Assembly: GCF_053078305.1 (NCBI RefSeq) | Contig: NZ_CP166879.1 | Reading direction: 5' to 3' (one strand) | Length of the DNA stretch: 64,000 bases | In this document: in pieces, positions 1 to 64,000 of the stretch | Layout of the letters: every line of letters starts with the position of its first letter | Numbering within the stretch: position 1 is the first letter of the stretch | Translations under genes and position numbers: made by a program | The notes under the pieces: model-generated | Told to the model about the DNA's origin: nothing | Database searches by the model: none | Seen by the model: only the letters and a program-made list of their open reading frames with translations

Positions 1-1203
1 GAGTTTTTGGGTGAGAAAGCCGCTTATGTTGCTGGCTGGATGTACTTCATCAACTGGGCGATGACGGGGATTGTTGATATTACCGCCGTCGCTCTGTATA
101 TGCATTACTGGGGTGCGTTTGGCGGCGTGCCGCAGTGGGTCTTTGCGCTCGCTGCACTTACCATCGTTGGCACCATGAATATGATCGGTGTGAAATGGTT
201 TGCGGAGATGGAGTTCTGGTTTGCGCTTATTAAAGTGCTCGCCATTGTGACCTTTTTGGTCGTGGGTACAGTGTTCCTCGGTAGTGGTCAGCCGCTGGAT
301 GGCAACACCACTGGCTTTCATTTAATCACCGATAATGGCGGCTTCTTCCCCCACGGTTTGCTGCCTGCGCTGGTGTTGATTCAGGGCGTAGTGTTTGCTT
401 TTGCCTCCATTGAAATGGTGGGTACAGCTGCCGGAGAATGTAAAGATCCGCAGACCATGGTGCCTAAAGCGATTAACAGTGTGATTTGGCGTATTGGCCT
501 GTTTTACGTCGGCTCCGTGGTGTTGCTGGTTATGTTATTGCCGTGGAGCGCGTATCAGGCGGGGCAAAGTCCGTTCGTGACGTTTTTCTCTAAACTGGGT
601 GTGCCATATATCGGCAGCATTATGAACATTGTGGTGCTGACCGCTGCCCTCTCCAGCCTGAATTCAGGTCTGTACTGCACCGGACGTATTCTGCGCTCAA
701 TGGCGATGGGCGGTTCCGCACCGAGTTTTATGGCGAAAATGAGTCGTCAGCATGTGCCGTATGCCGGGATTCTGGCGACACTGGTTGTGTATGTCGTCGG
801 CGTATTCCTCAACTATCTGGTGCCGTCGCGCGTATTTGAGATTGTGTTGAACTTCGCGTCGCTGGGAATCATCGCTTCATGGGCGTTTATCATCGTGTGC
901 CAGATGCGCCTGCGTAAAGCGATTAAAGCAGGCAAAGCAGCGGATGTCAGTTTTAAACTGCCTGGCGCGCCCTTCACTTCCTGGCTGACATTACTGTTTT
1001 TACTGAGTGTCCTTGTGCTGATGGCGTTCGATTACCCGAACGGGACTTATACTATCGCGGCGCTGCCGATTATCGGTATTCTGCTGGTTATAGGCTGGTT
1101 TGGTGTGCGCAAACGCGTTGCTGAAATTCACAGCACTGCGCCAGTCGTCGAGGAAGATGAAGAAAAACAGGAAATTGTGTTTAAGCCTGAAACGGCGAGC
1201 TAA
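1..1203 (+). CDS. ansP: L-asparagine permease (APC-family amino-acid permease), 5' end cut by window edge
   Basis: Reading frame of ORF 7..1203 stays open back to base 1 (the TTG at 7 is not a real start); polytopic hydrophobic translation ending EEDEEKQEIVFKPETAS; recognised as C-terminal ~400 aa of AnsP. Confidence 0.9.
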   Translation, partial: EFLGEKAAYVAGWMYFINWAMTGIVDITAVALYMHYWGAFGGVPQWVFALAALTIVGTMNMIGVKWFAEMEFWFALIKVLAIVTFLVVGTVFLGSGQPLDGNTTGFHLITDNGGFFPHGLLPALVLIQGVVFAFASIEMVGTAAGECKDPQTMVPKAINSVIWRIGLFYVGSVVLLVMLLPWSAYQAGQSPFVTFFSKLGVPYIGSIMNIVVLTAALSSLNSGLYCTGRILRSMAMGGSAPSFMAKMSRQHVPYAGILATLVVYVVGVFLNYLVPSRVFEIVLNFASLGIIASWAFIIVCQMRLRKAIKAGKAADVSFKLPGAPFTSWLTLLFLLSVLVLMAFDYPNGTYTIAALPIIGILLVIGWFGVRKRVAEIHSTAPVVEEDEEKQEIVFKPETAS

Positions 1204-1211
1204 TTGCAAAA

Positions 1212-1234
1212 TTGCCCGGCTACGTGCCGGGCAA
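1212..1234. terminator. Hairpin between convergent ansP and yncE (putative bidirectional intrinsic terminator)
   Basis: Perfect 9-bp inverted repeat ttgcccggc/gccgggcaa with 5-nt loop, A-run on one side and T-rich on the other; 9 bp after ansP stop. Confidence 0.5.
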
Positions 1235-1315
1235 ATTTAGATTACTGACGAAGGTGTCGCATGCGGCGTGATAAAAGTCAGGCAAGTCTCTCCGTTTTCA
1301 CCCTCGCCATATCTA

Positions 1316-2377
1316 TTACAGCGCAATACGAATCACATCGTCTGGCTGGGTAGCTTCCTGCTGTTTAGTGGATTTTTGTTTCACACTGACATACAGCGTT
1401 TTGCCATCGGCAGACAGCGCCAGGCTGTTCGGATGAGTCGGCGTATCGAACGTTTTCACCACTTTATAGCTTTTCGCGTCAATCACACTGACTTTACCTG
1501 CCTGACGATGCGTTACGTAGGCTTCATTACGCGCTGGGTTAAACAGCACAGCCAGTGATTCCGGTGCCGCAACCTTCGCCAGAATATTGCCATTACGGGT
1601 ATCGACCACTAACACTTCTGCGGCTTTAGAATCGGTGATAAATGCACGCTGCCTGGCGGTATCAAGGCTAATGTTGATAAAGAAGTGCTCTTTGCCGTCA
1701 TCCAGCAGCTTTTTACGGCTGAGGATTTTATTGTCGGCGGTGTCGATGGTAATCAATTCGCCGTCAGCGTTAGTGGTGTAAAGACGTTTGCCTTTGCTAT
1801 CCAGCGCCAGACCGGTACTCATTTTACCGGTGTTCTGGATGGCGGTTTTCAGTTTGATATTCTCGCCATCAACGACCCAAATCACGCTCTCTTTACCAAT
1901 ACCACTGATGTAAACGGTGTTCGTGGCATCATCAGCTACCAGCTCACGCGGTTGCAGCGGGCGCACCTCTTCCGTGCGCTTACGATCATCCAGCACCAGA
2001 CGGCCTTTCACTTCGCCCGTTTTGGCATCTATCGCCGTGACCGCGCTGTTTACGGTGTTACCAAACCACAACGTCTGAGTCGTGTTATTGATGGTGGCAC
2101 CAAACGGCTTGAGATCGTTATGGATCGCCTGCGTCACTTCCAGAGTGACCGGATCAAGACGATAAACCACGCCACCTTTATCCAGTTTGCGGCTTTGCGA
2201 AGTGGCGAGCCACAGCGCGTTTTCTTGCTGGCTATAAGCCATTTCGTAGGCACCTTTACCTACCGCTTTACGCAGCATTTCTTCTGCGGCCTGCGTACTG
2301 AATGATGAAGCAACAAGCAATGAACCTAACAGTAATGAACCACGCAGGCGCGATGAAAACAGATGACGTAAATGCAT
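1316..2377 (-). CDS. yncE: Periplasmic PQQ-like beta-propeller protein YncE
   Basis: 353-aa ORF; N-terminal signal peptide (LLLGSLLVASSFSTQAAEE); recognised as YncE. Confidence 0.9.
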   Translation of the reverse strand: MHLRHLFSSRLRGSLLLGSLLVASSFSTQAAEEMLRKAVGKGAYEMAYSQQENALWLATSQSRKLDKGGVVYRLDPVTLEVTQAIHNDLKPFGATINNTTQTLWFGNTVNSAVTAIDAKTGEVKGRLVLDDRKRTEEVRPLQPRELVADDATNTVYISGIGKESVIWVVDGENIKLKTAIQNTGKMSTGLALDSKGKRLYTTNADGELITIDTADNKILSRKKLLDDGKEHFFINISLDTARQRAFITDSKAAEVLVVDTRNGNILAKVAAPESLAVLFNPARNEAYVTHRQAGKVSVIDAKSYKVVKTFDTPTHPNSLALSADGKTLYVSVKQKSTKQQEATQPDDVIRIAL

Positions 2378-2461
2378 GACGACTCCCTTTGATGAACCGA
2401 TATTTTTGCTGCTTCACAATGCTTCGCTAAGCGTAATCATCGTTACGCTCTTGTTATAAAT

Positions 2462-2480
2462 GGGAATGGTAATCATTATT
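2462..2480. promoter_or_regulatory. Putative Fur box in yncE/yncD divergent promoter region
   Basis: gggaatggtaatcattatt matches about 15/19 of Fur consensus GATAATGATAATCATTATC; sits between an iron-associated gene pair (yncE, TonB-dependent receptor yncD). Confidence 0.4.
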
Positions 2481-2618
2481 TTCTCAAATGTGGAGCATTT
2501 CTTGCCGTTACGACTACAATTTTCTCAATTACTTAACGTATTGTGCCGTTTCATTTTCCATAAATTTACAATTTCATTACCATGACGGCGTTTTCCCATT
2601 CTTAACCTGGCTTTTTTC

Positions 2619-4721
2619 ATGAAGATTTTTTCCGTCCGACAGACCGTTTTGCCCGCCCTGCTTGTCCTTTCCCCCGTTGTTTTTGCCGCTGATGAACAGA
2701 CCATGATTGTCAGTGCCGCGCCGCAGGTGGTTTCAGAACTGGATACCCCTGCAGCAGTAAGCGTGGTGGATGGCGAGGAGATGCGCCTGGCAACACCGCG
2801 CATTAACTTGTCCGAATCACTGACCGGCGTGCCTGGTTTGCAGGTACAAAACCGGCAGAACTATGCGCAAGATTTACAGCTGTCGATTCGCGGATTTGGC
2901 TCCCGTTCCACTTACGGAATTCGCGGTATTCGCCTGTATGTGGACGGTATTCCCGCCACCATGCCCGACGGGCAAGGGCAAACATCCAACATCGATTTAA
3001 GCAGTGTGCAAAATGTGGAAGTGCTGCGTGGCCCCTTCTCTGCCCTGTATGGCAACGCGTCTGGCGGTGTAATGAATGTCACCACCCAGACCGGACAACA
3101 GCCACCAACCATTGAAGCCAGTAGTTACTACGGCAGTTTTGGCAGCTGGCGCTATGGGCTGAAAGCAACGGGCGCAACGGGAGACGGCACACAGCCCGGC
3201 GATGTTGATTACACCGTCTCAACCACGCGTTTTACGACCCACGGCTATCGTGACCATAGTGGCGCACAGAAAAATTTAGCCAATGCCAAACTGGGCGTAC
3301 GCATTGATGAAGCCAGCAAATTAAGCCTGATTTTCAATAGTGTGGATATCAAAGCAGATGACCCGGGTGGGCTAACCAAAGCAGAATGGAAGGCGAATCC
3401 ACAACAAGCGCCTCGTGCAGAACAGTACGACACGCGAAAAACCATCAAGCAAACTCAGGCTGGGTTGCGCTATGAACGTAGCCTGAGTTCGCGGGATGAT
3501 ATGAGTGTGATGATGTATGCCGGAGAGCGAGAAACGACCCAGTACCAGTCAATACCCATGGCGCCACAACTTAACCCGTCACATGCGGGCGGCGTGATTA
3601 CCCTGCAACGCCATTACCAGGGAATAGACAGCCGCTGGACACACCGTGGTGAACTGGGCGTTCCGGTCACGTTCACTACCGGCCTGAACTACGAAAACAT
3701 GAGTGAAAACCGCAAGGGCTACAATAACTTCCGCCTGAATAGCGGCATGCCGGAGTACGGGCAAAAAGGTGAGTTGCGTCGCGACGAACGCAATCTGATG
3801 TGGAACATCGATCCCTATTTACAGACGCAGTGGCAGCTGAGCGAAAAACTGTCGCTGGATGCTGGCGTGCGCTACAGCTCCGTGTGGTTTGATTCCAACG
3901 ACCATTACGTTACTCCGGGTAACGGCGATGACAGCGGTGATGCCAGTTATCACAAATGGCTACCAGCCGGATCGTTAAAATATGCAATGACCGATGCCTG
4001 GAATATCTATCTGGCAGCCGGGCGTGGTTTTGAAACGCCGACGATTAATGAGCTGTCTTATCGCGCTGATGGGCAAAGCGGTATGAACTTTGGTTTAAAA
4101 CCATCCACCAACGATACAATTGAGATCGGCAGTAAAACGCGTATTGGTGATGGGCTGCTTAGTCTCGCATTGTTCCAGACCGACACCGATGATGAAATTG
4201 TTGTCGATAGCAGTAGCGGTGGGCGTACGACTTACAAAAATGCTGGAAAGACCCGTCGTCAAGGCGCTGAACTGGCATGGGATCAACGTTTCGCGGGAGA
4301 TTTTCGCGTAAACGCGTCCTGGACCTGGCTTGATGCGACCTATCGCAGCAATGTTTGCAATGAACAGGATTGTAACGGTAATCGGATGCCAGGGATCGCC
4401 CGTAATATGGGCTTTGCGTCGATAGGTTATGTACCGGAAGATGGCTGGTATGCAGGCACGGAAGCGCGTTATATGGGCGATATTATGGCAGATGATGAAA
4501 ATACGGCCAAGGCGCCGTCTTATACTCTCATCGGCTTATTCACCGGGTATAAATACAATTACCACAATTTAACTGTGGATTTATTTGGTCGTGTCGATAA
4601 TTTATTCGATAAAGAATACGTTGGTTCTGTCATTGTCAATGAGTCAAACGGGCGATATTACGAACCTGCGCCCGGACGAAATTATGGTGTCGGCGTGAAT
4701 ATCGCATGGCGATTTGAGTAA
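2619..4721 (+). CDS. yncD: TonB-dependent outer-membrane receptor
   Basis: 700-aa ORF; signal peptide MKIFSVRQTVLPALLVLSPVVFA; plug/barrel-type sequence with aromatic-rich C-terminus; recognised as YncD. Confidence 0.92.
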   Translation: MKIFSVRQTVLPALLVLSPVVFAADEQTMIVSAAPQVVSELDTPAAVSVVDGEEMRLATPRINLSESLTGVPGLQVQNRQNYAQDLQLSIRGFGSRSTYGIRGIRLYVDGIPATMPDGQGQTSNIDLSSVQNVEVLRGPFSALYGNASGGVMNVTTQTGQQPPTIEASSYYGSFGSWRYGLKATGATGDGTQPGDVDYTVSTTRFTTHGYRDHSGAQKNLANAKLGVRIDEASKLSLIFNSVDIKADDPGGLTKAEWKANPQQAPRAEQYDTRKTIKQTQAGLRYERSLSSRDDMSVMMYAGERETTQYQSIPMAPQLNPSHAGGVITLQRHYQGIDSRWTHRGELGVPVTFTTGLNYENMSENRKGYNNFRLNSGMPEYGQKGELRRDERNLMWNIDPYLQTQWQLSEKLSLDAGVRYSSVWFDSNDHYVTPGNGDDSGDASYHKWLPAGSLKYAMTDAWNIYLAAGRGFETPTINELSYRADGQSGMNFGLKPSTNDTIEIGSKTRIGDGLLSLALFQTDTDDEIVVDSSSGGRTTYKNAGKTRRQGAELAWDQRFAGDFRVNASWTWLDATYRSNVCNEQDCNGNRMPGIARNMGFASIGYVPEDGWYAGTEARYMGDIMADDENTAKAPSYTLIGLFTGYKYNYHNLTVDLFGRVDNLFDKEYVGSVIVNESNGRYYEPAPGRNYGVGVNIAWRFE

Positions 4722-4730
4722 TTACCTTGA

Positions 4731-4750
4731 TGCCCGGTATTTGCCGGGCA
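4731..4750. terminator. Hairpin between convergent yncD and mcbR
   Basis: tgcccgg-tatt-tgccgggca inverted repeat followed by ttta; 10 bp after yncD stop. Confidence 0.45.
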
Positions 4751-4756
4751 TTTACT

Positions 4757-5422
4757 TTAACGATTGTATTGCTGGTATAAAATAGCAATATTTTGTTGCA
4801 TAATTTCAGCAAGACAATGTCTGCATCCCTCTTTGTCTTTTGCTTTTAACGCAGCGAGTAACAGATGATAGTTTTCTATATGCTCCCGTAATTCCGCTGG
4901 ATTAATCGCTTCATAGAGATAATGTAAACCAGGTCCCATCCTGACCCACAGTTGCTCAATCATCTCACACAGGATGGGCATATTTGAGCGATGATAAATC
5001 GCTAAGCGAAATAGCCTGTTTACATTAATGATTTGTTCCATGTCGCCCTTTTCTTGCGCCTGCTGTAATTTCTCGAGCAATTCCTGGAGTTCCGCCAGGT
5101 CTTGCGGGGTGAGGTTTTCAACAGCCAGAGCAACTGCCATTAATTCCAGTTCGTAGCGGATCCGATTGATTTCGTCTAATTGACGTTTCCCCACTTCCGG
5201 AACTGTAAATGCTTGCGCTGGTGCGACAGAAAGCGCATTCACCGAAACCAGACGTAATAATGCTTCACGCACAGGTGTAATACTCATACCTAATTGCTCC
5301 GCCAGATTTTTAGTAATCAGGCGTGCGCCAGGTTTTAGTGCGCCAATACTAAGCTGATGTTTCAGGTCGTTCTCAACCTGCAGAGTCAAACTGACATGTT
5401 TCATTTTTTCCGTTCCAGGCAT
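4757..5422 (-). CDS. mcbR: GntR-family transcriptional regulator McbR (YncC)
   Basis: ORF 4757..5479; start trimmed to internal Met (MPGTEKMKHVSL...) giving 221 aa; N-terminal GntR HTH (ITKNLAEQLGMSITPVREALLRL). Confidence 0.88.
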   Translation of the reverse strand: MPGTEKMKHVSLTLQVENDLKHQLSIGALKPGARLITKNLAEQLGMSITPVREALLRLVSVNALSVAPAQAFTVPEVGKRQLDEINRIRYELELMAVALAVENLTPQDLAELQELLEKLQQAQEKGDMEQIINVNRLFRLAIYHRSNMPILCEMIEQLWVRMGPGLHYLYEAINPAELREHIENYHLLLAALKAKDKEGCRHCLAEIMQQNIAILYQQYNR

Positions 5423-5619
5423 TTTAATTCCTTCGCGTGTTTTCTGTCCAACCCTGCCTGCATGGCAGAAGGAATTCACCTGGTGTATTAAAGTGAATAA
5501 TCATAAACCACTCACCTTTGTTGTTATTAGCAGCAGAACAATGATGTGGTTAGTTAATTAAAGCTGAAAATAAGCTTTTTGCCTGGATTTTTATGGCGGC
5601 TTACGCCGCCGTTGAAACT

Positions 5620-6657
5620 TTAATCATCACCCGCCACGCGGATCACCACTTTGCCGAAGTTTTTACCCTTCAGCAGGCCGATAAACGTCTGTGGCGCATT
5701 CTCTAAACCGTCAGTAATTTCTTCGCGGTAGTGGATTTTATCCTCTTTCACCCATTGCCCCATCTCCTTCTGAAACTCATGGATGCGGTGACCATAATCC
5801 TGAGCGATAATAAACCCTTGCAAGCGAATACGTTTTTTCAGCACCGTTGCCATCAACAGGGGTAAACGATCCGGACCGGGTGGTAGCTCTGTAGCGTTAT
5901 AGCTGCTCACTAAGCCACAAACGGGAATGCGCGCAGATGTATTAAGTAATGGTAGCACTGCATCAAATACCTTACCGCCCACGTTTTCATAATAGATATC
6001 AATACCTTTTGGGCACGCTTTCGCCAGTTGTTCGGCAAAATCGTCCGCGTGGTGATCAAGGCAAACATCGAAGCCTAACACCTCGGTAGCATGGCGGCAT
6101 TTTTCCGCGCCACCGGCTACCCCCACCACTCTGCAACCTTTAAGTTTGCCGATTTGCCCCACCGTCGCCCCCACTGGTCCTGTCGCCGCAGCTACCACCA
6201 ACGTTTCGCCCTCTTTAGGCTGACCGATATCCAGCAGCCCCATATAAGCGGTAAAGCCTGGCATCCCCAGCACACCCAGCGACCACGATGGATTTTGCGG
6301 ATGATCGCCAAGTTTCACCAGATCATCACCACTGGATATGTCATAGTCCTGCCATCCACTGTAGCCCAGCACCCAGTCGCCAGGCTGATAATCAGGATGA
6401 TTCGACTTCACGACACGGCTCACCGTACCGCCGACCATCACGCCGCCAATATCAACCGGCGGTGAATAAGATGGCTCATCGCTCATACGTCCACGCATAT
6501 ACGGGTCCAGGGACAAATAAACTGTGCGCAGTAACACCTGTCCTTCACCCGGTGTGGCGACATCATCTTCTTCAAGACGGAAATTCTCCGGAACCGGTGC
6601 GCCATGCGGACGCGAGGCCAGAACCCAACGTCGATTACGCTGCTTTTGTTGCCCCAT
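5620..6657 (-). CDS. curA: NADPH-dependent curcumin/dihydrocurcumin reductase (MDR-family oxidoreductase)
   Basis: ORF 5620..6750; start trimmed to MGQQKQRNRR (345 aa); nucleotide-binding motif AAATGPVGATVGQIGK. Confidence 0.88.
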   Translation of the reverse strand: MGQQKQRNRRWVLASRPHGAPVPENFRLEEDDVATPGEGQVLLRTVYLSLDPYMRGRMSDEPSYSPPVDIGGVMVGGTVSRVVKSNHPDYQPGDWVLGYSGWQDYDISSGDDLVKLGDHPQNPSWSLGVLGMPGFTAYMGLLDIGQPKEGETLVVAAATGPVGATVGQIGKLKGCRVVGVAGGAEKCRHATEVLGFDVCLDHHADDFAEQLAKACPKGIDIYYENVGGKVFDAVLPLLNTSARIPVCGLVSSYNATELPPGPDRLPLLMATVLKKRIRLQGFIIAQDYGHRIHEFQKEMGQWVKEDKIHYREEITDGLENAPQTFIGLLKGKNFGKVVIRVAGDD

Positions 6658-6837
6658 AATGCTCTCCTGTGCTTTTGGCATGAATCCATCAATAGTAGCA
6701 GGCTCACGGGATTGGTTTTGTTTGCAGCCGTCACATCCCCTCTGCAACACGCAATAATTTCATCGAGGAATCCGTTGCTTCGGGCTGTTTTCGATAGTAT
6801 TGATAACATCATCATCATTATTTTATTGAGGCCAGAC

Positions 6838-7356
6838 ATGTCCATCCGTTTTGCCCGCAAAGCCGACTGTGCTGCCATTGCGGAAATTTATAACCACGCC
6901 GTGTTGTATACGGCGGCTATCTGGAATGACCAAACGGTGGATGCAGATAACCGCATTGCCTGGTTTGAAGCGCGGACCATAGCAGGTTATCCGGTGCTGG
7001 TAAGTGAAGAAGATGGCGTAGTGACGGGATATGCCTCATTTGGCGACTGGCGTAGTTTCGATGGTTTTCGCCATACCGTGGAACATTCGGTTTATGTCCA
7101 TCCCGATCATCAGGGCAAAGGTCTGGGGCGTAAATTGTTAAGCCGATTGATTGATGAAGCGCGGGATTGCGGGAAGCATGTCATGGTCGCCGGGATCGAA
7201 TCGCAAAATCAGGCCTCGCTGCATCTGCACCAGTCGCTGGGATTTGTCGTCACCGCACAAATGCCGCAGGTGGGCACTAAATTTGGGCGCTGGCTGGATC
7301 TGACATTTATGCAGTTGCAACTCGACGAACGCACTGAACCGGACGCGATTGGATGA
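6838..7356 (+). CDS. mnaT: GNAT-family N-acyltransferase MnaT (YncA)
   Basis: In-frame ATG at 6838 (MSIRFARKADCAAIAEIYNH) within ORF 6604..7356; GNAT fold motifs; 172 aa. Confidence 0.88.
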   Translation: MSIRFARKADCAAIAEIYNHAVLYTAAIWNDQTVDADNRIAWFEARTIAGYPVLVSEEDGVVTGYASFGDWRSFDGFRHTVEHSVYVHPDHQGKGLGRKLLSRLIDEARDCGKHVMVAGIESQNQASLHLHQSLGFVVTAQMPQVGTKFGRWLDLTFMQLQLDERTEPDAIG

Positions 7357-7802
7357 ATCAGTCGCTCACCCTTGCCTTTTTGATTGCCGCCGGAATTGGT
7401 CTGGTAGTCCAGAACACGCTGATGGTTCGCATCACCCAGACCTCCTCTACCATTCTCATCGCCATGTTGCTGAACTCACTGGTGGGGATTGTGCTCTTTG
7501 TTTCTATTTTATGGTTTAAACAAGGTATGGCGGGGTTTGGCGAACTGGTGTCCAGCGTGCGCTGGTGGACACTTATACCTGGCTTGCTGGGATCGTTTTT
7601 TGTCTTCGCCAGTATCAGCGGATATCAGAATGTGGGAGCGGCGACAACTATTGCAGTACTGGTCGCCAGCCAGCTGATTGGCGGTCTGGTTCTGGATATC
7701 TTCCGCAGTCATGGCGTACCACTACGGGCGTTGTTCGGCCCAATTTGTGGCGCAATTTTACTTGTGGTTGGCGCCTGGTTGGTAGCCAGACGCTCATTTT
7801 AA
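7353..7802 (+). CDS. ydcZ: Inner-membrane protein YdcZ (DMT-like, DUF606)
   Basis: 149-aa hydrophobic ORF; start overlaps mnaT stop (ATGA). Confidence 0.85.
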   Translation: MNQSLTLAFLIAAGIGLVVQNTLMVRITQTSSTILIAMLLNSLVGIVLFVSILWFKQGMAGFGELVSSVRWWTLIPGLLGSFFVFASISGYQNVGAATTIAVLVASQLIGGLVLDIFRSHGVPLRALFGPICGAILLVVGAWLVARRSF

Positions 7803-8036
7803 TCACAGGATGGTGCCGCCTTTGGTTAACTGTTCATGGCGCGCTTCCATATCTTCTTTATGCTTGCGACCGTGATGAGCAATAGCGGTGCGCAAACGCT
7901 GCTGCTGGGTGTAGCGATCTTCCCGACTTAACTCCGCGTCATCGCTCAGGGCGATTAATAATTCGTTCATATGGGCAATGACGCTCTCTTCAATCGCGGC
8001 ATCCACACGCGCGATGACTTCATCCAGATGCGACAT
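7803..8036 (-). CDS. ydcY: Small protein YdcY (DUF2526)
   Basis: 77-aa ORF, recognised sequence MSHLDEVIARVDAAIEES. Confidence 0.8.
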   Translation of the reverse strand: MSHLDEVIARVDAAIEESVIAHMNELLIALSDDAELSREDRYTQQQRLRTAIAHHGRKHKEDMEARHEQLTKGGTIL

Positions 8037-8121
8037 ACTTTCTCCTTAGCCACTTGTGAAATTTATCGATTCATCCAAATGATATAAGTCTGCGTGGTGC
8101 CGTCAAGCCAGTGAGTAAGAT

Positions 8122-8295
8122 TTAAAACAGTGAAAACAACAGCGCCACCGGGAAACTCATCGGCCATGTTGCCCCCACCAGAAAGGCGCTTAAGAAACGG
8201 ATGCGTTTCTTATCGTGAGAAAGAAACCAAGTGATAAGAAATGCGATTGCTGCCATAACCGCATAAAAAACAAGCATGTGTTGATAGAGAGACAT
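8122..8295 (-). CDS. ortT: Small membrane toxin-like protein OrtT (YdcX)
   Basis: ORF 8122..8343 trimmed to MSLYQHMLVFYAVMAAIAFLITWFL (57 aa, two TM segments). Confidence 0.8.
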   Translation of the reverse strand: MSLYQHMLVFYAVMAAIAFLITWFLSHDKKRIRFLSAFLVGATWPMSFPVALLFSLF

Positions 8296-8489
8296 GTACG
8301 GGCGTCCAGCCAGATGAATAAAACGCGCGCAAATATGCGTCATTTTTTGACGTACATCAAGTTTTTTAACCGGTTTGAGAAAAAAACATCAAACAGCAAC
8401 TTGCCCTTATCCATCTTCAGAATGAGTATTATTGCGGATTTTCTTAACCCGTACTATACACATAGGGGCAATGATAAAAGGTGGCAAAA

Positions 8490-8585
8490 ATGAATGTTTC
8501 CAGTAGAACTGTAGTACTGATAAATGTCTTTGCTGCTGTTGGTTTGTTTACTCTTATCTCTATGAGATTTGGCTGGTTTATTTGA
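8490..8585 (+). CDS. yncL: Small single-TM protein YncL (31 aa)
   Basis: Below the 60-aa ORF-track cutoff; ATG at 8490 preceded by SD aaaggtgg; translation MNVSSRTVVLINVFAAVGLFTLISMRFGWFI; recognised as YncL. Confidence 0.75.
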   Translation: MNVSSRTVVLINVFAAVGLFTLISMRFGWFI

Positions 8586-8607
8586 TGTAGTGATTTTGCA
8601 CGCAGCA

Positions 8608-8642
8608 CGTACTGTCAGAGAAATCAGTGCTCTGACAGTACG
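8608..8642. repeat. Perfect 13-bp inverted repeat (hairpin) downstream of yncL and patD
   Basis: cgtactgtcagag-aaatcagtg-ctctgacagtacg; no adjacent T-tract on either strand. Confidence 0.6.
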
Positions 8643-8681
8643 CAAGATCATCTCATACTCTTACGATCTGCAATATTATCC

Positions 8682-10106
8682 TTAATGTTTAACCATGACG
8701 TGGCGGACGACGGTGTAATCCTCCAGCCCATAAAGTGACATATCCTTGCCGTAACCAGAAAGTTTCTGCCCACCGTGCGGCATTTCACTTACCAGCATGA
8801 AATGGGTATTGACCCAGGTACAACCATATTGCAGCCGTGCACTGACGCGATGCGCCCTGCCCACATCTTTCGTCCATACCGAAGATGCAAGTCCGTACTG
8901 GCTGTCATTCGCCCAGTTCACCACCTGTTCTTCGTTGTCGAAGAGCGTAACACTCACTACTGGACCAAATACCTCTTTTTGCACGATGGCATCGTCCTGT
9001 AATGCGCCAGCCAGCAGCGTCGGCGCATAGTAATAGCCATTACCCTTGCGCTTTTCACCGCCAGTGATCACTTTGATGTGCCCTGTCGCTTTCGCCTCTT
9101 CTACTGCCTTGCTGACGCGTTCGAGATGCGCCAGCGAGCTTAAAGGTCCAAGCTCCGTAGACTCGTCATCCGGCGCACCAGATTTTAACGTTGCCACCGC
9201 AGCACCCAGTTTTTCCACCAGCGTATCGTAAATGCCTTTTTGCGCGTAGATCCGACAAGCCGCAGTACAATCCTGTCCAGCATTGTAATAGCCAAATGTA
9301 CGTACACCTTCGACCACTGCTTCAATATCCGCATCATCAAAAACAATCACTGGCGCTTTGCCACCAAGTTCCATATGAGTACGCTTAATGGACGGCGCGG
9401 TATGGCTGATGATGTGCTCGCCGGTGGCGATAGAGCCCGTCAGCGACACCATCCGCACTTTAGGATGTCCGGTCAGCGGATCGCCCACGGTTTTGCCTCT
9501 GCCAAACAGTACGTTAATCACGCCTGCCGGGAAGATATCTTTCGCCAGCTCTGCCAACTTCAACGCGGTCAGCGGGGTAATTTCTGATGGTTTAAGCACT
9601 ACGCAGTTCCCTGCCGCCAGCGCCGGAGCCAGTTTCCACGCTGCCATCATCAGCGGATAATTCCACGGTGCGATAGAAGCCACGACCCCCAACGGATCGC
9701 GACGGATCATCGAAGTATGACCTTCAAGATATTCACCTGCCGCCAGACCATTCAGACAGCGCGCCGCACCCGCGAAAAAGCGAAAAACATCGACAATCGC
9801 CGGGATTTCATCATTGAACGCACTATGCAGCGGTTTGCCACAATTACGGGACTCCAGTTCGGCAAAAACCTGACCATTTTCTTCGATAACATCAGCCAGT
9901 TTCAGCAGACATTCCGCACGCACTTTCGGCGTGGTTTGCCCCCATTCGGCAAATGCTGCATCTGCCGCGCGCACAGCAGCATCGACCTGCTCTGCGGATG
10001 CCTCGGCAATCTCCAGTAAAACGTCCCCCGTTGCCGGATTATAGACAGGCTGTTTTTCCCCTTCGCCGCTAACCAGTTCTCCGTTAATCAGTAACTTATG
10101 TTGCAT
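8682..10106 (-). CDS. patD: Gamma-aminobutyraldehyde dehydrogenase (aldehyde dehydrogenase family)
   Basis: 474-aa ORF; ALDH motifs MELGGKAP and catalytic-Cys region GQDCTAACR. Confidence 0.92.
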
Positions 10107-10127
10107 AGCATATTCCTGTATCAGTGG

Positions 10128-10922
10128 TTATTGACCATTGTCGCCTTCGCGGGTTAGCCACCAGGCCCCCAGGATCGGCAAGGTTGTTACCAACATAACC
10201 AGCAGTGCCACCACGTTAGTTACCGGTACATCACGCGGTCGCCCAAGCTGATTGAGCAACCACAACGGTAACGTTCGTTCATGACCTGCCGTAAAGGTCG
10301 TAACGATGATTTCATCGAACGACAAGGCAAACGCCAGCATTCCTCCTGCCAGTAACGCCGAACTGAGATTCGGCAACACTACGTAGCGGAAGGTTTGCCA
10401 GCCATTGGCCCCAAGATCCATTGACGCCTCAACCAGACTCCACGAGGTGCGGCGAAAACGGGCGATGACATTGTTAAACACCACCACTACGCAAAAAGTC
10501 GCATGGCCGACCACGATGGTGAAAAATCCCGGCTCCAGATTGATGGTTTTAAAAGCGGTTAATAGCGCCAGACCAGTGACAATGCCCGGCAGCGCAATGG
10601 GCAGCAGCAGTAACAGCGAAATGGCGTTTTTGCCGAAAAAGTCTCGTCGCCACAGCGCGGCAGCTGCAAGCGTCCCTAACACCAGCGCGATTAATGTCGC
10701 CAGCGCCGCCACTTTAAGTGACAGTGTCACGGCATCAAGAATATCACTACGCTGTGCTGCCACGCTAAACCAGCGCAGCGTCAGGCCTTGCGGTGGAAAA
10801 CTAAACGCCGCATCTTCAGTGTTAAACGCATAGGCGGCGATAATCAGGATAGGAAAATGTAGGAAAACTACGCCGCCCCAGGCCGCCAGTTTGAGGAAAA
10901 ACGGTGCGCGTTCAGAGTGCAT
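10128..10922 (-). CDS. ydcV: ABC transporter permease
   Basis: 264-aa polytopic ORF with ABC permease-type sequence; overlaps ydcU stop. Confidence 0.88.
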
Positions 10923-11853
10923 CGAACGCTCCCAGACGTTTCACGAACGCCAGGTACAGTGCGATGAGAACAATCGGCACCAGGGTGAATGCCGCCGCCA
11001 TCGGCATATTGCCAATCGCCCCCTGCTGGGAATAAACCATATTGCCGATAAAATATCCTGGAGGGCCAACCAGTTGCGGGACGATAAAATCACCCAGTGT
11101 GAGTGAGAAGGTAAAGATAGAGCCAGCGGCAATACCCGGGATCGCCAGCGGCAGCACCACATAGCGAAAGGTTTGTCGTGGACGTGCGCCGAGATCAGCT
11201 GACGCCTGCAACAATGACGGCGGCAAACGCTCAAGCGCCGCCTGCACGGGCAGGATCATGAACGGCAGCCAGATATAGAGAAACACCAGAAAGCGCCCCA
11301 GCCCGGAAGTTGACAGCGTATTGCCGCCCACCGCAGGTAATGTAAGGAACGCAGTCAGCAGTGGTTCCAGCCCCAGATGTTGTAAAAACCACTGAGCCAC
11401 GCCATCTTTTGCCAGCAATAACGTCCAGGCATAGGCTTTAACAATGTAGCTCGCCCACATCGGCAACATTACCGCGATATAAAAAAACGCTTTCATTTTT
11501 CCGCTGGTATAGCGCGCCATATACCACGCCATTGGAAAAGCCAGAATGGCGCTGGCGATAGTGACTGCCACAGCCATAGTCAGCGTGCGGAGAATGATGT
11601 CGTAATTTGCCGGATTAAACAGCGCACGGATGTTCGCCAGCGTCAGTTCCGGCGTTACCGACATGGTGAAATCGTCAAAGGTATAAAAGCCCTGCCATAA
11701 CAGCGTTAGCAGCGAGCCGAAATAGACAATGCCAAACCACATTAGCGGGCCAAGCAGCAGCAAAAACAGCCCCAGCCCCGGATTCCGCCAGAAGAAACCG
11801 GACACCTTACCCAGACCTGGACGTGAAGGTGATTGCAATACGTTCATCGCCAT
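10912..11853 (-). CDS. ydcU: ABC transporter permease
   Basis: 313-aa polytopic ORF; adjacent to ydcT. Confidence 0.88.
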
Positions 11854-12867
11854 TCACCTCTCCTCAACCAGCGGCACCATCACATCACGCGACCAGGAAA
11901 CCATCACCTGTTGTCCGGGCGTGAGCGTGGCAGGCAGTTCTTCGCCTGTCATATTGGCCTGACTCACCAGCAGTTTTTCACCGCCGTTCAATTTCAGTTC
12001 AAAACGAGTTGCCGCGCCCTGATATTGCACCGCCTGGATCGTGCCATTGGCCTGCAGTTCACCTGGGGTGTTGAGACGGATATGTTCCGGTCGTAGTGCG
12101 AAGCTTCCCGTCATGCCACAAAGTTTCTCTGCCATCAGTCCATCAAAAACATTCGATGTCCCAACGAATCCGGCAACAAACGGCGTGCGCGGGCGCATAT
12201 AGAGATCGCGCGGGGAATCGACCTGCTCAATGCGTCCATTATTGAAAACCGCCACACGATCGGACATCGATAACGCTTCGCCCTGATCGTGGGTAACGAA
12301 GATAAAAGTGATACCGAGAGACTGTTGCAGTTTTTTCAGTTCCAGCTGCATCTGCTCACGCAATTTGAGATCCAGTGCGCCGAGCGGTTCATCCAACAGC
12401 AATACGCGCGGTTCATTCACCAATGCTCTGGCGATAGCAACCCGCTGGCGCTGACCACCAGAAAGTTGTGACGGTTTACGTTGCCGTACAAACCCCAACG
12501 CCACTTTCTCCAGCGCCTCTTGCGCCATTGCGTGCCGCTGCTTTTTATTCACGCCTTTGACCATCAGCCCATAGGCGACGTTGTCAAGAATCGACATATG
12601 CGGAAATAGCGCGTAGTCCTGAAAGACAGTATTCACGTCCCGCTCCCACGGTGGCAGATTGCTGGCGGGTTTACCAAAGATAGAGATAGCCCCGCCGGAA
12701 AGCTGTTCGAAGCCAGCAATCAGGCGCAGGCAGGTGGTTTTGCCGGAGCCGGACGGCCCCAGCATAGAGAAGAACTCACCATCTTTTATCGCAATACTGA
12801 CGCCATCTACTGCGCGCACGTCACCGTACAACCGCGAGACGTTGTCAAACTCCACTGCGTACGTCAT
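11854..12867 (-). CDS. ydcT: ABC transporter ATP-binding protein
   Basis: ORF 11854..12924 trimmed to MTYAVEFDNV (337 aa); Walker A GPSGSGKTT, ABC signature LSGGQRQRVAIARAL, Walker B LLLDEP. Confidence 0.9.
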   Translation of the reverse strand: MTYAVEFDNVSRLYGDVRAVDGVSIAIKDGEFFSMLGPSGSGKTTCLRLIAGFEQLSGGAISIFGKPASNLPPWERDVNTVFQDYALFPHMSILDNVAYGLMVKGVNKKQRHAMAQEALEKVALGFVRQRKPSQLSGGQRQRVAIARALVNEPRVLLLDEPLGALDLKLREQMQLELKKLQQSLGITFIFVTHDQGEALSMSDRVAVFNNGRIEQVDSPRDLYMRPRTPFVAGFVGTSNVFDGLMAEKLCGMTGSFALRPEHIRLNTPGELQANGTIQAVQYQGAATRFELKLNGGEKLLVSQANMTGEELPATLTPGQQVMVSWSRDVMVPLVEER

Positions 12868-12884
12868 AAAGCACCCCAGCGAAG

Positions 12885-14030
12885 TTAGCGACCGCCCATA
12901 ATGGCAATGTAATCCTGCGTCCAACGACTGTAGGGAACAAACTTGCCCCCTTCTGCTATAGGCGTTTTCCAGAAGGCGATTTTGTCGAAATAGTTAAAAC
13001 CGTTGGTTTCACAACCTTTTTCGCCTAATAACGGACTGGCTTTACACCCTTCCGGCACTACCGGTAACGAGCCAAACCAGGCCGCCACATCGCCCTGCAC
13101 TTTTGGCGTTAATGACCAGTTCATCCATTTGTAGGCGCAAACCGGATGTTTCGCTTCGCTATGTAGCATGGTGGTGTCAGCCCAACCGGTAACGCCCTCC
13201 TTCGGGAAAACGGTAGCGACAGGCTGACCTTCGGCTTTCAAGGCGTTGGCCTGATAGGGCCAGGCACTGGAAGCGACCACACCCTCGTTTTTGAAATCGC
13301 TCATTTGCACGGTAGTGTCATGCCAGTAGCGATGGATCAAACTATGTTGATCACGCAGCACTTTCAGCACCGCCTGGTACTGTTCTTCGGTGAGTTGATA
13401 CGGATCGCTGATGCCCAACTGCGGCTGAGTGGCTTTAACGAACAACGCAGCGTCCGCAATGTAGATAGGGCCATCATAAGCCTGAACGCGGCCTTTATTG
13501 CTCTTGCCGTCCGGCAGATTCTGCTCAACAAAAACCACTTGCCAGCTATCCGGCGGCGTCGGGAAGGTTTTAGTGTTGTACATCAGCAGGTTCGGCCCCC
13601 ATTGGTAAGGTGTACCGTAAACTTTGCCGCCAACGTTAAACCAGTCGCCTTTAACCACGCGCGGATCGAGCGTTTTCCAGTTGGGAATCAATGCGGTATT
13701 AATCGGCTGCACGCGTTTACCCATAATCAAACGCAGCGAGGCATCGCCGGACGCCGTGACCAGATCGTAACCTCCTTTGGTCATCAGGCTGACCATTTCA
13801 TCGGAAGTCGCCGCAGTTTTCACATTCACCGCGCAGCCTGTCTCTTTTTCGAATTGCTTTACCCAGTCGTATTGTTTATCAGTTTGTCCGCGTTCGATAT
13901 ATCCCGGCCAGGCGATAATATCCAGTCGCCCTTCCGGTTTATCTAAATTGGTAGGAGGTTCGGCGGCGTGAGCGGTCATTATTGTCATGCTGAGCGCACA
14001 CAGGCTGCTGCGGGCAAATGTCTTGCTCAT
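12885..14030 (-). CDS. ydcS: Periplasmic substrate-binding protein (polyamine-type ABC system)
   Basis: 381-aa ORF with signal peptide MSKTFARSSLCALSMTIMTAHA. Confidence 0.9.
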   Translation of the reverse strand: MSKTFARSSLCALSMTIMTAHAAEPPTNLDKPEGRLDIIAWPGYIERGQTDKQYDWVKQFEKETGCAVNVKTAATSDEMVSLMTKGGYDLVTASGDASLRLIMGKRVQPINTALIPNWKTLDPRVVKGDWFNVGGKVYGTPYQWGPNLLMYNTKTFPTPPDSWQVVFVEQNLPDGKSNKGRVQAYDGPIYIADAALFVKATQPQLGISDPYQLTEEQYQAVLKVLRDQHSLIHRYWHDTTVQMSDFKNEGVVASSAWPYQANALKAEGQPVATVFPKEGVTGWADTTMLHSEAKHPVCAYKWMNWSLTPKVQGDVAAWFGSLPVVPEGCKASPLLGEKGCETNGFNYFDKIAFWKTPIAEGGKFVPYSRWTQDYIAIMGGR

Positions 14031-14274
14031 AATGTCTTACTCCTGTCGTAATTAATTGTTCAGCCGCCGTGCCGTAAAAATATCTCCTTGTTTAACCATA
14101 GACGGCGGCTTGCAGGCACACCTTCGCCCCTGAGAAAATTTAATCAGGTTGTGAGCTACCGCGCATTATGCCGTCTGTAAGGTTATCTTCTGGAGTATAG
14201 ACAAGGAGTTAGGAAATATGACTGCTATTCGAAATTCATATTACCCAATCTAAGAGGAATTAAATTAAACGCTA

Positions 14275-15681
14275 TTACAGCCGTTCTTGAATAAGTTTGC
14301 CTAATTGTTTTACCGCCTGTTCTTCACGTTCTCCCCACTGCCACGCGGTATTAAAACGAAAAAAACGTGACCAGTTTTCACCGGTAGAAAACATTTTACC
14401 CGGCGCAATACTGATATGATGCGTCAGTGCCGCCAGGCTCAATTCGCCGGCATCTAACGGCTCGGGGAGCTCCAGCCAGAGAAAATAACCGCTGTCATTA
14501 TGATGAATTTTCACTTCCGCAGGCAGATAACGCAGCAGTGCCTGCCAGGCACGTTGTTTACGTTCCGCAAGCTGGCGACGCAGGCGACGAAGATGGGCGT
14601 CGTATCGGCGCGTGGAAAGGTAATCCACCAGCGCAAGCTGCATCGGTGAGCTGGTGGAAAGCGTACTCATCAACTGCAAGCGTTGAATTTTACGTGCATG
14701 TTTTCCGGCGGCGACCCAACCAATACGAAAACCAGGCACCAGACATTTCGAAAACGAAGAGCAATGCAAAACGCCATCGTGGCGATCCCACGCTTTCGCA
14801 GGCAGCGGTTTTTCCCGTCCAAAATAAAGTTCGCTGTAAACGTCATCTTCAATCAGCGTTACGTTGTACTGATTGAGTAACGCCACCAGTTTTGCTTTTT
14901 TTTGCGGCGTTAAGGTAAATCCGAGTGGGTTCTGGCTATTAGTCATCAGCCAGCACGCTTTCACCGGATACTCCTGCAACGCCAGTTCCAGCGCCTGAAG
15001 ATCGATCCCTTCTTTAACATCCGTCGCTACCGATAACGCTTTCAGCCGTAGCCGTTCCAGCGCCTGCAACGCGCCATAGAAACAAGGATTCTCTACTATC
15101 ACCCAATCGCCCGGTTCAGTTACCGCTTGCAAACTGAGGTTTAATGCTTCTAACGCCCCGGCAGTGATGACAATTTCATCAGGAGAAATGGTGATGCCCT
15201 GTAAGGCATAGCGACGAGCAATAGCCTGACGCAGTTCTGCGTTTCCTGGCGGTAAGTTTTCAATCACACTCATCGCTGTGGCGGTTTTGCTTACCTGCGC
15301 CAGCGAGCGGTTTAGTTGTTGGAGGGGGAAAAGTCGCGGGTCGGGAAAGGCCGAGGCAAACGGAACGACCGACGGATCGCGACTGGCCTGCAACATATCA
15401 AAAATATAAGTGTTGATATCGACTGCTTCATCTCGAGTGACTGGAATGACTGGCACTTTCGGCATTTTTATTGCCTGTGGCGCAACGTAATAACCCGACT
15501 GCGGTCGTGCGATAATATATCCCTGACTTTCGAGCAACTGATAGGCATGGCTGACAGTCATAAAGCTCATGCCAGAAAGCGCCACCTGGTCACGCAACGA
15601 AGGCAAACGATCGCCGGGTTGCCAGATACCCGACGCAATCTGCTCGCGTAATTGTTCTGCAAGCTGCTGGTATTTTTTCAT
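14275..15681 (-). CDS. ydcR: MocR-family regulator (GntR HTH fused to aminotransferase-like domain)
   Basis: 468-aa ORF; N-terminal HTH (LPSLRDQVALSGMSFMTVSHAYQLL) and large PLP-fold C-terminal domain. Confidence 0.88.
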   Translation of the reverse strand: MKKYQQLAEQLREQIASGIWQPGDRLPSLRDQVALSGMSFMTVSHAYQLLESQGYIIARPQSGYYVAPQAIKMPKVPVIPVTRDEAVDINTYIFDMLQASRDPSVVPFASAFPDPRLFPLQQLNRSLAQVSKTATAMSVIENLPPGNAELRQAIARRYALQGITISPDEIVITAGALEALNLSLQAVTEPGDWVIVENPCFYGALQALERLRLKALSVATDVKEGIDLQALELALQEYPVKACWLMTNSQNPLGFTLTPQKKAKLVALLNQYNVTLIEDDVYSELYFGREKPLPAKAWDRHDGVLHCSSFSKCLVPGFRIGWVAAGKHARKIQRLQLMSTLSTSSPMQLALVDYLSTRRYDAHLRRLRRQLAERKQRAWQALLRYLPAEVKIHHNDSGYFLWLELPEPLDAGELSLAALTHHISIAPGKMFSTGENWSRFFRFNTAWQWGEREEQAVKQLGKLIQERL

Positions 15682-15759
15682 TATCGAATCGTAATTATGT
15701 GCAGATGATTCGGCAGTCTATATCAGTTGTTAAAAATGACAACTTTTCGTTAACTGTAA

Positions 15760-16176
<417 letters not shown>

Positions 16177-16221
16177 AATTTCGACTGTCTCTCGCATGTC
16201 ATTAACCTTTTTAATTGGCGA

Positions 16222-16398
16222 TTAACTCAAACCGAGTTGTTTCAGGATTGCTTTACGCAATGGTTCTTTAATCTCATCGCAGGGGTGACGCGGCATGACA
16301 CTGCGCATCCCATGAAACCTGAGTTTCAAATGGTTGCTGCCATTCGCTACATCGACGCCCTGAGATTCGAGCCAACGTCTGAACTCGCTTTGTTTCAC
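16222..16398 (-). CDS. hicA: HicA mRNA-interferase toxin (type II TA), GTG start
   Basis: Missed by ORF track (58 aa); hand translation of minus strand gives VKQSEFRRWLESQGVDVANGSNHLKLRFHGMRSVMPRHPCDEIKEPLRKAILKQLGLS; SD GGGAGG 5 nt upstream of GTG. Confidence 0.85.
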   Translation of the reverse strand: MKQSEFRRWLESQGVDVANGSNHLKLRFHGMRSVMPRHPCDEIKEPLRKAILKQLGLS

Positions 16399-16430
16399 AT
16401 CGCCTCCCTGCCGCTGAGTATATCAACAAA

Positions 16431-16448
16431 GTAAACATTTGTGTTTAC
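16431..16448. promoter_or_regulatory. Palindrome in hicAB promoter region (candidate operator)
   Basis: Perfect 7-bp inverted repeat GTAAACA-tttg-TGTTTAC about 35-50 bp upstream of hicA start; TATACT -10-like hexamer nearby on minus strand. Confidence 0.3.
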
Positions 16449-16619
16449 CTCCGTGCGTAATTTGCTCGAAAATAGCAATAAATCGCCGCAACGGCAGAAT
16501 GCAATGCAAAATCAGGAAGGAAGATTCCAGAATTTCTTTGCGCTAATTTGCAAAACTGAATAATAACCTAAAGAAACTATCGGCATCATAGCGGCAAAAG
16601 GTAAGAAAAAGGTGGCAGG

Positions 16620-16850
16620 ATGTTTACGAAGGCGTTATCGGTTGTCTTATTAACGTGTGCGCTGTTCTCAGGACAACTCATGGCAGGGCACAAAGGACAT
16701 GAATTTGTGTGGGTAAAGAATGTGGATCATCAGCTGCGTCATGAAGCGGACAGCGATGAATTGCGTGCTGTGGCGGAAGAGTCGGCGGAAGGTTTGCGCG
16801 AGCATTTTTACTGGCAAAAATCGCGCAAACCAGAAGCGGGACAACGTTGA
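16620..16850 (+). CDS. yncJ: Small secreted protein YncJ
   Basis: 76-aa ORF with signal peptide MFTKALSVVLLTCALFSGQLMA. Confidence 0.85.
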   Translation: MFTKALSVVLLTCALFSGQLMAGHKGHEFVWVKNVDHQLRHEADSDELRAVAEESAEGLREHFYWQKSRKPEAGQR

Positions 16851-16857
16851 GTCGTTT

Positions 16858-16893
16858 GATGCCGGATGCGGCGTAACGCCTTACCCGGCAGGC
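16858..16893. repeat. REP (repetitive extragenic palindromic) element
   Basis: gccggatgcggcgtaacgccttacccggc matches the E. coli REP consensus family; lies just after yncJ stop. Confidence 0.65.
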
Positions 16894-16941
16894 AATATCA
16901 TGCAGATTCAATGAGTGGTGAGTAACCAGAAAACTGGCGTT

Positions 16942-18903
16942 TTACCCTTTTCGCTTCGGCAATGTTTTCAGCAGCTCATCCGGACTTACGGATGCCACTA
17001 CGCTTCCCGGTAAAGGCATTTTCAGTATGTGATTTTTGATTTTGCCAATGACGTGCATCTCGCATGGGCGGCAATCAAACTTTAGCGTTAATACTTCATC
17101 GCCGTTAACCAGTTGCATTGGCGTAGCCTTCCAGCTTTTGATATTGCCTTTCGCTTGTTTCGGGCACAGATTAAAGGCAAAGCGCAGACAATGCTTGGTG
17201 ATCATCACCGGGACTTCGCCCTTCTCTTCATGTGCCTCATACGCCGCGTCAATCAGCTGCACACCATAGCGATGATAAAATTCACGTGCTTTCTGGTTGT
17301 AAACGTTCGCGAGGAAACTCAGATGCGTTTGCGGATAAACCGGCGCAGGATCAGCAACCGGTTTACGGCTGCCGCGCTGGTAACTGGCAAGACGCGCAGC
17401 ATCCAGCATGTCAGCAGCTTCACGGCGGAACTGGTTTAACAGACTGTTTGGTACAAACAGCGCCCCCGGCAAATTAATTTGCACATCGCGGGCGTAATAG
17501 ATGGTTTGCCCCAGTTTTGCCAGACCCTCCTTCAGATTGTTCATTGCTTTTTCGGCGTTATTGGCTTCGTCGAACTGCCCATCCAGCGTATGCGTGATGC
17601 TGACCCCCTCTTCACTGGTGAGGGTCAGAATCAATTGTTCCTGCCAACCGCCCAGTTCAATGTCTACCGCCACCCGACGTTCGCTGGAGGTTTTTGTCAG
17701 TGCCTGCTGCCAGTTATGATCAAGATTACGGTTTAGTGGGTGATGCGGGCGAATTTTGTGCAAATCTGCTGGCATTTCATTGGGCCAGACGCGGTACTGA
17801 TTTTCTCCGGTTTTCTCGACCGTATTGGCACGAAAACCGACGACTTCACGTTTAATCAACACGTTCAGGCCATCGCCATTTGCCAGTGGATCGGTAACGG
17901 CAACATCGAGATGATCTTTCGCCACTTTCAATACTTCACCCACCGGCAGGCCGATAAATTTCGGCGAATCGAACGCGCCAATATCGCCTTTACGGGCATT
18001 CACAAAATAATCTGTGCTACCACGATGGAAAGTCTTTTCCGTCGATGGAACAAAGAAATGTTCAGTACGACCTGATGAAGCGCGCGTCAGATCGCCACGT
18101 TCTTCAATAATGGCATCCAGCATCTGGCGATAATGGGCGGTGATATTCTTCACGTAGCTCATATCTTTGTAACGCCCTTCAATCTTGAAGGAGCGTACGC
18201 CAGCATCAATCAGCGCGCCGAGGTTGGCAGTCTGATCGTTATCTTTCATCGACAGCAGATGTTTTTCATAGGAAACCACCCGCCCCTGATCGTCTTTCAA
18301 AGTGTATGGCAAACGGCACGCCTGCGAGCAATCGCCACGGTTGGCGCTACGCCCTGTTTGCGCATGAGAAATGTAGCACTGACCCGAATAGGCCACGCAC
18401 AGTGCGCCATGAATAAAGAATTCAATGGTCGCGTCCGTGGCCTGGTGAATCGCGCGGATCTGATCAAGATTCAGCTCTCGCGCCAGCACAATCTGCGTGA
18501 AGCCAACATCAGAGAGGAACTTCGCTTTTTCTACTGTACGAATGTCGCACTGCGTACTGGCGTGCAGTTCAATCGGCGGAATATCAAGTTCCAGAATCCC
18601 CATATCCTGAACAATCAGCGCATCGACACCGGTCTGGTAGAGGTCAGTAATCAGCCGTTGCGCGGGTTCCAGCTCATCATCATGCAAAATGGTGTTAAGC
18701 GTGACGAAAATTTTTGCACCATAACGATGGGCAAACGGCACCAGCTCGGCAATATCTTTCAGGCTATTACTGGCATTATGACGGGCACCAAAACCAGGGC
18801 CGCCGATATAAACAGCATCGGCACCGTGCAAAATAGCTTCGCGGGCAATGGCGGCATCGCGTGCCGGGCTTAACAGTTCAAGTCGATGAGAAGATACGGT
18901 CAC
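16942..18903 (-). CDS. rlhA: Peptidase-U32-family protein RlhA (YdcP; 23S rRNA hydroxycytidine synthase)
   Basis: ORF 16942..18945 (GTG at 18945); start set at second in-frame GTG (VTVSSHRLELLSPA) to match my recalled 653-aa length; start uncertain by 14 codons. Confidence 0.85.
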   Translation of the reverse strand: MTVSSHRLELLSPARDAAIAREAILHGADAVYIGGPGFGARHNASNSLKDIAELVPFAHRYGAKIFVTLNTILHDDELEPAQRLITDLYQTGVDALIVQDMGILELDIPPIELHASTQCDIRTVEKAKFLSDVGFTQIVLARELNLDQIRAIHQATDATIEFFIHGALCVAYSGQCYISHAQTGRSANRGDCSQACRLPYTLKDDQGRVVSYEKHLLSMKDNDQTANLGALIDAGVRSFKIEGRYKDMSYVKNITAHYRQMLDAIIEERGDLTRASSGRTEHFFVPSTEKTFHRGSTDYFVNARKGDIGAFDSPKFIGLPVGEVLKVAKDHLDVAVTDPLANGDGLNVLIKREVVGFRANTVEKTGENQYRVWPNEMPADLHKIRPHHPLNRNLDHNWQQALTKTSSERRVAVDIELGGWQEQLILTLTSEEGVSITHTLDGQFDEANNAEKAMNNLKEGLAKLGQTIYYARDVQINLPGALFVPNSLLNQFRREAADMLDAARLASYQRGSRKPVADPAPVYPQTHLSFLANVYNQKAREFYHRYGVQLIDAAYEAHEEKGEVPVMITKHCLRFAFNLCPKQAKGNIKSWKATPMQLVNGDEVLTLKFDCRPCEMHVIGKIKNHILKMPLPGSVVASVSPDELLKTLPKRKG

Positions 18904-18975
18904 ATTCTTATCCAGTAGCTGAAAAATGGCGGCTATTTTAGCCACAAGCGCGACGTTGCGAAATAGTTTTCCCGC

Positions 18976-19512
18976 TTAACTGCGCGGGTAATGGATGAGG
19001 GAATGAAAATGTACGGTTTGCTCCCCACCATTACGATAGATATGCGTGACGTCTGCAGCAAATCGAACGCCTTCCCCACAATTAAGGCTCTGCCATTCAC
19101 CATCAACGCACAGATCAAGTTGTCCATCAATGACGACGACATGTTCGATTACCCCCTTCTCATGGGGCGTCGATTCGCTTATTGCACCGGGTGCCATCTG
19201 AATCGAGAAGTGTTCAAAGCAGAGTTGTGGATCATAAGGAAACAGCGAAATGATCACCATCGCCTGCTGTTGTGGATCATAAACTGAAGGCGTAGCGGAC
19301 TGTGGCGGAGAAATAAATGTCGAAAATGGCACGTTCAACCCAGTGGCAATTTTCCATAATGTCGCGACCGTCGGGCTGGACTCATTACGCTCAATCTGTC
19401 CTAACATTGCTTTAGAAACGCCCGTCGCTTCTGCCAGTCGCGAAAGACTCCAGCCGCGCTGCTGACGTAGTTGTTTAAGTGTGGTGGATAAAAAGCGAGC
19501 GAGATTTTCCAT
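18976..19512 (-). CDS. ydcN: XRE-family HTH regulator with C-terminal cupin domain
   Basis: 178-aa ORF; HTH LKQLRQQRGWSLSRLAEATGVSKAMLGQIERNES. Confidence 0.88.
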   Translation of the reverse strand: MENLARFLSTTLKQLRQQRGWSLSRLAEATGVSKAMLGQIERNESSPTVATLWKIATGLNVPFSTFISPPQSATPSVYDPQQQAMVIISLFPYDPQLCFEHFSIQMAPGAISESTPHEKGVIEHVVVIDGQLDLCVDGEWQSLNCGEGVRFAADVTHIYRNGGEQTVHFHSLIHYPRS

Positions 19513-19603
19513 GCGACTCCTCCGGCAAAACGGAAGTTTATCACTTGTGCGTTATAACGGACAAATGCTACGGTGCCTGTACGCTATAACGCACGAGGTG
19601 ACT

Positions 19604-20779
19604 ATGCGTCTGTTTTCTGTTCCCCCACCCACGCTACTGGCGGGGTTTCTGGCGGTATTAATTGGCTACGCCAGTTCAGCGGCAATAATCTGGCAAGCAG
19701 CGATTGTCGCCGGAGCCACCACTGCACAAATCTCTGGCTGGATGACGGCGCTGGGGCTGGCAATGGGCGTCAGTACGCTGACTCTGACATTATGGTATCG
19801 CGTACCTGTTCTCACCGCATGGTCAACGCCTGGCGCGGCTTTGTTGGTCACCGGATTGCAGGGACTAACACTTAACGAAGCCATCGGCGTTTTTATTGTC
19901 ACCAACGCGTTAATAGTCCTCTGCGGCATAACGGGACTCTTTGCTCGTCTGATGCGCATTATTCCGCACTCGCTTGCGGCGGCAATGCTTGCCGGGATTT
20001 TATTACGCTTTGGTTTACAGGCGTTTGCCAGTCTGGACGGTCAATTTACGTTGTGTGGAAGTATGTTGCTGGTATGGCTGGCAACCAAGGCCGTTGCGCC
20101 GCGCTATGCGGTAATTGCCGCGATGATTATTGGGATCGTGATCGTTATCGCGCAAGGTGACGTTGTCACAACTGATGTTGTCTTTAAACCCGTTCTCCCC
20201 ACTTATATTACCCCTGATTTTTCGTTTGCTCACAGCCTGAGCGTTGCACTCCCCCTTTTTCTGGTGACGATGGCATCGCAAAACGCACCGGGTATCGCAG
20301 CAATGAAAGCAGCCGGGTATTCGGCTCCTGTTTCGCCATTAATTGTATTTACTGGATTGCTGGCACTGGTTTTTTCCCCTTTCGGCGTTTATTCCGTCGG
20401 TATTGCGGCAATCACCGCGGCTATTTGCCAAAGCCCGGAAGCGCATCCGGATAAAGATCAACGTTGGCTGGCAGCTGCCGTTGCAGGCATTTTTTATTTG
20501 ATCGCAGGTCTGTTTGGTAGTGCTATTACCGGGATGATGGCTGCCCTGCCCGTAAGTTGGATCCAGATGCTGGCAGGTCTGGCGCTGTTAAGTACCATTA
20601 GCGGCAGTTTGTATCAGGCGCTGCATAATGAGCGTGAGCGAGACGCGGCGGTGGTGGCATTTCTGGTAACGGCAAGTGGATTGACGCTGGTCGGGATTGG
20701 TTCTGCGTTCTGGGGATTAATTGCCGGAGGCGTTTGTTACGTGGTGTTGAATTTAATCGCTGACAGAAACCGATATTGA
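19604..20779 (+). CDS. ydcO: BenE-family inner-membrane transporter
   Basis: ORF 19481..20779; start set at ATG 19604 (MRLFSVPPPTLLAGF) preceded by gaggtg SD; 391 aa, polytopic. Confidence 0.85.
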   Translation: MRLFSVPPPTLLAGFLAVLIGYASSAAIIWQAAIVAGATTAQISGWMTALGLAMGVSTLTLTLWYRVPVLTAWSTPGAALLVTGLQGLTLNEAIGVFIVTNALIVLCGITGLFARLMRIIPHSLAAAMLAGILLRFGLQAFASLDGQFTLCGSMLLVWLATKAVAPRYAVIAAMIIGIVIVIAQGDVVTTDVVFKPVLPTYITPDFSFAHSLSVALPLFLVTMASQNAPGIAAMKAAGYSAPVSPLIVFTGLLALVFSPFGVYSVGIAAITAAICQSPEAHPDKDQRWLAAAVAGIFYLIAGLFGSAITGMMAALPVSWIQMLAGLALLSTISGSLYQALHNERERDAAVVAFLVTASGLTLVGIGSAFWGLIAGGVCYVVLNLIADRNRY

Positions 20780-22525
20780 CATCCTCCACGCCCTGAAGGA
20801 CGTGGATCCCTGCTACGTTCAGGCTGTCGCCTGAATCATTTCGGTGGGTTCCTGCTTCAACGGGCGGCCTGACTGCACCATCTCTCCACAGGCAAGAACG
20901 GCGTGCCCCGCCGCTAAAATGTTACGAGCGCCATTTACATCGGCGTTCGCTGTATATCCACATACCTGGCATCTGAATTTACTTTGTGACAGGCGGTTCT
21001 CTTTCGCTGTATGACCACAGTACGCGCAACGCTGGCTTGTATACGCTGGCGGAACAGCAAGCACCTGACCGCCACGCCAGAGCTGCTTGTACTCAAGCTG
21101 GCGGCGCATTTCATACCAGCCCTGATCCAGTATCGAACGGTTTAAACCTGATTTTGCCCGGACATTGCGCCCCGGCTGGCTGACCGTACCCGCTGCTGAC
21201 TTTGACATGTTGCTGACCTTCAAATCCTCAATGACTATCATTGCGTGGTTTTTGCTGACGGCCGTTGTGACTTTGTGAAGGTAGTCCCTGCGGATATTTG
21301 CGATACAGGAATGCAGTCGCTGTATTTTGCGTTTCTGCTTCTGCCAGTTGTTGCTGAATTTGACCTTGCGGCTTAACTGTCGCTGAAGTCTCGCCAGCGT
21401 CTTCTGGTTTTTCTGAAAACTGTTTACAGGCTCAAAGACTGTGCCATCTGACAGCGTGGCGAGTTTAGCCACGCCAGCATCCAGCCCGACCATTGATGCT
21501 GAAGGGTGAGCCGGAGTGGATACTTCACTTTCTGTCTGAATACTGATGTACCACTTACCGCAGGACTGGCTGACAGTGACATTTTTCACAACACCCGTGA
21601 CCTGACGGCTATTCCGGTAGCGCATCCAGCCCAGTTTCGGCAGAAAAATACGGCTGTTTTCCTGATCGAGCTTAACGCCCTGCGGGTAGCGGAATGCATC
21701 ATTCTGTCCCCGCTTTTTGAATCGGGGAAAAGCAGCCCGCTTCCGGAAGAAGTTTTTGTAAGCCCGCTCAAGGTCTTTCAGTGACTGTTGCAATGGCTGT
21801 GAGGGAGAATCTTTAAGCCATTGCGTTTCAGTGGCATTTTTCCACTCAACCAGCCAGGAAGCCATTTTCCCGTAAGGGATGTATTTATTACCGGCCTCAT
21901 GATTCTCATTCTGACGTGCCAGAGCACGATTGAAAACGAAACGACATGCGCCTGCGAAGCGCCTCATTTCACACTCCTGTTGACCACCTGGTCTTAACTG
22001 GAATTTAAATGCCTGTAATCGTTTCACAGGTCAAATGATACTTTGGTCTGTGAAAAAAGAAACCGATATCCGGCGTGGAAGGCATTGTGTTTTCCTGATG
22101 CATGTTCACCTGGTCTTTGTCACCAGATACCGACGCCAGATTTTTGACCATGACGCGACAGAAAAACTACGCACTTACTTTTCAAATGTATGTGCTTATT
22201 TTGAAGCTGAACTGGTTGAAATGGATGGCGAACCAGATCACGTCCATTTGTTAATTAACTAACCTCCCAAACTGGCGATATCCAGTCTGGTAAACAGCCT
22301 CAAAGGCGTATCGGGTAGGTTACTGCGACGAGATCGACCAGATATTGCAGTCAGGTATTACTACAAAGGCGTTTTGTGGAGTCCTGGCTATTTTGCCAGT
22401 AGCTGCGGAGGTGCGCCAATATCCGCCATCCGTCAATACATTGAACAACAGCAAACACCTGGTCAGGTGGAAAACCGCGCCTTATATCCCCGCCCTGAAG
22501 GATGGGGTTTTACGGCGCACCGGAT
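20780..22525 (-). mobile_element. IS200/IS605-family insertion sequence (IS609-like), tnpA and tnpB divergent
   Basis: Divergent tnpB (20819..22027) and tnpA (22035..); subterminal imperfect hairpins sharing loop ccctgaagga near both ends (20785..20806 and about 22485..22505); no terminal inverted repeats, as expected for this family; boundaries approximate. Confidence 0.75.
20819..22027 (-). CDS. tnpB: TnpB (IS605 OrfB-family RNA-guided nuclease, OMEGA effector)
   Basis: 402-aa ORF; Ruv[17 protein letters not shown], Ruv[11 protein letters not shown], zinc finger CAYCGH...CQVCGY, Ruv[14 protein letters not shown] all present; N-terminus [13 protein letters not shown] typical of TnpB. Confidence 0.9.
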
Positions 22526-22541
22526 AAAAAGCGCCATCTAA
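22035..22541 (+). pseudogene. tnpA: IS200-type Y1 (HUH) transposase TnpA interrupted by in-frame TAA
   Basis: N-terminal 75 aa ends ...EPDHVHLLIN then TAA at 22260..22262; the same frame continues PPKLAISSLVNSLKGVSGRLLRR...SPGYFASSCGGAPISAIRQYIEQQQ, matching the TnpA C-terminal half; 3' boundary uncertain. Confidence 0.75.
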
Positions 22542-22550
22542 CGATGGCGC
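22526..22550 (-). terminator. Intrinsic terminator of ydcL
   Basis: gcgccatc-gtta-gatggcgc hairpin followed by T5 on minus strand, 9 bp after ydcL stop. Confidence 0.6.
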
Positions 22551-22558
22551 GTCTGGAA

Positions 22559-23227
22559 CTACTTTTTGTTAACGTCAAACATGGTGGCATCGGTCGCCAT
22601 GTCATCAATAACTTGTTTAATATTTTCGAAAGCCATTGGCGTACTTTCGTTATTCAGGTCTTTACCTTCGCCCTGACGAACGACTTTGATAACCGGTTTA
22701 TTAGTCGCTGCATCAATCAGCTCACCTTCAAAATAGAGGCGAGTATCCATGGTACGGTGGCCTGTAGCCATTTGCGTCCCCGCAACCACTAATGCAACAG
22801 GAACCACTTCATAGAATTGCAGCCCTTCTTTGCTGGTATCTACACCGGTAATGGCCCCACGGAAAATCAGACTACGCGGCCCAGCGGTGGTAACCACTGG
22901 TTTACGCTGCGCTATCGCTTCTTTCATTTCGGTGTTGGTATAGTTCAAAATTTTATCCAGAACTTTCTGCCCTACCTGGGTAGAAGGTTTTGGTACCGGA
23001 TAATAAGTGATTGGGTTCCAGACGATGCTGTCATATTTGCTTTGATCAAAACTCGGGTCTACCCAACGTAAAACAGGTTTACCTGTTGCTGAGGTTGTTT
23101 CTTTTAAATCAGAGTAATTGTTTAAAAAACCAGAATATTTATCTGGCTGGGTGATTTTAGAGGCACAACCAGACAGAGCCAACAAGCCGCATAAAGCTGC
23201 AACTTTCGCAAATGATGTGGTACGCAT
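22559..23227 (-). CDS. ydcL: Lipoprotein YdcL
   Basis: 222-aa ORF; lipobox LALSGC after signal peptide. Confidence 0.88.
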   Translation of the reverse strand: MRTTSFAKVAALCGLLALSGCASKITQPDKYSGFLNNYSDLKETTSATGKPVLRWVDPSFDQSKYDSIVWNPITYYPVPKPSTQVGQKVLDKILNYTNTEMKEAIAQRKPVVTTAGPRSLIFRGAITGVDTSKEGLQFYEVVPVALVVAGTQMATGHRTMDTRLYFEGELIDAATNKPVIKVVRQGEGKDLNNESTPMAFENIKQVIDDMATDATMFDVNKK

Positions 23228-23530
23228 GAATAGTTTCCTGAGATGATTATATTACTTTTTAAGTTATAGCAAAAAGCGCCGCTTCGTGTTGTGGCAAAAA
23301 AAGTGTTGGTGAAAATAAATTTTTTTAGCCCCTTTTCAGACGACATAGTCAATGCCGCAAAAGGGGCTAAGTCAATCATCAGTAGTTAAATTTCAGTAAG
23401 TTAAGCTGCTAAAAAACTTCGACTACTGTGATTAATTTCACATCCCTTCGATAAAAAATATGCTTACCGAAAAGAAGGACAGTAAACCATCTCAGCGTGG
23501 GGAATTTTCACGCGCTTTGTTCTTACCGGG

Positions 23531-24124
23531 TCATTTTTTACGTGCCAGCATCGTGGCGAAACGCAGTTTAATACGATTACCGTTGGCGTCGGTGCGGTGC
23601 AGCTCGCCGACGTCTTCATTGTATTTCACCATCTCCCAGCCTTCGTAATATCGACGTAATTCTCCCTCTTTGAAGGCAAACGGGAAGCCGACGGTACATG
23701 GATAATCAGCGGTATCCATCGCCGCCACAATCAGGTTGTAACCGCCAGGTTTAGTGCAACGTTGCATATTGGCAATCAGCCCTGGGATGGTTTTAGCCTC
23801 AAGGAACATCAGCACCACAGTCGAAAGAATAAAATCGTACTGTCCAGCAAATGTGAGGTTATTCAGATCAACGACCCGGGTGTGTAAATTATCCAGATTT
23901 TCAATAGATTTAATGCGCTCGACGTTGGCGATACTCATGGCATTTTTATCCCATGCGTCAACATCATAACCATTGGCTGCCAGGTAAAGACTGTTACGAC
24001 CATTGCCACAGCCCAGATCCAGCGTTTTACCCGGTTTAACCACTTTCACCGCTTCCAGTACTTCAGAGTGTGTGCGGGTTAATTCATATTTATCAGTAAA
24101 ATAATTTTCGTCACGAATGATCAT
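23531..24124 (-). CDS. tehB: Tellurite resistance SAM-dependent methyltransferase
   Basis: 197-aa ORF; SAM-binding motif [15 protein letters not shown]; overlaps tehA stop. Confidence 0.92.
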
Positions 24125-25113
24125 TCTTTGTCCTCTGCTTTCATTAAAACGGCGCGCTCGGTTCTGACTAACAATTTTCCCTGCATCAGAAGCGCAAAAG
24201 TACGGATGAGCAGTATTGCAATAATAAAATTGGTAAAGATAAACAGCGGCACCGCCAGCGTATGGAAAAATCCATTATCGCTGCCACTCCCCAGATGCAA
24301 ACCGGTGGTTGCCAGTGCAGATACGCCGAACGAGAAACTCCAGAATGAAGCATTAAATGGCTGGGAGAGATACCAGGGCATCAGACGTAGCATAAACAGC
24401 AGTTGCAGCAGTCCATAACCGAAAAGCATTTTCGCCAGCGTGTCACCCTCGCCGCCGTTGACGCTCAGCCAGGCACTACAGGCCACCAGCGCAGGAGCGA
24501 GTTGAATGCCGAGTGATGTCCGCAGTGCCGTGGGTAATTCTCCCGAACTGCGCAGACGCTGCAAGATCACCGGTTCAAGGCTTAGCCATGAGAAAACGCC
24601 TGCGCCTAAAAACACCAGACCGGCGTCGGTGTAGCCCAACGCACCACAGGCCATTGCGCTGATAAAGTTGTTGGCAACTGTCGGCAGATACAGTCCAGGC
24701 GTGGTAGCTTCTTCAGGGTGAGATCCGCGCCATAATCCCGCAGTTTGCCAGGCGGCATAAGCCAGTTGCACCACGACACCAAAACTGAACAGGCACACCG
24801 CCAGTGGGCGAAACCACGGAACAAAACCAATCGCCACCAGCATCGTCGTTGCCGGAAACAAACTCACAAAACTGCTCAGCACTGGATGGCGAACTTCCGC
24901 CAGCACGCTATGCGGAAAGCGTATGAGTCGGGTAATAAATGCGCTAGTCAATAATCCCCAGATGATCATCGCCAGAATCACCAGCCCATCCCCTAACCAG
25001 TGGCTGACCTGCCAAACCTGGCTGGCATAGCGCCAGGCAAATCCCATCCCTATCGTCCCCAACACAATACCAAAGTAGCCTGCCGGCAAATTGAGCACTT
25101 TATCGCTCTGCAT
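24121..25113 (-). CDS. tehA: Tellurite-resistance/dicarboxylate-transporter (TDT) family membrane protein
   Basis: ORF 24121..25221 trimmed to [19 protein letters not shown] (330 aa); polytopic. Confidence 0.9.
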
Positions 25114-25236
25114 CTTCTTACTCATTTTGTTTAATTTATAAAGTATATTTGAAATGCATTTTATGGAATTTTCTCGAGCATAGCCAGAGCCGCAGAATTT
25201 GCTACGGTTATAGTAAGTCACCTGTGGGAAAACGCT

Positions 25237-26217
25237 ATGCGCAAATATCGTCTAAGTGAAGAACAGCGAGCCTTTAGTTATCGGGATGATGGCACTAAAA
25301 AAAGTGTGTTATTACGGCAGATTATCGCCATGAGCGATTTTAACGATGTGATAGCAGGAACCGCTGGCGGCTGGATCGATCGCGAAACGGTGTTAGCACA
25401 GGAAGGAAATTGCTGGATTTACGACCAGAATGCTATTGCGTTCGGCGGAGCGGTGATTTCCGGTAATACGCGCATCACCGGCACCAGCGTGCTGTGGGGA
25501 GAGGTTTACGCAACGGATAATGTCTGGATCGATAATAGTGAAATCAGCCAGGGTGCATATATAAGTGACAGTGTCACCATTCATGACTCACTGGTTTGCG
25601 GGCAATGTAGAATATTTGGTCACGCCTTAATTAATCAACATTCTATGATCGTCGCAGCACAAGGCTTAACGCCCGACCATCAACTCCTGCTACAAATTTA
25701 TGATCGCGCAAGGATTAGCGCCTCGCGTATTGTCCACCAGGCACAAATTTATGGCGATGCCGTCGTCCGGTATGCTTTTATTGAACATCGCGCCGAAGTT
25801 TTTGATTTTGCCAGTATTGAAGGTAATGAAGAGAACAACGTCTGGCTATGCGATTGCGCTAAAGTCTACGGTCACGCGCAGGTGAAAGCTGGCATAGAAG
25901 AAGATGCCATTCCGACGGTTCATTACAGTTCGCAGGTGGCGGAATATGCCATTGTGGAAGGTAATTGTGTGTTAAAACATCATGTCTTGATTGGCGGAAA
26001 TGCCGTGGTACGTGGCGGACCGATTCTGCTCGACGAGCACGTTGTAATACAAGGTAAGAGCCGTATTACAGGTGCGGTGATAATTGAAAACCATGTGGAG
26101 TTAACCGACCACGCCGTCGTTGAAGCCTTTGATGGCGACACGGTTCATGTCCGTGGTCCAAAAGTCATTAACGGCGAGGAGCGCATTACGCGAACGCTGC
26201 TGGCAGGGTTATTGTGA
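25237..26217 (+). CDS. ydcK: Uncharacterised protein YdcK (left-handed beta-helix / hexapeptide-repeat-like)
   Basis: 326-aa ORF; repeated short hydrophobic-Gly periodic segments. Confidence 0.85.
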
Positions 26218-26748
26218 ATCGATAATACGCGCGTATAAGTTCACATCATCATAGGCATCATTCAGGAACTCAGCCTGTTTCAGGCAACCTTCAAGGATAA
26301 AACCATTGCGCAAAGCGACCTGGTTGCTTTGCGGATTGTCCACCCGACATTTGATCACGAAGCGTCTAAGTTCACCAGACTGGGCGTAATGATGAATCAG
26401 TGCCTGCAGCGCCTGAGAAATGATCCCCTGCCCCTGATGAGATTCGTCCAGCCAGTAGCCGATTTCAGCGGTTTTGTTCAGTGGTTCAATACGATTAAAC
26501 GAGATAACGCCGATAAGTTCATCTTCTTTGAAAATCATGAACATTTTGGCATAGCCGCGTTGATGCAACATCACATTACCCTGCACCGTTTTTCGCGTGT
26601 CCTCTTCACTCTGAACGAACTGCGGCCAGTTTAGCGACTGCTGTAACCAGGTTTTATTTTTACAGATTAACTGATAAAGAGGAGTGACGTGATTTTCTGC
26701 AACAGCATGTAATTCAAGTGATTCGCTTACTTTTATCGTTTCAGTCAT
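26209..26748 (-). CDS. rimL: Ribosomal protein bL12 serine N-acetyltransferase (GNAT)
   Basis: ORF 26209..26763 trimmed to [16 protein letters not shown] (179 aa); 3' end overlaps ydcK on opposite strand. Confidence 0.88.
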
Positions 26749-26775
26749 CTTATCTCCAGTCAATCCATGCAGTTG

Positions 26776-26802
26776 TTAAAAAAGCCGCCTGGCTGGCGGC
26801 TT
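26776..26802 (-). terminator. Intrinsic terminator of ydcH
   Basis: Minus strand reads gccgccagccaggcggc followed by T6; 9 bp after ydcH stop. Confidence 0.65.
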
Positions 26803-26810
26803 AGGAAAGT

Positions 26811-27035
26811 TTACACCTCTTTGACGCTCTCATGCTGCAGGATTTTGAGCATCTCATCTTTTAACTGTAGCTTTTGTTTTTTCATGCGGACCACTTCCGC
26901 ATTGTACCCTCGACCGTCGGAACCTTCCTTTCTGGCAATTTCATGATCAAGTTTATTGTGTTTATCGAACAAGGACATAAAGCGAGGATTTTCGTTTTTC
27001 AGACGGGATATTAAATCTCGATATTCTGGAAACAT
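26811..27035 (-). CDS. ydcH: Small protein YdcH (DUF465)
   Basis: ORF 26811..27041 trimmed to MFPEYRDLISRLKNENPRF (74 aa). Confidence 0.8.
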   Translation of the reverse strand: MFPEYRDLISRLKNENPRFMSLFDKHNKLDHEIARKEGSDGRGYNAEVVRMKKQKLQLKDEMLKILQHESVKEV

Positions 27036-27174
27036 ACGCACTCCCTGTTAGTGGCTGACAAGGTGTATCTGAAATACACACCATCAGATTACTCATTTAA
27101 CTTAGGGAAAAATGCGAGCGGGATCGTGTTTAACCAGACGGCACCTCCCGAAGAAGGTGCCGAAGAAAAAACGA

Positions 27175-28830
27175 TTAACTCATCACGCGGTCGTCAACAT
27201 ACTGACGTTTATCCGGCGCTGGCGGGAAATACTGATACAGCCATGTTTCACTGATAGCGTCCCCCTGACAACGCAGATACATCCGCATATCGACCGGATC
27301 AGTGGAGTCCGAAGTCGGATACCAGTCAAACTGAATACGATAACCATCAATGGGTTCAATATAGAGAATTTCGATTTGCTTCGCTTCCCCACTGGAAAGC
27401 GTAATCACCGGCTCAATGCCTTTTGGTGCGGCAGCTTTCAGATCACCACCAACGAAATCGACGGCAAAACGACGCGCCCATTTTTCGGGATAGTGTTCAC
27501 CTGGCGCCCAACCTTCCGGGAAACCGCCCATGCCGGTACGCGTCGCCATAACGCGCGCTAATGGGCAATGAACAGGCGGTTGCGCACTCCAGTACAGACG
27601 ATACTGGAATGCAAACTCATCACCCGCTTTTACAGCTTTTTCTGGCTGCCAGAAGCAGACAATGTTATCCAGCGTTTCGCCCGTTGTTGGGATTTCCATC
27701 AGGCCGATGGTGCCCTTACCCCACTTGTTACGCGGTTCCACCCACAGACTTGGGCGTTTGTTATACCAGCCCATGATGTCCTGATAATGGGAGAAGTCAC
27801 GATCCAGTTGCAATAAACCAAACCCTTTCGGGTTGTTGTCGGTGTAAGCATTGAACTGCAATTTTTGCGGATTATTCAGCGGACGGCAAATCCACTCGCC
27901 GTTGCCCCGCCACATGGACAGACGATCAGAGTCATGAATTTGCGGATGAATGGTGTCGCACATCCGACGTTCATTAGTACCGCAGCTGAACATACTGGTC
28001 ATCGGCGCAATGCCCAGCTGTTTAATGTCTTTGCGCGCATACAGGTGATTTTCCACATCCATAATCACCTGACTTTTCTCACAATGGATAGTGAACTTAT
28101 AGGCACCAGTAATACTGGCGCTATCGAGCAACGCATAAACGGTAAAGGTAGTTGCCCCCGGTTTTACCGTATCAAACCAGAAGGCGGTAAAGTCGGGGAA
28201 TTCTTCTTTACTGTCGGTGTAAGTGTCGATCGCCAGGCCGCGAGCCGACAAACCGTATTGATATGTGTCATCAACGGCGCGGAAATAACTCGCACCGAGG
28301 AATGATACTACATCACGACGCGCCAGTTCGGGGGCTTTAAACACGCGAAAACCGGCAAAGCCGAGATCGCTTTGCCCTTCTAATTGTTTGGTATCAACAC
28401 CTGCATCGTTGTATTTGAACAACTCCGGGCGAAAGTGAATTTCACGCGCCAGATGTGTTGCTGGATCTACAGAAAACATACGAACGCGGCGACGGAATCC
28501 CATTCCCATATGGAAGAACTGAGCGTCCAGTTGACGGTTCTCAACGTTATGCCAGAGCGATTTTTCGGCGTCGTATTGAATACTGTTATAAGCCTGCGGC
28601 GTCATTGTCGCCAGCGTGTCAGGTAACGGACGAGGCGCACCACGCCACGCTGTTTGCGCTAAGTCGTGCGCCATTGACTGTAGAATGGAGAAGTCAAAAC
28701 GCTGGGTTTGCCCGTCGGCAATATCAGAATCTGCCGCGAATGCCGCCTGAGAAAAAAGAGAAGCAATGCCGCTGGTACCGCACACGGCGGCCATAGCCAT
28801 TGAACCTTTAATAAATCGTCTACGATCCAT
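27175..28830 (-). CDS. opgD: Glucans biosynthesis protein D (osmoregulated periplasmic glucan)
   Basis: 551-aa ORF; twin-arginine signal [32 protein letters not shown]. Confidence 0.92.
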
Positions 28831-29054
28831 ACCTGAAAGTGAGTCCTTCTGGTGTTGTGAATGGTCCCGCGCTGGTCGTTTTCAGCGGCAAGAAAGTGCT
28901 TATTTATGACCGCTCACTCTAGACAATATTTATTAATAATCCAATTGTTGAACTCAGAGAATATGCATAAATCGGCAATTTTTTTATGTCGATGGGATGA
29001 GCCTGATTCGTTTGTAAAATCAGGCAAATTTTTGCAAAGGCGGATGGTCAGAAT

Positions 29055-30398
29055 TTAAAGCAAACCACAGCGACGTTTACTGCGTTCTTCCGCTTCCTGA
29101 TAAAGCTGGAACTCATCCAAAACCGGACAACCCAACGCCTGCTCAAATGCTTCGCGACTGGCATTACCGTGGCTGCGTGCCTGCGTTTCATTACCCAGAT
29201 TTGACTGGAAGATCCCCGCCGCGCTAACGGGCAAGAAATCTTCATAGGTAATGGGTTGCGCCGCGACCCAACCACGTTCAATTAAGGGTTGTGGATCGTC
29301 TCCGGGATGAATCGCCTGACGATGCGCCTCACCCGAAGGCGTCAGACGGTACCGGAACCATGCCAGCCCTTGCTGACGCATTAAAAACTCACTGTCAGGA
29401 AAAGTGCGGAAGGTTTCCTGTAAATGCATTTGGTGAGTGAGATTATCCTGCCCGGTTCCAGCGTTACGCAGAAGATCATCATACAGTTGTCGCCCTTTCG
29501 GCGTTAATGCCACGCCACGCTGCTCAATTTCACCAAAGCGCGCAGTATGCGTGCCCTGTTTCTGCCCCGCAAACAACACCGTCTCTTCCAGTGCTTTAAA
29601 GCTGGTCTGGCGTAGTAAAATCGGTACCTCGCGGCGCGGCGGCCCTTCGATCAGAATTTTTGGTTCAATTCCGCATTCAGGCATCATCGACTGCACCCGG
29701 TCAATATCCAGCGTACGTGGCGTCAGATGGTTGATATGGCATCCAGGAAAACAGACCACATCAGCAATCAACCGATGTTCGTTGTGCAAGGCGCGATAGG
29801 TTTCGTCATCTACCGTTGCTGACTGGTGCCAGCGAAACGTTTCCAGGGCCTCCTGCACAAACTCCTGTGCCTGTGTTTCGTTAAAACCGCCCTGCTGCTC
29901 ATATTCCTCTAACAGTTGTCGACAACGTGGGGTGAAGATATCGCGCTGACGCAGAATCTCCGCCGCTTTCTGGCGCAAAATTTCGTTCTCGATAAGCTCA
30001 AGGCGGAGTAAGGAGGTAAAAACGCGGAAGGGATTACGCGCCAGAGAAGCATCATCAATGGGCCGAAATGCTGTCGAATGTACCGGCCCCCCTGCCTGCG
30101 AGAGATCGTAATAGCTCACCGGGTACATCCCCATAATGGCAAACATCCGCCGAAGAGTAGCAAGCTCTTGTGCAGTCCCAACGCGAATCGCCCCATGACG
30201 TTCAACATTCAGCCGCGCCAGCTCGTCTGCATTTACCATTTTTTCGTGCAGTTGAGGATTGTTTTCCAGCACAGCCAGATTCACATCAGCTACCAGTTCC
30301 AGCAGCGTGCCATATTGCGGAACTTCTTGCTGGTACATGGCTGACATTGCCTGCGAAAACTGTTCCCGAATCTCATCCGCCGTGATGCTGTTCGCCAT
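29055..30398 (-). CDS. ydcJ: DUF1338-family protein YdcJ (homolog of 2-oxoadipate dioxygenase/decarboxylase HglS)
   Basis: 447-aa ORF recognised as YdcJ; family assignment is from memory. Confidence 0.85.
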   Translation of the reverse strand: MANSITADEIREQFSQAMSAMYQQEVPQYGTLLELVADVNLAVLENNPQLHEKMVNADELARLNVERHGAIRVGTAQELATLRRMFAIMGMYPVSYYDLSQAGGPVHSTAFRPIDDASLARNPFRVFTSLLRLELIENEILRQKAAEILRQRDIFTPRCRQLLEEYEQQGGFNETQAQEFVQEALETFRWHQSATVDDETYRALHNEHRLIADVVCFPGCHINHLTPRTLDIDRVQSMMPECGIEPKILIEGPPRREVPILLRQTSFKALEETVLFAGQKQGTHTARFGEIEQRGVALTPKGRQLYDDLLRNAGTGQDNLTHQMHLQETFRTFPDSEFLMRQQGLAWFRYRLTPSGEAHRQAIHPGDDPQPLIERGWVAAQPITYEDFLPVSAAGIFQSNLGNETQARSHGNASREAFEQALGCPVLDEFQLYQEAEERSKRRCGLL

Positions 30399-30614
30399 AG
30401 TGTCTGCCTCCAGTGGTCAGTAATCTGGAGTGTAGGTAACCGCATTCACTCTGGCGGGAAGAATTTACAAACTGTGATCTCGCCGCGAAAACATCAATAT
30501 TATCCATTTTGCTGTAACATAATTGCTTTAATTGTTAATAATATTTTGCAATCAAGTTATCATAATCAAACAACTTCACTTGTCAGCGACACCGCTTCGT
30601 TTTTAACATCGCTT

Positions 30615-31538
30615 ATGGAAAAAAATAGTCTGTTTAGTCAGCGCATCCGTTTGCGCCACCTTCATACATTCGTAGCTGTCGCACAACAAGGAACTTTGGG
30701 GCGCGCGGCTGAAACCCTTAATTTGAGTCAACCTGCGCTCTCTAAGACATTGAATGAACTGGAGCAACTGACGGGCGCTCGCTTGTTTGAGCGTGGTCGT
30801 CAGGGGGCGCAACTTACCTTACCCGGCGAACAATTTTTAACGCATGCAGTCAGAGTTCTTGACGCCATCAACACTGCCGGACAGTCGCTTCATCGTAAAG
30901 AAGGTCCTAATAATGATGTCGTCAGGGTTGGTGCACTACCTACTGCGGCACTGGGGATATTACCTTCGGTTATAGGTCAGTTTCATCAGCAACAAAAAGA
31001 GACGACCTTGCAAGTTGCGACAATGAGTAACCCTATGATTCTGGCGGGTTTGAAAACCGGGGAAATCGATATCGGCATTGGTCGGATGTCAGATCCTGAA
31101 CTGATGACCGGGCTTAATTACGAACTGCTGTTTCTTGAATCGCTGAAGCTGGTTGTCCGCCCTAATCACCCGCTACTTCAGGAGAACGTAACGCTAAGCC
31201 GGGTGCTGGAATGGCCGGTCGTTGTATCACCAGAAGGCACTGCGCCACGCCAGCATTCAGATGCATTAGTGCAGAGCCAGGGATGTAAAATTCCTTCGGG
31301 TTGTATCGAAACGCTGTCTGCTTCGCTATCCCGTCAACTTACGGTTGAATACGATTACGTGTGGTTTGTCCCTTCTGGCGCTGTAAAAGACGACCTGCGT
31401 CATGCCACGCTGGTGGCCCTGCCTGTTCCGGGACATGGTGCAGGCGAACCGATTGGAATACTGACCCGCGTAGATGCGACGTTCTCTTCTGGTTGCCAGT
31501 TGATGATTAACGCTATTCGAAAATCAATGCCGTTCTGA
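30615..31538 (+). CDS. ydcI: LysR-family transcriptional regulator
   Basis: ORF 30474..31538; start set at ATG 30615 (MEKNSLFSQRIRLRHLHTF); LysR HTH LRHLHTFVAVAQQGTLGRAAETLNLSQPALSKTLNELE; 307 aa. Confidence 0.88.
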   Translation: MEKNSLFSQRIRLRHLHTFVAVAQQGTLGRAAETLNLSQPALSKTLNELEQLTGARLFERGRQGAQLTLPGEQFLTHAVRVLDAINTAGQSLHRKEGPNNDVVRVGALPTAALGILPSVIGQFHQQQKETTLQVATMSNPMILAGLKTGEIDIGIGRMSDPELMTGLNYELLFLESLKLVVRPNHPLLQENVTLSRVLEWPVVVSPEGTAPRQHSDALVQSQGCKIPSGCIETLSASLSRQLTVEYDYVWFVPSGAVKDDLRHATLVALPVPGHGAGEPIGILTRVDATFSSGCQLMINAIRKSMPF

Positions 31539-31544
31539 AAGGTG

Positions 31545-31564
31545 AAGGGATCTGTCGATCCCTC
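31545..31564. terminator. Weak hairpin between convergent ydcI and trg
   Basis: gggatc-tgtc-gatccc inverted repeat then T-rich ttgaacatttt. Confidence 0.3.
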
Positions 31565-31575
31565 CTTGAACATTT

Positions 31576-33216
31576 TCACACCGTAGCGAAACTAACTGGT
31601 TTACCAACTCCGCGAGGTTCTGCCAACACAGATTGTTTGTTCAGACGGAATACGTCCACCGCCTCAGTTAATCGTGCCGCCTGTTCTTCAAGGGACACCG
31701 CCGCTGCTGAGGCCTCTTCTACCAGAGAAGCATTCTGTTGCGTCACCTTATCCATTTCAGAAATCGCCTGGCTAACCTGAGTTATGCCTCTACTTTGCTC
31801 ATCCGAGGCGGCGGCGATTTCCTGCATGATATGTGTGACACTCGCGACGGCATCAACAATAGTGCTCATGGTTTTCCCGGCCGTTGCCACCTCATCCGAT
31901 CCCAGGTCAATTAACCTGACTGATTCACTGATCAAGCCTTCAATCTCTTTCGCCGCCTGGGCGCTGCGGCTTGCGAGTGTCCGTACTTCGCTGGCGACAA
32001 CGGCAAATCCACGCCCTTGCTCACCCGCTCGCGCAGCTTCAACGGCAGCATTCAGTGCCAGAATATTCGTCTGGAAAGCAATACTGTTGATGACGGCGGT
32101 GATCTCAGAAATTTTCTTCGAACTCGTGGAGATAGCGCCCATCGTTTTTACTACACCGGAAACCGTCTGCCCGCCATCGCTGGCTTTAATAGAAGCCTCT
32201 TGCGCCAGTTTACTGGCATAATGCGCGTTATCCGCATTCTGTTTCACCGTCGCAGTGAGTTGCTCCATGCTGGCGGCAGTTTGTTCAATTGCCGCCGCTT
32301 GTTCTTCGGTGCGAGATGAAAGGTCCGCATTGCCAGCGGAAATTTCGCTGGTGCCACGATAAATCTCTTCCGCGCCCTGTCGAACAGTCCCTACTGTCAT
32401 CCCCAGTGAATGCTGCATTTGCTGTAAATGACGACTTAAGCGACCGATTTCATTACGACCCGCCGGTTCATCATTCATCGTCAGATCGCCACTGGCGATT
32501 TTTTCAATCCGTTGTGCGGCATGTTGCAGTGGACGAATGACGATCCGACGTAGCACCATAAATGTTATCAGCGTCATGACCAGGGCAAGCACAAACGCGC
32601 CAATCATAAACATCCCACCCAGGCTGGTGCGCTGATGGGCCAGTTCCGCCAGTTGGTTGGCTCTGGTGCTACGTATCTTAACGGCTTTGTTCAAAATATC
32701 GGTATAAGCATTATCCAGCGTTCGGATCTGCTCACTTTCATGATTGATAATCGCTTCAAACATGCCATTTTTGGCATATTTCATCATAGGTTGCATACCC
32801 GTGATATAAGCCTGGAAGCGTTGATTTAATTCAGTGTCGAGGGCTTCATCAGCAGGTGTTTTCACCGGCCTATTCTGATAAGCACGATAACCTTGCTGCG
32901 ACTGTTTAATCTCCGATTCGGCTTGCGCAATATTTCGCTTCATTGCTTCCATTTCCGCAATACGACTCGCAGCCCCGGCCTGAATCATATTGATCCGGGC
33001 TGAACGCAAAAAATCTGAACTGTTCGCTAACCCGGTCCGAATCTCAATCTCCGCAGTAACATCACGCTGATCGCGATCGGCCTGCCAGAGGAAATAGCCA
33101 GCCAGGGCTGAACTTAATGCGAATAGAACTAAGATACCGCCTAGAATGCAGGCAAATAACGGAACCAACCTGATGTGATGCAAAAAACCTAATCGCTGTG
33201 AGGGAGTTGTATTCAT
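31576..33216 (-). CDS. trg: Methyl-accepting chemotaxis protein III (ribose/galactose sensor)
   Basis: 546-aa ORF; two TM segments, HAMP, conserved MCP signalling region ([28 protein letters not shown]). Confidence 0.93.
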
Positions 33217-33497
33217 TACCGTTGTCTCTCGTCCAGGTTTACTCCTGATAGAAAGTCATCGGCATTTGACGGTAATTACTTACGACTAAAAGCCTCTTTG
33301 CGTCACATTTTTACAACAATTATTGCAGAGAAGATTAATGCTATTGGAATGAAGAGAGTAACGAATGGCTAAACCGAATGACGAAAAATTCTGGAAAACA
33401 GCACGCAATTTCGTGAAGTGATTATTTCGTCCCTAAGGAAACCTCATAGGATGCCTGCGGGTGCCTGAGACTTTCTGTTTTCAGGCTAACCGGGAAT

Positions 33498-33546
33498 CAG
33501 AAAGACGAAGGCCCCGACCGATATTTCTATCAACCGAGGCCAACGA

Positions 33547-33558
<12 letters not shown>
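33498..33558 (-). ncRNA. sokB: SokB antisense RNA (type I antitoxin), approximate
   Basis: Minus-strand promoter: -35 TTGCCG, 17-bp spacer, -10 TAAGAT (plus coords 33588..33593 and 33565..33570); transcript would be antisense to mokB start and end at a hairpin followed by U-rich UUCGUCUUUCUG; ends not mapped. Confidence 0.5.
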
Positions 33559-33754
<196 letters not shown>

Positions 33755-33825
33755 GGGCAAGCGCGGGGATTTTCCCCGCGCATCTGACTAGCAGATTCAT
33801 TTTCTCATGGCACCCCTTTTACACT

Positions 33826-33999
33826 TCAGTTAGTGCATGTTTTTTTCGATGCACTAATAGAACCATCATTACAGACAAATTTGCCGCCTGCCGTACAGTG
33901 TGAGATCCCCCCTTTCGAACCAGAACAGGGTTTGCGCCCGGCATCGGCATAAAAGGAAACAAGCGCTCCCATAAACAAAATAAGTGCCAGTTTTTTCAT
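33826..33999 (-). CDS. ydcA: Small Cys-rich secreted protein YdcA
   Basis: 57-aa ORF MKKLALILFMGALVSFYADAGRKPCSGSKGGISHCTAGGKFVCNDGSISASKKTCTN; SD ggaggtt upstream; missed by ORF track. Confidence 0.8.
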   Translation of the reverse strand: MKKLALILFMGALVSFYADAGRKPCSGSKGGISHCTAGGKFVCNDGSISASKKTCTN

Positions 34000-34193
34000 A
34001 TAACCTCCATGGTTTATCGAATCTTATGTTCGATTTGAACGTTATACGCTGGTTTATTTTGATACCGTTGATGAGATCAAAGATCGGGTGAATTGATTAA
34101 AAATAAGCCAGATGGACGTATGGGCAAGGATTATGGTTTTATTTGTCATACAAATAAATATAATAGGCGCTTCCGATGTAGACCCGTATTCTT

Positions 34194-34234
34194 CGCCTGT
34201 ACCACGGGTCGGTTTTAGTACAGGCGTTTTCTTT
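34194..34234 (+). terminator. Hairpin plus T-tract in ydcA-cybB intergenic region (terminator-like, plus-strand polarity)
   Basis: 9-bp stem cgcctgtac/gtacaggcg with 15-nt loop followed by ttttcttt on plus strand; alternative stem gacccgt/acgggtc. Confidence 0.35.
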
Positions 34235-34243
34235 AAATATCCT

Positions 34244-34774
34244 TCAGGAACGTTTACGCGGCATCATGCGTAGAAGTGTGTTGTCCTTCCAGAAATAGTG
34301 GTGTGCCAGTGCAGCCGCAGCGTGCAAACCGATGACAAAATATCCCAGATTCGCCAGCGTTTCATGCCACGACTTTAAGCTATCTACCCGTTCGAAATTG
34401 GCCTCTGAAGCGTAAGGCATCGTCAAACCAAACGCAAACCACGGGTTGCCTCGGTTATACATCATCACCAAACCAATCACTGGCAGCGCAATAAACAGGA
34501 GATAAATCACCAAATGTCCCAAATGCGCCAGTCCCGTCATCATCGGTTTTGGCTTAGGTATAATCGGCGGGGTTGGGTATTTCAGCCTTAACAAAAGACG
34601 AACGACCATCAGCACGAGAATTGATATGCCGCAGGAAACATGAATCATGTTGATGAGTGGCCGATCGCTACGTGGGAAGAAACCCCGAAACTCCATTGCG
34701 CAATACGCTGCGATAACCAGCAAAAAGACCAGCCAGTGAATGCTGATTTGTAACCTTGAGTATTTATTTTCCAT
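34244..34774 (-). CDS. cybB: Cytochrome b561
   Basis: ORF 34244..34810 trimmed to MENKYSRLQISIHWLVFLL (176 aa); polytopic with conserved His. Confidence 0.9.
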   Translation of the reverse strand: MENKYSRLQISIHWLVFLLVIAAYCAMEFRGFFPRSDRPLINMIHVSCGISILVLMVVRLLLRLKYPTPPIIPKPKPMMTGLAHLGHLVIYLLFIALPVIGLVMMYNRGNPWFAFGLTMPYASEANFERVDSLKSWHETLANLGYFVIGLHAAAALAHHYFWKDNTLLRMMPRKRS

Positions 34775-34962
34775 AACATTTCCTGCTTTAACATAATTTT
34801 CCGTTAACATAACGGGCTTTTCTCAAAATTTCATTAAATATTGTTCACCCGTTTTCAGTACGTTACGTTTCACTGTAAGAATGGAGATTGCCCATCCCGC
34901 CATCCTGGTCTAAGCCTGGAAAGGATCAATTTTCATCCGAACGTTCCTGACAGGAGAAAACC

Positions 34963-35964
34963 ATGAGTAAAGTTGGTATTAACGGTTTTGGTCGTATCGG
35001 TCGACTGGTGTTGCGTCGATTACTTGAAGTCAAAAGCAACATAGACGTTGTCGCTATTAATGATCTCACTTCTCCAAAAATTCTCGCCTACCTGCTGAAA
35101 CATGATTCAAACTACGGACCGTTCCCCTGGAGCGTTGATTTTACGGAAGATTCACTTATCGTTAATGGGAAAAGTATCGCGGTTTACGCCGAAAAAGAGG
35201 CTAAAAATATTCCGTGGAAAGCGAAAGGTGCAGAAATCATTGTCGAATGTACTGGCTTTTATACCTCCGCCGAGAAATCGCAGGCGCATCTCGATGCTGG
35301 CGCGAAGAAGGTGTTGATTTCCGCCCCTGCCGGTGAAATGAAAACTATCGTTTATAACGTCAATGACGACACTCTGGATGGCAACGATACCATTGTTTCC
35401 GTGGCGTCATGCACCACTAACTGCCTTGCGCCGATGGCCAAAGCCTTGCATGACAGTTTCGGGATAGAAGTCGGCACGATGACGACCATTCATGCCTATA
35501 CTGGCACCCAGTCACTGGTGGATGGCCCGCGTGGTAAAGATTTACGTGCTTCACGCGCCGCGGCAGAAAATATCATTCCCCACACTACGGGCGCGGCAAA
35601 AGCCATTGGTCTGGTGATCCCGGAACTGAGCGGCAAACTGAAAGGTCATGCGCAACGCGTGCCGGTGAAAACAGGTTCGGTCACTGAACTGGTATCGATT
35701 CTCGGAAAAAAAGTGACTGCCGAAGAGGTGAATAACGCACTTAAACAAGCAACCACCAATAACGAGTCATTTGGTTATACCGATGAAGAAATAGTCTCTT
35801 CCGATATCATTGGCAGCCATTTCGGTTCGGTGTTTGATGCCACGCAAACGGAAATTACCGCCGTGGGCGATTTACAACTGGTGAAAACGGTCGCCTGGTA
35901 CGATAACGAATATGGCTTCGTCACGCAGCTTATTCGCACCCTCGAAAAATTCGCTAAACTCTGA
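34963..35964 (+). CDS. gapC: Glyceraldehyde-3-phosphate dehydrogenase (intact GapC)
   Basis: 333-aa uninterrupted ORF; NAD-binding [10 protein letters not shown]; active-site [10 protein letters not shown]. Confidence 0.92.
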
Positions 35965-35972
35965 CGCGCACA

Positions 35973-36000
35973 GGCGGAGGAAAAAACCTCCGCCTCTTTC
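35973..36000. terminator. Terminator between convergent gapC and aldA
   Basis: ggcggagg-aaaaaa-cctccgcc hairpin followed by tctttc. Confidence 0.6.
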
Positions 36001-36005
36001 ACTCA

Positions 36006-37445
36006 TTAAGACTGTAAATAAACCACCTGGGTCTGCAGATATTCATGCAGGCCATGTTTACCATCTGCGCCGCCAATACCGGATTTACGCCATCCGGCGT
36101 GGAAGCCTTGCATAGCTTCGAAGTTTTCACGGTTGATGTAAGTTTCACCAAACTTCAGCCCTTTAATGGCTTTCATCGCGACGTTCAGATTTTGGGTATA
36201 GATTGATGAGGTCAGGCCGTAATCACTGTCATTAGCCATTGAGATAGCATCTTCCAGCGTGTCAAATGCGACTACCGGCAGAACCGGGCCAAAGGTTTCC
36301 TCATGCATAATCGACATTTCCTGGCGAACATCCAGCAGCAATGTCGGCGGATAATAATATCCTTTCCCCTCTACCGCTTTGCCACCCAACGCCACTCTCG
36401 CCCCTTCTTCTACTGCGCGCGCCACTTTTTGCTCGACCCTTTCCAGCGCCGCGGCGTTAATCAACGGCCCCATCGCAATGTCGTTGCGTTCAGCGGGGTT
36501 ACCAAATTGAACCGCCTGCATCGCTTCACCCAGCCGATTGACGAACTGATCATAAATGCCTTTCTGTACATAAACACGTTCTGCACAGTTACACACTTGC
36601 CCACTATTAATGACGCGTGAATCAACGATGGCTTTGACTGCCAGTTCAAGATCGGCATCGTCCATTACGATAGCTGGTGCTTTACCCCCCAGTTCCAGGC
36701 ACACTTTGGTGATGTTTTTCGCCGCAGTCGCCATGATCTTCTCACCTGCAGAGACGCTGCCTGTCATACTGACCATTGCGACCTTTGGGTTACCCGCCAG
36801 TTCTTGCCCAACGGTTTCACCACGCCCCAGAACAAGGTTAAACACGCCGCGCGGAAGGCCTATTTCATCGACGATTTTGGCGAATGCAATCGCATTGTTT
36901 GGCGTAAATTCACTGGGTTTAATGACGATGGTATTACCGGTCAAAAGAGCGGGAGCCATTTTGCGGGCAATGAGGAAGAACGGGAAGTTCCACGGCAGAA
37001 TGCCGGTAGTCACACCAAGCGCACGTTTAAACAGAAGAATATTTTCTCCTGGACGATCGCTTTGAATAATCTCGCCCTCGTAACGCCGTGCCCACTCCGC
37101 CATGTAATCGATATAGTCGGCAGTAAAAGCCACTTCGACTTCAGCCAGCTGCTGGATCTTGCCCCCTTCTTCAACAATCAGCGCACTGATTTCACTGGCG
37201 CGTTCGCGGATCCCGGCGGAGATTTTGCGCAACCAACTGGCGCGTTCAATAGCAGGCAACGCTTCCCATTCTGGTTGTGCACGTTCTGCTGCATCGATTG
37301 CCTTACGGGCATCCTCGGCCTGACCATCGGGTATGCGGGAAATGACAGCCTCTGTAGCAGGGTTTACCACATCAATCCATGCGTCTCCACGCCAGGTAAC
37401 AAACTGTCCATCGATATACATAGGATGTTGAACGGGTACTGACAT
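36006..37445 (-). CDS. aldA: Lactaldehyde/glycolaldehyde dehydrogenase (NAD+)
   Basis: 479-aa ORF; ALDH motifs LELGGKAP and GQVCNCAER. Confidence 0.93.
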   Translation of the reverse strand: MSVPVQHPMYIDGQFVTWRGDAWIDVVNPATEAVISRIPDGQAEDARKAIDAAERAQPEWEALPAIERASWLRKISAGIRERASEISALIVEEGGKIQQLAEVEVAFTADYIDYMAEWARRYEGEIIQSDRPGENILLFKRALGVTTGILPWNFPFFLIARKMAPALLTGNTIVIKPSEFTPNNAIAFAKIVDEIGLPRGVFNLVLGRGETVGQELAGNPKVAMVSMTGSVSAGEKIMATAAKNITKVCLELGGKAPAIVMDDADLELAVKAIVDSRVINSGQVCNCAERVYVQKGIYDQFVNRLGEAMQAVQFGNPAERNDIAMGPLINAAALERVEQKVARAVEEGARVALGGKAVEGKGYYYPPTLLLDVRQEMSIMHEETFGPVLPVVAFDTLEDAISMANDSDYGLTSSIYTQNLNVAMKAIKGLKFGETYINRENFEAMQGFHAGWRKSGIGGADGKHGLHEYLQTQVVYLQS

Positions 37446-37641
37446 GGGCGACTCCTGTGATTTATATGTTTGTTTTCGGTGAATGCATTGTTAATTAACA
37501 TCAATCATCAGAGAGACGGCATCGCGAAAGGACAATTCTGTGAAGGGCTTCATAAAAACAAGTGTAAAAGGAATAAAAGGCAGAAATAAAAGTCAGGAGT
37601 CATGCCCGTTTGCAAACAAGTGGTTCACAAACGGGCAATTT

Positions 37642-38442
37642 TTAACGTAACGAGCGACTTTCCATCGCCTCGATGAGCACCGCATCGTGTTTCAGCGTTT
37701 GCCATGCATGGATGACTTCTGCCGGAAAATCAACGTGAACGATAAAATCTCGCCCGCGGGGACCGTAGCCATCGCTATCATCGCGTAAACGCGGCAGCTC
37801 GCCAGTGAGTAGTGAGAGATAACGCTCAACCGGCCATAATCCTTGTAACTGATTAATAAAGATTACACTGTCTGCGTTATTTCCTAACTGAGGAACGAAT
37901 CCGGGATAACTTAACCAGCGTGGTGCATCGGGATTGTCCCCGGTCATACGGCGGAACGTCGCCATCGTGCGCCGCTGCATGGTGGGGTCCTGTACAACGA
38001 TAGCTGTGTGAACTCGTTCTACGGCCTGATTCAATAGCGCGATGCTAAAGCGTGCGTTTTCACCGCAGTTTGTTGACTGGTCTTCAATCCAGATTTTTTC
38101 ATGCGGAATATGCCAGAACTGATGAGCGATATCCGCCAGGATGGTCGCTTCTGCTCTGCCAGTGGTGCGGATAGTGTTGTAGTGCGGATGCTGTGCGATG
38201 GCGCTATACAAAAAAGTGGTCGAGTGACCGATACCACCACTAATCAGTAAAGGAATTTGCTGATCGCGAGCAATCTTACATGCCGCATCGATAGTCGGCA
38301 TAACCGCATTTCCTGCAAGTATGACGCAATCAGCCTGATACGGCACCTCACCGGAGAAATCATCCTGCGCCAGCCACTGTCCGATAACATTTATGGCATC
38401 TATAGTTGCCGTCGAAAGCGTCGGAAACGGGGTAATGTTCAT
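37642..38442 (-). CDS. ydcF: DUF218-domain protein YdcF
   Basis: 266-aa ORF recognised as YdcF. Confidence 0.85.
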
Positions 38443-38655
38443 GGTTCCTCCTTATCGTTCCCTTAAGAATACTGCGTGAGATAATAGTGAGAAGCGGAGC
38501 ACTCTGAAAGGAGGATGTCGTATTTCCTTAACCGCCACTCCGCAAGCCTGACATATCTTTTAAGGAAATGCTGTAGATAAACATTATTCATCTTGCAGCA
38601 GAGAATTGTATTTTTCTGAATTCCTGAATTTTTGCCCTTACCGTTTTAGAATTAA

Positions 38656-38689
38656 TAAAAAACCCGGCGCTAAATGCTTACCGGGTTTT
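38656..38689 (-). terminator. Intrinsic terminator of hrpA
   Basis: Minus strand: aaacccgg...ccgggtttttt hairpin with T-run, about 25 bp after hrpA stop. Confidence 0.55.
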
Positions 38690-38713
38690 ATATTTATCAG
38701 GCAAATAGCCGCG

Positions 38714-41700
38714 TTAACCGCTAATTTGCTCCATCGCCTGCAAAATACGCTTATCTGAAATCGGATAAGGTGTACCGAGTTGTTGGGCAAAATAGCTGAC
38801 GCGCAGCTCTTCTATCATCCAGCGGATCTCTTTCACGTCTTCATCCTCACGACGTGCGGGCGGAAGTTTGTTGATCCATTGCTGCCACGCCTGCTGGACG
38901 TTTTCGACTTTCAGCATCTGTGCACGGTCGCGATGTGGATCAATCGCCAGTTTTTCCAGTCGTTTTTCAATCGCCTGCAAATATCGCAGCGTGTCGCCCA
39001 GCCGTTTGAAGCCGTTACCAGTCACAAAACCGCGATACACCAACCCGCCCATCTGCGCTTTAATATCAGAAAGCCCCAGCGCCATGGTCATATCCACCCG
39101 CCCTTTCAGACGTTTGTTGATATTGAACACTGCCGTAAGAATTTGCTCGACCTGCTTCGCAATATCCACCACCGTGTCATTCAGTTCGGCGCGCACTTTT
39201 TCATGCAGCGCAGCAAAGCCTTCTTCCGTCCAGACCGGGCCACCATTGGCGTCGATCAGTTGATCCACACCGCAGGAGATACAGTCGTCTATCAACTCCA
39301 GCACTTTGCCATACGGGTTAAAGTACAGTCCAAGCTTGGCTTTGTTTGGTAACTTCTCATGCAAATACTTGATCGGCGATGGAATATTTAGCAGCAGTAG
39401 ACGGCGAAGACCGTTCCACATTGCCTGCTTTTGTTCCAGCGGATTATCAAACAGTTTGATCGCCACGCTGTCGCGCTCATCCACCAGCGCTGGCCACGCC
39501 TTCACTTTGTAGTTGCCACGCTTCTGCTCGTAGCTTTCCGGCAGTTGTCCAAAGCTCCAGATATGTAAGCCGCTCTGCTCGATACCGTCATCCGCCACCG
39601 CAGATAGCGTTTCCTGCACTTTGCCTTTCAGCGCATCTTTCAGATCTTGTAGCGAGCGTCCTTCTTTTAGCTTCTTGTTTTTGTCATCCACCACGCGGAA
39701 GGTGATTTTCAGGTGATCGGGCACCTGATCCCAGTGCCAGTCTTCGCGGTCAACGGTAACGCCGGTCATCCGCCGTAACTCGCGCTCAAGGCTGTCGAGC
39801 AACGGTAACTCCAGCGGTTTGACGCGGCCTAAAAACGCTTCAGCGTAGTTTGGCGCGGGCACAAAATTACGGCGTACCGGTTTCGGCAACGATTTAATCA
39901 GAGCAATCACCAGTTCGCGGCGCAGACCAGGGATCTGCCATTCAAACCCGCTTTCCTCAACCTGGTTAAGTAACGGCAGCGGAATATGTACGGTCACACC
40001 GTCCGCGTCCGCGCCTGGCTCAAACTGATAGCTCAAACGCAGCTTGAGATTGCCCTGATGCCAGAAGTTCGGATAATCCAGCTTGCTGATCTTTTCCGCC
40101 CCTTCTTTGATCAACATGCTCTTTTCAAAGTTGAGCAAATCAGGCGTTTCGCGGCTGACTTTTTTCCACCAACTGTCGAAGTGACGAGCGGAGATTACAT
40201 CGTGGCTGATGCGCTGGTCGTAGAACTCAAACAACGTTTCGTCATCAACCAGAATATCGCGGCGACGTGATTTGTGTTCCAGCTCTTCCACTTCGGCCCG
40301 CAGTTTCAGGTTTTCACGGAAGAATGCGTGACGCGTCTGCCAGTCACCTTCCACCAGCGCGTGGCGAATAAAGAGTTCACGACATAACGCCGGATCGATC
40401 TGGCTGTAGTTGACCTTGCGCGCGGCAACAATCGGCAAACCATAAACGGTGACTTTTTCCGTTGCCATCACCGCGCCCTGCGCCCGTTCCCAGTGCGGTT
40501 CGCTGTAGGTACGTTTAATCAAATGCTGAGCGACGGGTTCCACCCATTCTGGATCGATGCGTGCCGCAATACGTCCCCACAGGCGGCTGGTTTCTACCAG
40601 TTCCGCCACCATTACCCATTTCGGCGGTTTTTTGAATAAACCAGAACCGGGGAAGATGGAGAAACGCGCGTTACGTGCGCCGGTATATTCTTGTTTATCG
40701 GCATCTTTCATGCCGATATGGGAAAGCAACCCCGTCAGCAACGCAATGTGAATTTCACGATACTCCGCCGGTTCGCTGTTCACCGGAATGCCGAGTTCTT
40801 TCACCACCTGGCGCAACTGGGTGTAGATATCCTGCCATTCGCGCACGCGCAGATAGTTGAGATAATCGGTACGACACAGGCGACGGAAGGCGTTGGAAGA
40901 AAGCGCCTTTTGCTGCTCGCCAAGATAATTCCACAGATTCACAAACGCGAGGAAGTCAGACTCTTTGTCGTGGAAGCGACGATGTTTTTCGTCCGATGCC
41001 TGCTGTTTGTCTATCGGACGTTCGCGCGGATCCTGAATGGAGAGCGCGGACGTGATAATCATCGCCTCACGCACGCAGCCATGTTTTTGCGCTTCCAGCA
41101 CCATACGCGCCAGACGTGGGTCGACAGGCAACTGCGAGAGCTGGCGACCGAGCGGCGTCAGTTTATAGGCGCTGGCCTGTTCATCAGTGGTGATCGCGCC
41201 CAGCTCTTCGAGCAGACGCACGCCATCCTGGATATTGCGTTTATCCGGTGCTTCGACAAACGGGAACGCAGCGATATCGCCCAGCCCCAGCGCGGTCATC
41301 TGCAAAATAACCGAGGCCAGGTTGGTACGCAGAATTTCCGGGTCGGTAAACTCCGGGCGCGAGAGGAAATCGTCTTCGGAATAGAGACGAATACAGATCC
41401 CTTCGGACACACGACCACAGCGGCCTTTACGCTGATTGGCAGACGCCTGCGAAATGGGCTCAATCGGCAAACGCTGCACTTTGGTGCGATAGCTGTAGCG
41501 GCTGATACGCGCCGTACCGGGGTCGATAACGTATTTAATCCCCGGTACAGTCAGCGAGGTTTCCGCGACGTTGGTCGCCAGCACAATGCGTCGCCCGCTG
41601 TGCGACTGGAACACGCGGTTCTGTTCGCTATTCGAAAGCCGCGCATAAAGCGGCAAGATTTCGGTATGGCGTAAGTTCAGCTTGTTCAGCGCATCGGCGG

Positions 41701-42616
41701 TATCGCGAATTTCCCGCTCGCCGCTCATAAAGATCAGAATGTCGCCGGGGCTTTCCTGGCTTAGTTCGTCTACGGCGTCAAAAATCGCCTGCAACTGATC
41801 GCGCTCGGTGTCATCGGCTTCTTCAACAATCGGGCGATAGCGCACTTCCACCGGATAGGTCCGACCGGAGACTTCAATAATCGGCGCATTATTAAAGTGG
41901 CGCGAAAAGCGTTCCGGGTCGATAGTCGCGGAAGTGATAATGATTTTTAGGTCAGGACGCCGCGGCAGCAACTCTTTCAAATAGCCGAGCAGAAAATCGA
42001 TATTCAGGCTGCGTTCGTGCGCTTCGTCAATAATGATGGTGTCGTACTGCATCAGCAGGCGGTCTTGCTGGATCTCCGCCAGCAGGATACCGTCGGTCAT
42101 CAGCTTGACCATCGTGTTATCACTTACGTGATCGCTGAAACGCACTTTGTAACCGATGCAACCGCCCGGCTCCGTTTTCAGCTCTTCCGCAATACGGTTC
42201 GCCACCGTTCTTGCCGCCAGGCGACGCGGCTGGGTATGGCCGATCAGCCCTTTAATCCCGCGCCCCAGCTCCATACAGATTTTCGGTAACTGAGTCGTTT
42301 TACCAGAACCCGTTTCCCCGGCGACGATCACCACCTGGTGATCACGAATCGCTTCGAGAATGTCCTGCTTTTTCTGACTAACCGGTAAATTGTCAGGATA
42401 AGTAATTTCCGGTCGTGCCGCTTCACGCAGCAGGACTTTCCCTGCCGCCTGGTCAATCTCTTTCGCCATCTCCTGGAAAATGGCCTGTTGTGCATCAGGA
42501 TTTTTAACCTTCTTCACGCCGTGCAGACGGCGAGAAAAACGCAGTCTGTCACGCAGCATCAGCGAATCCAGCCGCTGCTGCAAGGCCGTAAAGGTCAATT
42601 TTTGTTGTTCTGTCAT
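38714..42616 (-). CDS. hrpA: ATP-dependent RNA helicase HrpA (DEAH-box)
   Basis: 1300-aa ORF; Walker A GETGSGKTT, DEAH box IIIDEAHERSL. Confidence 0.95.
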   Translation of the reverse strand: MTEQQKLTFTALQQRLDSLMLRDRLRFSRRLHGVKKVKNPDAQQAIFQEMAKEIDQAAGKVLLREAARPEITYPDNLPVSQKKQDILEAIRDHQVVIVAGETGSGKTTQLPKICMELGRGIKGLIGHTQPRRLAARTVANRIAEELKTEPGGCIGYKVRFSDHVSDNTMVKLMTDGILLAEIQQDRLLMQYDTIIIDEAHERSLNIDFLLGYLKELLPRRPDLKIIITSATIDPERFSRHFNNAPIIEVSGRTYPVEVRYRPIVEEADDTERDQLQAIFDAVDELSQESPGDILIFMSGEREIRDTADALNKLNLRHTEILPLYARLSNSEQNRVFQSHSGRRIVLATNVAETSLTVPGIKYVIDPGTARISRYSYRTKVQRLPIEPISQASANQRKGRCGRVSEGICIRLYSEDDFLSRPEFTDPEILRTNLASVILQMTALGLGDIAAFPFVEAPDKRNIQDGVRLLEELGAITTDEQASAYKLTPLGRQLSQLPVDPRLARMVLEAQKHGCVREAMIITSALSIQDPRERPIDKQQASDEKHRRFHDKESDFLAFVNLWNYLGEQQKALSSNAFRRLCRTDYLNYLRVREWQDIYTQLRQVVKELGIPVNSEPAEYREIHIALLTGLLSHIGMKDADKQEYTGARNARFSIFPGSGLFKKPPKWVMVAELVETSRLWGRIAARIDPEWVEPVAQHLIKRTYSEPHWERAQGAVMATEKVTVYGLPIVAARKVNYSQIDPALCRELFIRHALVEGDWQTRHAFFRENLKLRAEVEELEHKSRRRDILVDDETLFEFYDQRISHDVISARHFDSWWKKVSRETPDLLNFEKSMLIKEGAEKISKLDYPNFWHQGNLKLRLSYQFEPGADADGVTVHIPLPLLNQVEESGFEWQIPGLRRELVIALIKSLPKPVRRNFVPAPNYAEAFLGRVKPLELPLLDSLERELRRMTGVTVDREDWHWDQVPDHLKITFRVVDDKNKKLKEGRSLQDLKDALKGKVQETLSAVADDGIEQSGLHIWSFGQLPESYEQKRGNYKVKAWPALVDERDSVAIKLFDNPLEQKQAMWNGLRRLLLLNIPSPIKYLHEKLPNKAKLGLYFNPYGKVLELIDDCISCGVDQLIDANGGPVWTEEGFAALHEKVRAELNDTVVDIAKQVEQILTAVFNINKRLKGRVDMTMALGLSDIKAQMGGLVYRGFVTGNGFKRLGDTLRYLQAIEKRLEKLAIDPHRDRAQMLKVENVQQAWQQWINKLPPARREDEDVKEIRWMIEELRVSYFAQQLGTPYPISDKRILQAMEQISG

Positions 42617-42807
42617 AACGTTAGTGGGCAGTAGTCTGCCTGATTAATTTTCTTTGAAATGATAGATATAGAGTACCACATCGCGGCTTTCTATGCGTTG
42701 TTCAATAAATTCGAACATAGGCTTCGATTTATTGCGCTATCTCTGTGGCAGGATTGTGAATAAAGTGTCAACAAGCAACGGGGCATCGCCCATTCAAATA
42801 TCCATAA

Positions 42808-43422
<615 letters not shown>

Positions 43423-43436
43423 CCGGACACGATCTT

Positions 43437-43463
43437 GATGTGGACTGTAGTTCAGTCCACATC
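43437..43463. terminator. 11-bp-stem hairpin between convergent azoR and ynbD
   Basis: gatgtggactg-tagtt-cagtccacatc; weak T-tract. Confidence 0.4.
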
Positions 43464-43472
43464 TCAATCCAC

Positions 43473-46536
<3,064 letters not shown>

Positions 46537-46551
46537 TTTCTCTATTTTCCT

Positions 46552-47448
46552 TCAGTAACAGCAGTAGCGAATAAAATAAAAAAATACCGGAGCGGTGAAA
46601 ATTAATGAGTCAATCCTGTCAAGGAGTCCGCCATGTCCTGGTAATAGTTTTCCGCTATCTTTAACACCCACATCTCGTTTGACGGCTGACATCACTACAT
46701 CGCCGCAAAAACCACTAATACCAATTAACAAACCCGCTAATAATGCCTGTAATGTATTTAGCGGTGTCAGCAACGGTCCAATAATCAGTGACGCAATCAT
46801 GGTGGTGATTACGCCCCCCACCAGACCTTCCAGCGTTTTTCCCGGGCTGACTTTGGGGACCACTTTTCTTCTGCCGCAGGATTTCCCCCATAAATACTGT
46901 GCAATATCGTTTGACTCTGTTAACGCCAAAAGAAATAACACCAGTAACGCCCCGCCCTGGGTATTTGTGGTTGGCAACATTAATAACCAGGCGGCATGAC
47001 TCAAGGCGAAAACGGTCATTATCCAGCCCCAAAAAATGGCGCTCACGGTATGCAGAAAACCGGAGGTATCACCTACTAAAACTCGCCAGGTGGTTAATAT
47101 CAGAAACCCAGCCAAAGGTATAAATAACAGAAACAGCTCAAAGCAATTAAAACCGATAAGCAAATAGTTAAGAGGAATAACCCAATATAACCAACGCGGA
47201 AAATGTACGGATATAAGCGTACAATATTCTTTCAATGCCAGAAAACTTATCAGCGCAAAAAACGTCAACGTCATCCAGCGTGGACCTGAAATCACCAGTG
47301 AAAAACAAATGACGATACCCCACCAGGTACGAATACGTAATGTAACTTCATCCTCTTTTCTCTCCGGTAACCGCCATACCCGAAAACGGTTTATCAGCGT
47401 TGCTAAAATTAACAACGCGAAAAGTGTTGCCAGAGATTTTTCCAGCAT
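46552..47448 (-). CDS. ynbB: CDP-diglyceride synthetase-like (CdsA-family) membrane protein
   Basis: 298-aa polytopic ORF; C-terminal CdsA signature SAVKRDVGVKDSGKLLPGHGGLLDRIDS. Confidence 0.85.
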   Translation of the reverse strand: MLEKSLATLFALLILATLINRFRVWRLPERKEDEVTLRIRTWWGIVICFSLVISGPRWMTLTFFALISFLALKEYCTLISVHFPRWLYWVIPLNYLLIGFNCFELFLLFIPLAGFLILTTWRVLVGDTSGFLHTVSAIFWGWIMTVFALSHAAWLLMLPTTNTQGGALLVLFLLALTESNDIAQYLWGKSCGRRKVVPKVSPGKTLEGLVGGVITTMIASLIIGPLLTPLNTLQALLAGLLIGISGFCGDVVMSAVKRDVGVKDSGKLLPGHGGLLDRIDSLIFTAPVFFYFIRYCCY

Positions 47449-48053
47449 TATCTTTCAGCACTCATCAGGAGCACACTCCGACAACGATTAATCGCAGTCC
47501 AGATAAGCAGAATTGAAGCAATGCCCCATAAAAGATTATTCCATTGCATCCACTGTGGATAAATGGCAACGGCCAGCCCCCACAACCCAAATATTAACGC
47601 ACGATCGCTTTTGCCGAATGGACCGGCATAACTGCGAATACCGTTAATCGTCTGCGCGAGTAAACCGCAAAACTCAGTCAATATGGTGAAAAATAACATG
47701 AGTATTACGAGTGATGCGTTACTTTCTGGTAAAAATAAAAACGGTAAATAGAGCGCAATATCGGAAATAACATCGCCAGTTTCATTCAAAATCGCCCCCA
47801 GACGTGTTTGCAGATTGCACTCACGCGCCAACATGCCATCCAGCGCATTGAGTGCCATACGGATAAAAAGCACGATGGGCAATAGCAAAAAGAGGATGGG
47901 TTGTGCGACCAACATCAACAGCAATCCGGTAATAAGAGAAAGCGCCAGTGCAGCAAGAGTGATGTGATTCGCTGTAACATGGTGCTTATAAAGCCAAAAC
48001 ATCGTCGGCCTTAACAGCGACTGAAAGAGCGGTTTTATCTGGTAGAGCGTCAT
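47448..48053 (-). CDS. ynbA: CDP-alcohol phosphatidyltransferase-family membrane protein
   Basis: ORF 47448..48059 trimmed to MTLYQIKPLF (201 aa); motif region ALDGMLAR...G...D...D; stop overlaps ynbB start. Confidence 0.85.
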   Translation of the reverse strand: MTLYQIKPLFQSLLRPTMFWLYKHHVTANHITLAALALSLITGLLLMLVAQPILFLLLPIVLFIRMALNALDGMLARECNLQTRLGAILNETGDVISDIALYLPFLFLPESNASLVILMLFFTILTEFCGLLAQTINGIRSYAGPFGKSDRALIFGLWGLAVAIYPQWMQWNNLLWGIASILLIWTAINRCRSVLLMSAER

Positions 48054-48222
48054 TATCAATCCTTGATAATTCGGTTTGCGCTATGGTGCATCAATTCCCC
48101 TGACGGAGATATCGCAACACGACGCTTCATTAAAAATTCAGAATATATCAAGGTATTGGGGACTCACTGTCAGGAATGATTATCCCAATAAATCAAGTGG
48201 TTAAAAATTATTACGCTGTTAT

Positions 48223-50529
48223 TCAATACAACTCATCAAGTTTTCTCATCGCTTGTTCCCGTATTGCGCGCGTCTTACCGTTAAGCGCCAGCTGGCGAAC
48301 TAAATCCAGTTCAGGGTTAACAAGCTCTAACGCCAGCAAAGGATCACGTTTCAGCCTCGCCTTTAATACATCAACTGGAAAACGGGGATTATTCATCGCC
48401 ACAATCCACCACTCGGGATCAATTTCTGCCGCCAGTACTGCAGGCGGTGTGTGGCGGTTGTTAAGTGCGCCGAACTTGAAAAATGTGAGATTGCTTTTCG
48501 CCAGTGTACTCCACCATATACGATCCGGTTGTTTTGCCAGTACATCCAGTTGTGCTAACGCATCGGGGTCTAGTGCATAATAAACACGTAACGCTTCGTT
48601 AACCTGCGCACGGGAACTGTTTTCCTGCCTCAGAAAAAACTTCGCCCAAATATCATTGCGTGGCGTGTTTTGCTGTAATTCCTTGAGAACAACAGCGGGT
48701 AAATTATCCCAACTAATTAATGCTCTCTCTAAAAAGTCCCAGTCGTCCGAACGTATCAGAGAGGTGGCATTTAATAGCATCTGGTCATCAACTTCACCGT
48801 AGCTGATAAGCTCAGACAAAATCATATCAGCGCTGGTTTCATATGCATCTGAATCTGCTTTGGGATTATTTTTCCGATGCGATAAAGCACGTTGCCAAAT
48901 TTTTTGTTTCATCGACGTGCTCAGATACTGATTTTTCGCCAGATTACTCCACCCCTCAGGATCGTTGAAACGTGTCAATAACCGTTGTAAAGCAGCGTCA
49001 GAGTGAATTATCTGCATATCCCGACAGCAAAAGTAGGCAGGGGATTTTTTCTCCATCCTTTTAACAAAATTAAACTGTAAGTTATCTGGCAACGCTAAAA
49101 ATAACGCACCTATTAGATCATCGTCATTCTCGAATTTTTGGTATAAATATACTGCTATTTTGTCACTCTCTTGTGGCGTCATCCGCAACAATTGACCATG
49201 GTGTTTCATCTCTGCCAGCTTTAACGCTAAGCTTGTGACAACATCGTTTGATGAATCGTTCGCCAACTGCATTGCCTGATTGTAGGTGAGTTGTCCTCCA
49301 GCACCGACCTGACGAATAGAGGAATCATCACTGCGGATATAGCCATCAATAATGGATTCGGGCAATAACCACGCATCTTTATAAAGCTCCTGAATGATCA
49401 TATCCCAATCTCTTTTCGCCAGAGTCATGACGATATCCAGAGGGAGATTTTCACGTAGCGCAAGATTCAACGGACCGACACCATCAGGTAGATGACTCAT
49501 TCGCGTCATTATTTCGACAGAGAGCGGTTCACGGTCGAGCAACCCCAGAACAACAGGCTGGTAACCCAATTGCTGATCGGTCAACTCCAGAATCTCATTG
49601 TCAGGCATATATCTCGCCATACTTGCAATCGTTTGTCCATCATTGCTATTAATAAGTTGTTTGCGTAGGTTAGCTGAAATTCCTTTAAGCCTTGGGAGAG
49701 TTCGCATTATGGCAAGATCAAATGTCGCAATATCTCGTCCTTCAAATGCAGCAACGTTGCCTTCATCCAGCATTTGCAATTCCTGCACTAACTCAGGAGA
49801 AGGCTTAGGGCGAAACAGCGCTTCTTTTTTCATCTGATTACAGACATTCCCTGCCATGCGAATATTGCTTCGCTTAAAAATTTCTTTCAGAGCATCTTCA
49901 TCATTTATTAGACCCCAATAATATGCATCAGGATTTATTATCTTCAACGCTTTTTTGACATTTTCAGTGTCATTTTTATCACTCGCACGGACCATGAATT
50001 CACTATTTGTCGAAGACGCAACAACAGGTGCAATTATGTCATTGATAAATATCCCACGCGCATTAATACTCCCCTTAATCGTAGACGGATTATCGTAATA
50101 TGAGTCGATAAATACCAGTCCACTTGCATTTATCGAACCGGTAATTAACAGTGGTGAATCCGTAACTATATTCGTTGCCGTCACGTTACCGAGAATAACC
50201 CATGGATTAGAAAGAGAGAAAGTGGAAATATTACCTTTGACTGTCAAATTGCCAAGAACAATCAATTTTTGATTACTCTCTATATTACCTTCTACCACTA
50301 AATCGCCACGATGCACTTTCCAGTCCGATGCAGATAAACCGAAGGGGACAAGATTCACGCTACTGTTGATAGCTTGTTCAACTTGTTGTTTATCTTCAGC
50401 GGTAGCCGCAGAAAAAAATGGTTCAATATCAACTGCATTTGCAACACATCGAAGTTCCGCCTGTACTGGAAGACTCAGCATAAACAGGGGGAGTAAACCT
50501 ATCCAGCTGCAAATCCTGGGCTTAAACAT
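48223..50529 (-). CDS. ydbD: Large secreted protein of unknown function YdbD
   Basis: ORF 48223..50535 trimmed to MFKPRICSWIGLLPLFMLSLPVQA (signal peptide); 768 aa. Confidence 0.85.
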   Translation of the reverse strand: MFKPRICSWIGLLPLFMLSLPVQAELRCVANAVDIEPFFSAATAEDKQQVEQAINSSVNLVPFGLSASDWKVHRGDLVVEGNIESNQKLIVLGNLTVKGNISTFSLSNPWVILGNVTATNIVTDSPLLITGSINASGLVFIDSYYDNPSTIKGSINARGIFINDIIAPVVASSTNSEFMVRASDKNDTENVKKALKIINPDAYYWGLINDEDALKEIFKRSNIRMAGNVCNQMKKEALFRPKPSPELVQELQMLDEGNVAAFEGRDIATFDLAIMRTLPRLKGISANLRKQLINSNDGQTIASMARYMPDNEILELTDQQLGYQPVVLGLLDREPLSVEIMTRMSHLPDGVGPLNLALRENLPLDIVMTLAKRDWDMIIQELYKDAWLLPESIIDGYIRSDDSSIRQVGAGGQLTYNQAMQLANDSSNDVVTSLALKLAEMKHHGQLLRMTPQESDKIAVYLYQKFENDDDLIGALFLALPDNLQFNFVKRMEKKSPAYFCCRDMQIIHSDAALQRLLTRFNDPEGWSNLAKNQYLSTSMKQKIWQRALSHRKNNPKADSDAYETSADMILSELISYGEVDDQMLLNATSLIRSDDWDFLERALISWDNLPAVVLKELQQNTPRNDIWAKFFLRQENSSRAQVNEALRVYYALDPDALAQLDVLAKQPDRIWWSTLAKSNLTFFKFGALNNRHTPPAVLAAEIDPEWWIVAMNNPRFPVDVLKARLKRDPLLALELVNPELDLVRQLALNGKTRAIREQAMRKLDELY

Positions 50530-50545
50530 ATGCACTCCATGCCAT

Positions 50546-50584
50546 TAAAAAAGAAACAAAAGGGAAATGCATCTTTCCCTTTTG
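50546..50584 (-). terminator. Intrinsic terminator of pdxI (ydbC)
   Basis: Minus strand: aaagggaaa-gatgca-tttcccttt hairpin then gtttctttttt. Confidence 0.55.
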
Positions 50585-50592
50585 TATATTCG

Positions 50593-51453
50593 TTATTCTC
50601 GCGAAATACCATCCAACGTAGACAACACTTCCTCAGAAAGATGCAATTTTTCAGCAGCCATATTCTCCCGTAAATGCGCAACAGAAGACGTCCCTGGGAT
50701 CAGCAAAATATTCGGTGAACGTTGTAACAGCCACGCCAGCGCCACCTGCATTGGTGTTGCACCCAGGCTCGCAGCAACATCGGAAAGCGTGGAAGATTGC
50801 AGCGGCGTAAAGCCCCCGAGCGGAAAGAACGGCACGTAGGCAATGCCGTCACGAGCCAAAGCTTCAATCATTGCGTCATCAGCACGATGAGCAATGTTGT
50901 ATTCGTTCTGCACACAGACGATTTCGGCAATCTTGCGCGCCTCTGCAACCTGCGTCGGTGTGACGTTGCTCAGGCCAATATGTTTTACCAGGCCTTGTTG
51001 TTGCATCTCTGCCAGCACGGTCAGGCTGGCTTCAATCGATCCTTCCGCCGGGCCATGACCATCCCCCATCATCACGCGCAGGTTAACCACATCCAGTATG
51101 TCCAGGCCGAGATTACGTAGATTATCGTGTACCGCTTTTTGCAGCTCTGCCGGAGAAAATGCGGGCAACCAGGATGCGTCCTCTCCACGCCGCGCACCAA
51201 TTTTAGTGACAATTGTCAGATCGTCAGAGTAAGGATAAAGCGCTTCGCGGATAATCTGATTGGTGACGTGCGGACCATAAAAGTCGCTGGTATCAATGTG
51301 ATTGACGCCCAATGCCAGCGCCTCACGCAGCACGGTTATAGCGACGTGGCGATCTCTTGGGGGGCCAAAAACCCCAGGACCTGCCAGTTGCATCGCGCCA
51401 TAACCAAGACGGTTAACGGATTTTGTACCGAGAGTAAATGTATTGCTGCTCAT
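50593..51453 (-). CDS. pdxI: Aldo-keto reductase (pyridoxine 4-dehydrogenase PdxI / YdbC)
   Basis: 286-aa ORF with AKR-family sequence (GYGAMQLAG..., IDTSDFYG). Confidence 0.88.
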   Translation of the reverse strand: MSSNTFTLGTKSVNRLGYGAMQLAGPGVFGPPRDRHVAITVLREALALGVNHIDTSDFYGPHVTNQIIREALYPYSDDLTIVTKIGARRGEDASWLPAFSPAELQKAVHDNLRNLGLDILDVVNLRVMMGDGHGPAEGSIEASLTVLAEMQQQGLVKHIGLSNVTPTQVAEARKIAEIVCVQNEYNIAHRADDAMIEALARDGIAYVPFFPLGGFTPLQSSTLSDVAASLGATPMQVALAWLLQRSPNILLIPGTSSVAHLRENMAAEKLHLSEEVLSTLDGISRE

Positions 51454-51619
51454 CGCACCCTGCCCTGTAATAAAACGGATTAAGAAAAATCAGTATAGAA
51501 ACGAAAAGAGATAAATAATGCGAAGGCGTAAACAAGATTTCTGGATGAGTAGCACTATTGTCCTGAAAGACACCAAAACATTAGACAGCAAAAGATAAGT
51601 CAAGCGTCGCATCCGGCAA

Positions 51620-51650
51620 TAAAAAACCGCAACCTGTATCAGCGTTGCGG
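51620..51650 (-). terminator. Intrinsic terminator of ydbA
   Basis: Minus strand: ccgcaac-gctgatacag-gttgcgg hairpin followed by ttttttatt; about 20 bp after ydbA stop; a REP-like half-site gcgtcgcatccggca lies adjacent. Confidence 0.6.
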
Positions 51651-51672
51651 TTTGTGTATCACATGCTAAAAA

Positions 51673-54600
51673 TTAGAACGTTTTCTTAAAGTTCAGCATC
51701 ACGCCTTTGTCGCTGATGCCGTCCTCTTTCCAGTGATACGCATCCAGATTCAGCGAACTTTCTTTGCTACTGTACTTCACGCCGACGCTCGCCAGGCTGT
51801 TGATACCGCCGCCCTTCTGACCGTCATCGACGTTAAAGTGCTGGCTGCCTGCCCCTGCAAGGCTTGCCGTGCGCTGGCTCTTGCTGTAGCTCAGGTTCGG
51901 CCCGCCTTCCAGCGTCGCATTCGCGCTCCAGCCGCCTTTCCCTGCGTAGTCCAGTTTCAGCCCGACGATGCTGTCCACCGCCGTTTCGCTGCCGCTGTTC
52001 ATGCTCAGGTTAAAGTCTCCGGCATTGCGCTCCTGATAGCCGCCTTCCAGCGTGTGACGCAGTTTCACTCCGGCGTACGGGGTGATTTTCAGCCCTTCGC
52101 GCGGTTCAAAGGTTTTTGCCCCTTCGCTGCGGAACTCCAGGTACTGCTGTTTCACATCCGTGTCTGCCGTTTTGCTGACGTCGCCGTAAGCCACCGAGCG
52201 GCTGCTGTCGAGGTTATGCACGTCATAGCGCAGGGCGTTGTTCCAGTTCATCCCGTTGTCGAAGAACATCTGGTGCTTCAGGCCGAAGAACTGGCTGTAA
52301 CCACCGGTTACGCCGTTGTCGCCCGCTTTCTGCGCACCGTCGCCATCCAGACGGGCGATACCGTACTCCAGACTCAGGCTCTGGCTTTCGCTCAGGTCAA
52401 CGGTTTTACGCAACGCCAGCATGTCGTACTCGGTGTTATTTCCGAGTTCAGCACGCGGGTCGCCTTTCGCCACCACGTTAAACGCCAGACCGTTGCCCAT
52501 CTTCGGCGCGGCGTCCGCCAGCATGCTGAAGCGGTTGCTCAGCACGCGCGCCTCGCGGAATACCGTGGTTGCCTGGCTGCCGCTCACCTGCTTCAGGGCG
52601 CTGTTCAGTTCGGCAGTAGTGCCGACGTTCAGGCTGGTATACAGCTCGTTGTTGGTGTAACCCGCATCCAGTGCCTTCGCCACATCGTTCACCGAAGCAT
52701 CGGTCGCCACATCGGTGTAGGCGTTTTTGCTCATGGTGACGTCAACGTTGCCGCTGGCATCGGTGCTGCCTTTGGCGGTCCACACCACAGACGTTGAGGT
52801 GATGGCATCGGCGTCGGTCAGGTTGCTGCCTTCCACCACGTTGTCGAAACTGACCGTGGTGTCTGCCGTACCGGCGGCGAAACCGGTGTTGATCCCGACA
52901 CCGTTCATGCTGGCGTTGTTGACCTTGAGCTTACCGGCGCTGCCGTCAACGTTGGTACCGACCACATAACCGTTGAGGTTGTTGCTACCGCTGCCAGTCG
53001 CATCTCCCCCTGTTGTTACGCCACCAGAACTGGTGTTCGGCACTTCCGGCAACGTGTAGTCGGTGTAATGCACTTCGGTATTATTACCGTTGTTGCCGTT
53101 CACCCCTTCCACGTTCACGCTGTCGCCCTGCTTAATCAACCCGGAACCGGTCACGCCATCGGCAATCACCACGGTACCGTTGTTAACGATATGGCCTTGT
53201 GTTCCCAACACACTGAATGCAAAGGAATCGTTAGCATAGATATTAATCGTGCCGTTGTTCTCGATCACCGCGTCTGCGGTAGCGTTGGCATCCAGTTGCA
53301 TACCAATTAACCCGGTATCGGTGGTACCTTCGGTGCCGAGATTGATAACGCCGTTGTTAACCAGTTGTGCGTTTTTATCACCTTCCATCGCCACGGCATT
53401 GTTGCCGCTGATGTTCATCACGCCATCGTTGAGGGCAACATAGTTGTTGTGGGTGAATTTAACTGCGCTGGCGTTGTCTTTATCGAAGTTAATCACCCCG
53501 CCATCCTGGTTCCACAGGAAGGCATCGCTTTCTGTCGCACCAGCGGTACTTACCGCCACAGTGACTTTCGCATCCACCACGCCCTTGTTAATAAACTGGC
53601 TGGCGCCGTCGTCATAGTGAATAGCGCCCGCGCCAAGTGCGGCATCCAGCGTCATTTCACCGGTGTTATATAACGTGGCGTTAGCATTGCTTCCCTGGAA
53701 GCGAATGGCGTTTTTACTGTTATCAAGGATGAGCTTGCCGCTGTTGTTGAACGTTGATTGGTCGTCAATATCCAGCGTCCCGGCATTGTTATTTTCATCC
53801 TGATAACCCATTTTCCAGGTCCCCGCGTTATTCACCACCGCAGAGTTATAGAGAATGGCACCTTTACGCGCCTCGCCGCCTGCAAGGTTATTGAATACCG
53901 CATCGCCCTGAGCGTTAACGCGCGCCGACGCAATACCGCTGTTATTCACCGTACCATCGTGAAGTTGTAAAGTTGACAGGGAACCGGTGTTATTAATTAC
54001 CGCGTTGCTGTTTTTCTCAATTTTTACGACGTCATTAAGCGTTCCGTTGTTATTGAAGGTTCCTCCTTCCAGAGTCACCGTGTTCAATACACCTTCATTG
54101 GTTAACGCACCGCCTTCATTCACGACGATGGCTGAGCTAATGGTTCCGCTCGACTCGTTAACCAGCGCACCATTTTCGAGTATCCTGATCGTTCCATTTT
54201 TAACAGCACCCGCACTGGTGACATCCCCGTTGATAATCGCACCTGACGATAATAATACGGTCTCACCCGCAGAACTTAATACATCGCCATCATCATATAA
54301 ATCGGCAATATAATTATCCGTTGGATTATATTCATCGGCCCCCTGGCAAACGCCAAAGGTACAAATTGTGCCATAGTTGATAATAAGCCCAGTGCCATCG
54401 TTATAGAATGCCTGACCATTTTCCGCGTTAATGTTGATTACGCCTGTCTGGTCATTAATGGCGGTGCCTTCGTGATAAACCGCCATGCCGACGAGTTTAT
54501 TCACACCGAGAGAATCGTTGTAATTTTCATTTTTCTCCAGGTTGATGGTTCCCTGGTTAATGACCGTGTTGGTATTACCATACGCCGCCATCCCCGCACC

Positions 54601-57528
54601 CGCGTTGTAGACGGTAATCACACCATTCTCGTGGTTGGTAGACGTCGCTTTGGTTAATGCTCCATAGTAAGCATCGGTTCCCGAAGCCATTCCCACACCG
54701 AAATCTTTCGCCGTGCTATTTGCGATGTTATTACGCAGCGATGTTTCATCATTTTCATCGACCCACAGCGTATCCAGGGTGATTTGCCCTTCGTTATCCG
54801 CGGTTGATTTATCGATAGCCAACATCCCCACGCTGCCACGACCATACATCTCAATAATGCCCGTTTCGCCGTTCAGAATGGATGACGAGTAGCTGGCAAG
54901 CATACCTGTCAAACCTAATGCTCTGTTATTGAAAGAGGTACCGTCAGACAAGTTCCACTCTGCCGGATAATTCAGCACGCTGTGCTGATTCATCATTTTG
55001 GTGGTCAAGGTGCCATTGTTAACGCCAATCCCCCCGTATTCAACATCGAAGACTTTTGGTGCCGGGTCGGTACCAAAATCGTACATCGCCAGGCCAATGG
55101 ATCCGTTATTGATGACCGTTGAATCTTTATTCCAGGCAGCCGCAAAACCGATATTTTTCAGTTCAACTTCACCGTTATTGGTCGCCTTCGCACCAGAATC
55201 AATACTAATGGTGGATAACGCTACACGATAATAATAAGTGAAAGAATCCACATCACTCATATCAAACGTTGCGTCAGCGCCAATCTCCAGCTCCGCGCCA
55301 TGGCTCAACTGAATGAGATTTTCGAACCCCAGCGGGAACTCGCCGCTGATGGTTGACTCACCATTCAGGTAGACCGAGGAATGCCCATCAACGTTAATAA
55401 GCGGTGTGTCTCCGATACCACGACGAGATGCGGCAGGTTTTGAGCCATCATCCATGACATTTTTTTCACCGACAAAATGAACACCGCCATTAAGCGTAAA
55501 GGTATTGTCATCGCCAGCAATAACAATACCCGCAATGTGTTCCTGAGCACCGTCGTAACTCGCATAGGAACGCGACGTGGTTTCACTATCAGCAACAACG
55601 GTTAACTGACCATCCAGCGTGACGTCGTTGTTGTCACCGCTGATATTTACCCCGGTTGAGGGATTAAAGAAGTAAGGCTGCGCATTATCGGCTTTCTGAT
55701 CTTTATCAACCAGAATACTGCCCGCTATTTCGATAGTATTACCATCACCCGAAACATTAACACCTGTCGCTTCTTGCCCTGTCACATTCAGCCCATAAGT
55801 CGACAGCGTCATGTTGTTATTATCGCCAGAGACATCAAGACCGGTGGAGAAATCCCCAACGTCTAACCCGCCCGCAAGTGAAATATTGGCTTTATCCCCT
55901 GCAACGCTGACACCGGTTCCGGCGTTGGTCGCGGTAATATCACCGACGTTAACAAATGTCGCATTATTACCGTCGATCTGAATGCCGATTGCATTTTCAC
56001 CTGTAGCGGCCTGGCCAACATTGAGGTCGCCCATGTTGATCACGCTGACGCCATCACCATCAAGCAGCATGCCAATAGAGTTATCTTCGATGACCGTAAT
56101 ATTACCTTTGTTGCTAACGAACGTATCATTGCCGTCAACGTCAATACCGTGCGCACCACCGCTTACGTATAAGTCGCCTTCCTGTTTGATGGTGGCACCG
56201 TCACCGACAATTTTCGAGCCAGTGGAATTCTCACCGTCAACGCTCATGGTACCTTGATTATCGACCCGCGCATTATCGCCATTGATAAGGCTACCCGTAC
56301 CACCATTGGTGATGGTCGAGTCGCCCGCAGTGTTCAGCGTAGCATTATCGCCATTGATGATTACTGCGGTACCGCCGTCAACTTCCGTCTCGCCGTTGTT
56401 ATTGATAGTGATATCGTCACCAGTAAGGATACCAACGACCGAACCCTCGCCGATGGCGGTCGTTTTACCGTCGTTGTTGAGGGTGATGTTGTCACCCTCA
56501 ACCGTCATGACAGTACCGCCATTCAGCGCCGTATTGCCGCCCTGATCGGTGATGATCGCATTACCAAAATCAATCGCAGTTCCGGTTGTGCCATCAACAA
56601 CGACACCGGCCTCTTTAGTGATATGGATGAGCCCATCATCGTCGTAGCTCCAGGTGATGCCACCTGCCGTATTTACGCCATCAAAGATGACGGTGTTGCT
56701 GTCGTCATGGACTGTCCAGCCCTTGACTATCGTCGTCAGGCCATCAGGCGCGGTTAAGGTGTAACTCCCATCGGCATTTTGGCTGTAGGTAAAGGTGGTT
56801 TCGCGAATTTTGACGGTTTTCGCGTCCTGATCCCAGGTTACGTCATTTTTATAGACGACAGGATCGTGTTTAACCGGGGTATCGCCACCATCGTCTGGCG
56901 GAACAGGCGTATCACCGCCGTCGTCTGGAACTGGCGTATCACCGCCATCATCTGGTGGAACCGGCGTATCACCGCCGTCATCTGGTGGAACCGGCGTATC
57001 ACCGCCGTCATCTGGCGGAACTGGCGTATCACCGCCGTCATCTGGCGGAACTGGCGTATCACCGCCGTCATCTGGCGGAACCGGCGTATCATCGCCGTCA
57101 TCTGGCGGAACTGGCGTATCACCGCCGTCATCTGGCGGAACTGGCGTATCACCGCCGTCATCTGGCGGAACCGGCGTATCACCGCCGTCGTCTGGCGGAA
57201 CAGGCGTATCACCGCCATCATCCGGAACTGGGGAGTTATTATGGTGGTGATTGTCATCGTCACTTAAGGTATATATAGCAATTCCCGTAGCTACTGCAGC
57301 AAGACCTGCAGCTGCCCATGGTAAAACTGCACTATCTTTATTTTCTCTGCACTCCGCGGATAAATTTTCTAGCTGCTCTTTGCTCAGGGAATGAATATTT
57401 GCCGGACATGTTATCTTACTGGACTTACGTGTTTTTTCGGTTGAGTCGGGTATTGAAGTATCCGCAGCCCATGTCTGGCTACTTAACGCCATGGCAACAC
57501 AAACAGACAATAATTTTTTCCTTTGCAT
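51673..57528 (-). CDS. ydbA: Giant AIDA-like autotransporter (type Va) YdbA, intact
   Basis: ORF 51673..57567; start set at ATG 57528 (MQRKKLLSVCVAMALSSQTWA signal peptide, SD aagga 8 nt upstream); Pro/Asp-rich repeats, long Gly/Asn/Thr-rich passenger, C-terminal beta-barrel ending ...LNFKKTF. Confidence 0.88.
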   Translation of the reverse strand: MQRKKLLSVCVAMALSSQTWAADTSIPDSTEKTRKSSKITCPANIHSLSKEQLENLSAECRENKDSAVLPWAAAGLAAVATGIAIYTLSDDDNHHHNNSPVPDDGGDTPVPPDDGGDTPVPPDDGGDTPVPPDDGGDTPVPPDDGDDTPVPPDDGGDTPVPPDDGGDTPVPPDDGGDTPVPPDDGGDTPVPPDDGGDTPVPDDGGDTPVPPDDGGDTPVKHDPVVYKNDVTWDQDAKTVKIRETTFTYSQNADGSYTLTAPDGLTTIVKGWTVHDDSNTVIFDGVNTAGGITWSYDDDGLIHITKEAGVVVDGTTGTAIDFGNAIITDQGGNTALNGGTVMTVEGDNITLNNDGKTTAIGEGSVVGILTGDDITINNNGETEVDGGTAVIINGDNATLNTAGDSTITNGGTGSLINGDNARVDNQGTMSVDGENSTGSKIVGDGATIKQEGDLYVSGGAHGIDVDGNDTFVSNKGNITVIEDNSIGMLLDGDGVSVINMGDLNVGQAATGENAIGIQIDGNNATFVNVGDITATNAGTGVSVAGDKANISLAGGLDVGDFSTGLDVSGDNNNMTLSTYGLNVTGQEATGVNVSGDGNTIEIAGSILVDKDQKADNAQPYFFNPSTGVNISGDNNDVTLDGQLTVVADSETTSRSYASYDGAQEHIAGIVIAGDDNTFTLNGGVHFVGEKNVMDDGSKPAASRRGIGDTPLINVDGHSSVYLNGESTISGEFPLGFENLIQLSHGAELEIGADATFDMSDVDSFTYYYRVALSTISIDSGAKATNNGEVELKNIGFAAAWNKDSTVINNGSIGLAMYDFGTDPAPKVFDVEYGGIGVNNGTLTTKMMNQHSVLNYPAEWNLSDGTSFNNRALGLTGMLASYSSSILNGETGIIEMYGRGSVGMLAIDKSTADNEGQITLDTLWVDENDETSLRNNIANSTAKDFGVGMASGTDAYYGALTKATSTNHENGVITVYNAGAGMAAYGNTNTVINQGTINLEKNENYNDSLGVNKLVGMAVYHEGTAINDQTGVININAENGQAFYNDGTGLIINYGTICTFGVCQGADEYNPTDNYIADLYDDGDVLSSAGETVLLSSGAIINGDVTSAGAVKNGTIRILENGALVNESSGTISSAIVVNEGGALTNEGVLNTVTLEGGTFNNNGTLNDVVKIEKNSNAVINNTGSLSTLQLHDGTVNNSGIASARVNAQGDAVFNNLAGGEARKGAILYNSAVVNNAGTWKMGYQDENNNAGTLDIDDQSTFNNSGKLILDNSKNAIRFQGSNANATLYNTGEMTLDAALGAGAIHYDDGASQFINKGVVDAKVTVAVSTAGATESDAFLWNQDGGVINFDKDNASAVKFTHNNYVALNDGVMNISGNNAVAMEGDKNAQLVNNGVINLGTEGTTDTGLIGMQLDANATADAVIENNGTINIYANDSFAFSVLGTQGHIVNNGTVVIADGVTGSGLIKQGDSVNVEGVNGNNGNNTEVHYTDYTLPEVPNTSSGGVTTGGDATGSGSNNLNGYVVGTNVDGSAGKLKVNNASMNGVGINTGFAAGTADTTVSFDNVVEGSNLTDADAITSTSVVWTAKGSTDASGNVDVTMSKNAYTDVATDASVNDVAKALDAGYTNNELYTSLNVGTTAELNSALKQVSGSQATTVFREARVLSNRFSMLADAAPKMGNGLAFNVVAKGDPRAELGNNTEYDMLALRKTVDLSESQSLSLEYGIARLDGDGAQKAGDNGVTGGYSQFFGLKHQMFFDNGMNWNNALRYDVHNLDSSRSVAYGDVSKTADTDVKQQYLEFRSEGAKTFEPREGLKITPYAGVKLRHTLEGGYQERNAGDFNLSMNSGSETAVDSIVGLKLDYAGKGGWSANATLEGGPNLSYSKSQRTASLAGAGSQHFNVDDGQKGGGINSLASVGVKYSSKESSLNLDAYHWKEDGISDKGVMLNFKKTF
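56877..57228. repeat. 27-bp coding tandem repeat, about 12 copies, encoding P(P)DDGGDTPV
   Basis: Near-identical 27-nt units (ccgccgtcatctggcggaaccggcgtatcac and variants) visible directly; one 24-nt unit and one G-to-D variant; generates artefactual ORFs on the opposite strand and other frames. Confidence 0.9.
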
Positions 57529-57935
57529 ATAAAATTCCTTAGATCTAGACCGTGCGTAACAAGCCATGCAGAATTTGAAGATAAATCGTAGTAAATATTC
57601 ATAGTGAAATAAGCAATAAAGAAATGCTTATATAATTCACAAAATCAATATTAAAATCAGGCAAGTAAAAGCATACAAAAAAACAGTTGATGGAATTATA
57701 TTCCACAAAAAACTCACTTCAATCTAAAAATTAACGACAAAAAACAAAAACACACTAATAATTCATTGACGCTGCATATATATTTTGTGATTACATATAT
57801 ATTGGTAATGATTTGTTATTTAAGGGAAGGATATATAAGGTTTTTGTAGAAATACCCACGGTAATTAAGCATGCTAACGTCAGTTTAAATACTGTAAAAG
57901 ATCATTAATAGATACATTTTGTAGCCAACTATAAT

Positions 57936-58262
57936 TTATTTGCGCAACCATTTACCATTAATTCCCTGAACATATTGCCCCGACTTCGCGCGAGCAACAA
58001 GCTTTTGTCCAGCCAGTTTGGCTATCTCTTTAGTGGATACATTATTTTGCTTTGCCAGTTGTTGGTAACTATGGTTACGAGCTTCATTAATATCTTTTAC
58101 TAATGCCTGTGTTTCGGCATCCGTTTGTAGCGCCACCAGGTAACCGTTAAGCGTTTCACCTACCCGCCCCTGACTTCTGGCTTCGTTCAGGGTTAAAGCC
58201 ATTGCACTGTCGCTCATCAGGCCAATGGCCCATACAGCTATGAGTAATGTTCTTTTCATCAT
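57936..58262 (-). CDS. ydbL: Periplasmic DUF1318 protein YdbL
   Basis: ORF 57936..58340 trimmed to MMKRTLLIAVWAIGLMSDSAMA (signal peptide); 108 aa. Confidence 0.82.
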   Translation of the reverse strand: MMKRTLLIAVWAIGLMSDSAMALTLNEARSQGRVGETLNGYLVALQTDAETQALVKDINEARNHSYQQLAKQNNVSTKEIAKLAGQKLVARAKSGQYVQGINGKWLRK

Positions 58263-58266
58263 CACC

Positions 58267-58452
58267 TCAAAATAGATCGCTACGGGTTTTGAGCAGGTCT
58301 TCAACGTCCTTATCCGCTTTAATGATGATTTCATGCTCAATTTTAACGTTCATATTAATGGTGATTGGCTCTTTCGGCGCAGCTACTTCAATGCGAGGCG
58401 TGCAACCAACCAACATAAAAGAGGACGCAAACGCGGCTATCACTATTTTCAT
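58267..58452 (-). CDS. ynbE: Lipoprotein YnbE
   Basis: 61-aa ORF; lipobox MLVGC; start overlaps ydbH stop (ATGA). Confidence 0.85.
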   Translation of the reverse strand: MKIVIAAFASSFMLVGCTPRIEVAAPKEPITINMNVKIEHEIIIKADKDVEDLLKTRSDLF

Positions 58453-61088
58453 TGTTTTTCCTCACACTCTTTTCCTGATGGGCAGCCAGTTTCCGGTAGC
58501 TGGGCATTCTGCTCCAACCATGCCTGGAGATTATCGCCAAAGCGTAAACTGCGCCACAGCGTAAAAATATTCTCTTCATGATGGTAATTAAGGTTTACCG
58601 TACCGCTTTTACCATCAACGCGACTGGTACCTGTAATGTTGGCCTGCATGGTTAATAAACCGAGATTATCTAAATTAATATTTGTCGATGAACGGCTAAT
58701 TTCCATATAGCGCAACCAGTTAATTGCTGAACCCGCAGTCATATTGTCTTTCACCACCGCATCTGCGGTGTCTTTATCCAGCCGCAAGGTCATTGGCCCG
58801 CTATTTGCCAGCCAACCATCTTTCACTATCCATTTTTCATTGTTCAGCCATAGTGGCAAGGCCCCACTGAATGCCCCGGACATGGCAAATTGTTTCGGAT
58901 TGACGGCGCTAACCAGTTCGCTGGATGAGAGATTATTCAGCCGCAACAGCGCCGGGTCATGTTGCGGCATACGTAATTGTTTCATCAGCACGTTACCGCC
59001 TAACACATCGACGCTAACATCAGTCAACAGCAATGGTTCTTCTTCAGTCCACGGATAACGCCCTTGCAAATCAGCCGTAATATTTTTCGCTGTCACCAGA
59101 TTAATCACTTCGGCAATTCGCAACGTAACGGGGCCGCGAGTCCCCAGATGCCAGGCTCCATCGGCAAAACGGAAAGGCAGGACAAAATCGACACCGTTAA
59201 CCTGATTATCTGACATCCAGGCACTACCGCCTTTCAACACGCCGTGTCCTCCCGCGCGGAATCCTTGTTCAGGCGCAGCAGAAAATGCAACCTGAGCATA
59301 CAGTTCACCATCGCGTAAGTTCATCTTCCAGTCGGGTGGCACCAGCGGCTGGAATACAGTCAGTGATTGTTTAGGCCACCAGGCGTTACCGCGCAGACGA
59401 ATACCGTCCCAGCGACCATTTACCCGAACCGGGCCAATCTCACCAGCATGTAAATCGCCTTTAAAGAGGAAATACGTCGGATCGCGCCCATCGACGCTAA
59501 ATTTTAAGGTTGATGGCGGTAACACACTGCCGCCAGTGAACAGCGTTTGCCCGGCGTCCAGTGACAGCGCGCCGCTGAAGGAGGGATGCTGTGCGTCACG
59601 TACCCAGACGACGGGCTTGTCGAGAATTAATCGCGGCTTTTCTACCGTCATCGTACCGTATTGTAACTGGTCGAAACCGGTGGAGAGATCGGTCAGCGTA
59701 ATCGTGCTGTCATGCCACTCACCTTTTCCTGCGACATCCCAGGTGGCATTCATCGGTGTAAAACTCCCTTTTCCCCAGTAGCGCCACTGCCAGCGGCCAG
59801 CGTCAGGGAGAAAATCATTCGCCAGCCCATCCATATGCAGCACGAAATCGCCCAGTTCATTTTCATGCGCCTGCAAAATGGCCTGCAAACGTCCGTCAAC
59901 ACCACGTTGGGTGACTTTTACACCCGCTAAAGGCCAGCGGATTTCATCGATGTCCAGCGAATCGATGACTCTTCCCTTTGAACGAAGTAACGCGCCTGGC
60001 TCAAAGGTCAGCGTTGGGTCAGACAGACTTCCACTTACCTGCGCAGGTAAACGGGCATATAAAATGAGGTCCGCCTGTTTCGCTTCACCGGTCAGCTGCA
60101 GAGGCAGCTGGCTGTTATCCATGCTTAATTTTCCTGGGCCAAAATTAAGCACCGCGTTGCCTTTACCCGCTTGCCCCTGGGTCAGCACACTAAGTCGTCC
60201 GCTGATCAGAGCGTTCTCAAGCCCTGCCTGCCAGTTGTCGACTTTGACACCCAGTCGGCCACTCAAAGGAAAACCTGCATACGGCCAGCTCCAGCGACCA
60301 TCGCTTACGGTCAATTGTTGACGCGTAATTTGCCACGGCAAATCGAGCAACGGATCGCCGTTATCCCGTGCCAGCACAATCAATTGCCCGCTATTCTCCT
60401 GCCAGTCCAGCTCGGCATCTACCAGTGACGGTTCCTGCGGCAAGTTTAACGTCGCAGTAGCATGACCACTTACAGGAAGTCCATCCGGCACGAGCGGCAT
60501 AGTAAATTCCCCCACCAGTTTAACCGGCGGCTGATTTTCAAACGCGACGACATCCAGTTCGCTGACTGTAAGTTGTTGCCCTTTCAGCTGGCCTTGAAAT
60601 TTAACTTTTTCGCCCTGATAACGCAGTTGCTGGATATCGGAGGTTAATGCGAGAGAGAGTTTTCCCTGCCATTCCTGCCAGGGAGAAAAAATCAGTTTAT
60701 CGATATTGATCCAGGTGTTAGGCAGCATGGACTGCCATTGCGCGAGGGTTTTTGGAGCAGCTGGCGATTGCTCCGTCTGCGGCAATTTCGCCAGACAAGC
60801 AGAATCAAGTTCTACCGTGCCGACGTTCAATAACCAGCGGCTCGGATGTGAAAGGCTGGCGTTGGTGATATGCGCAAGCTGACAATCTCCCACCAGATAA
60901 CGGAGATCGGGAATGATTAAACCTTTACGCGTAATGCGTGGGCTTTCATCTAATGCAATACGTGTCCCGAGCGGTAGCCAGATGCCCGCCAGCGTGGGAA
61001 CCCACAGCCCGAGCGTCATCAGCAGCGTCAACGGCACAAGAATAATCAGTAATAACAGCGCGAGAACGGCTTTATATTTACCCAGCAT
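58449..61088 (-). CDS. ydbH: AsmA-like protein YdbH (TamB/YhdP paralog)
   Basis: 879-aa ORF with N-terminal TM anchor MLGKYKAVLALLLLIILVPLTLLM. Confidence 0.9.
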   Translation of the reverse strand: MLGKYKAVLALLLLIILVPLTLLMTLGLWVPTLAGIWLPLGTRIALDESPRITRKGLIIPDLRYLVGDCQLAHITNASLSHPSRWLLNVGTVELDSACLAKLPQTEQSPAAPKTLAQWQSMLPNTWINIDKLIFSPWQEWQGKLSLALTSDIQQLRYQGEKVKFQGQLKGQQLTVSELDVVAFENQPPVKLVGEFTMPLVPDGLPVSGHATATLNLPQEPSLVDAELDWQENSGQLIVLARDNGDPLLDLPWQITRQQLTVSDGRWSWPYAGFPLSGRLGVKVDNWQAGLENALISGRLSVLTQGQAGKGNAVLNFGPGKLSMDNSQLPLQLTGEAKQADLILYARLPAQVSGSLSDPTLTFEPGALLRSKGRVIDSLDIDEIRWPLAGVKVTQRGVDGRLQAILQAHENELGDFVLHMDGLANDFLPDAGRWQWRYWGKGSFTPMNATWDVAGKGEWHDSTITLTDLSTGFDQLQYGTMTVEKPRLILDKPVVWVRDAQHPSFSGALSLDAGQTLFTGGSVLPPSTLKFSVDGRDPTYFLFKGDLHAGEIGPVRVNGRWDGIRLRGNAWWPKQSLTVFQPLVPPDWKMNLRDGELYAQVAFSAAPEQGFRAGGHGVLKGGSAWMSDNQVNGVDFVLPFRFADGAWHLGTRGPVTLRIAEVINLVTAKNITADLQGRYPWTEEEPLLLTDVSVDVLGGNVLMKQLRMPQHDPALLRLNNLSSSELVSAVNPKQFAMSGAFSGALPLWLNNEKWIVKDGWLANSGPMTLRLDKDTADAVVKDNMTAGSAINWLRYMEISRSSTNINLDNLGLLTMQANITGTSRVDGKSGTVNLNYHHEENIFTLWRSLRFGDNLQAWLEQNAQLPETGCPSGKECEEKQ

Positions 61089-61295
61089 GGGTAGTTAATA
61101 TCCTGATTTAGCGAAAAATTAAGCATTCAATACGGGTATTGTGGCATGTTTAACCGTTCAGTTGAAGGTTGCGCCTACACTAAGCATAGTTGTTGATGAA
61201 TTTTTCAATATCGCCATAGCTTTCAATTAAATTTGAAATTTTGTAAAATATTTTAAGTGGCTTAAATGTGATTCAACATCACTGGAGAAAGTCTT

Positions 61296-62285
61296 ATGAA
61301 ACTCGCCGTTTATAGCACAAAACAGTACGACAAGAAGTACCTGCAACAGGTGAACGAGTCCTTTGGCTTTGAGCTGGAATTTTTTGACTTTCTGCTGACG
61401 GAAAAAACCGCTAAAACTGCCAATGGCTGCGAAGCGGTATGTATTTTCGTAAACGATGACGGCAGCCGCCCGGTGCTGGAAGAGCTGAAAAAGCACGGCG
61501 TTAAATATATCGCCCTGCGCTGTGCCGGTTTCAATAACGTCGACCTTGACGCGGCAAAAGAACTGGGGCTGAAAGTAGTCCGTGTTCCAGCCTATGATCC
61601 AGAGGCCGTTGCTGAACACGCCATCGGTATGATGATGACGCTGAACCGCCGTATTCACCGCGCGTATCAGCGTACCCGTGACGCTAACTTCTCTCTGGAA
61701 GGTCTGACCGGCTTTACTATGTATGGCAAAACGGCAGGCGTTATCGGTACCGGTAAAATCGGTGTGGCGATGCTGCGCATTCTGAAAGGTTTTGGTATGC
61801 GTCTGCTGGCGTTCGATCCGTATCCAAGTGCAGCGGCGCTGGAACTCGGTGTGGAGTATGTCGATCTGCCAACCCTGTTCTCTGAATCAGACGTTATCTC
61901 TCTGCACTGCCCGCTGACACCGGAAAACTACCATCTGTTGAACGAAGCCGCCTTCGATCAGATGAAAAATGGCGTGATGATCGTCAATACCAGTCGCGGT
62001 GCATTGATTGATTCTCAGGCAGCAATTGAAGCGCTGAAAAATCAGAAAATTGGTTCGTTGGGTATGGACGTGTATGAGAACGAACGCGATCTGTTCTTTG
62101 AAGATAAATCCAACGACGTAATTCAGGATGACGTATTCCGTCGCCTGTCTGCCTGCCACAACGTGCTGTTTACCGGGCACCAGGCATTCCTGACAGCAGA
62201 AGCTCTGACCAGTATTTCTCAGACTACGCTGCAAAACTTAAGCAATCTGGAAAAAGGCGAAACCTGCCCGAACGAACTGGTTTAA
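61296..62285 (+). CDS. ldhA: Fermentative D-lactate dehydrogenase (NAD-dependent)
   Basis: 329-aa ORF; NAD-binding GVIGTGKIGVA; D-2-hydroxyacid dehydrogenase family. Confidence 0.95.
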   Translation: MKLAVYSTKQYDKKYLQQVNESFGFELEFFDFLLTEKTAKTANGCEAVCIFVNDDGSRPVLEELKKHGVKYIALRCAGFNNVDLDAAKELGLKVVRVPAYDPEAVAEHAIGMMMTLNRRIHRAYQRTRDANFSLEGLTGFTMYGKTAGVIGTGKIGVAMLRILKGFGMRLLAFDPYPSAAALELGVEYVDLPTLFSESDVISLHCPLTPENYHLLNEAAFDQMKNGVMIVNTSRGALIDSQAAIEALKNQKIGSLGMDVYENERDLFFEDKSNDVIQDDVFRRLSACHNVLFTGHQAFLTAEALTSISQTTLQNLSNLEKGETCPNELV

Positions 62286-62292
62286 TCTTGCC

Positions 62293-62315
62293 GCTCCCCT
62301 GCATTTCAGGGGAGC
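62293..62315 (+). terminator. Hairpin downstream of ldhA
   Basis: gctcccctg-cattt-caggggagc, 8 bp after ldhA stop; weak T-tract. Confidence 0.4.
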
Positions 62316-62395
62316 TGATTCAGATAATCCCCAATGACCTTTCATTCTCTATTCTTAAAATAGTCCTGAGTCAGAAACTGTAATTGAGAACCACA

Positions 62396-62818
62396 ATGAA
62401 GAAAGTAGCCGCGTTTGTTGCGCTAAGCCTGCTGATGGCGGGATGTGTAAGTAATGACAAAATTGCTGTTACGCCAGAACAGCTACAGCATCATCGCTTT
62501 GTGCTGGAAAGCGTAAACGGTAAGCCCGTGACCAGCGATAAAAATCCGCCAGAAATCAGCTTTGGTGAAAAAATGATGATTTCCGGCAGCATGTGTAACC
62601 GCTTTAGCGGTGAAGGCAAACTGTCTAATGGTGAACTGACAGCCAAAGGGCTGGCAATGACCCGTATGATGTGCGCTAACCCGCAGCTTAATGAACTCGA
62701 TAACACCATTAGCGAAATGCTGAAAGAAGGTGCACAAGTGGATCTGACCGCGAACCAGTTAACGCTGGCGACCGCGAAACAGACATTAACTTATAAGCTG
62801 GCGGATTTAATGAATTAA
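62396..62818 (+). CDS. hslJ: Heat-shock lipoprotein HslJ (META domain)
   Basis: ORF 62384..62818; start set at MKKVAAFVALSLLMAGC (lipobox); 140 aa. Confidence 0.88.
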   Translation: MKKVAAFVALSLLMAGCVSNDKIAVTPEQLQHHRFVLESVNGKPVTSDKNPPEISFGEKMMISGSMCNRFSGEGKLSNGELTAKGLAMTRMMCANPQLNELDNTISEMLKEGAQVDLTANQLTLATAKQTLTYKLADLMN

Positions 62819-63081
62819 TAGCTGCCACAGCTCCCGGCGGCAAGTGACTGTTCGCTACAGCGTTTGCCGTTGGGTAATGCACACATCCCAATCGCCGTAC
62901 CATCCAGTTGACGGGCTACAGAAAGCGAACCGCCGATCATTGCGCAATTTGCTTCTCCACTACTGGACATCGACGCTTTTAAACCTGGCGCTACGTGCGC
63001 CGCAGTCGCCTGCTGAACAGGCTCACTACTACACGCCGACAACAATAAAGCGGCACACCCTACCCAAAACGCTGCTCGCAT
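62815..63081 (-). CDS. ydbJ: DUF333 lipoprotein-like small protein YdbJ
   Basis: 88-aa ORF with signal peptide and lipobox LLLSAC; 3' end overlaps hslJ stop. Confidence 0.82.
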   Translation of the reverse strand: MRAAFWVGCAALLLSACSSEPVQQATAAHVAPGLKASMSSSGEANCAMIGGSLSVARQLDGTAIGMCALPNGKRCSEQSLAAGSCGSY

Positions 63082-63345
63082 CTTTTCTTCCTCTGATCTT
63101 CAAGCCAAACGACACCGCCATAAATAATAGGCAGCACAGAGGGCGACGTCGAGAGCTGTCCTGAGCGTTGCCCCGCATTTTTACTTTTTTATGGCTATTT
63201 TTTTGCCCTCTGTTTGATCAAAACATTCATTACGCTGATGTGGGGGACACAAAAGCGAAAATGCAGAAGAAAGCCATTTGCTAAAATTGAAGGATTACTA
63301 CTGGGCGCGCAGCAATTTCGTGCGCCCCTCATTTGCGCAATGTAA

Positions 63346-64000
<655 letters not shown>

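Follow-up and report, generated by a model that had tools for sequence, protein, structure and literature searches.

The segment at positions 2459-2483 of the window, by which we mean the whole stretch of 64,000 nucleotides that was analysed, is best explained, with a high degree of confidence, as a Fur operator of the yncE promoter. This operator is genuine, ordinary, already described and essentially one-sided. It lies within E. coli chromosomal DNA, a 3.6-kb segment around it being found in 5408 of the 5426 complete E. coli genomes, and the intergenic sequence in which it is embedded is identical to that of K-12 MG1655, together with 20 bp on each side. This intergenic region (2378-2618, 241 bp, 37% G+C) separates two divergent genes. 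The first is yncE (1316-2377, minus strand; RefSeq annotation), which codes for a periplasmic seven-bladed beta-propeller protein of 353 aa (NCBIfam equivalog NF052280, 563 bits). The second is pqqU (2619-4721, plus strand), as RefSeq currently names the former yncD, which codes for a TonB-dependent receptor of pyrroloquinoline quinone (PQQ) of 700 aa (NCBIfam equivalog NF041535, 1312 bits). The start codons at 2377 (minus strand) and 2619 bear out the position between yncE and yncD which had been proposed for a candidate Fur site in an earlier, sequence-only reading of this DNA.

The 19-mer singled out in that reading, at 2462-2480 in the classical Fur-box alignment, has been confirmed in coordinates and in match: GGGAATGGTAATCATTATT agrees with the consensus GATAATGATAATCATTATC at 15 of the 19 positions. 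It is the sole match of at least 15/19 in the 64-kb window, dinucleotide-preserving shuffles yielding 0.2 such matches per window, and the fraction of shuffled yncE/yncD intergenic regions that contain a match of this quality is 0.0022. Consensus counts are a crude measure, proven Fur sites spanning 11 to 17 of the 19 positions, and because counting alone is too weak we have built a Fur matrix de novo. Training used the ±50 bp around 18 strong CFT073 Fur ChIP-seq summits (Banerjee et al. 2020, Table S5A; two ChIP-seq column headings of this table, PMC7157518, look swapped), with the enterobactin-cluster sites included and yncE excluded; the summits iroN 1198978 and gpmA 803233, which fall outside promoters in NC_004431.1, were dropped. 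Seeded from arbitrary 19-mers, the EM search resulted in AATGATAATTATTATCATT (17.4 bits), which is the Fur box.

A matrix scan, which had been proposed as a check on the candidate along with the prospect that its score might fall below background, places the site at the top of the window. Across approximately 128,000 window positions the two highest scores both belong to 2459-2477 (minus strand, 18.0 bits; plus strand, 17.3 bits), the best score elsewhere in the window being 14.8 bits; the site therefore does not fall below background. Further overlapping matches are observed at 2465-2483 (11.4 and 10.1 bits). Genuine Fur sites scored by leave-one-out range from 11.7 to 28.6 bits, and the yncE site would rank 12th of 19 among them, so that it both matches the consensus and scores within the range of proven sites. 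Since the overlapping 19-mers at 2459-2477 and 2465-2483 score on both strands and are offset by 6 bp, the operator extends over approximately 2459-2483 and is slightly wider than first reported. Arrays of overlapping boxes at a 6-bp offset are usual for Fur.

We have then compared the site with its counterparts in related bacteria. A scan for YncE, taking one genome per species, returned 80 loci with YncE identities down to 71%, of which 78 were usable for the box scan; about 20 genera were sampled, Escherichia, Citrobacter, Salmonella, Enterobacter, Klebsiella, Raoultella, Kluyvera, Leclercia, Lelliottia and Atlantibacter among others. All 78 usable loci contain a match to the Fur matrix (14.3-26.3 bits, median 20.9), which outscores the rest of the locus (~6.7 kb of flank) in 76 of them, and the box is thus conserved at the orthologous position: in 75 loci it precedes the yncE ATG by 75-87 bp, and in the other 3 by 36-40 bp. 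The latter are L046, L052 and L054 (Pseudescherichia vulneris and relatives), and in the alignment of L046, which was inspected, the segment with the hairpin and the RyhB site described below is missing. When 63 distinct enterobacterial intergenic sequences are aligned, the box (~2459-2483) is the best-conserved non-coding block, with conservation at 2460-2482 on par with that of the yncE ribosome-binding site and start codon, and with an invariant core, TAATGATTA, at 2470-2478. Most genera have the version AATGATTACTATTCTCATT, which scores 23 bits. Escherichia has C at 2463 and 2468, where most other genera have T, and the matrix score decreases from 23 to 18 bits; the same substitutions turn the candidate yncE −10 hexamer from TACTAT to TACCAT. 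Within the species, 5409 of the 5426 complete E. coli genomes contain the 56 bp around the box, 3932 of them in identical form.

The divergent layout is kept in 64 of the 80 loci, those in which the yncD start is detectable, with a spacer of 229-269 bp. The tblastn filter detected no yncD start upstream of yncE in L018, L021, L025, L026, L028, L030, L033, L035, L036, L039, L040, L081 and L094, the loci of this kind comprising one E. coli, E. albertii, several Citrobacter, a Leclercia and a Pseudocitrobacter MAG. In L018, L039 and L081 yncD would be invisible because less than 350 bp of sequence is available upstream of yncE, and the others could reflect pseudogenes, rearrangements or an artefact of the filter. 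The Fur box is still present in these loci wherever the region could be scanned.

Published ChIP data, once mapped onto the window, evidence iron-dependent occupancy of the site by Fur in vivo, which was another of the checks proposed for it. The CFT073 ChIP-seq summit at 1711868 (height 845), listed for yncE/yncD_1 (Banerjee et al., PMC7157518), converts to window position 2476, inside the box, through an indel-free alignment in which a record position x corresponds to 1714344 − x of the window. The MG1655 ChIP-exo peak P44 (1521238-1521250), which is found in iron-replete cells only (Gao et al., PMC10164565) and which, according to that paper, is also present in Seo et al., converts to approximately 2456-2468 and is the intergenic yncE peak. 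In the MG1655 ChIP-exo sheet of PMC10164565 the gene names run one row off the coordinates from about P37 on, and the rows were re-assigned by coordinate. The conversion has been checked on the ydcM peak (1501790-1501808), which falls at 21898-21916 of the window, where a Fur-like site of 13/19 is located at 21895-21913; this site lies inside the TnpB-family insQ/ydcM open reading frame (20819-22027, minus strand), and its peak in MG1655 is reported as unlinked to differential expression (PMC10164565). In the literature on the yncE operator we have found no in vitro footprint or EMSA.

The expression data reported for yncE point in the same direction, with derepression in fur mutants ranging from 8- to 280-fold overall. 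In CFT073, RNA-seq gives a 147-fold increase in the fur mutant, 0.93-fold in the ryhB mutant and an 18-fold increase in the double fur ryhB mutant (PMC7157518), and in eight E. coli strains the log2 changes of fur mutants go from 3.1 to 8.1 (PMC10164565). By western blot, a fur knockout overproduces the YncE protein (PMC5120174), and yncE is induced 16-fold under iron limitation (PMC8896160). Fur binding upstream of yncE and a RyhB-dependent increase have been reported (PMC4676285), a Fur box in yncE has been predicted by matrix (PMC4145685), and a description of the box from 2003 is cited in PMC8896160. Given these published ChIP, RNA-seq, protein and box-prediction results, the yncE Fur site is genuine and already known; what had been put forward as a candidate was in fact documented, the box and the regulation of yncE having been reported since 2003.

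An intergenic region with 37% G+C could be thought to produce an AT-rich resemblance to the Fur consensus by chance and without any regulatory role, more so as four consensus positions are mismatched. Such an origin is refuted by the data and its probability is negligible: the composition-matched shuffles seldom reach the observed match, no other position of the window scores higher by matrix, the box is invariant across some 20 genera, Fur occupies it in two independent ChIP data sets, and yncE is derepressed in fur mutants to the extent given above.

On the other side of yncE, ansP (7-1203, plus strand) is convergent with it, and a GC-rich palindrome, TTGCCCGGC...GCCGGGCAA, occupies positions 1212-1234 between the two stop codons. 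In fur mutants ansP decreases 2.6-fold in MG1655 and 4.7-fold in W, with no drop in W3110, and read-through interference from the strongly derepressed yncE is a possible cause of the decrease.

The position of the box relative to the yncE promoter suggests how repression may be exerted. Inside the box, at 2466-2471 on the minus strand, sequence and alignment indicate a candidate −10 hexamer, which reads TACCAT in E. coli and TACTAT in most genera. Directly upstream of the box on the yncE strand, the alignment reveals an invariant block, CTCCAC(A/T)TT (2487-2495, minus strand), which contains the candidate −35 hexamer TCCACA (2489-2494) or may be the site of another factor. The spacing from TCCACA to TACCAT on the yncE strand is 17 bp. 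From these sequence features we infer a promoter with a start near 2459, which would be upstream of the covarying hairpin of the 5' UTR (2430-2449, see below). The hexamer TATAAC (2453-2458) was considered as an alternative −10 and rejected: it is poorly conserved, and the start it implies would fall inside the hairpin. Indeed, as the hairpin covaries, the yncE transcript must include position 2449, which argues against TATAAC. A generic promoter scan returned nothing on the yncE strand and one weak plus-strand match at 2413-2440.

Since the box would overlap the core promoter with either candidate −10, promoter occlusion is the best-supported mode of repression. Under iron-replete conditions Fe2+-Fur would occupy the array of overlapping 19-mers on the yncE core promoter and the bound repressor would keep RNA polymerase off it; when iron becomes scarce Fur would leave and yncE would be transcribed. 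In a different mode, yncE would be transcribed from a distal start near 2498, which may depend on MarA, SoxS or Rob, and Fur bound downstream of this start would act as a roadblock. This mode draws on a MarA site which, as far as the Reg-Seq supplement reports it, is listed in RegulonDB for yncEp and is reportedly placed there at −41.5. If this site corresponds to a marbox-like element that we note at 2531-2549 (minus strand), then transcription would start near 2498 and the Fur box would extend from +15 to +39. This element, ACGGCACAATACGTTAAGT in the yncE sense, matches 14 of the 15 specified consensus positions in our reading, is strongly conserved in the alignment (reading TAACnGCACATTGCGTTAA in other genera), and is flanked by the Fur box on one side and by the probable pqqU promoter on the other, around 50 bp upstream of the pqqU start that this promoter implies. 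It may be the RegulonDB MarA/SoxS/Rob site of yncE, or it may act on pqqU. Against the roadblock, a start near 2498 lacks recognisable or conserved −10 and −35 hexamers, the stretch 2498-2520 is poorly conserved, the Reg-Seq study did not recover the MarA site of yncEp, and the correspondence of the RegulonDB site to 2531-2549 is itself an assumption. We thus consider a roadblock improbable and, from the candidate hexamers and the start they imply, we infer that occlusion of the core promoter would be the mode by which Fur represses yncE.

Downstream of the implied start, the yncE 5' UTR contains two further conserved elements. The first is a 7-bp hairpin at 2430-2449 (minus strand), recovered as an RNAalifold consensus, with stems at 2443-2449 and 2430-2436 and a loop at 2437-2442. 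Across Enterobacteriaceae 93.4% of the alignment cells are paired and compensatory changes are observed in 7 of the 7 pairs; none of 500 shuffles reaches the observed values, and partners slid along the sequence are paired in 33-51%. In the literature on yncE we have found no earlier description of this hairpin. The second element, just 3' of the hairpin in the yncE sense, is a probable pairing site for the small RNA RyhB at 2408-2426 (minus strand), CGAAGCAUUGUGAAGCAGC, for which a duplex with RyhB nucleotides 41-58 is calculated at −20 kcal/mol; the calculation was restricted to the RyhB core, a run with full-length RyhB and the UTR having given an unrealistically long duplex. The site coincides with a conserved block which reads GGAAGC(G/A)ATGT in most genera and CGAAGCATTGTG in E. 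coli.

RyhB, which is itself Fur-repressed, has been shown to activate yncE by Ribo-seq and a lacZ fusion, and RIL-seq support for the RyhB-yncE pair is cited in PMC8896160. The complementarity at 2408-2426 fits this published activation, as well as the difference between the 147-fold increase in the fur mutant of CFT073 and the 18-fold increase in the fur ryhB mutant, and on sequence grounds 2408-2426 is probably the pairing site through which the activation takes place. As in other RyhB-activated mRNAs, such as shiA and cirA, complementarity between the 5' UTR of yncE and the single-stranded RyhB core goes along with published RyhB-dependent up-regulation. At low iron RyhB would pair with 2408-2426 and raise yncE expression further, so that Fur and RyhB would form a coherent feed-forward loop on yncE. 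On account of the RyhB site and of the published activation, Fur controls yncE twice, directly and via RyhB.

This arrangement resembles that of cirA, with which the literature groups yncE as combining Fur repression and RyhB activation: cirA also has a Fur box at its promoter, ChIP occupancy, strong derepression in fur mutants and an additional positive effect of RyhB. From the fur mutant to the fur ryhB mutant the derepression drops from 9.8 to 4.9 for cirA and from 147 to 18 for yncE. The two genes differ in two respects: CirA is known to be a receptor for siderophores and colicins, YncE being uncharacterised, and beside its RyhB site the UTR of yncE contains a conserved hairpin of its own.

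A distinct scenario results for the neighbouring gene. The function of the divergent pair had been taken to suggest iron control, with the substrate of YncD regarded as not established. The first part holds for yncE and not clearly for yncD, and the second is outdated: YncD is PqqU, a high-affinity TonB-dependent importer of PQQ (Hantke & Friz preprint; PMC12124388), as NCBIfam and RefSeq also have it. According to PMC7193533, PqqU has no part in iron uptake and is not under Fur regulation, the latter also being stated in the Hantke & Friz preprint, where deletion of yncE is without effect on PQQ-dependent growth.

Measurements in fur mutants are divided on pqqU (PMC10164565). Its expression is flat in MG1655 (log2 0.12, p = 0.39, from 32 to 33 TPM) and in W (log2 −0.10, from 47 to 48 TPM), while in the same samples yncE increases 8.6-fold and 39-fold, respectively. 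It rises in W3110 (log2 2.95, 7.7-fold, from 4-5 to ~32 TPM, p = 2.7e-51) and in 042 (log2 2.02, 4-fold), and these are the two of nine strains for which pqqU is listed as a Fur target, the W3110 peak being assigned to both genes. Full pqqU expression rows were examined for three strains, and in two of the three the gene is unaffected. In the uropathogenic strain CFT073 (L001, 1709622-1711725) pqqU is a frameshifted pseudogene, and yncE and the Fur box are intact.

With respect to the sequence, the Fur box is located 136-160 bp from the pqqU ATG. Conservation suggests a candidate pqqU promoter at 2555-2583 (plus strand), with TTTCCA (2555-2560) as −35, a 17-bp spacer and TACCAT (2578-2583) as −10, and these hexamers are more than 70 bp away from the Fur box. 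In the 100 bp adjoining pqqU no Fur box is found in any genus, the median best score being 2.7 bits against a shuffled median of 3.85. A second MG1655 ChIP-exo peak, P43 (1520944-1520980), converts to approximately 2726-2762, inside the 5' part of pqqU; it is observed in iron-replete cells only and, according to PMC10164565, is absent from Seo et al. Under this intragenic peak the matrix gives no match above 2 bits anywhere in 2619-2850.

These data bear on whether the box could be a truly shared, bidirectional Fur operator that represses both yncE and pqqU and ties PQQ import to iron status. Its arguments are the increases of pqqU in the fur mutants of W3110 and 042, the divergent arrangement kept across Enterobacteriaceae with its 229-269 bp spacer, and a review that counts yncD/yncE among head-to-head pairs with overlapping UTRs. 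However, a Fur box adjoins the yncE promoter and not both promoters, no second box accompanies pqqU, the gene is unchanged in MG1655 and W in spite of the strong response of yncE, and the two reports cited above state that PqqU is not Fur-regulated and carries no iron. The second unit, pqqU, is derepressed 4- to 8-fold in W3110 and 042, not in MG1655 or W, and in CFT073 it is a pseudogene. A fully shared operator is in our view unlikely, and the proposal of a Fur operator for the divergent pair holds for yncE, which is strongly repressed, and not clearly for pqqU. The operator would rather act essentially one way, with pqqU served by a separate proximal promoter region that contains no Fur box, and with a response of pqqU to Fur that is weak or confined to certain strains or conditions.

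Since pqqU rises in the fur mutants of W3110 and 042, strict one-sidedness is not proven. In wild-type W3110 yncE is at 18 TPM, being most tightly repressed in this strain (PMC10164565), and together with the response of pqqU in W3110 and 042 this makes a weak or threshold effect on pqqU possible. Tentatively, and with a rather low probability, the yncE operator would also repress pqqU in a weak, threshold-dependent manner, visible only at maximal Fur occupancy as in W3110 wild type. Such an effect could arise if pqqU had a distal start near the box, or through coupling to the very strong divergent yncE promoter by supercoiling or interference.

Known systems illustrate both sides of this arrangement. 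Like the fepA-fes, fepD-entS and fepB-entC operators of the enterobactin cluster, which carry the same motif and were among the training sites of the matrix, the yncE site is located in a short gap between divergent genes; loss of Fur, however, strongly derepresses the operons on either side of each enterobactin gap, for which several ChIP-exo peaks are reported, whereas the yncE/pqqU gap has one box cluster, near yncE, and pqqU is listed as a Fur target in two of nine strains. Like btuB, the TonB-dependent cobalamin receptor gene outside the Fur regulon, pqqU codes for an importer of a scarce cofactor and not of iron, and published descriptions have it as neither Fur-regulated nor iron-induced; it differs from btuB in adjoining a strong Fur operator and in showing Fur-dependent expression in some strains.

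As a discovery these results carry little weight, Fur control of yncE having been known since 2003 and repeatedly confirmed by ChIP and RNA-seq. Their value lies in the refinements: the gene next to yncE encodes the PQQ importer PqqU and no orphan iron receptor, the operator acts essentially in one direction, and the box overlies the probable −10 region of the yncE promoter. The Fur box, the covarying 5' UTR hairpin and the RyhB site together constitute a conserved regulatory module across Enterobacteriaceae. Should the threshold repression of pqqU be true, PQQ scavenging would be partly coupled to iron, against the current statement that PqqU is not Fur-regulated, and the universal pairing of yncE with pqqU would hint that the uncharacterised YncE shares a physiological role with PqqU.

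Follow-up and report, generated by a model that had tools for sequence, protein, structure and literature searches.

We found that a perfect 13-bp inverted repeat behind the micro-gene yncL of Escherichia coli probably forms the protective 3′ stem–loop of a short, σS-driven and Rho-terminated yncL mRNA, a reading to which we give a probability of about 0.68. The proposed unit would comprise a σS-type promoter, a 5′ untranslated region (UTR) of about 20 nt, a Shine–Dalgarno (SD) sequence, a 31-codon open reading frame (ORF) and a 60-nt 3′ UTR that ends in the hairpin. Because the hairpin has no U-tract, RNA polymerase would most likely pass through the stem into patD in the antisense direction; Rho would load on the untranslated, C-rich RNA behind the stem and terminate transcription within a few hundred nucleotides. 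The 3′-to-5′ exonucleases PNPase and RNase II would then remove the heterogeneous tails as far as the stem base, leaving a precise and abundant end at position 8645, and the stem would stabilize the short σS-driven mRNA.

All coordinates refer, unless stated otherwise, to the stretch of 64,000 nt that we analysed (the window; Table 1). It derives from E. coli: positions 8100–8900 are 100% identical to strain TUM13936 and are found at an identity of at least 95% in 5,415 of 5,426 complete genomes. The RefSeq annotation beneath this segment in a 100% identical strain lists ortT, yncL and patD, the names that the original prediction, made from the sequence alone, had given to these genes. The product of ortT matches the Pfam family PF10753 (Toxin_GhoT_OrtT) with 96.9 bits.

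Table 1 Features of the ortT–yncL–patD region in window coordinates
Feature	Position	Strand	Basis or remark
ortT, orphan toxin OrtT, 57 aa	8122..8295	-	RefSeq; divergent neighbour, left boundary of the region
Putative yncL promoter −10 element, CTATACA, σS type	8454..8460	+	Conserved motif
Shine–Dalgarno sequence, AAGGTGG	8478..8484	+	Read from the sequence; 5 nt upstream of the ATG
yncL coding sequence, 31-aa single-transmembrane stress-response membrane protein	8490..8585	+	WP_001303494.1, NF000537
3′-UTR stem–loop, 13-bp perfect stem, 9-nt loop, no U-tract	8608..8642	+	Structure, covariation
C-rich, G-poor tract past the stem, putative rut	8643..8700	+	Composition: 14 C and 6 G in 58 nt
Steady-state 3′ end of the yncL transcript	8645	+	Term-seq, Adams et al. 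2021; RNA ends ...GUACGCAA
Read-through zone antisense to the patD 3′ end; Rho region peak at about 8931	8701..8931	+	Adams et al. 2021, Supplementary file 2
patD, gamma-aminobutyraldehyde dehydrogenase	8682..10106	-	Convergent neighbour of yncL

The 31-codon ORF with a strong SD that had been predicted here is present, with its ATG at 8490, its stop codon at 8583–8585 and the peptide sequence MNVSSRTVVLINVFAAVGLFTLISMRFGWFI. This peptide is identical to WP_001303494.1, which is annotated as yncL, and it scores 72.5 bits (cut-off 35, E = 1.8e-20) against the NCBIfam equivalog NF000537, ‘stress response membrane protein YncL’. The single transmembrane segment ascribed to it was likewise borne out: residues 7–23 form a hydrophobic core (peak of 2.42 in a 17-residue Kyte–Doolittle window), and one such segment in a peptide of about 30 aa is expected of a member of this family. 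A Pfam-A search with the YncL of the window gave 0 matches, despite PF28073 being recorded on YncL orthologues in precomputed annotations. Residue 13 (window 8526–8528) is polymorphic: the window and most E. coli copies from metagenomes have Val, K-12 has Phe, and divergent Escherichia lineages have Leu.

The gene itself is not a discovery, because yncL is a known micro-gene that has been annotated and studied experimentally before. As cited in PMC12542507, Hemm et al. (2008/2010) found YncL among the small membrane proteins of E. coli, and the tagged protein was detected and was inducible. Induction occurs in minimal medium, upon heat shock and in stationary phase, and YncL production leads to membrane depolarisation and nucleoid condensation (PMC12542507). 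In Salmonella, the orthologue lies within a transcript first named as the sRNA STnc1110, which requires σS, and a lacZ translational fusion is also σS-dependent (PMC5437024). This ‘coding sRNA’ and the yncL described here are the same gene, with a 31-aa membrane peptide, a σS promoter and a short monocistronic transcript; the 3′ hairpin is not discussed in either yncL paper (PMC12542507, PMC5437024).

Upstream of yncL, the −10 motif (A)CTATA(C/A) is kept in 37 of 37 distinct upstream sequences from many lineages, across which the SD is also conserved. On the sole basis of this conserved −10 element, we place the transcription start site at approximately 8467, where the yncL mRNA would begin. 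A strong RpoS genomic-SELEX peak has been reported in the spacer between yncL and ydcX (ortT) (PMC5493296). The sRNAs RprA and KilS are recorded partners of the yncL mRNA, and both RIL-seq and TRIC-seq report yncL as an RprA target. At the presumed 5′ end of the mRNA (8464–8470), most lineages have an AGGGG run or a close variant of it (AGAGG, AAGGG). RprA has a CCCCU stretch, and the AGGGG run as its pairing site is a lead only. In strain EH10-18-47 (NZ_CP063499.1, L003:2888-4050), an IS3 element lies directly upstream of the conserved −10 element, at the equivalent of window position ~8450, and substitutes for the upstream promoter sequence of yncL.

The inverted repeat behind the gene proved to be exactly as predicted, a perfect 13-bp repeat with a 9-nt loop. 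Its arms, CGTACTGTCAGAG at 8608–8620 and CTCTGACAGTACG at 8630–8642, are complementary at 13 of 13 positions and form 7 G–C pairs; the stem begins 22 nt past the yncL stop codon and lies 39 nt from the patD stop codon. The hairpin is predicted to fold with −20.5 kcal/mol on the plus strand and with −19.7 kcal/mol on the minus strand. RNA folding and 3′-end mapping had both been proposed as checks in the original prediction, and in the fold of the whole predicted mRNA (8467–8645) the hairpin is present in the minimum-free-energy as well as the centroid structure. The stable, G+C-containing stem–loop of an intrinsic terminator is therefore there. Its U-tract, taken as at least 5 T in 8 nt directly behind the stem, is missing: the 12 nt past the stem read CAAGATCATCTC on the plus strand and TGCTGCGTGCAA on the minus strand, with a T-tract on neither side, and our terminator scan made no call at 8608–8642. 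The earlier statement that this is not a canonical intrinsic terminator thus stands.

No other perfect inverted repeat in the 64 kb has arms of 13 bp or more and a loop of 3–20 nt, and this one is the longest perfect hairpin there. In 300 first-order Markov simulations of the 64-kb window, the mean number of such repeats was 0.01 per window, and 1% of the simulated windows had one. The palindrome is single-copy, with one locus per genome in 5,411 E. coli genomes; an apparent second place per genome (E = 0.84) turned out to be a self-match of the palindrome to its other strand and was discarded. An Rfam search of 7800–9200 at E ≤ 10 gave 0 matches. We also dropped a LexA box, as a spacing of 19 nt between the CTGT and ACAG motifs does not suit one, and a resemblance to attC or REP elements, as the element is single-copy and the core-site motifs are absent.

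A published Term-seq map places an abundant RNA 3′ end directly behind this stem. K-12 has a sequence identical to the window from the end of yncL to patD, and coordinates convert as K-12 = 1525684 − window. Supplementary file 1 of Adams et al. 2021 (eLife, PMC7815308) lists a 3′ end at 1517039(−) in all three growth conditions, with averages of 75,265 reads in LB at OD 0.4 and 536,300 reads in LB at OD 2.0. The 3′ nucleotide is position 51 of the 61-nt string in those tables, as we verified against the thrL entry, and therefore the RNA ends ...CUCUGACAGUACGCAA, at window 8645. This end lies 3 nt past the stem and 60 nt past the yncL stop codon, and its roughly 7-fold higher read count at OD 2.0 fits a σS gene. 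The table files it as ‘antisense patD’ although it is on the yncL strand (PMC7815308), apparently because yncL was not used in the classification. On the patD strand, the Adams Term-seq tables for the available conditions list no 3′ end near the hairpin. A weak ‘orphan’ Term-seq end on the ortT strand, at K-12 1517357(+) or window 8327 (−), lies some 32 nt before the start codon of ortT and near hairpins at ~8323–8352; it averages 848 reads, is seen in the LB OD 0.4 sheet only and might be a premature end within the ortT leader.

Downstream of the stem, read-through is sensitive to bicyclomycin (BCM), which was applied in the same study. A Rho termination region is reported at 1516753(−) (window ~8931), antisense within patD and about 290 nt beyond the 3′ end, where the reads upstream and downstream are 220 and 9 without BCM and 106 and 72 with BCM (Rho score 16.6, p = 5e-21; PMC7815308); the score is computed over 800-nt windows, so the position is coarse. 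We infer that the read-through RNA begins at the yncL promoter; at that resolution, the BCM-induced RNA might instead arise from a cryptic antisense promoter within patD. Judged by its composition, the C-rich tract directly past the stem is a putative Rho loading (rut) region. Blocks on both sides of the hairpin are conserved in Escherichia, Citrobacter and relatives, a TTGC(A/T)GCGC-like block upstream (8598–8607) and a C-rich block downstream (8643–8660). The latter, (A/C)GATC(T/A)TC(C/T)CAC in Escherichia and Citrobacter, contains GATC and could be the Rho loading site.

We assembled yncL loci from a PatD-anchored scan of species genomes, from E. coli variants, from exact-protein look-ups of divergent YncL representatives found with phmmer and from metagenomes scanned with a degenerate DNA pattern for yncL. 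The 139 copies collected represent 24 different peptide strings, of which one is a 15-aa fragment, and have 52 distinct 3′ flanks. In all sampled lineages, across these 52 flanks, a stable hairpin begins 5–45 nt past the yncL stop codon. Conservation of the palindrome had also been named as a check. Escherichia, a sequence 98.8% identical to E. albertii, Citrobacter and several further lineages have a homologous U-less helix whose core reads G[T/G]CAGAG...CTCTG[A/C]C, with a loop of freely varying sequence and length. The Klebsiella-like lineages have a canonical intrinsic terminator (A-tract, GC stem and T-tract) at the same place, Superficieibacter and the locus L090 carry unrelated U-less hairpins after yncL, and in the loci L119 and L145 a T-run comes a few nucleotides after the homologous stem.

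The helix itself covaries. An alignment of 23 different homologous sequences gives an RNAalifold consensus of 8 core pairs, of which 3 have compensatory changes, and double-sided changes are found in 8 of the 14 pairs of the helix. Paired bases fill 85% of the cells of this 14-pair helix, versus 30–49% when the partner is slid by 1–3 columns, and the observed covariation score was reached by 0 of 500 shuffles. G–U cells (13) and A–C cells (14) are about as frequent as each other in the alignment and are uninformative as to which strand’s RNA is under selection. The hairpin accompanies yncL whether patD is 92–104 nt away, the compact arrangement of E. coli and several divergent lineages, or 0.5–3.8 kb are inserted between the two genes. 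On these comparisons, we favour the view that the palindrome is a selected nucleic-acid structure tied to yncL and not an operator or the relic of a mobile element.

The spacer between yncL and patD is an insertion hot spot (window 8675–8690). In about 22% of complete E. coli genomes, the hairpin and patD are separated by an AT-rich segment of ~1.3 kb with a gene for a CatB-related O-acetyltransferase. Repeats of the form CTTAAT(A/G)TTTA bound this island (L004:400-1745), which supplies patD with a terminator-like hairpin of its own; in one strain, an IS1 lies within its O-acetyltransferase gene. The AT-rich insert that E. albertii has in the spacer is a different one, and Citrobacter and Klebsiella-like lineages have inserts of 0.5–3.8 kb. 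Genomes that have the island and genomes that lack it both carry the yncL hairpin, which invariably lies on the yncL side; the island boundary follows about 45 nt further on.

The stem–loop closely resembles a class of RNA ends that is already known. Dar & Sorek 2018 described Rho-dependent transcripts whose precise steady-state ends lie directly after stable stem–loops; these have neither U-rich tails nor upstream A-tracts, show a mild enrichment of C over G downstream and shield the RNA from PNPase and RNase II (PMC6061677). The yncL stem–loop likewise sits directly upstream of a precise steady-state 3′ end, lacks a U-rich tail and an A-tract, is followed by more C than G (14 versus 6 in 8643–8700) and has BCM-sensitive read-through downstream. 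It differs from that class in its unusually perfect stem, with 13 of 13 Watson–Crick pairs, and in its location between convergent stop codons, because of which it could act on both transcripts; the dependence on exonucleases and the rut are putative here. Our best reading is that the yncL hairpin is an ordinary further example of these U-less protective stem–loops, with its 3′ end probably made by exonuclease trimming.

The most serious competitor, which we nevertheless consider unlikely, takes the hairpin for a non-canonical, possibly bidirectional terminator and 8645 for the true termination point, with polymerase stopping at the U-less stem aided by NusA/NusG or by head-on polymerases from patD. 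A sharp 3′ end only 3 nt from the stem would suit such a terminator, as would a perfect palindrome of near-equal stability on the two strands that is located between convergent stop codons, with spacers of 92–104 nt, in several divergent lineages, and whose position is occupied by true intrinsic terminators in related lineages. Bidirectional terminators between convergent genes are reportedly pervasive in SEnd-seq data. Set against this are the absent U-tract and the silent terminator scan, the BCM sensitivity of the downstream read-through and the overlap of the patD and yncL transcripts listed by ExcludonFinder, which implies read-through. Moreover, the sharpness of the end may also be explained by exonuclease trimming, which yields sharp ends beside U-less stems (PMC6061677). 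Even where a U-tract is lacking, a long stable hairpin alone might still bring about some pausing or termination.

We also compared the hairpin with the intrinsic terminators of the Klebsiella-like lineages (TAAAAAAGCAGCC...GGCTGCTTTTTTA, of the bidirectional type). The E. coli hairpin shares with them its position after yncL, a similar stem length and energy and the capping of the mRNA 3′ end by a hairpin. Unlike them, it has no U-tract after and no A-tract before the stem on either strand, and so the defining release element is missing.

Endonucleolytic processing by RNase III or RNase E, with the hairpin as a stable decay fragment or a processing signal, is a distinctly improbable source of the 3′ end. 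RNase III would here cut either an extended helix or sense–antisense duplexes of yncL and patD; the transcripts of the two genes do overlap, and a tiling-array study reports altered yncL RNA levels in RNase E/III mutants (PMC3082872). The E. coli fold does predict a longer, interrupted helix, in which 8590–8599 pairs with 8642–8651 in addition to the inner stem. We rejected this outer helix as a conserved feature: the RNAalifold consensus retains the inner stem only, and the outer pairing is broken even in the close Escherichia relatives L156 and L163, which carry GCAAAATT where E. coli has GTGATTTT. Typical RNase III substrates are also longer than a 13-bp stem, and we know of no matching cut in the 5′ strand.

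The original prediction had offered a protein operator or an RNA processing or stability element, and it is the RNA element that survives, given a 3′ end 3 nt past the stem and a covarying helix. That the palindrome is a DNA operator, bound by a dimeric protein that regulates yncL, patD or ortT, is very improbable, for all that the perfect dyad symmetry and the 22-bp centre-to-centre distance of the arms (about two helical turns) would suit one. The palindrome lies downstream of both flanking ORFs, away from promoters; its arm bases change in compensatory pairs (8 of 14) with the half-site sequence unconserved; the core half-sites are spaced by 9, 11 or 12 nt depending on the lineage; unrelated hairpins or a plain terminator take its place in Superficieibacter, L090 and the Klebsiella-like lineages; and a very abundant RNA end maps to it. 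The chance that it is left over from a mobile element or a repeated palindromic one (REP/BIME-like, a MITE end or attC-like) tied to the adjoining island is negligible: the neighbouring spacer is indeed a hot spot, with the O-acetyltransferase island in ~22% of E. coli genomes, but the palindrome is single-copy in E. coli genomes without an Rfam match, keeps to the yncL side whether or not the island is there and is conserved together with yncL across genera.

The protective 3′ stem–loop may also have a role for patD. ExcludonFinder (PMC12288877) lists patD–yncL among 165 convergent overlaps in E. coli. The pair resembles convergent-gene excludons in its overlapping 3′ UTRs; the listed overlap fits read-through, and any regulatory consequence would be hypothetical. 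A bolder proposal, that in the compact arrangement with its spacer of 92–104 nt the single symmetric U-less hairpin is a shared 3′-end cap for yncL and patD and that the two genes form an excludon-like switch, strikes us as quite doubtful. If it were true, σS-induced yncL transcription would run antisense into patD until Rho stops it and would damp putrescine catabolism (patD) upon induction of yncL, and the repeated exchange of U-less hairpins and bidirectional terminators at yncL would reflect selection on the read-through that is permitted.

The practical value of the yncL hairpin is modest, and it leaves current understanding unchallenged. One of the stronger Term-seq 3′ ends of E. coli (536,300 average reads at OD 2.0), filed as ‘antisense patD’, is hereby assigned to yncL, and the hairpin, read as a protective stem–loop, would be a clear case of the U-less type with evolutionary validation. 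Because yncL ends in a U-less hairpin or in an intrinsic terminator depending on the lineage, the Enterobacteriaceae would offer in this gene a convenient natural pair for two routes to a stable mRNA 3′ end.

Follow-up and report, generated by a model that had tools for sequence, protein, structure and literature searches.

The ydcSTUV-patD importer operon and the neighboring MocR-type regulator gene ydcR of Escherichia coli are probably separately controlled units

The ydcR-patD locus of E. coli places a gene for a MocR-type regulator directly ahead of five co-directional genes for an ABC importer and an aldehyde dehydrogenase, raising the question of whether the regulator governs the transport genes and of what the importer carries. 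We addressed both in a 64,000-nucleotide stretch of DNA (contig NZ_CP166879.1, assembly GCF_053078305.1; hereafter the window). The six genes are intact and, as the first-pass annotation had it, lie on one strand and span exactly 8682-15681 (Table 1); the RefSeq annotation gives the same six, and for ydcT we use the RefSeq start, the mechanical ORF list having a longer one at a TTG. The block was matched in 5416 records by megablast and is present at no less than 80% coverage in 5398 of 5426 complete genomes; it is thus core E. coli. Its proteins share 99-100% identity with their strain PS10-3 counterparts, and its DNA is 99.4% identical to the best-matching E. coli genomes and 95-99% to most, with only 14 of the 5416 records at least 99% identical to the window lineage over the block. 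Genes, order, spacing and products are shared with E. coli K-12 (ydcSTUV-patD, b1440-b1444; ydcR, b1439) without material difference, and the locus is already well known and ordinary save for the transported substrate.

Table 1. Genes and sequence features of the ydcR-patD locus, in window positions
Feature	Coordinates	Strand	Description
Inverted repeat GTACTGTCAGAG-N9-CTCTGACAGTAC	8609..8641	.	perfect 12-bp arms; between convergent patD and yncL
patD (ydcW/prr)	8682..10106	-	NAD-dependent gamma-aminobutyraldehyde dehydrogenase; last operon gene
ydcV	10128..10922	-	PotC-like ABC permease; BPD_transp_1; best NCBIfam match PotC, 146 bits (cutoff 326)
ydcU	10912..11853	-	PotB-like ABC permease; BPD_transp_1; best NCBIfam match PotB, 120 bits (cutoff 348)
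ydcT	11854..12867	-	PotA-like ABC ATPase with C-terminal TOBE; ABC_tran and TOBE_2
ydcS	12885..14030	-	periplasmic substrate-binding protein; operon gene 1; NF041888 YdcS equivalog, 812.5 bits (cutoff 725)
ydcR-ydcS spacer	14031..14274	-	244 bp; predicted promoter and leader of the operon
Shine-Dalgarno GACAGGAGTAA	14037-14047		ahead of ydcS
Further conserved spacer blocks	14134-14169; 14062-14109		phylogenetic footprint
-10 block CTAACTCCTTGTCTATACTCC	14192-14212		contains sigma-S-type CTATACT, 14194-14200
NAC/LysR-like T-N11-A box	14225-14244		spacer block, pattern-based
ydcR	14275..15681	-	MocR-type PLP-binding transcription factor; PF00392 at residues 3-66, PF00155 (Aminotran_1_2) at 141-445
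Predicted YdcR operator ATTACAGTT-N23-AACTGATAT	15720..15760	.	41-bp inverted repeat upstream of ydcR

Searches with Pfam and NCBIfam profiles sustained the earlier family assignments of a regulator, a binding protein, an ATPase, two permeases and an aldehyde dehydrogenase. YdcS matches the SBP_bac_8, SBP_bac_1 and SBP_bac_6 families; after PDB 6NLP, a closed-state crystal structure of YdcS itself, the nearest solved structures belong to SpuE (E=5.7e-20) and PotF (E~1e-17). YdcT displays a Walker A motif (GPSGSGKT, residues 37-44) and an LSGGQ signature at 135. PatD was recovered by the aminobutyraldehyde dehydrogenase equivalog TIGR03374 with 1037.8 bits (cutoff 909.3) and by Pfam Aldedh (E=1.4e-167), and retains the catalytic motifs MELGGKAP (E246) and GQDC (C280); the activity of this enzyme on gamma-aminobutyraldehyde is known. 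The importer shares with PotABCD and PotFGHI (TC 3.A.1.11) a substrate-binding protein, a TOBE-containing ATPase and two BPD_transp_1 permeases, and none of its components matches any family better than its Pot counterpart. However, every Pot equivalog score falls far below its cutoff (PotF, 61.6 against 636; PotA, 359 for YdcT against 482), and ydcSTUV-patD differs further in having the binding-protein gene first and an aldehyde dehydrogenase last. It is a PotABCD-like ABC importer packed in one unit with a gamma-aminobutyraldehyde dehydrogenase.

The first-pass annotation had read all six genes as one tightly spaced operon. This holds for ydcSTUV-patD, where the gaps are 17, 0, -11 and 21 bp, the ydcU start abutting the ydcT stop (TGAATG) and the reported 11-bp ydcU/ydcV overlap lying at 10912-10922, and where the literature treats the five genes as one operon, a member of both the Ntr-Nac and the RpoS regulon (PMC12608037, PMC6053447, PMC6135910). 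It does not extend to ydcR, which is set apart by a 244-bp spacer with conserved promoter-like blocks. We delineated these blocks, which are shared between genera, by footprinting 26 Enterobacteriaceae sequences; the same blocks directly precede patD in at least 5 of 12 species devoid of ydcSTUV, including Salmonella, C. sedlakii and Pseudocitrobacter. Judged by pattern and by the published regulation (PMC12608037, PMC6053447, PMC6135910), they would comprise a sigma-S-type -10 and a LysR/Nac-like box, fitting the reported dependence on RpoS and Nac. At the other end of the operon, the inverted repeat beyond patD is likely the 3' end of the transcript or a stabilizer of it; it might act as a terminator, has no T-run and is absent from the output of a consensus terminator scan. 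That scan likewise gave no terminator-like site in the ydcR-ydcS spacer, so that read-through from the ydcR promoter (PydcR) may add to operon expression.

If the operon has its own promoter, what does YdcR bind? Its GntR-type winged helix-turn-helix (wHTH) and fold-type-I aminotransferase-like domain, with an SSFSK motif providing K312, are shared with MocR/GabR-type regulators and the YdcR group (Suvorova and Rodionov 2016), even as its scores against the characterized MocR equivalogs (GabR, PdxR, PtsJ, EhuR and MocR) all lie below the NCBIfam cutoffs. The predicted operator also resembles that of such regulators: it is an inverted repeat whose arms are separated by about three helical turns, and the arm nearer ydcR shares bases with an extended -10 (TGATATAGACT, 15715-15725). 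YdcR has been reported to bind PLP and to shift PydcR from 50 nM in EMSA (PMC9321722), and the window operator sits within the 189-bp fragment so shifted; binding of this repeat over its own promoter implies autoregulation. In the 64-kb window the operator pair is unique, and a single-arm scan found no other nearby arm pair. Of 80 ydcR loci, each from a different Enterobacteriaceae species, 74 carry the operator ATAACAGTT-N23-AACTGATAT no more than 200 bp upstream of ydcR; it also stands upstream of cioA in 36 of 70 and was found in none of the 77 spacers ahead of ydcS or patD, with just 7 other matches across 1.6 Mb; its core is also found upstream of K-12 ylaC. The cioA-cioB-DUF2474 operon, coding for a cytochrome bd-type oxidase, lies divergently upstream of ydcR in 70 of the 80 loci, and in Cronobacter it is likewise upstream on the opposite strand. 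This divergent target, typical of most relatives in the YdcR group, is gone from Escherichia, where hicAB and yncJ stand in its place. A regulog reconstruction lists ylaC and cydAB-like genes for YdcR, without ydcSTUV (PMC5320631, supplement), and Salmonella YdcR activates srfN, not patD (PMC7400052).

An orthologous ydcSTUV-patD cassette is also found outside Enterobacteriaceae, in Metapseudomonas otitidis, P. parafulva, Serratia marcescens, Lonsdalea and Rahnella, with 67-88% amino acid identity for the individual genes and the gene order and permease overlap seen in E. coli. All five of these cassettes come with a LysR gene and a second aldehyde dehydrogenase of the ABALDH subfamily, and no MocR gene was found within 8-10 kb of them. 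In Serratia and Metapseudomonas the cassette is followed by a full-length SpdH homolog (PDB 7D9F, E=1e-245) that bears the Tat signal TRRDFL, and in Serratia additionally by a Sec-exported cytochrome c; these neighbors link the cassette to polyamine breakdown. Relative to such LysR-ABALDH2-ydcSTUV-patD(-spdH-cytochrome c) clusters, E. coli lacks the LysR gene, the upstream second ABALDH and SpdH, and instead has ydcR upstream and a different promoter region.

It has been supposed that the six genes form a single module run by YdcR, possibly one operon, with its PLP domain sensing the imported amine or GABA and activating ydcSTUV-patD. MocR relatives such as GabR do sense GABA, the genes are co-directional and no terminator is predicted after ydcR. 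Moreover, 77 of 80 Enterobacteriaceae species have ydcSTUV-patD, or patD without ydcSTUV, next after ydcR, a constancy that counts against two separate units and could reflect a functional tie; the missing terminator-like hairpin and the pattern-based nature of the sigma-S/Nac assignments weaken the two-unit reading as well. Nevertheless, the match of YdcR to the NCBIfam GabR model is far under its cutoff, the operator was found in none of the downstream spacers, and in the published EMSA the unshifted negative control was the 244-bp ydcR-ydcS fragment (PMC9321722 and its SI); the study credits ydcSTUV-patD with its own promoter and places PydcR "upstream of a putrescine transporter". The LysR partner elsewhere, the other targets indicated by the regulog and by Salmonella proteomics, and the control of the operon by Nac and RpoS point the same way. 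We hence regard a YdcR-run module as improbable; YdcR most likely does not control ydcSTUV-patD, and its earlier placement in the same operon or module, or as its regulator, is not borne out.

Regarding the cargo, the caution of the first-pass annotation that it is not firmly established was well placed: published work speaks of a putative putrescine transporter (PMC10936423) or counts the system among putrescine importers (PMC8674398), and the literature we searched contained no demonstration of the YdcSTUV substrate. A variant that we consider rather unlikely is that YdcSTUV imports not putrescine but periplasmic products of polyamine oxidation, namely 4-aminobutanal (delta-1-pyrroline), 3-aminopropanal or 1,3-diaminopropane; as part of the same joint reading, PatD would be co-expressed to oxidize the reactive aldehyde at once. 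In its favor, two ABALDH-type dehydrogenases flank the transporter in Pseudomonas, Serratia, Lonsdalea and Rahnella, and export of SpdH by Tat and of the cytochrome c by Sec would make spermidine cleavage periplasmic, SpdH being a periplasmic spermidine dehydrogenase. YdcS also lacks acidic counterparts of PotF D39 (G43), E185 (Y190) and D247 (none), keeping only D285, equivalent to D278; these four acidic residues of PotF clamp putrescine, so their loss also counts against the amine reading favored below. Yet this residue mapping depends on an HMMER alignment of low identity (E about 1e-17) and on a motif comparison, YdcS keeps W283, the SpuE-type Trp linked to spermidine preference, SpdH accompanies just 2 of the 5 sampled non-enterobacterial contexts, and E. 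coli has none.

Still more remote is the idea that YdcSTUV is not an amine importer at all, YdcS being a periplasmic short-chain poly-3-hydroxybutyrate synthase, or YdcS and YdcV an inner-membrane route by which dsDNA is taken up in natural transformation, or both; this we hold to be very improbable. As relayed by later papers, in a ydcS mutant the outer membrane carries about 30% less cPHB (Dai and Reusch, via PMC3709699), and transformation drops 6.7-fold in ydcS mutants and 9.5-fold in ydcV mutants (Sun 2016, via PMC6135910). Both effects are small and could arise indirectly, for instance via polyamine levels. YdcS matches type-II solute-binding-protein families and polyamine-binding structures alone, profile searches of it revealed no alpha/beta-hydrolase or PHA synthase domain, and the rest of the importer, two permeases and an ATPase, consists of ordinary PotB/C/A-like ABC subunits for small molecules. 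The cassette is, besides, always joined to one or two aminoaldehyde dehydrogenases, a constant partner that would make no sense for DNA or PHB.

Taken as a whole, with amine import and YdcR autoregulation included, we believe it probable that ydcSTUV-patD and ydcR are two neighboring units under separate control. The five genes from ydcS to patD would be transcribed from their own promoter in the spacer; in the periplasm YdcS would pick up a small amine related to the polyamines, which YdcTUV would import at the expense of ATP. PatD would then oxidize 4-aminobutanal to GABA with NAD+, the aldehyde arising from the imported amine inside the cell (through PatA in E. coli) or itself being imported, and GABA would enter the GabT/GabD route, supplying nitrogen and carbon. 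The family to which PatD belongs, the ABC make-up of the importer and the conservation of the block are established here or elsewhere; the nature of the amine and the promoter assignment are our predictions. YdcR, for its part, would bind the repeat over its own promoter, with the divergent cioA-cioB-DUF2474 operon as its ancestral partner and ylaC as its remaining predicted target in E. coli. With such partners, YdcR would owe its place beside the transporter operon to a conserved order of genes and would not be the operon's dedicated regulator.

The first-pass annotation had described six co-directional genes here, ydcR, ydcS, ydcT, ydcU, ydcV and patD; all six were recovered, with their products confirmed by Pfam and NCBIfam searches, and the 11-bp overlap between ydcU and ydcV is likewise real. 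RefSeq places ortT and yncL on one side of them and hicAB, yncJ and rlhA on the other. By megablast, 5398 of the 5426 complete E. coli genomes contain this stretch of 8.5 kb, and RefSeq annotates exactly these six genes. Only 14 of the 5416 matching E. coli records reach at least 99% identity over 8000-16500 (best 99.4%), so the lineage of the window is a comparatively rare one.

Features of the ydc locus, in positions of the window or of the named comparison locus
Feature	Record	Coordinates	Strand	Remark
perfect 12-bp inverted repeat	window	8609-8641		9-nt loop; between convergent patD and yncL
patD	window	8682-10106	minus	intact ORF
ydcV	window	10128-10922	minus	intact ORF
ydcU	window	10912-11853	minus	intact ORF
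ydcT	window	11854-12867	minus	intact ORF
ydcS	window	12885-14030	minus	intact ORF
leader blocks	window	14062-14169		AATGCGC..GTCACAACCTGATnAAATTT and GCCGTCTA..AGGGAGATATTTTTACGGCACGG; at least 90% conserved across genera
ydcR	window	14275-15681	minus	intact ORF
predicted YdcR operator	window	15720-15760		ATTACAGTT-N23-AACTGATAT; only such pair in 64 kb
hicB, hicA	window	15760-16398		where 70/80 related species have cioA-cioB-DUF2474
yncJ (DUF2554)	window	16620-16850		just past hicAB as seen from ydcR
naRNA4 (REP-like), sub-threshold	window	16854-16890		between yncJ and rlhA
operator core upstream of ylaC	K-12 ylaC locus (L082)	4323-4355		AACTGTTAT-N15-ATCTGTTAC
SnoaL-like protein, 158 aa	Metapseudomonas otitidis cluster (L083)	15947-16423		inserted between patD and spdH

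YdcT is a PotA-like ATPase (Walker A GPSGSGKT at 37-44, LSGGQ at 135, TOBE_2 at 257-331), and YdcU and YdcV are PotB-like and PotC-like permeases respectively, both with a BPD_transp_1 domain. Along with the solute-binding protein YdcS, which scores above the YdcS equivalog cutoff (812.5 vs 725 bits, NCBIfam), they make up a type I ABC importer of the PotABCD/PotFGHI family. PatD exceeds the cutoff of the aminobutyraldehyde dehydrogenase equivalog TIGR03374 (1037.8 vs 909.3 bits) and has both catalytic motifs, with E246 and C280; the nucleotide-binding and catalytic motifs of the locus proteins are intact. YdcR combines an N-terminal GntR-type winged HTH (Pfam PF00392, E=1.1e-14, residues 3-66) with a C-terminal fold-type-I aminotransferase-like domain (PF00155, E=1e-33, residues 141-445) that retains the PLP lysine (K312 in an SSFSK motif), and thus belongs to the MocR subfamily. 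Binding of PLP by the E. coli protein has been observed by intact-protein MS (PMC9321722). Coordinates, annotation, families and motifs all agree, and the earlier observation of the locus is therefore confirmed; the locus is textbook E. coli, with its essentials already in databases or papers.

The view of the six genes as one operon stands for part of the block. Within ydcSTUV-patD the junctions measure 17, 0, -11 and 21 bp, and this five-gene block is kept in five non-enterobacterial genomes and in about 64 of 80 enterobacterial species, the tight or overlapping junctions and the conservation across distant taxa being those of an operon. A single six-gene operon, with short gaps and no internal promoter, fails at the 244-bp gap between ydcR and ydcS, which holds conserved promoter-like blocks. 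Previous studies have assigned ydcSTUV-patD, as one operon, to the Ntr-Nac and RpoS regulons (PMC12608037, PMC6053447, PMC6135910), and its own promoter is stated in the SI of PMC9321722. A consensus promoter/terminator scan, whose overall site count is not above that of shuffles, was used solely for two results: ydcR is preceded by two sigma-70-like sites, and no terminator-like hairpin comes after it, so that partial read-through into ydcS may occur. The locus is better described as a five-gene operon and an adjoining, separately controlled, autoregulated MocR regulator. Downstream of patD, the inverted repeat at the convergent junction with yncL was missed by the terminator scan because it has no T-run.

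We collected 80 ydcR-centred loci, one from each of 80 Enterobacteriaceae species, and mapped their neighbours by tblastn. The ydcR-ydcSTUV-patD arrangement is present in about 64 of them, and in 12 patD directly follows ydcR with no transporter (L022, L023, L025, L026, L039, L056, L061, L068, L070, L075, L077 and L079; the species include Salmonella enterica diarizonae, Citrobacter sedlakii, the Enterobacter cloacae/hormaechei group, Pseudocitrobacter faecalis and Superficieibacter). Alignment of the spacers revealed several blocks conserved across genera: a LysR/NAC-like box, T-N11-A; CTAACyCCTTGTCTATAMTCC, with a sigma-S-type CTATACT -10; GnAATGCGC-N6-GTCACAACCTGATnAAATTTCC; GCGCCGTCTA...AGGGAGATATTTTTACGGCACGGCTGCCGC; and the Shine-Dalgarno sequence GACAGGAGTAA. 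At least five of the species without the transporter (L022, L023, L025, L026 and L039) have blocks of this ydcS type ahead of patD. The simplest account is that ydcSTUV was deleted and the promoter/leader left standing before patD, and the pattern suggests that the transporter was lost by repeated clean deletions. The retention of the blocks before patD alone indicates that the spacer is itself a promoter region, in agreement with the Ntr-Nac and RpoS control of the operon in the literature.

Other readings of the spacer were tried and not adopted. The conserved ACGGCACGGCTGCCGC block was considered as a sigma-54 promoter: GG-N10-GC is found in most genera, with GA at -12 in Escherichia and no such block in Salmonella, and the block was kept as conserved sequence with no assignment. 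The spacing within AATGCGC-N5-GTCACA is wrong for an NtrC-like site. A structured RNA in the ydcS leader found no favour either in the MFE z-score (-0.33) or in RNAalifold across 19 genera (-7.76 kcal/mol, covariation -0.02, one compensatory pair). An Rfam scan of 8000-17000 (E<=1) gave no match in the locus; the naRNA4 match beyond yncJ scores 28.8 bits vs a gathering threshold of 59.5. The leader blocks hold two GGA motifs, one of them in the Shine-Dalgarno sequence, which might be CsrA sites. Individual loci also show decay and rearrangement: in C. amalonaticus (L021) ydcS is truncated, ydcT identity is down to 70% and no ydcU match passes the coverage filter; insertions of 4.3 kb in Trabulsiella (L035) and 2.5 kb in Klebsiella indica (L041) lie between ydcR and ydcS; and in L031 neither the transporter nor patD follows ydcR.

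When the 160-bp regions preceding ydcR were aligned, a conserved inverted repeat of 41 bp emerged, ATAACAGTT-N23-AACTGATAT, whose ydcR-proximal arm overlaps an extended -10. With up to 3 mismatches allowed, this predicted YdcR operator occurs within 200 bp upstream of ydcR in 74/80 loci and upstream of cioA in 36/70, with 7 matches elsewhere in 1.6 Mb. It was found in none of the 77 spacers before ydcS or patD, which argues against membership of ydcSTUV-patD in the YdcR regulon. The cioA-cioB-DUF2474 genes, which constitute a cytochrome bd-type oxidase operon, lie upstream of ydcR on the opposite strand in 70 of the 80 species, likewise in Cronobacter, and a second copy of the operator stands beside cioA where insertions part the cioA operon from ydcR. 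Escherichia and Salmonella are without these genes, and E. coli has hicAB and yncJ in their place. The operator core is seen again upstream of K-12 ylaC. A published regulon reconstruction assigns ylaC, cydAB-like genes and PF10617 (DUF2474) to the YdcR group and does not include ydcSTUV (PMC5320631 supplement); our operator survey is thus an independent reproduction of it.

These observations argue against the idea that ydcR regulates the module beside it. In published EMSA experiments YdcR shifts a 189-bp PydcR fragment from 50 nM, and the negative control was precisely the 244-bp ydcR-ydcS intergenic fragment (PMC9321722), which accords with the 0/77 count of operators before ydcS or patD. 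YdcR is better described as an autoregulated protein that in Escherichia no longer has its ancestral target operon. In Salmonella it directly activates srfN (PMC7400052); yncJ was considered as a counterpart of SrfN, and NCBIfam gave no family for yncJ, nor did a strict paired-operator scan find an operator upstream of it. The YdcR half-sites form a direct repeat at ylaC vs the 23-bp-spaced inverted repeat at ydcR and cioA. In some Citrobacter and Raoultella loci (among L006, L008, L013 and L015) hicAB is inserted between cioA and ydcR, and in L013, at least, an operator copy lies on each side of the insertion.

Outside the ydcR-centred loci, YdcS orthologues with 75-86% identity were found in Pseudomonas, Serratia, Lonsdalea, Brenneria and Rahnella. 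All five genomes sampled share the same context, namely a LysR regulator, a second ABALDH-subfamily dehydrogenase (485-487 aa), ydcS, ydcT, ydcU, ydcV and patD; the five shared cassette genes are 67-88% identical to those of the window, and none of the five genomes has a MocR gene near the cassette. The cassette of Serratia marcescens and Metapseudomonas otitidis is followed by a gene for a full-length homologue of SpdH, the spermidine dehydrogenase of P. aeruginosa (PDB 7D9F, E=1e-245), with a twin-arginine signal (M-x-I-T-R-R-D-F-L); next in line in Serratia is a cytochrome c with a Sec signal. An assignment of this 620-636 aa flavoprotein as PigB was rejected, the NCBIfam match being weak and a PDB sequence search leading to SpdH. 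SpdH converts spermidine to 1,3-diaminopropane and 4-aminobutanal, and spermine to spermidine and 3-aminopropanal (PMC9397018). Its presence beside the cassette ties the latter firmly to polyamine catabolism.

YdcS lies far below the PotF and PotD equivalog cutoffs (61.6 vs 636 and 46.6 vs 582 bits, NCBIfam), and both these scores and the acidic diamine-clamp residues set it apart from PotD/PotF orthologues. Its crystal structure is PDB 6NLP, which one modelling paper labels a closed state; the literature searched describes no ligand in it; the next solved relatives, at low identity, are SpuE (E=5.7e-20) and PotF (~1e-17). We mapped the ligand-binding residues of PotF, of which the acidic ones clamp the diamine, onto YdcS by low-identity HMMER alignments, with the N-terminus placed by motif comparison. 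PotF W37, Y40, W244, F276 (W271 in SpuE) and D278 correspond to YdcS W41, Y44, W257, W283 and D285; D39 and E185 correspond to G43 and Y190, and D247 is deleted. As a lead and no more, the alignment being of low identity, the map argues against PotF-like binding of putrescine by YdcS.

The first-pass caution that neither the substrate nor the YdcR effector is firmly established was borne out. The literature found labels YdcSTUV a 'putative putrescine transporter' or merely lists it (PMC10936423, PMC8674398). YdcR falls below the NCBIfam curated cutoffs of the GabR, PdxR, PtsJ, EhuR, MocR and YczR equivalogs (the best score being that of PdxR, 267.5 bits vs 320, with GabR at 123.2 vs 600), and therefore no effector can be transferred from those regulators. 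From the comparative analysis, the transporter may take up either a polyamine itself or its periplasmic cleavage products. We consider it rather unlikely that YdcSTUV imports, instead of putrescine, the periplasmic products of polyamine oxidation, i.e. 4-aminobutanal (delta-1-pyrroline), 3-aminopropanal and/or 1,3-diaminopropane. Were it so, the co-transcribed PatD would convert the aminoaldehyde to GABA at once on entry; the full pathway, comprising LysR, ABALDH2, ydcSTUV, patD, Tat-exported SpdH and cytochrome c, would be that of Serratia and some Pseudomonas, and E. coli would hold the scavenging half of this spermidine dehydrogenase pathway.

Two unrelated functions have been claimed for these proteins: cPHB synthesis in the periplasm, with YdcS as the synthase, and uptake of dsDNA, with YdcS/YdcV as the route (PMC3709699, PMC6135910). 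In Pfam YdcS matches only SBP_bac_1, SBP_bac_6 and SBP_bac_8, and in NCBIfam and the PDB only SBP families, with no alpha/beta-hydrolase or PhaC domain, and a PHA/PHB synthase was rejected; judged by family assignments, neither claim is supported.

The practical value of the locus lies in annotation: adjacency is no ground for annotating ydcR as 'regulator of the putrescine transporter', and it is better seen as a regulator orphaned by the loss of an alternative terminal oxidase operon. The sole non-trivial point left is the doubtful prospect that YdcSTUV would import polyamine-derived aminoaldehydes or diaminopropane. Nitrogen limitation, stationary phase and growth in the colonised gut all induce the operon (PMC10936423). 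To know whether the YdcS ligand is putrescine, spermidine or polyamine-derived aldehydes would settle one remaining unassigned E. coli ABC transporter and explain the constant coupling of the transporter to an aminoaldehyde dehydrogenase.

Follow-up and report, generated by a model that had tools for sequence, protein, structure and literature searches.

Probable TnpB guide-RNA scaffold at the right end of IS609, with a predicted guide from the 3' end of Escherichia coli ydcO

The mechanism of TnpB is established (Karvelis 2021; Altae-Tran 2021; Meers 2023; Nety 2023), and the rule that its guide derives from the DNA flanking the element is a textbook one. The 64,000-nucleotide stretch analysed here (contig NZ_CP166879.1 of assembly GCF_053078305.1; hereafter the window) carries a tnpB gene that ends close to the 3' end of a host gene, ydcO. 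The locus raises the question of whether this junction encodes the guide RNA (omega-RNA, or reRNA) of TnpB and, if so, which DNA that RNA would address. The original prediction, made from the letters of the window, placed such an RNA at 20764-20950 with a guide from the last codons of ydcO. We conclude that 20764..20950 probably comprises the right end of IS609 and the 3' end of tnpB (insQ), encoding the guide-RNA scaffold of TnpB; the interval first proposed proves to consist of 12 nt of guide and the entire conserved scaffold.

Table 1. Features of the IS609 locus between ydcO and ydcL (window coordinates)
Feature	Position	Strand	Remarks
Complete IS609	20776..22523	-	1748 bp; left end 22523, right end 20776
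tnpB (insQ), RNA-guided nuclease gene	20819..22027	-	intact, 402 aa
tnpA (insP) pseudogene, Y1 transposase	22035..22466	+	divergent from tnpB
Left end	22488..22523	-	16 nt (22523..22508), then subterminal hairpin 22507..22488
Left-end-adjacent target motif/TAM	22524..22528	-	5'-TTTAT-3', core TTAT
Subterminal right-end hairpin (H6)	20785..20806	-	9 bp, 4-nt loop; arms 20806-20798/20793-20785
omega-RNA scaffold, helices H1-H6	20776..20911	-	RNAalifold and pair counts
Predicted omega-RNA guide	20756..20775	-	starts just past the right-end boundary; complementary to the final ydcO codons
ydcO stop codon TGA	20777..20779	+	provided by the IS609 right end
Predicted target at empty junction			TTTAT+TATCGGTTTCTGTCAGCGAT

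The element, its ends and the end of ydcO

The element is the catalogued E. coli IS609 (ISfinder; E. coli insP/insQ, formerly ydcM), a member of the IS200/IS605 family to which it had been assigned at the outset, and it has inserted between ydcO and ydcL, two convergent genes. RefSeq labels its genes here 'RNA-guided endonuclease InsQ/TnpB family protein' (insQ) and 'IS200/IS605 family transposase' (tnpA). As in other elements of this family, subterminal hairpins are found on one strand at both ends, here the minus strand, with no terminal inverted repeats; the left-end and right-end hairpins have a common core, TCCTTCAGGGCG. A comparison of the empty and occupied sites revealed no duplicated target-site bases. 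The right-end boundary is fixed at 20775|20776 by an empty-site allele (L001; ...AACCGATA|ATAAAAAGCGCC), by three other E. coli insertion sites and by 66 relatives, and the minus strand across it reads ...GGAGGAUGUCAA|UAUCGGUUUCUGUCAG. This end lies 43 nt beyond the tnpB stop. The termini TTGACATCC...CACCGG are identical at the three other E. coli sites, and related elements are 1747-1749 bp long. Relatives were gathered by scanning genome contigs; a protein homologue search gave almost only near-identical E. coli proteins.

TTTAT stands directly 5' of the left end at four of four E. coli insertion sites, and close relatives mostly carry TTTAT or TTTAC in this position. In most close relatives the final base of the motif and the base 5' of the foot of the left-end hairpin covary (T with A, C with G), one locus (L005) being an exception. 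The left ends of relatives were placed by local alignment, a strict regular expression having matched only two loci. On the ydcL side, the terminator of that gene (hairpin 22550..22531) contains the motif within its T-tract.

The original prediction had the element abut the ydcO stop codon. The stop is where it had been placed, but with the boundary at 20775|20776 it falls inside IS609, together with the third base of the last Tyr codon: ydcO ends CGA TAA (..DRNR*) at the empty site and CGA TAT TGA (..DRNRY*) at the occupied one. The proposal that the guide comes from the 3' terminus of ydcO holds, as the DNA just past the boundary, from 20775 down, is the ydcO 3' end. Given this boundary the predicted guide begins at 20775; its first 16 nt (20775..20760) are 5'-UAUCGGUUUCUGUCAG-3', and extension to 20 nt adds CGAU. 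The guide segment shows no polymorphism in 11 occupied alleles. In the K-12-type record NZ_CP152466.1 the element's right end terminates at base 1504312, and the predicted guide occupies 1504313-1504332.

The same anatomy could be read as that of a host-gene regulator, in which read-through from tnpB or the right end would serve above all as antisense RNA against the 3' end of ydcO, or the hairpin would be a processing or termination signal for ydcO. Indeed, the insertion has detached ydcO from the shared terminator region and gives it its stop codon, and a minus-strand read-through transcript would be perfectly complementary to the end of the ydcO mRNA. However, the plus strand has no T-tract after the hairpin, and the structure is kept in 66 elements with unrelated flanks, so that it is a property of the insertion sequence and not of ydcO. 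We regard a primarily regulatory role as highly improbable.

A covarying scaffold at the right end

The last ~135 nt of the element fold into six helices, for which 42 relatives provide strong covariation. Across these sequences the 25 pairs of the scaffold are paired in 97.4% of cells, as compared with 44-56% when partners are slid, and 16 of the 25 show compensatory changes; none of 500 shuffles reached any of these measures. The hairpin noted in the original prediction near the tnpB 3' end is present at exactly the coordinates given for it (H6 in Table 1), is found in the same register in the 42 related elements and has compensatory changes at seven of its nine pairs. It is also the scaffold stem nearest the guide and, in single-stranded DNA, is presumed to be the hairpin recognised by TnpA. 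In H2 one U.G pair is nearly invariant; read on the other strand it would be A.C. The scaffold structure is conserved, covarying and strand-specific, and the relatives come from many Gamma- and Betaproteobacteria.

The minimum free energy fold of the single 130-nt scaffold sequence gives a z of -1.7, which is not significant alone, and the structural claim therefore rests on covariation. The unpaired blocks that are candidates for a pseudoknot are invariant and carry no covariation signal. The scaffold ends at 20776, the exact element boundary beside the variable flank: the 66 relatives have ...GAGGATGTCAA or a 1-2-base variant of it (GAGGA[T/C/A]G[T/C]CAA), and the sequences after ...GTCAA are unrelated among them. 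H3 of the window allele contains an A.C mismatch (20883/20863), which we considered as a sign of allele decay and rejected as such because the O157 copy L002, whose tnpA is intact, has the same base.

Might this pairing reflect DNA alone, namely the single-stranded hairpin recognised by TnpA and coding constraint on the TnpB C-terminus, with no RNA structure? H6 is the expected TnpA-recognition hairpin, with a near-identical hairpin at the left end, and H1-H3 and part of H5 lie within the tnpB reading frame. Yet H1, H3 and H5, located 30-135 nt from the end, lack a left-end counterpart, and double changes of the GC<->CG and AU<->GC type occur in them in 6-15 sequences for each pair. Moreover, this region is the same as the guide-RNA scaffold used experimentally in the family (PMC12781874). 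The likelihood that the signal belongs to DNA alone is, in our estimation, very small.

The guide-RNA reading of the scaffold is further supported by a covariance-model search, a check proposed with the original prediction. The model R1, built from 28 non-Escherichia relatives, matched 20776..20895 on the minus strand over its full length (126.3 bits, E 1e-34), the sole match in the window. The IS609 omega-RNA scaffold listed in Table S3 of PMC12781874 is collinear with the window, ungapped and 83% identical; its 207 nt correspond to 20776..20982 and terminate at the same base, ...GGAGGAUGUCAA. Its source is a relative whose TnpB stands in Table S1 with a value of 94.279 next to IS609, read here as percent identity to IS609. 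Table S2 gives TTAT as the TAM used for the IS609-type TnpB. An IS609-type orthologue was purified in that study; it counts against the guide-RNA reading that the IS609-type TnpB was only one of nine screened for trans-cleavage and not the highlighted active one. The guides used there were synthetic, whereas here the predicted guide is chromosomal (the ydcO 3' end) and the native target is the empty ydcL-ydcO junction, neither of which is described there. A further difference is that the copy in the window has a dead tnpA.

A search of Rfam gave sub-threshold matches only, and no current Rfam family includes this RNA. The near-matches, all on the minus strand within 20766..20946, are resemblances only, with bit scores below the respective gathering thresholds: RAGATH-18 (RF03064; 25.4 against 44.9), HgcC (RF00062; 22.2 against 50) and sot0042 (RF02656; 17.0 against 88). 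The module in common is CCUGUGGAG...UGAAGCAGGAA (helix H2), and the terminal hairpin of HgcC and sot0042, CCCCGCCCUUCAGGGCGGGG, is that of the scaffold. We take sot0042 to be an RNA family of the tnpB 3' end. RAGATH-18 is a TnpB guide-RNA core, and RNAs derived from it guide IS607 TnpBs (PMC11061315). In the ISDra2 system of Deinococcus radiodurans (Karvelis 2021; PDB 8EXA/8BF8/8H1J) the guide RNA and the 3' end of tnpB overlap as they do in IS609, and the guide-proximal hairpin and terminal motif are alike (...GAAUCACGCGACUUUAGUCGUGUGAGGUUCAA in ISDra2, ...GGAUCCACGUCCUUCAGGGCGUGGAGGAUGUCAA in IS609), whereas the upstream scaffold is scarcely alignable. The two systems also differ in TAM (TTGAT in ISDra2, TTAT/TTTAT in IS609) and in the divergent arrangement of tnpA and tnpB in IS609.

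An intact nuclease gene beside a decayed transposase gene

The alignment of TnpB to its ISDra2 counterpart (PDB 8EXA/8BF8; E 3e-55) runs from end to end, and the protein has the same architecture (residues 3-372). Its D183, E267 and D363 (codons 21479-81, 21227-29 and 20939-41) match D191, E278 and D361 of ISDra2, and C334/C337/C353/C356 form two CxxC zinc-finger pairs, all present. The RuvC and zinc-finger motifs are intact, as the original prediction had them, and the inactivating substitutions for which it had allowed are absent from the triad and the cysteines. The protein scores 380.6 bits on NCBIfam NF040570 guided_TnpB (cut-off 100) and has the full set of Pfam domains, HTH_OrfB_IS605, OrfB_IS605 and Cas12f1-like TNB. 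We also considered a domesticated, nuclease-dead TnpB of the TldR type, which is ruled out because the RuvC triad is intact.

The tnpA gene of the window has an in-frame TAA at 22260-22262 (Y76*), and its normal TAG stop is changed to CAG at 22464-66. An intact orthologue at another site in O157 (L002, 143 aa) scores 146 bits on NF033573 transpos_IS200 (cut-off 55), and the gene here is identified as a pseudogene of the same Y1 (HuH) gene because of the in-frame stop at codon 76. Every sampled allele at ydcO-ydcL carries the 432-bp tnpA pseudogene. In a separate observation, tnpA at this locus has acquired four distinct inactivating lesions across lineages, while tnpB is intact in 11 of 11 alleles.

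A different account of the locus is that it is a silent relic, with the anatomy of an omega-RNA system but with tnpB unexpressed, or the protein/RNA pair inactive in E. coli, and so no functional ribonucleoprotein; the open tnpB frame would then be explained by a short time since fixation. In its favour, tnpA is a pseudogene in all sampled alleles, and transposition of IS609 was never seen in K-12 mutation-accumulation lines (PMC5009759). A simple sigma-70 scan of the minus strand over 20500..22700 found no promoter-like site, and literature searches turned up no expression data: the searchable literature holds no transcript, ribonucleoprotein or cleavage data for IS609 at ydcO-ydcL and no reports of E. 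coli InsQ activity. Moreover, 24 of the 40 polymorphic tnpB codons in the 11 alleles alter the amino acid. Against a silent relic, the 1209-bp tnpB is free of lesions in the same genomes in which the much shorter tnpA is not, and every catalytic and zinc-binding residue is retained. The pN/pS of tnpB is 0.33, not ~1, a value that indicates constraint on the sequence, relaxed relative to typical core genes. The 160-nt scaffold has four segregating sites, as compared with 42 in the whole of tnpB. On balance we consider a silent relic unlikely, if still deserving of weight.

The predicted mechanism and the empty allele

From the family mechanism we infer transcription, processing and cleavage at the ydcO-ydcL locus. 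A minus-strand transcript would run through tnpB and past the right end, be bound by TnpB and be cut or trimmed to the scaffold and a guide of ~16-20 nt. The ribonucleoprotein would then cleave DNA in which 5'-TTAT is followed by the guide sequence, as in the unoccupied allele, and would spare the occupied allele because GTCAA, not TTAT, precedes the target there. A terminator scan found none beyond the guide, and the start and 3' terminus of the RNA are predicted ones. It counts against the guide-RNA reading that convergent transcription of ydcO would be fully antisense to the predicted omega-RNA.

The arrangement resembles the transposon-retention ('homing') model of TnpB and IscB that Meers et al. 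reportedly proposed in 2023 from Geobacillus IS elements. The predicted guide of IS609 is the right-end flank and its TAM is the left-end motif targeted by TnpA, so the ribonucleoprotein would recognise exactly the empty or excised site. The locus departs from the model in that TnpA is inactive and excision cannot supply the substrate. With tnpA a pseudogene no excision is expected, and only an empty allele gained by horizontal transfer would provide a natural substrate. Against the guide-RNA reading, the dead tnpA and the immobility of IS609 in the K-12 lines would leave the ribonucleoprotein without a resident substrate.

Such empty alleles exist. On the minus strand the empty ydcL-ydcO junction reads GGCGCTTTTTAT|TATCGGTTTCTGTCAGCG; the predicted guide corresponds to the bases that follow the TAM, its 16-20 nt standing directly 3' of TTTAT. 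Among 5426 complete E. coli genomes, 978 contain exactly this junction of TAM and protospacer, and ~4300 genomes are occupied; the empty allele occurs in ~18% of strains, including O157:H7 and ATCC 11775. E. coli populations are polymorphic for presence of the insertion, with the empty allele a perfect target for the predicted guide.

It is conceivable, though we think it distinctly unlikely, that the tnpA-dead IS609 at ydcO-ydcL persists as a self-guarding allele in ~80% of E. coli. If so, TnpB and its omega-RNA would cut an empty allele, TTTAT+TATCGGTTTCTGTCAG, entering by conjugation or transduction, recombination would be biased toward keeping or spreading the insertion, and the locus would be a local barrier to allele replacement, with selection on tnpB independent of transposition.

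IS609, insQ as an RNA-guided endonuclease, and the IS609-type scaffold and TAM are already known, and the locus is a textbook case of the TnpB rule in a catalogued element, of little value for discovery. Its repeated decay of tnpA beside an intact tnpB constitutes a small natural data set on what sustains TnpB after loss of the transposase. Moreover, the boundary, TAM, guide and helices are now set base by base at a locus carried by most E. coli, K-12-type strains among them, and native TnpB activity is therefore testable in the best-studied bacterium.

Element boundaries and the predicted guide

This E. coli chromosomal segment carries a catalogued insertion sequence, IS609, between ydcO and ydcL; its right end and predicted omega-RNA locus are of the ordinary kind. 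In an empty-site allele (L001) the junction reads ...AACCGATA/ATAAAAAGCGCC..., and in the occupied allele ...AACCGATA is followed by TTGACATCC...CACCGG and then by ATAAAAAGCGCC, with no duplication. The ends TTGACATCC...CACCGG are identical in three other E. coli insertions, one in a TetR gene (L002) and two in a DUF3251 gene (L003 and L004), and ATAAA follows CACCGG in each. In tnpB orientation (minus strand) IS609 is 5'-TTTAT/CCGGTGCGCC...GGAGGATGTCAA/TATCGGTTTCTGTCAGCG-3', window 22523..20776. In 66 related elements from other genera the terminus is ...GAGGATGTCAA or departs from it at one or two bases (pattern GAGGA[T/C/A]G[T/C]CAA), and the sequence beyond it is unrelated.

The original prediction of an omega-RNA here is supported, with a corrected boundary. 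It had placed the ydcO stop codon against the right end; the codon's position holds, but comparison of L001 with the occupied allele puts it inside IS609. The predicted guide, 5'-UAUCGGUUUCUGUCAG(CGAU), is complementary to the final codons of ydcO, as proposed, but begins at 20775 and excludes the stop codon. YdcO ends CGA TAA (..DRNR*) at the empty site (L001 471-476) and CGA TAT TGA (..DRNRY*) at the occupied one (window 20774-20779), one residue being added by the IS609 right end (T20776 and TGA are IS-derived) in occupied strains, including K-12-type. At the other end, the left-end-adjacent target motif (TAM) falls within a T-tract belonging to the intrinsic terminator of ydcL, whose hairpin spans 22550..22531 (promoter/terminator scan). 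With IS609 inserted in this T-tract, GCGCCATCGTTAGATGGCGC TTTTTAT/ (window 22524-22550), the ydcL side keeps the terminator hairpin and T-run, and ydcO is cut off from direct access to the terminator region.

The predicted guide is unvaried across 11 occupied alleles, and the sole near-match to TAM plus guide in the window is the resident site, where TCAA replaces TTAT. All 45 nt of the empty junction, GGCGCTTTTTAT/TATCGG..., occur in 978 of the 5426 complete genomes, O157:H7 strains and ATCC 11775 among them. As a sequence relation, which does not imply cutting, the match of guide to empty junction is exactly what a transposon-retention model would expect.

Locus features, scaffold helices (H1-H6, arms given 5' then 3') and tnpA lesions
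Feature	Window position	Strand	Basis or occurrence
Target motif TTTAT	22528..22524	minus	comparison of insertion sites
ydcO	ends with TGA 20777-20779	plus	sequence and ORF reading
402-aa ORF (tnpB/insQ)	22027..20819	minus	sequence and ORF reading
tnpA, short ORF divergent from tnpB	start 22035, broken by TAA 22260-22262	plus	ORF reading
ydcL	23227..22559	minus	sequence and ORF reading
H1	20911-20909, 20903-20901	minus	RNAalifold, mapped to window
H2	20892-20888, 20855-20851	minus	RNAalifold, mapped to window
H3	20884-20882, 20864-20862	minus	RNAalifold, mapped to window
H4	20844-20843, 20810-20809	minus	RNAalifold, mapped to window
H5	20839-20837, 20817-20815	minus	RNAalifold, mapped to window
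H6	20806-20798, 20793-20785	minus	RNAalifold, mapped to window
tnpA Y76* (TAT>TAA)	22262		window allele and three others
tnpA L96* (TTA>TGA)	22321		K-12-type alleles
tnpA 1-bp deletion	22076		among 11 alleles
tnpA 5-bp deletion	22146-22150		among 11 alleles

The ydcO-insQ-tnpA-ydcL arrangement is entire in 4307 of the 5426 complete E. coli genomes (megablast, query 20600-22700); megablast also finds the interval without the element in other genomes of this set, and the 1.75-kb element, named IS609 in one record, at other loci. The genome annotation, in the same gene order, calls insQ an RNA-guided endonuclease InsQ/TnpB family protein and tnpA an IS200/IS605 family transposase. The divergent start codons of tnpA and tnpB are just 7 bp apart (22028-22034), so the promoter of each must sit within the other's coding sequence; simple scanning turned up no sigma-70-like site.

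TnpB and the predicted omega-RNA scaffold

PMC12781874 describes the purification of a TnpB labelled 'IS609' whose source is a metagenomic relative; the value 94.279 beside this protein in Table S1 is taken here as percent identity to IS609. That study lists a 207-nt 'IS609 omega-RNA scaffold' with the terminus ...GGAGGAUGUCAA (Table S3) and a target comprising the TAM TTAT and a 20-nt guide (Table S2). The published scaffold is 83% identical, ungapped, to window 20776..20982 (minus) and shares its terminal base; the ISDra2 scaffold (Table S3) has a homologous guide-proximal hairpin and ends ...GAGGUUCAA. Because this scaffold and TAM correspond to the window region, the element, the kind and extent of its RNA and the TAM are already known, and only this chromosomal guide is new relative to the searchable literature.

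Residues 3-372 of the 402-aa ORF align with ISDra2 TnpB (PDB 8BF8/8EXA/8H1J; E 2.7e-55). RuvC residues D183, E267 and D363 lie opposite ISDra2 D191, E278 and D361, and both CxxC pairs (C334/C337 and C353/C356) are kept, so that the motifs are all intact, as had been claimed. The protein carries the Pfam domains HTH_OrfB_IS605, OrfB_IS605 and TNB zinc-ribbon and scores 380.6 bits with NCBIfam guided_TnpB (cut-off 100).

Relatives were gathered at 80 loci in Gamma- and Betaproteobacteria (TnpBs 58-94% identical). From an alignment (A1) of the terminal 160 nt in 42 elements, RNAalifold predicts six helices, with both-side changes in 16 of 25 pairs. Paired cells amount to 97.4%, versus 44-56% with partners slid by 1-3 columns, and double-change cells number 99 versus 25 in shuffles; none of 500 shuffles reached any pairing measure. 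H5 encloses a hairpin (20836-20818) spanning the tnpB stop codon. A U.G pair within H2, present in 41 of 42 sequences, would read A.C on the opposite strand and thus argues for a minus-strand RNA. TnpA recognition of DNA hairpins does not explain H1, H3 and H5, since the left end has no counterparts of them. The covariance-model search proposed with the original prediction, run with a model (R1) built solely from 28 non-Escherichia relatives (alignment A2), gave a single match in the 64-kb window, full length at 20776..20895 (minus; 126.3 bits, E ~1e-34). Single-sequence folding is not significant for the 130-nt scaffold (z -1.7) and gives z -3.7 for a 205-nt region.

No Rfam family reaches threshold over the right-end region; the only near-matches, all minus strand within 20766..20946, are HgcC (E 0.03), RAGATH-18 (E 0.096) and sot0042 (E 0.2). 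In archaea, sot RNAs are transcribed in sense to IS1341-type tnpB genes and overlap their 3' ends. RAGATH-18-derived RNAs serve as guides for IS607 TnpBs (PMC11061315). One TnpB guide-RNA region here draws sub-threshold matches from three families of differing stated types, and Rfam 15 appears to lack a model for this clade of IS605-type omega-RNAs.

Transcription of ydcO converges on the IS609 right end, and its transcript would be antisense to the predicted omega-RNA. We infer the TnpB/omega-RNA mechanism at this locus from the family, because searches of the accessible literature for its transcript, RNP or cleavage activity came back empty and simple scans found neither a sigma-70-like promoter consensus on the minus strand nor a terminator beyond the guide.

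Left-end variation, tnpA decay and tnpB retention

Relatives differ in the motif next to the left end (TTTAT, TTTAC or TTGAT); their right-end terminus, and with it the 3' end of the RNA, is near-invariant (GGAGGATGTCAA, one or two bases differing at some loci). The final base of the left-end motif covaries, in most of the close relatives, with the base immediately 5' of the foot of the left-end hairpin: T goes with ..TAAAA-CCCC and C with ..TAAAG-CCCC, L005 being an exception. IS608-type TnpA recognises its cleavage site through DNA base pairing, and the covariation fits this rule. All close relatives are from Enterobacterales except L016, an 81% identical IS609-like tnpB on a 2057-bp contig labelled Streptomyces mutabilis (NZ_BMTT01000064.1), which looks like contamination of that assembly.

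We compared 11 alleles, the window and ten further genomes with an occupied locus picked over the identity range. tnpA is inactivated in all 11, by lesions that differ between E. coli lineages; L088, one of these alleles, carries two together. The DUF3251/SadB-YajI lipoprotein gene copy (L003/L004) shares Y76* (..LLIN*PPKL..) with the window allele, pointing either to gene conversion among IS609 copies or to a different TnpA having mobilised the element in trans. In the O157 copy (L002) TnpA has 143 aa and stops at a TAG; all ydcO-locus alleles and L003 have CAG in its place (22464-22466), and their tnpA frame therefore continues through the left-end hairpin to 22541.

The full 1209-bp tnpB ORF is found in 11 of 11 alleles, with 16 polymorphic codons synonymous-only and 24 amino-acid-changing (mean pN/pS 0.33), a small sample and a crude test that suggest, and do not prove, selection acting on tnpB. 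Only 4 of 160 scaffold positions are polymorphic. We consider it improbable that tnpA-dead IS609 persists as a self-guarding allele that would cut incoming empty alleles. With tnpA dead in every sampled allele and no new IS609 insertions in K-12 mutation-accumulation lines (PMC5009759), IS609 at ydcO-ydcL is immobile but retains the nuclease gene and the scaffold for the guide.

Follow-up and report, generated by a model that had tools for sequence, protein, structure and literature searches.

Decay of tnpA and retention of tnpB in an orthologous IS609 element at the ydcO/ydcL site of Escherichia coli

The IS609 element between ydcO and ydcL

In the stretch of DNA analysed here (64,000 nucleotides of contig NZ_CP166879.1, hereafter the window), an insertion sequence lies between ydcO and ydcL, within the E. 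coli gene order sutR, ydcO, (insQ, tnpA), ydcL, tehB, tehA. Positions 20700-22620 are 99.9% identical to E. coli DSM 103246 and 99.1% identical to K-12. The element is IS609, of the IS200/IS605 family, with tnpA and tnpB in divergent orientation (Table 1). The name IS609, already used in the initial annotation, is borne out by 98% identity over the whole element to the copies of E. coli O157:H7, in which tnpA is named 'IS609 family transposase' by RefSeq. Only 7 bp separate the start codon of tnpA from that of tnpB, a spacing also found in relatives from other genera, and the gene for the Y1 (HUH) transposase is present in the window element as a pseudogene only.

Table 1. Features of the IS609 element and of its flanks, in window coordinates.
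Feature	Position	Strand	Remarks
Predicted guide segment TATCGGTTTCTGTCAGCGAT	20756..20775	-	Antisense to the last ydcO codons; predicted from family architecture
IS609 element, 1748 bp	20776..22523	- (element top strand = window minus strand)	Delimited by the empty-site allele of WB61 and by IS609 copies at three further loci
Predicted guide-RNA (omega RNA) scaffold and right end	20776..20960	-	Overlaps the 3' end of tnpB
Right-end hairpin	20786-20805	-	Within 20776..20960; element terminus ...GGATGTCAA
tnpB (insQ), 402 codons	20819..22027	-	GTG start, uninterrupted
tnpA 5' part, codons 1-75 and premature TAA	22035..22262	+	HUH motif H69-V70-H71; Pfam Y1_Tnp profile 1-58
Nonsense codon Y76*, TAT to TAA	22260..22262	+	Altered base 22262; TAT in K-12, O157 and other alleles
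tnpA 3' part, codons 77-143	22263..22463	+	Holds catalytic Tyr135; untranslated owing to the stop
Position of the native tnpA stop	22464..22466	+	TAG in intact IS609 TnpA, CAG here (stop loss)
Non-native read-through tail	22467..22541	+	Crosses the left end into the flank
Left end of IS609	22469..22523	-	Subterminal hairpin inside; kept in tnpA-deleted derivatives
Left-end subterminal hairpin	22488-22507		CCCCGCCC-TGAA-GGATGGGG on the + strand; read from sequence
Target / transposon-adjacent motif TTTAT	22524..22528	-	ATAAA on the + strand; directly 5' of the left end
ydcL intrinsic-terminator hairpin	22531..22550	-	T-tract tail is the TTTAT insertion target

The boundaries of the element are given by comparison of the occupied site with the empty ydcO/ydcL allele of strain WB61, which reveals an exact insert of 1748 bp without a target-site duplication, and cross-species homology ceases exactly at 20776. 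On the minus strand, the layout reads TTTAT, the left end (CCGGTGCGCC...), tnpB, and the right end (...GGATGTCAA), followed by the flank TATCGGTTTCTGTC.... At each of the four E. coli IS609 insertion sites compared, the left end has the TTTAT pentamer on its 5' side. The two ends carry the same type of imperfect hairpin, sharing ...CCC-TGAA-GG..., and the right-end hairpin displays compensatory changes among relatives. We also considered a mutation in the left-end hairpin (T at 22503) as a feature shared across the site, which was dropped because strain 2016C-3878 has a C at this position. A scan of the species-representative genomes with an exact pattern of the right end gave no match. The insertion split the stop codon of ydcO, which now ends in ...NRY* using element bases and formerly ended in ...NR*.

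Inactivation of tnpA across E. coli

The translated region 22035-22541 (plus strand) forms one frame, in which the TAA at 22260-22262 is the sole internal stop (...DHVHLLIN*PPKLAISS...). Residues 18-75 match positions 1-58 of the Pfam Y1_Tnp profile (E=8e-17), the 63 residues that follow the stop match positions 60-121 (E=2e-16), and the stop itself corresponds to profile position 59. With a Tyr restored at this codon, the protein aligns end to end with the solved IS200/IS605 TnpA structures 2ec2, 2a6m, 2vhg, and 2xm3 (E ~1e-17 to 1e-20), and a Tyr occupies residue 76 in 42/42 uninterrupted homologous tnpA genes from species-representative genomes. The initial proposal of a frame conserved on either side of a single TAA is therefore confirmed, since both halves match the family profile and the alignment to solved structures runs through codon 76 once the Tyr is restored.

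The end of the frame had to be revised. The intact IS609 TnpA of E. coli O157:H7 (WP_000604943.1) has 143 amino acids and terminates in TAG, and a stop is found after codon 142-143 in 40 of the 42 uninterrupted homologues. In the window, codon 143 is followed by CAG and not by TAG, so that codons 144-168 are read-through, including 18 bases of the flank (22524-22541). Position 22541, initially taken as the end of the gene, is thus not native, the true stop having mutated to CAG.

The premature stop lies between the HUH motif and the catalytic Tyr135, hence the product is unable to transpose and the copy is non-autonomous. From the established mechanism of the family, neither strand cleavage nor strand transfer is possible for the truncated TnpA, and the suggestion that autonomous mobility had been lost holds, as the stop removes Tyr135. 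The gene is already flagged as a pseudogene with an internal stop by RefSeq, both in the matching genome and in K-12. The two are different alleles: K-12 combines TAT at codon 76 with TGA at codon 96, and the window combines TAA at codon 76 with a Leu at codon 96.

The distribution of these alleles was followed in 5,426 complete E. coli genomes, using short allele queries joined to a piece of the left-end/ydcL junction and designed to yield no 28-base seed when the diagnostic base differs. The ydcO/ydcL site is occupied in 3,253 of the 5,426 genomes (60%), and empty in about 2,087 (~38%), O157:H7 among them. An exact 55-mer around the TAA is present in 1,025 of the 5,426 genomes, in 859 of these at ydcO/ydcL. 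Three nonsense alleles account for 3,154 of the occupied sites (97%), namely Y76* (TAA, 859 of 3,253 genomes), L96* (TGA, the K-12 allele, 1,694 of 3,253), and E62* (TAA, 601 of 3,253), each with a share between 18 and 52%, and they are mutually exclusive in every copy that was read. The copies read at ydcO/ydcL were that of the window and 21 from other genomes, which are related to one another, and tnpA is dead in 22/22. Five distinct lesions are found among them: the three nonsense mutations, the loss of 1 bp at 22076, and the loss of 5 bp at 22146-22150, which arose inside the Y76* lineage, upstream of the TAA. We conclude that, within E. coli, tnpA at ydcO/ydcL has been inactivated by no fewer than five separate routes.

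Assembly error, a possibility raised in the initial annotation, is excluded by the identical TAA allele in 859 complete genomes at ydcO/ydcL, and the TAA is a genuine and common allele. A comparison with other strains had also been proposed, with a sense codon at this position as the result that would count against the finding. The sense codon TAT does occur, but the copies that have it bear other stops or frameshifts, and the finding stands. The insertion is old, orthologous across most of the species, and probably vertically inherited, and the view that the element is fixed at this site is supported by its being one orthologous insertion in 3,253 of the 5,426 genomes.

Retention of tnpB and its predicted guide RNA

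The product of tnpB contains the Pfam domains HTH_OrfB_IS605, OrfB_IS605, and Cas12f1-like_TNB (zinc ribbon), and aligns with the TnpB of ISDra2 (8bf8/8exa, E=2.7e-55). The RuvC triad D183/E267/D363 is kept and aligned to the catalytic positions of ISDra2, and the zinc-finger cysteines C334/C337/C353/C356 are present. A scan for sigma-70 promoters revealed no convincing candidate for either of the two genes, tnpB and tnpA.

The 185 nt that run from within the 3' end of tnpB to the right end have a fold z-score of -3.7 relative to shuffled sequence, and in an alignment of 27 sequences compensatory changes are observed at 16 of the 41 predicted pairs. Against Rfam, which lacks a family for such a guide RNA, this region gave sub-threshold matches only (HgcC, E=0.027, and sot0042, E=0.18). 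By analogy with the architecture of the family, it is a predicted guide-RNA scaffold. The end of homology at 20776 is what would be expected if the next ~16-20 nt serve as a site-specific guide. The flank that holds this predicted guide is identical in all copies sampled at ydcO/ydcL, and the motif together with the guide match is present only in the unoccupied ydcO/ydcL allele. The empty alleles show a three-way polymorphism at target position 14.

The 402-codon tnpB is intact in 21 of the 22 copies read, the exception being strain 203740, with a 2-bp deletion in the T5 run of the gene that is either real or a sequencing error. Selection was analysed in the window and 14 other ydcO/ydcL copies, with expectations for tnpB scaled from its own synonymous transition and transversion rates and with Poisson P values. 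In this small sample of related genomes, the segregating changes of tnpB comprise 20 synonymous and 23 non-synonymous ones (pN/pS 0.31-0.33), the latter against 54 expected (P = 1.5e-6), and no stops against 3.7 expected (P = 0.025). For tnpA, 14 non-synonymous changes and 3 stops were observed against 19 and 1.1 expected, in addition to two indels, both frameshifts. When a later sample is included, tnpA, with 26% of the coding length, accounts for five of the six disruptive events (P = 0.006). Thus, tnpB is under purifying selection, though weakly constrained, and tnpA evolves in an approximately neutral way. With an uninterrupted frame, an intact triad and zinc finger, and purifying selection, the nuclease gene is indeed retained, as had been proposed from the reading frames.

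IS609 copies elsewhere carry identical stop codons, namely the TAA at yajI in three strains and the TGA in a copy at yfeD-gltX. Since stops are shared between loci, gene conversion or trans-mobilisation has occurred, and the lesions are not cleanly independent for each locus. In the yajI and hslO/yhgE copies tnpB is intact and tnpA is stopped or internally deleted, and the hslO/yhgE copy has kept its left end. The ytfB/TetR copy of strain FDAARGOS_1288 has a tnpB of 399 codons and a tnpA without an internal stop, affected by stop loss only, and in the E. coli copy at yfeD-gltX both genes are dead. Full deletion of tnpA is represented in E. coli by the derivative of OV24, and at a Citrobacter amalonaticus locus tnpA is likewise deleted, with tnpB and both ends kept. 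A protein-seeded scan of species-representative genomes, which did not return E. coli's own representative, gave 80 loci with an IS609-like tnpB; tnpA is open in 42 of these and absent in at least 15, and the reverse pattern, a stopped tnpB beside an open tnpA, is found at 5 of the 80. Because the yajI, hslO, and ytfB copies share the pattern, we ascribe the persistence of tnpB beyond tnpA to the element itself rather than to the ydcO/ydcL locus. No other, intact IS609 tnpA is found within the 64-kb window, and K-12, for which a single IS609 location was found, apparently has no source of intact TnpA; an intact IS609 TnpA exists elsewhere in E. coli, in O157:H7.

Explanations for tnpB without tnpA, and comparison with known systems

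TnpB is a guide-RNA nuclease (Karvelis et al., PMC8612924), which cuts the vacant donor site with a guide RNA derived from the element end, after which recombination restores the element (Karvelis et al., PMC8612924; Meers et al., 10.1101/2023.03.14.532601). Only ~25% of tnpB genes have a tnpA nearby, and most rely on a transposase in trans (Meers et al., 10.1101/2023.03.14.532601). One paper names IS609 as one of nine TnpBs that were purified and carried into experimental validation (PMC12781874); a literature search on IS609, insQ, and ydcM found no functional study of the ydcO/ydcL locus.

In our view, the window probably holds the decayed tnpA of an old, vertically inherited IS609 copy, with tnpB kept as a selfish retention/homing nuclease. 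IS609 is inserted after TTTAT between ydcO and ydcL, and Y76* halts translation past the HUH motif but short of the helix with Tyr135, rendering the copy non-autonomous, with tnpB, the predicted guide-RNA scaffold, and both ends persisting as tnpA decays. TnpB and its guide RNA (with the flank TATCGGTTTCTGTCAG... as the guide and TTTAT as the motif) may still function as a selfish retention/homing nuclease, judging from the family. Its target would be the unoccupied ydcO/ydcL allele, which could arise by excision through an IS609 TnpA acting in trans, or by recombination. Copies that keep tnpB would in this way persist, and tnpA would be dispensable.

The initial annotation regarded the retained nuclease as the pattern expected if TnpB persists for a function other than transposition. 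Such a role is not established, because retention by cutting of the vacant site already explains the upkeep of tnpB, and no arrangement in the family is commoner than a tnpB that lacks a functional tnpA. In addition, the intact IS609 TnpA found elsewhere in E. coli could act in trans. A role beyond transposition is compatible with the data and not required by them, since the known selfish homing/retention role suffices. It is conceivable, if rather doubtful, that in most E. coli, K-12 among them, selection maintains a lone TnpB with its guide RNA in the absence of a functional transposase, either as a self-protecting 'allele drive' that cuts empty ydcO/ydcL alleles when these appear through rare excision or on incoming DNA, or with a host role. 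If an allele drive does operate, the polymorphism at target position 14 of the empty alleles could represent resistance to cutting.

The data also bear on other explanations. TnpB and its guide RNA could have been domesticated to the benefit of the cell, for instance in regulation of ydcO/ydcL or in defence, in the manner of TldR. A single orthologous insertion persists in 60% of E. coli genomes, purifying selection acts on tnpB as tnpA decays, the predicted guide is antisense to the 3' end of ydcO, and tnpB is co-oriented with ydcL, just past its terminator, all of which would fit a cellular function. We nevertheless consider domestication improbable: neither inactivation of RuvC nor loss of the ends, as in TldR-like proteins, is found for the window TnpB, whose intact triad and zinc finger argue against a nuclease-dead regulator and whose two transposon ends are both intact. 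Moreover, the guide is mere flank, as in any mobile copy, ~2,087 genomes (including O157:H7) do without the element, the copies at yajI, hslO, and ytfB are alike and point away from a locus-specific function, and the yfeD-gltX copy has lost both genes.

We attach a similarly low probability to a pure time lag, in which both genes decay neutrally and tnpB has simply not yet been struck in most lineages. The weak constraint (pN/pS ~0.3), the one sampled copy with a frameshifted tnpB, and the death of both genes at yfeD-gltX are in line with such a lag. However, tnpB is 2.8 times as long as tnpA and yet has 0 stops where 3.7 are expected and 23 non-synonymous changes where 54 are expected, tnpA matching its neutral expectation, and each of the tnpA lesions is of long standing and widespread (18-52% of occupied sites), whereas the sole tnpB lesion seen is a singleton. 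Far less probable still is an assembly error at the TAA, or its readthrough by programmed recoding or suppression so that TnpA continues to be made. Such an explanation is favoured by the single stop in the otherwise open frame of the Y76* allele, but it is contradicted by the identical allele in 859 independent complete genomes at ydcO/ydcL, by the upstream 5-bp frameshift gained by a Y76* sub-lineage, by the other stops and frameshifts of sister alleles, and by the loss of the native tnpA stop codon as well. The Tyr76 of 42/42 homologues and the TAT of sister alleles indicate that there is no conserved recoding site, and recoding or readthrough appears refuted as far as sequence can tell.

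Both the IS609 tnpA pseudogene and the general tendency of tnpB to outlive tnpA are already known, and on its own the broken tnpA is an ordinary pseudogene, already annotated, of a familiar insertion sequence. The allele structure, with three nonsense alleles accounting for 97% of one orthologous insertion and a constrained tnpB, is absent from the literature searched and constitutes a modest addition. E. coli, K-12 included, offers a handy natural system for TnpB function after transposase loss, and since K-12 holds exactly one such copy, simple genetics can test the role of TnpB.

The K-12 copy of IS609 is like that of the window, lying at the same ydcO/ydcL site with its tnpA (insP) annotated as a pseudogene and with insQ (ydcM) as an intact RNA-guided endonuclease; it differs in its inactivating mutation, which is L96* rather than Y76*. 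The O157:H7 copy at the ytfB/TetR site has the same ends, the TTTAT motif, and a TnpB of 402 amino acids, but it retains Tyr76 and the native TAG in an open tnpA, and lies at another site with another guide flank. In the wider family, IS605 and IS608 of Helicobacter pylori and ISDra2 of Deinococcus radiodurans share with IS609 the Y1 HUH transposase, the subterminal hairpins, insertion 3' of a motif of 4-5 nt with no duplication of the target, and TCAA as the terminus of the right end. The insertion motifs are TTAC in IS608 and TTGAT in ISDra2. IS609 is set apart from these elements by its TTTAT motif, the start codons 7 bp apart, an insertion of ~15 amino acids in TnpB, and, in the window, a dead tnpA.

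TldR is a domesticated TnpB that is nuclease-dead, has lost its transposon context, and acts as an RNA-guided regulator. It resembles the window TnpB as a TnpB-family protein kept without a transposase, but in the window the nuclease residues and both ends are intact. A further parallel is with non-autonomous tnpB-only elements of the IS605 family, such as those of Geobacillus stearothermophilus, which have tnpB, a guide RNA, and both ends without a working tnpA (10.1101/2023.03.14.532601), and for which a lifestyle of mobilisation in trans and TnpB-driven retention has been proposed (10.1101/2023.03.14.532601). Unlike these elements, the window copy still holds its tnpA as a recent pseudogene, so that the transition to the tnpB-only state is visible in progress.

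Nonsense codons shared among IS609 copies

Two of the premature stops known in tnpA at the ydcO/ydcL site recur in IS609 copies elsewhere: the Y76* TAA of the window is also present in the copies at the yajI site (loci L017, L100 and L101), and the L96* TGA, the K-12 allele, in the copy between yfeD and gltX (L102), in which tnpB is frameshifted as well. In addition, the yajI copy, when set against that of the window, is a haplotype mosaic. The recurring nonsense codons and this mosaic suggest that the copies have exchanged sequence by gene conversion, or that copies with a dead tnpA have been mobilised in trans.

Insertion point and possible transcription of tnpB

The element is inserted within the ydcO stop codon, so that the end of ydcO is shifted by one residue, to a TGA made up of element bases (20777-20779). 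On the other side, the insertion point coincides exactly with the place where the T-tract of the terminator of ydcL ends (22524-22550). Since tnpB also has the same orientation as ydcL, read-through of this terminator could supply tnpB with transcripts. The tnpB GTG and tnpA ATG starts diverge, with just 7 bp between them (22027-22035), and thus the promoter of each gene must sit within the other gene. No consensus promoter was found for either gene. The 7-bp spacing is conserved in relatives belonging to Serratia, Klebsiella, Morganella and other genera. Further features of the window are listed below.

Other features of the window
Feature	Coordinates	Strand	Remarks
sok antitoxin RNA (hok/sok locus)	33459-33610		Rfam, above gathering score
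RydC small RNA	34170-34233		Rfam, above gathering score
Autotransporter-like ORF	51673-57567	-	1964 aa, uninterrupted
Tandem repeat	56872-57222		30-nt unit repeated about 12 times, each encoding PPDDGGDTPV; close to the N-terminus of the autotransporter-like ORF

Variation in unoccupied alleles

In ydcO/ydcL alleles that lack IS609, position 20762 is G, A or C (loci L004, L109 and L110). This base lies at position 14 of the target predicted for TnpB, and its variants replace an Asp in the tail of ydcO by Asn or His. Every occupied allele read has G. The polymorphism could be due to chance or to resistance to cutting by TnpB. Of approximately 2,087 empty alleles, 1,166 are one or two bases off the queried 54-mer.

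Elements with a single intact gene

Two loci, one at hslO/yhgE in E. coli OV24 (L019) and one in Citrobacter amalonaticus (L021), are deletion derivatives that have lost all or most of tnpA while retaining tnpB together with both the left and the right end, and represent a fully tnpB-only stage of IS609. The opposite pattern is observed in IS609-like loci of other species (L030, L032, L034, L037 and L076), where tnpB carries an internal stop and the adjoining tnpA is uninterrupted.
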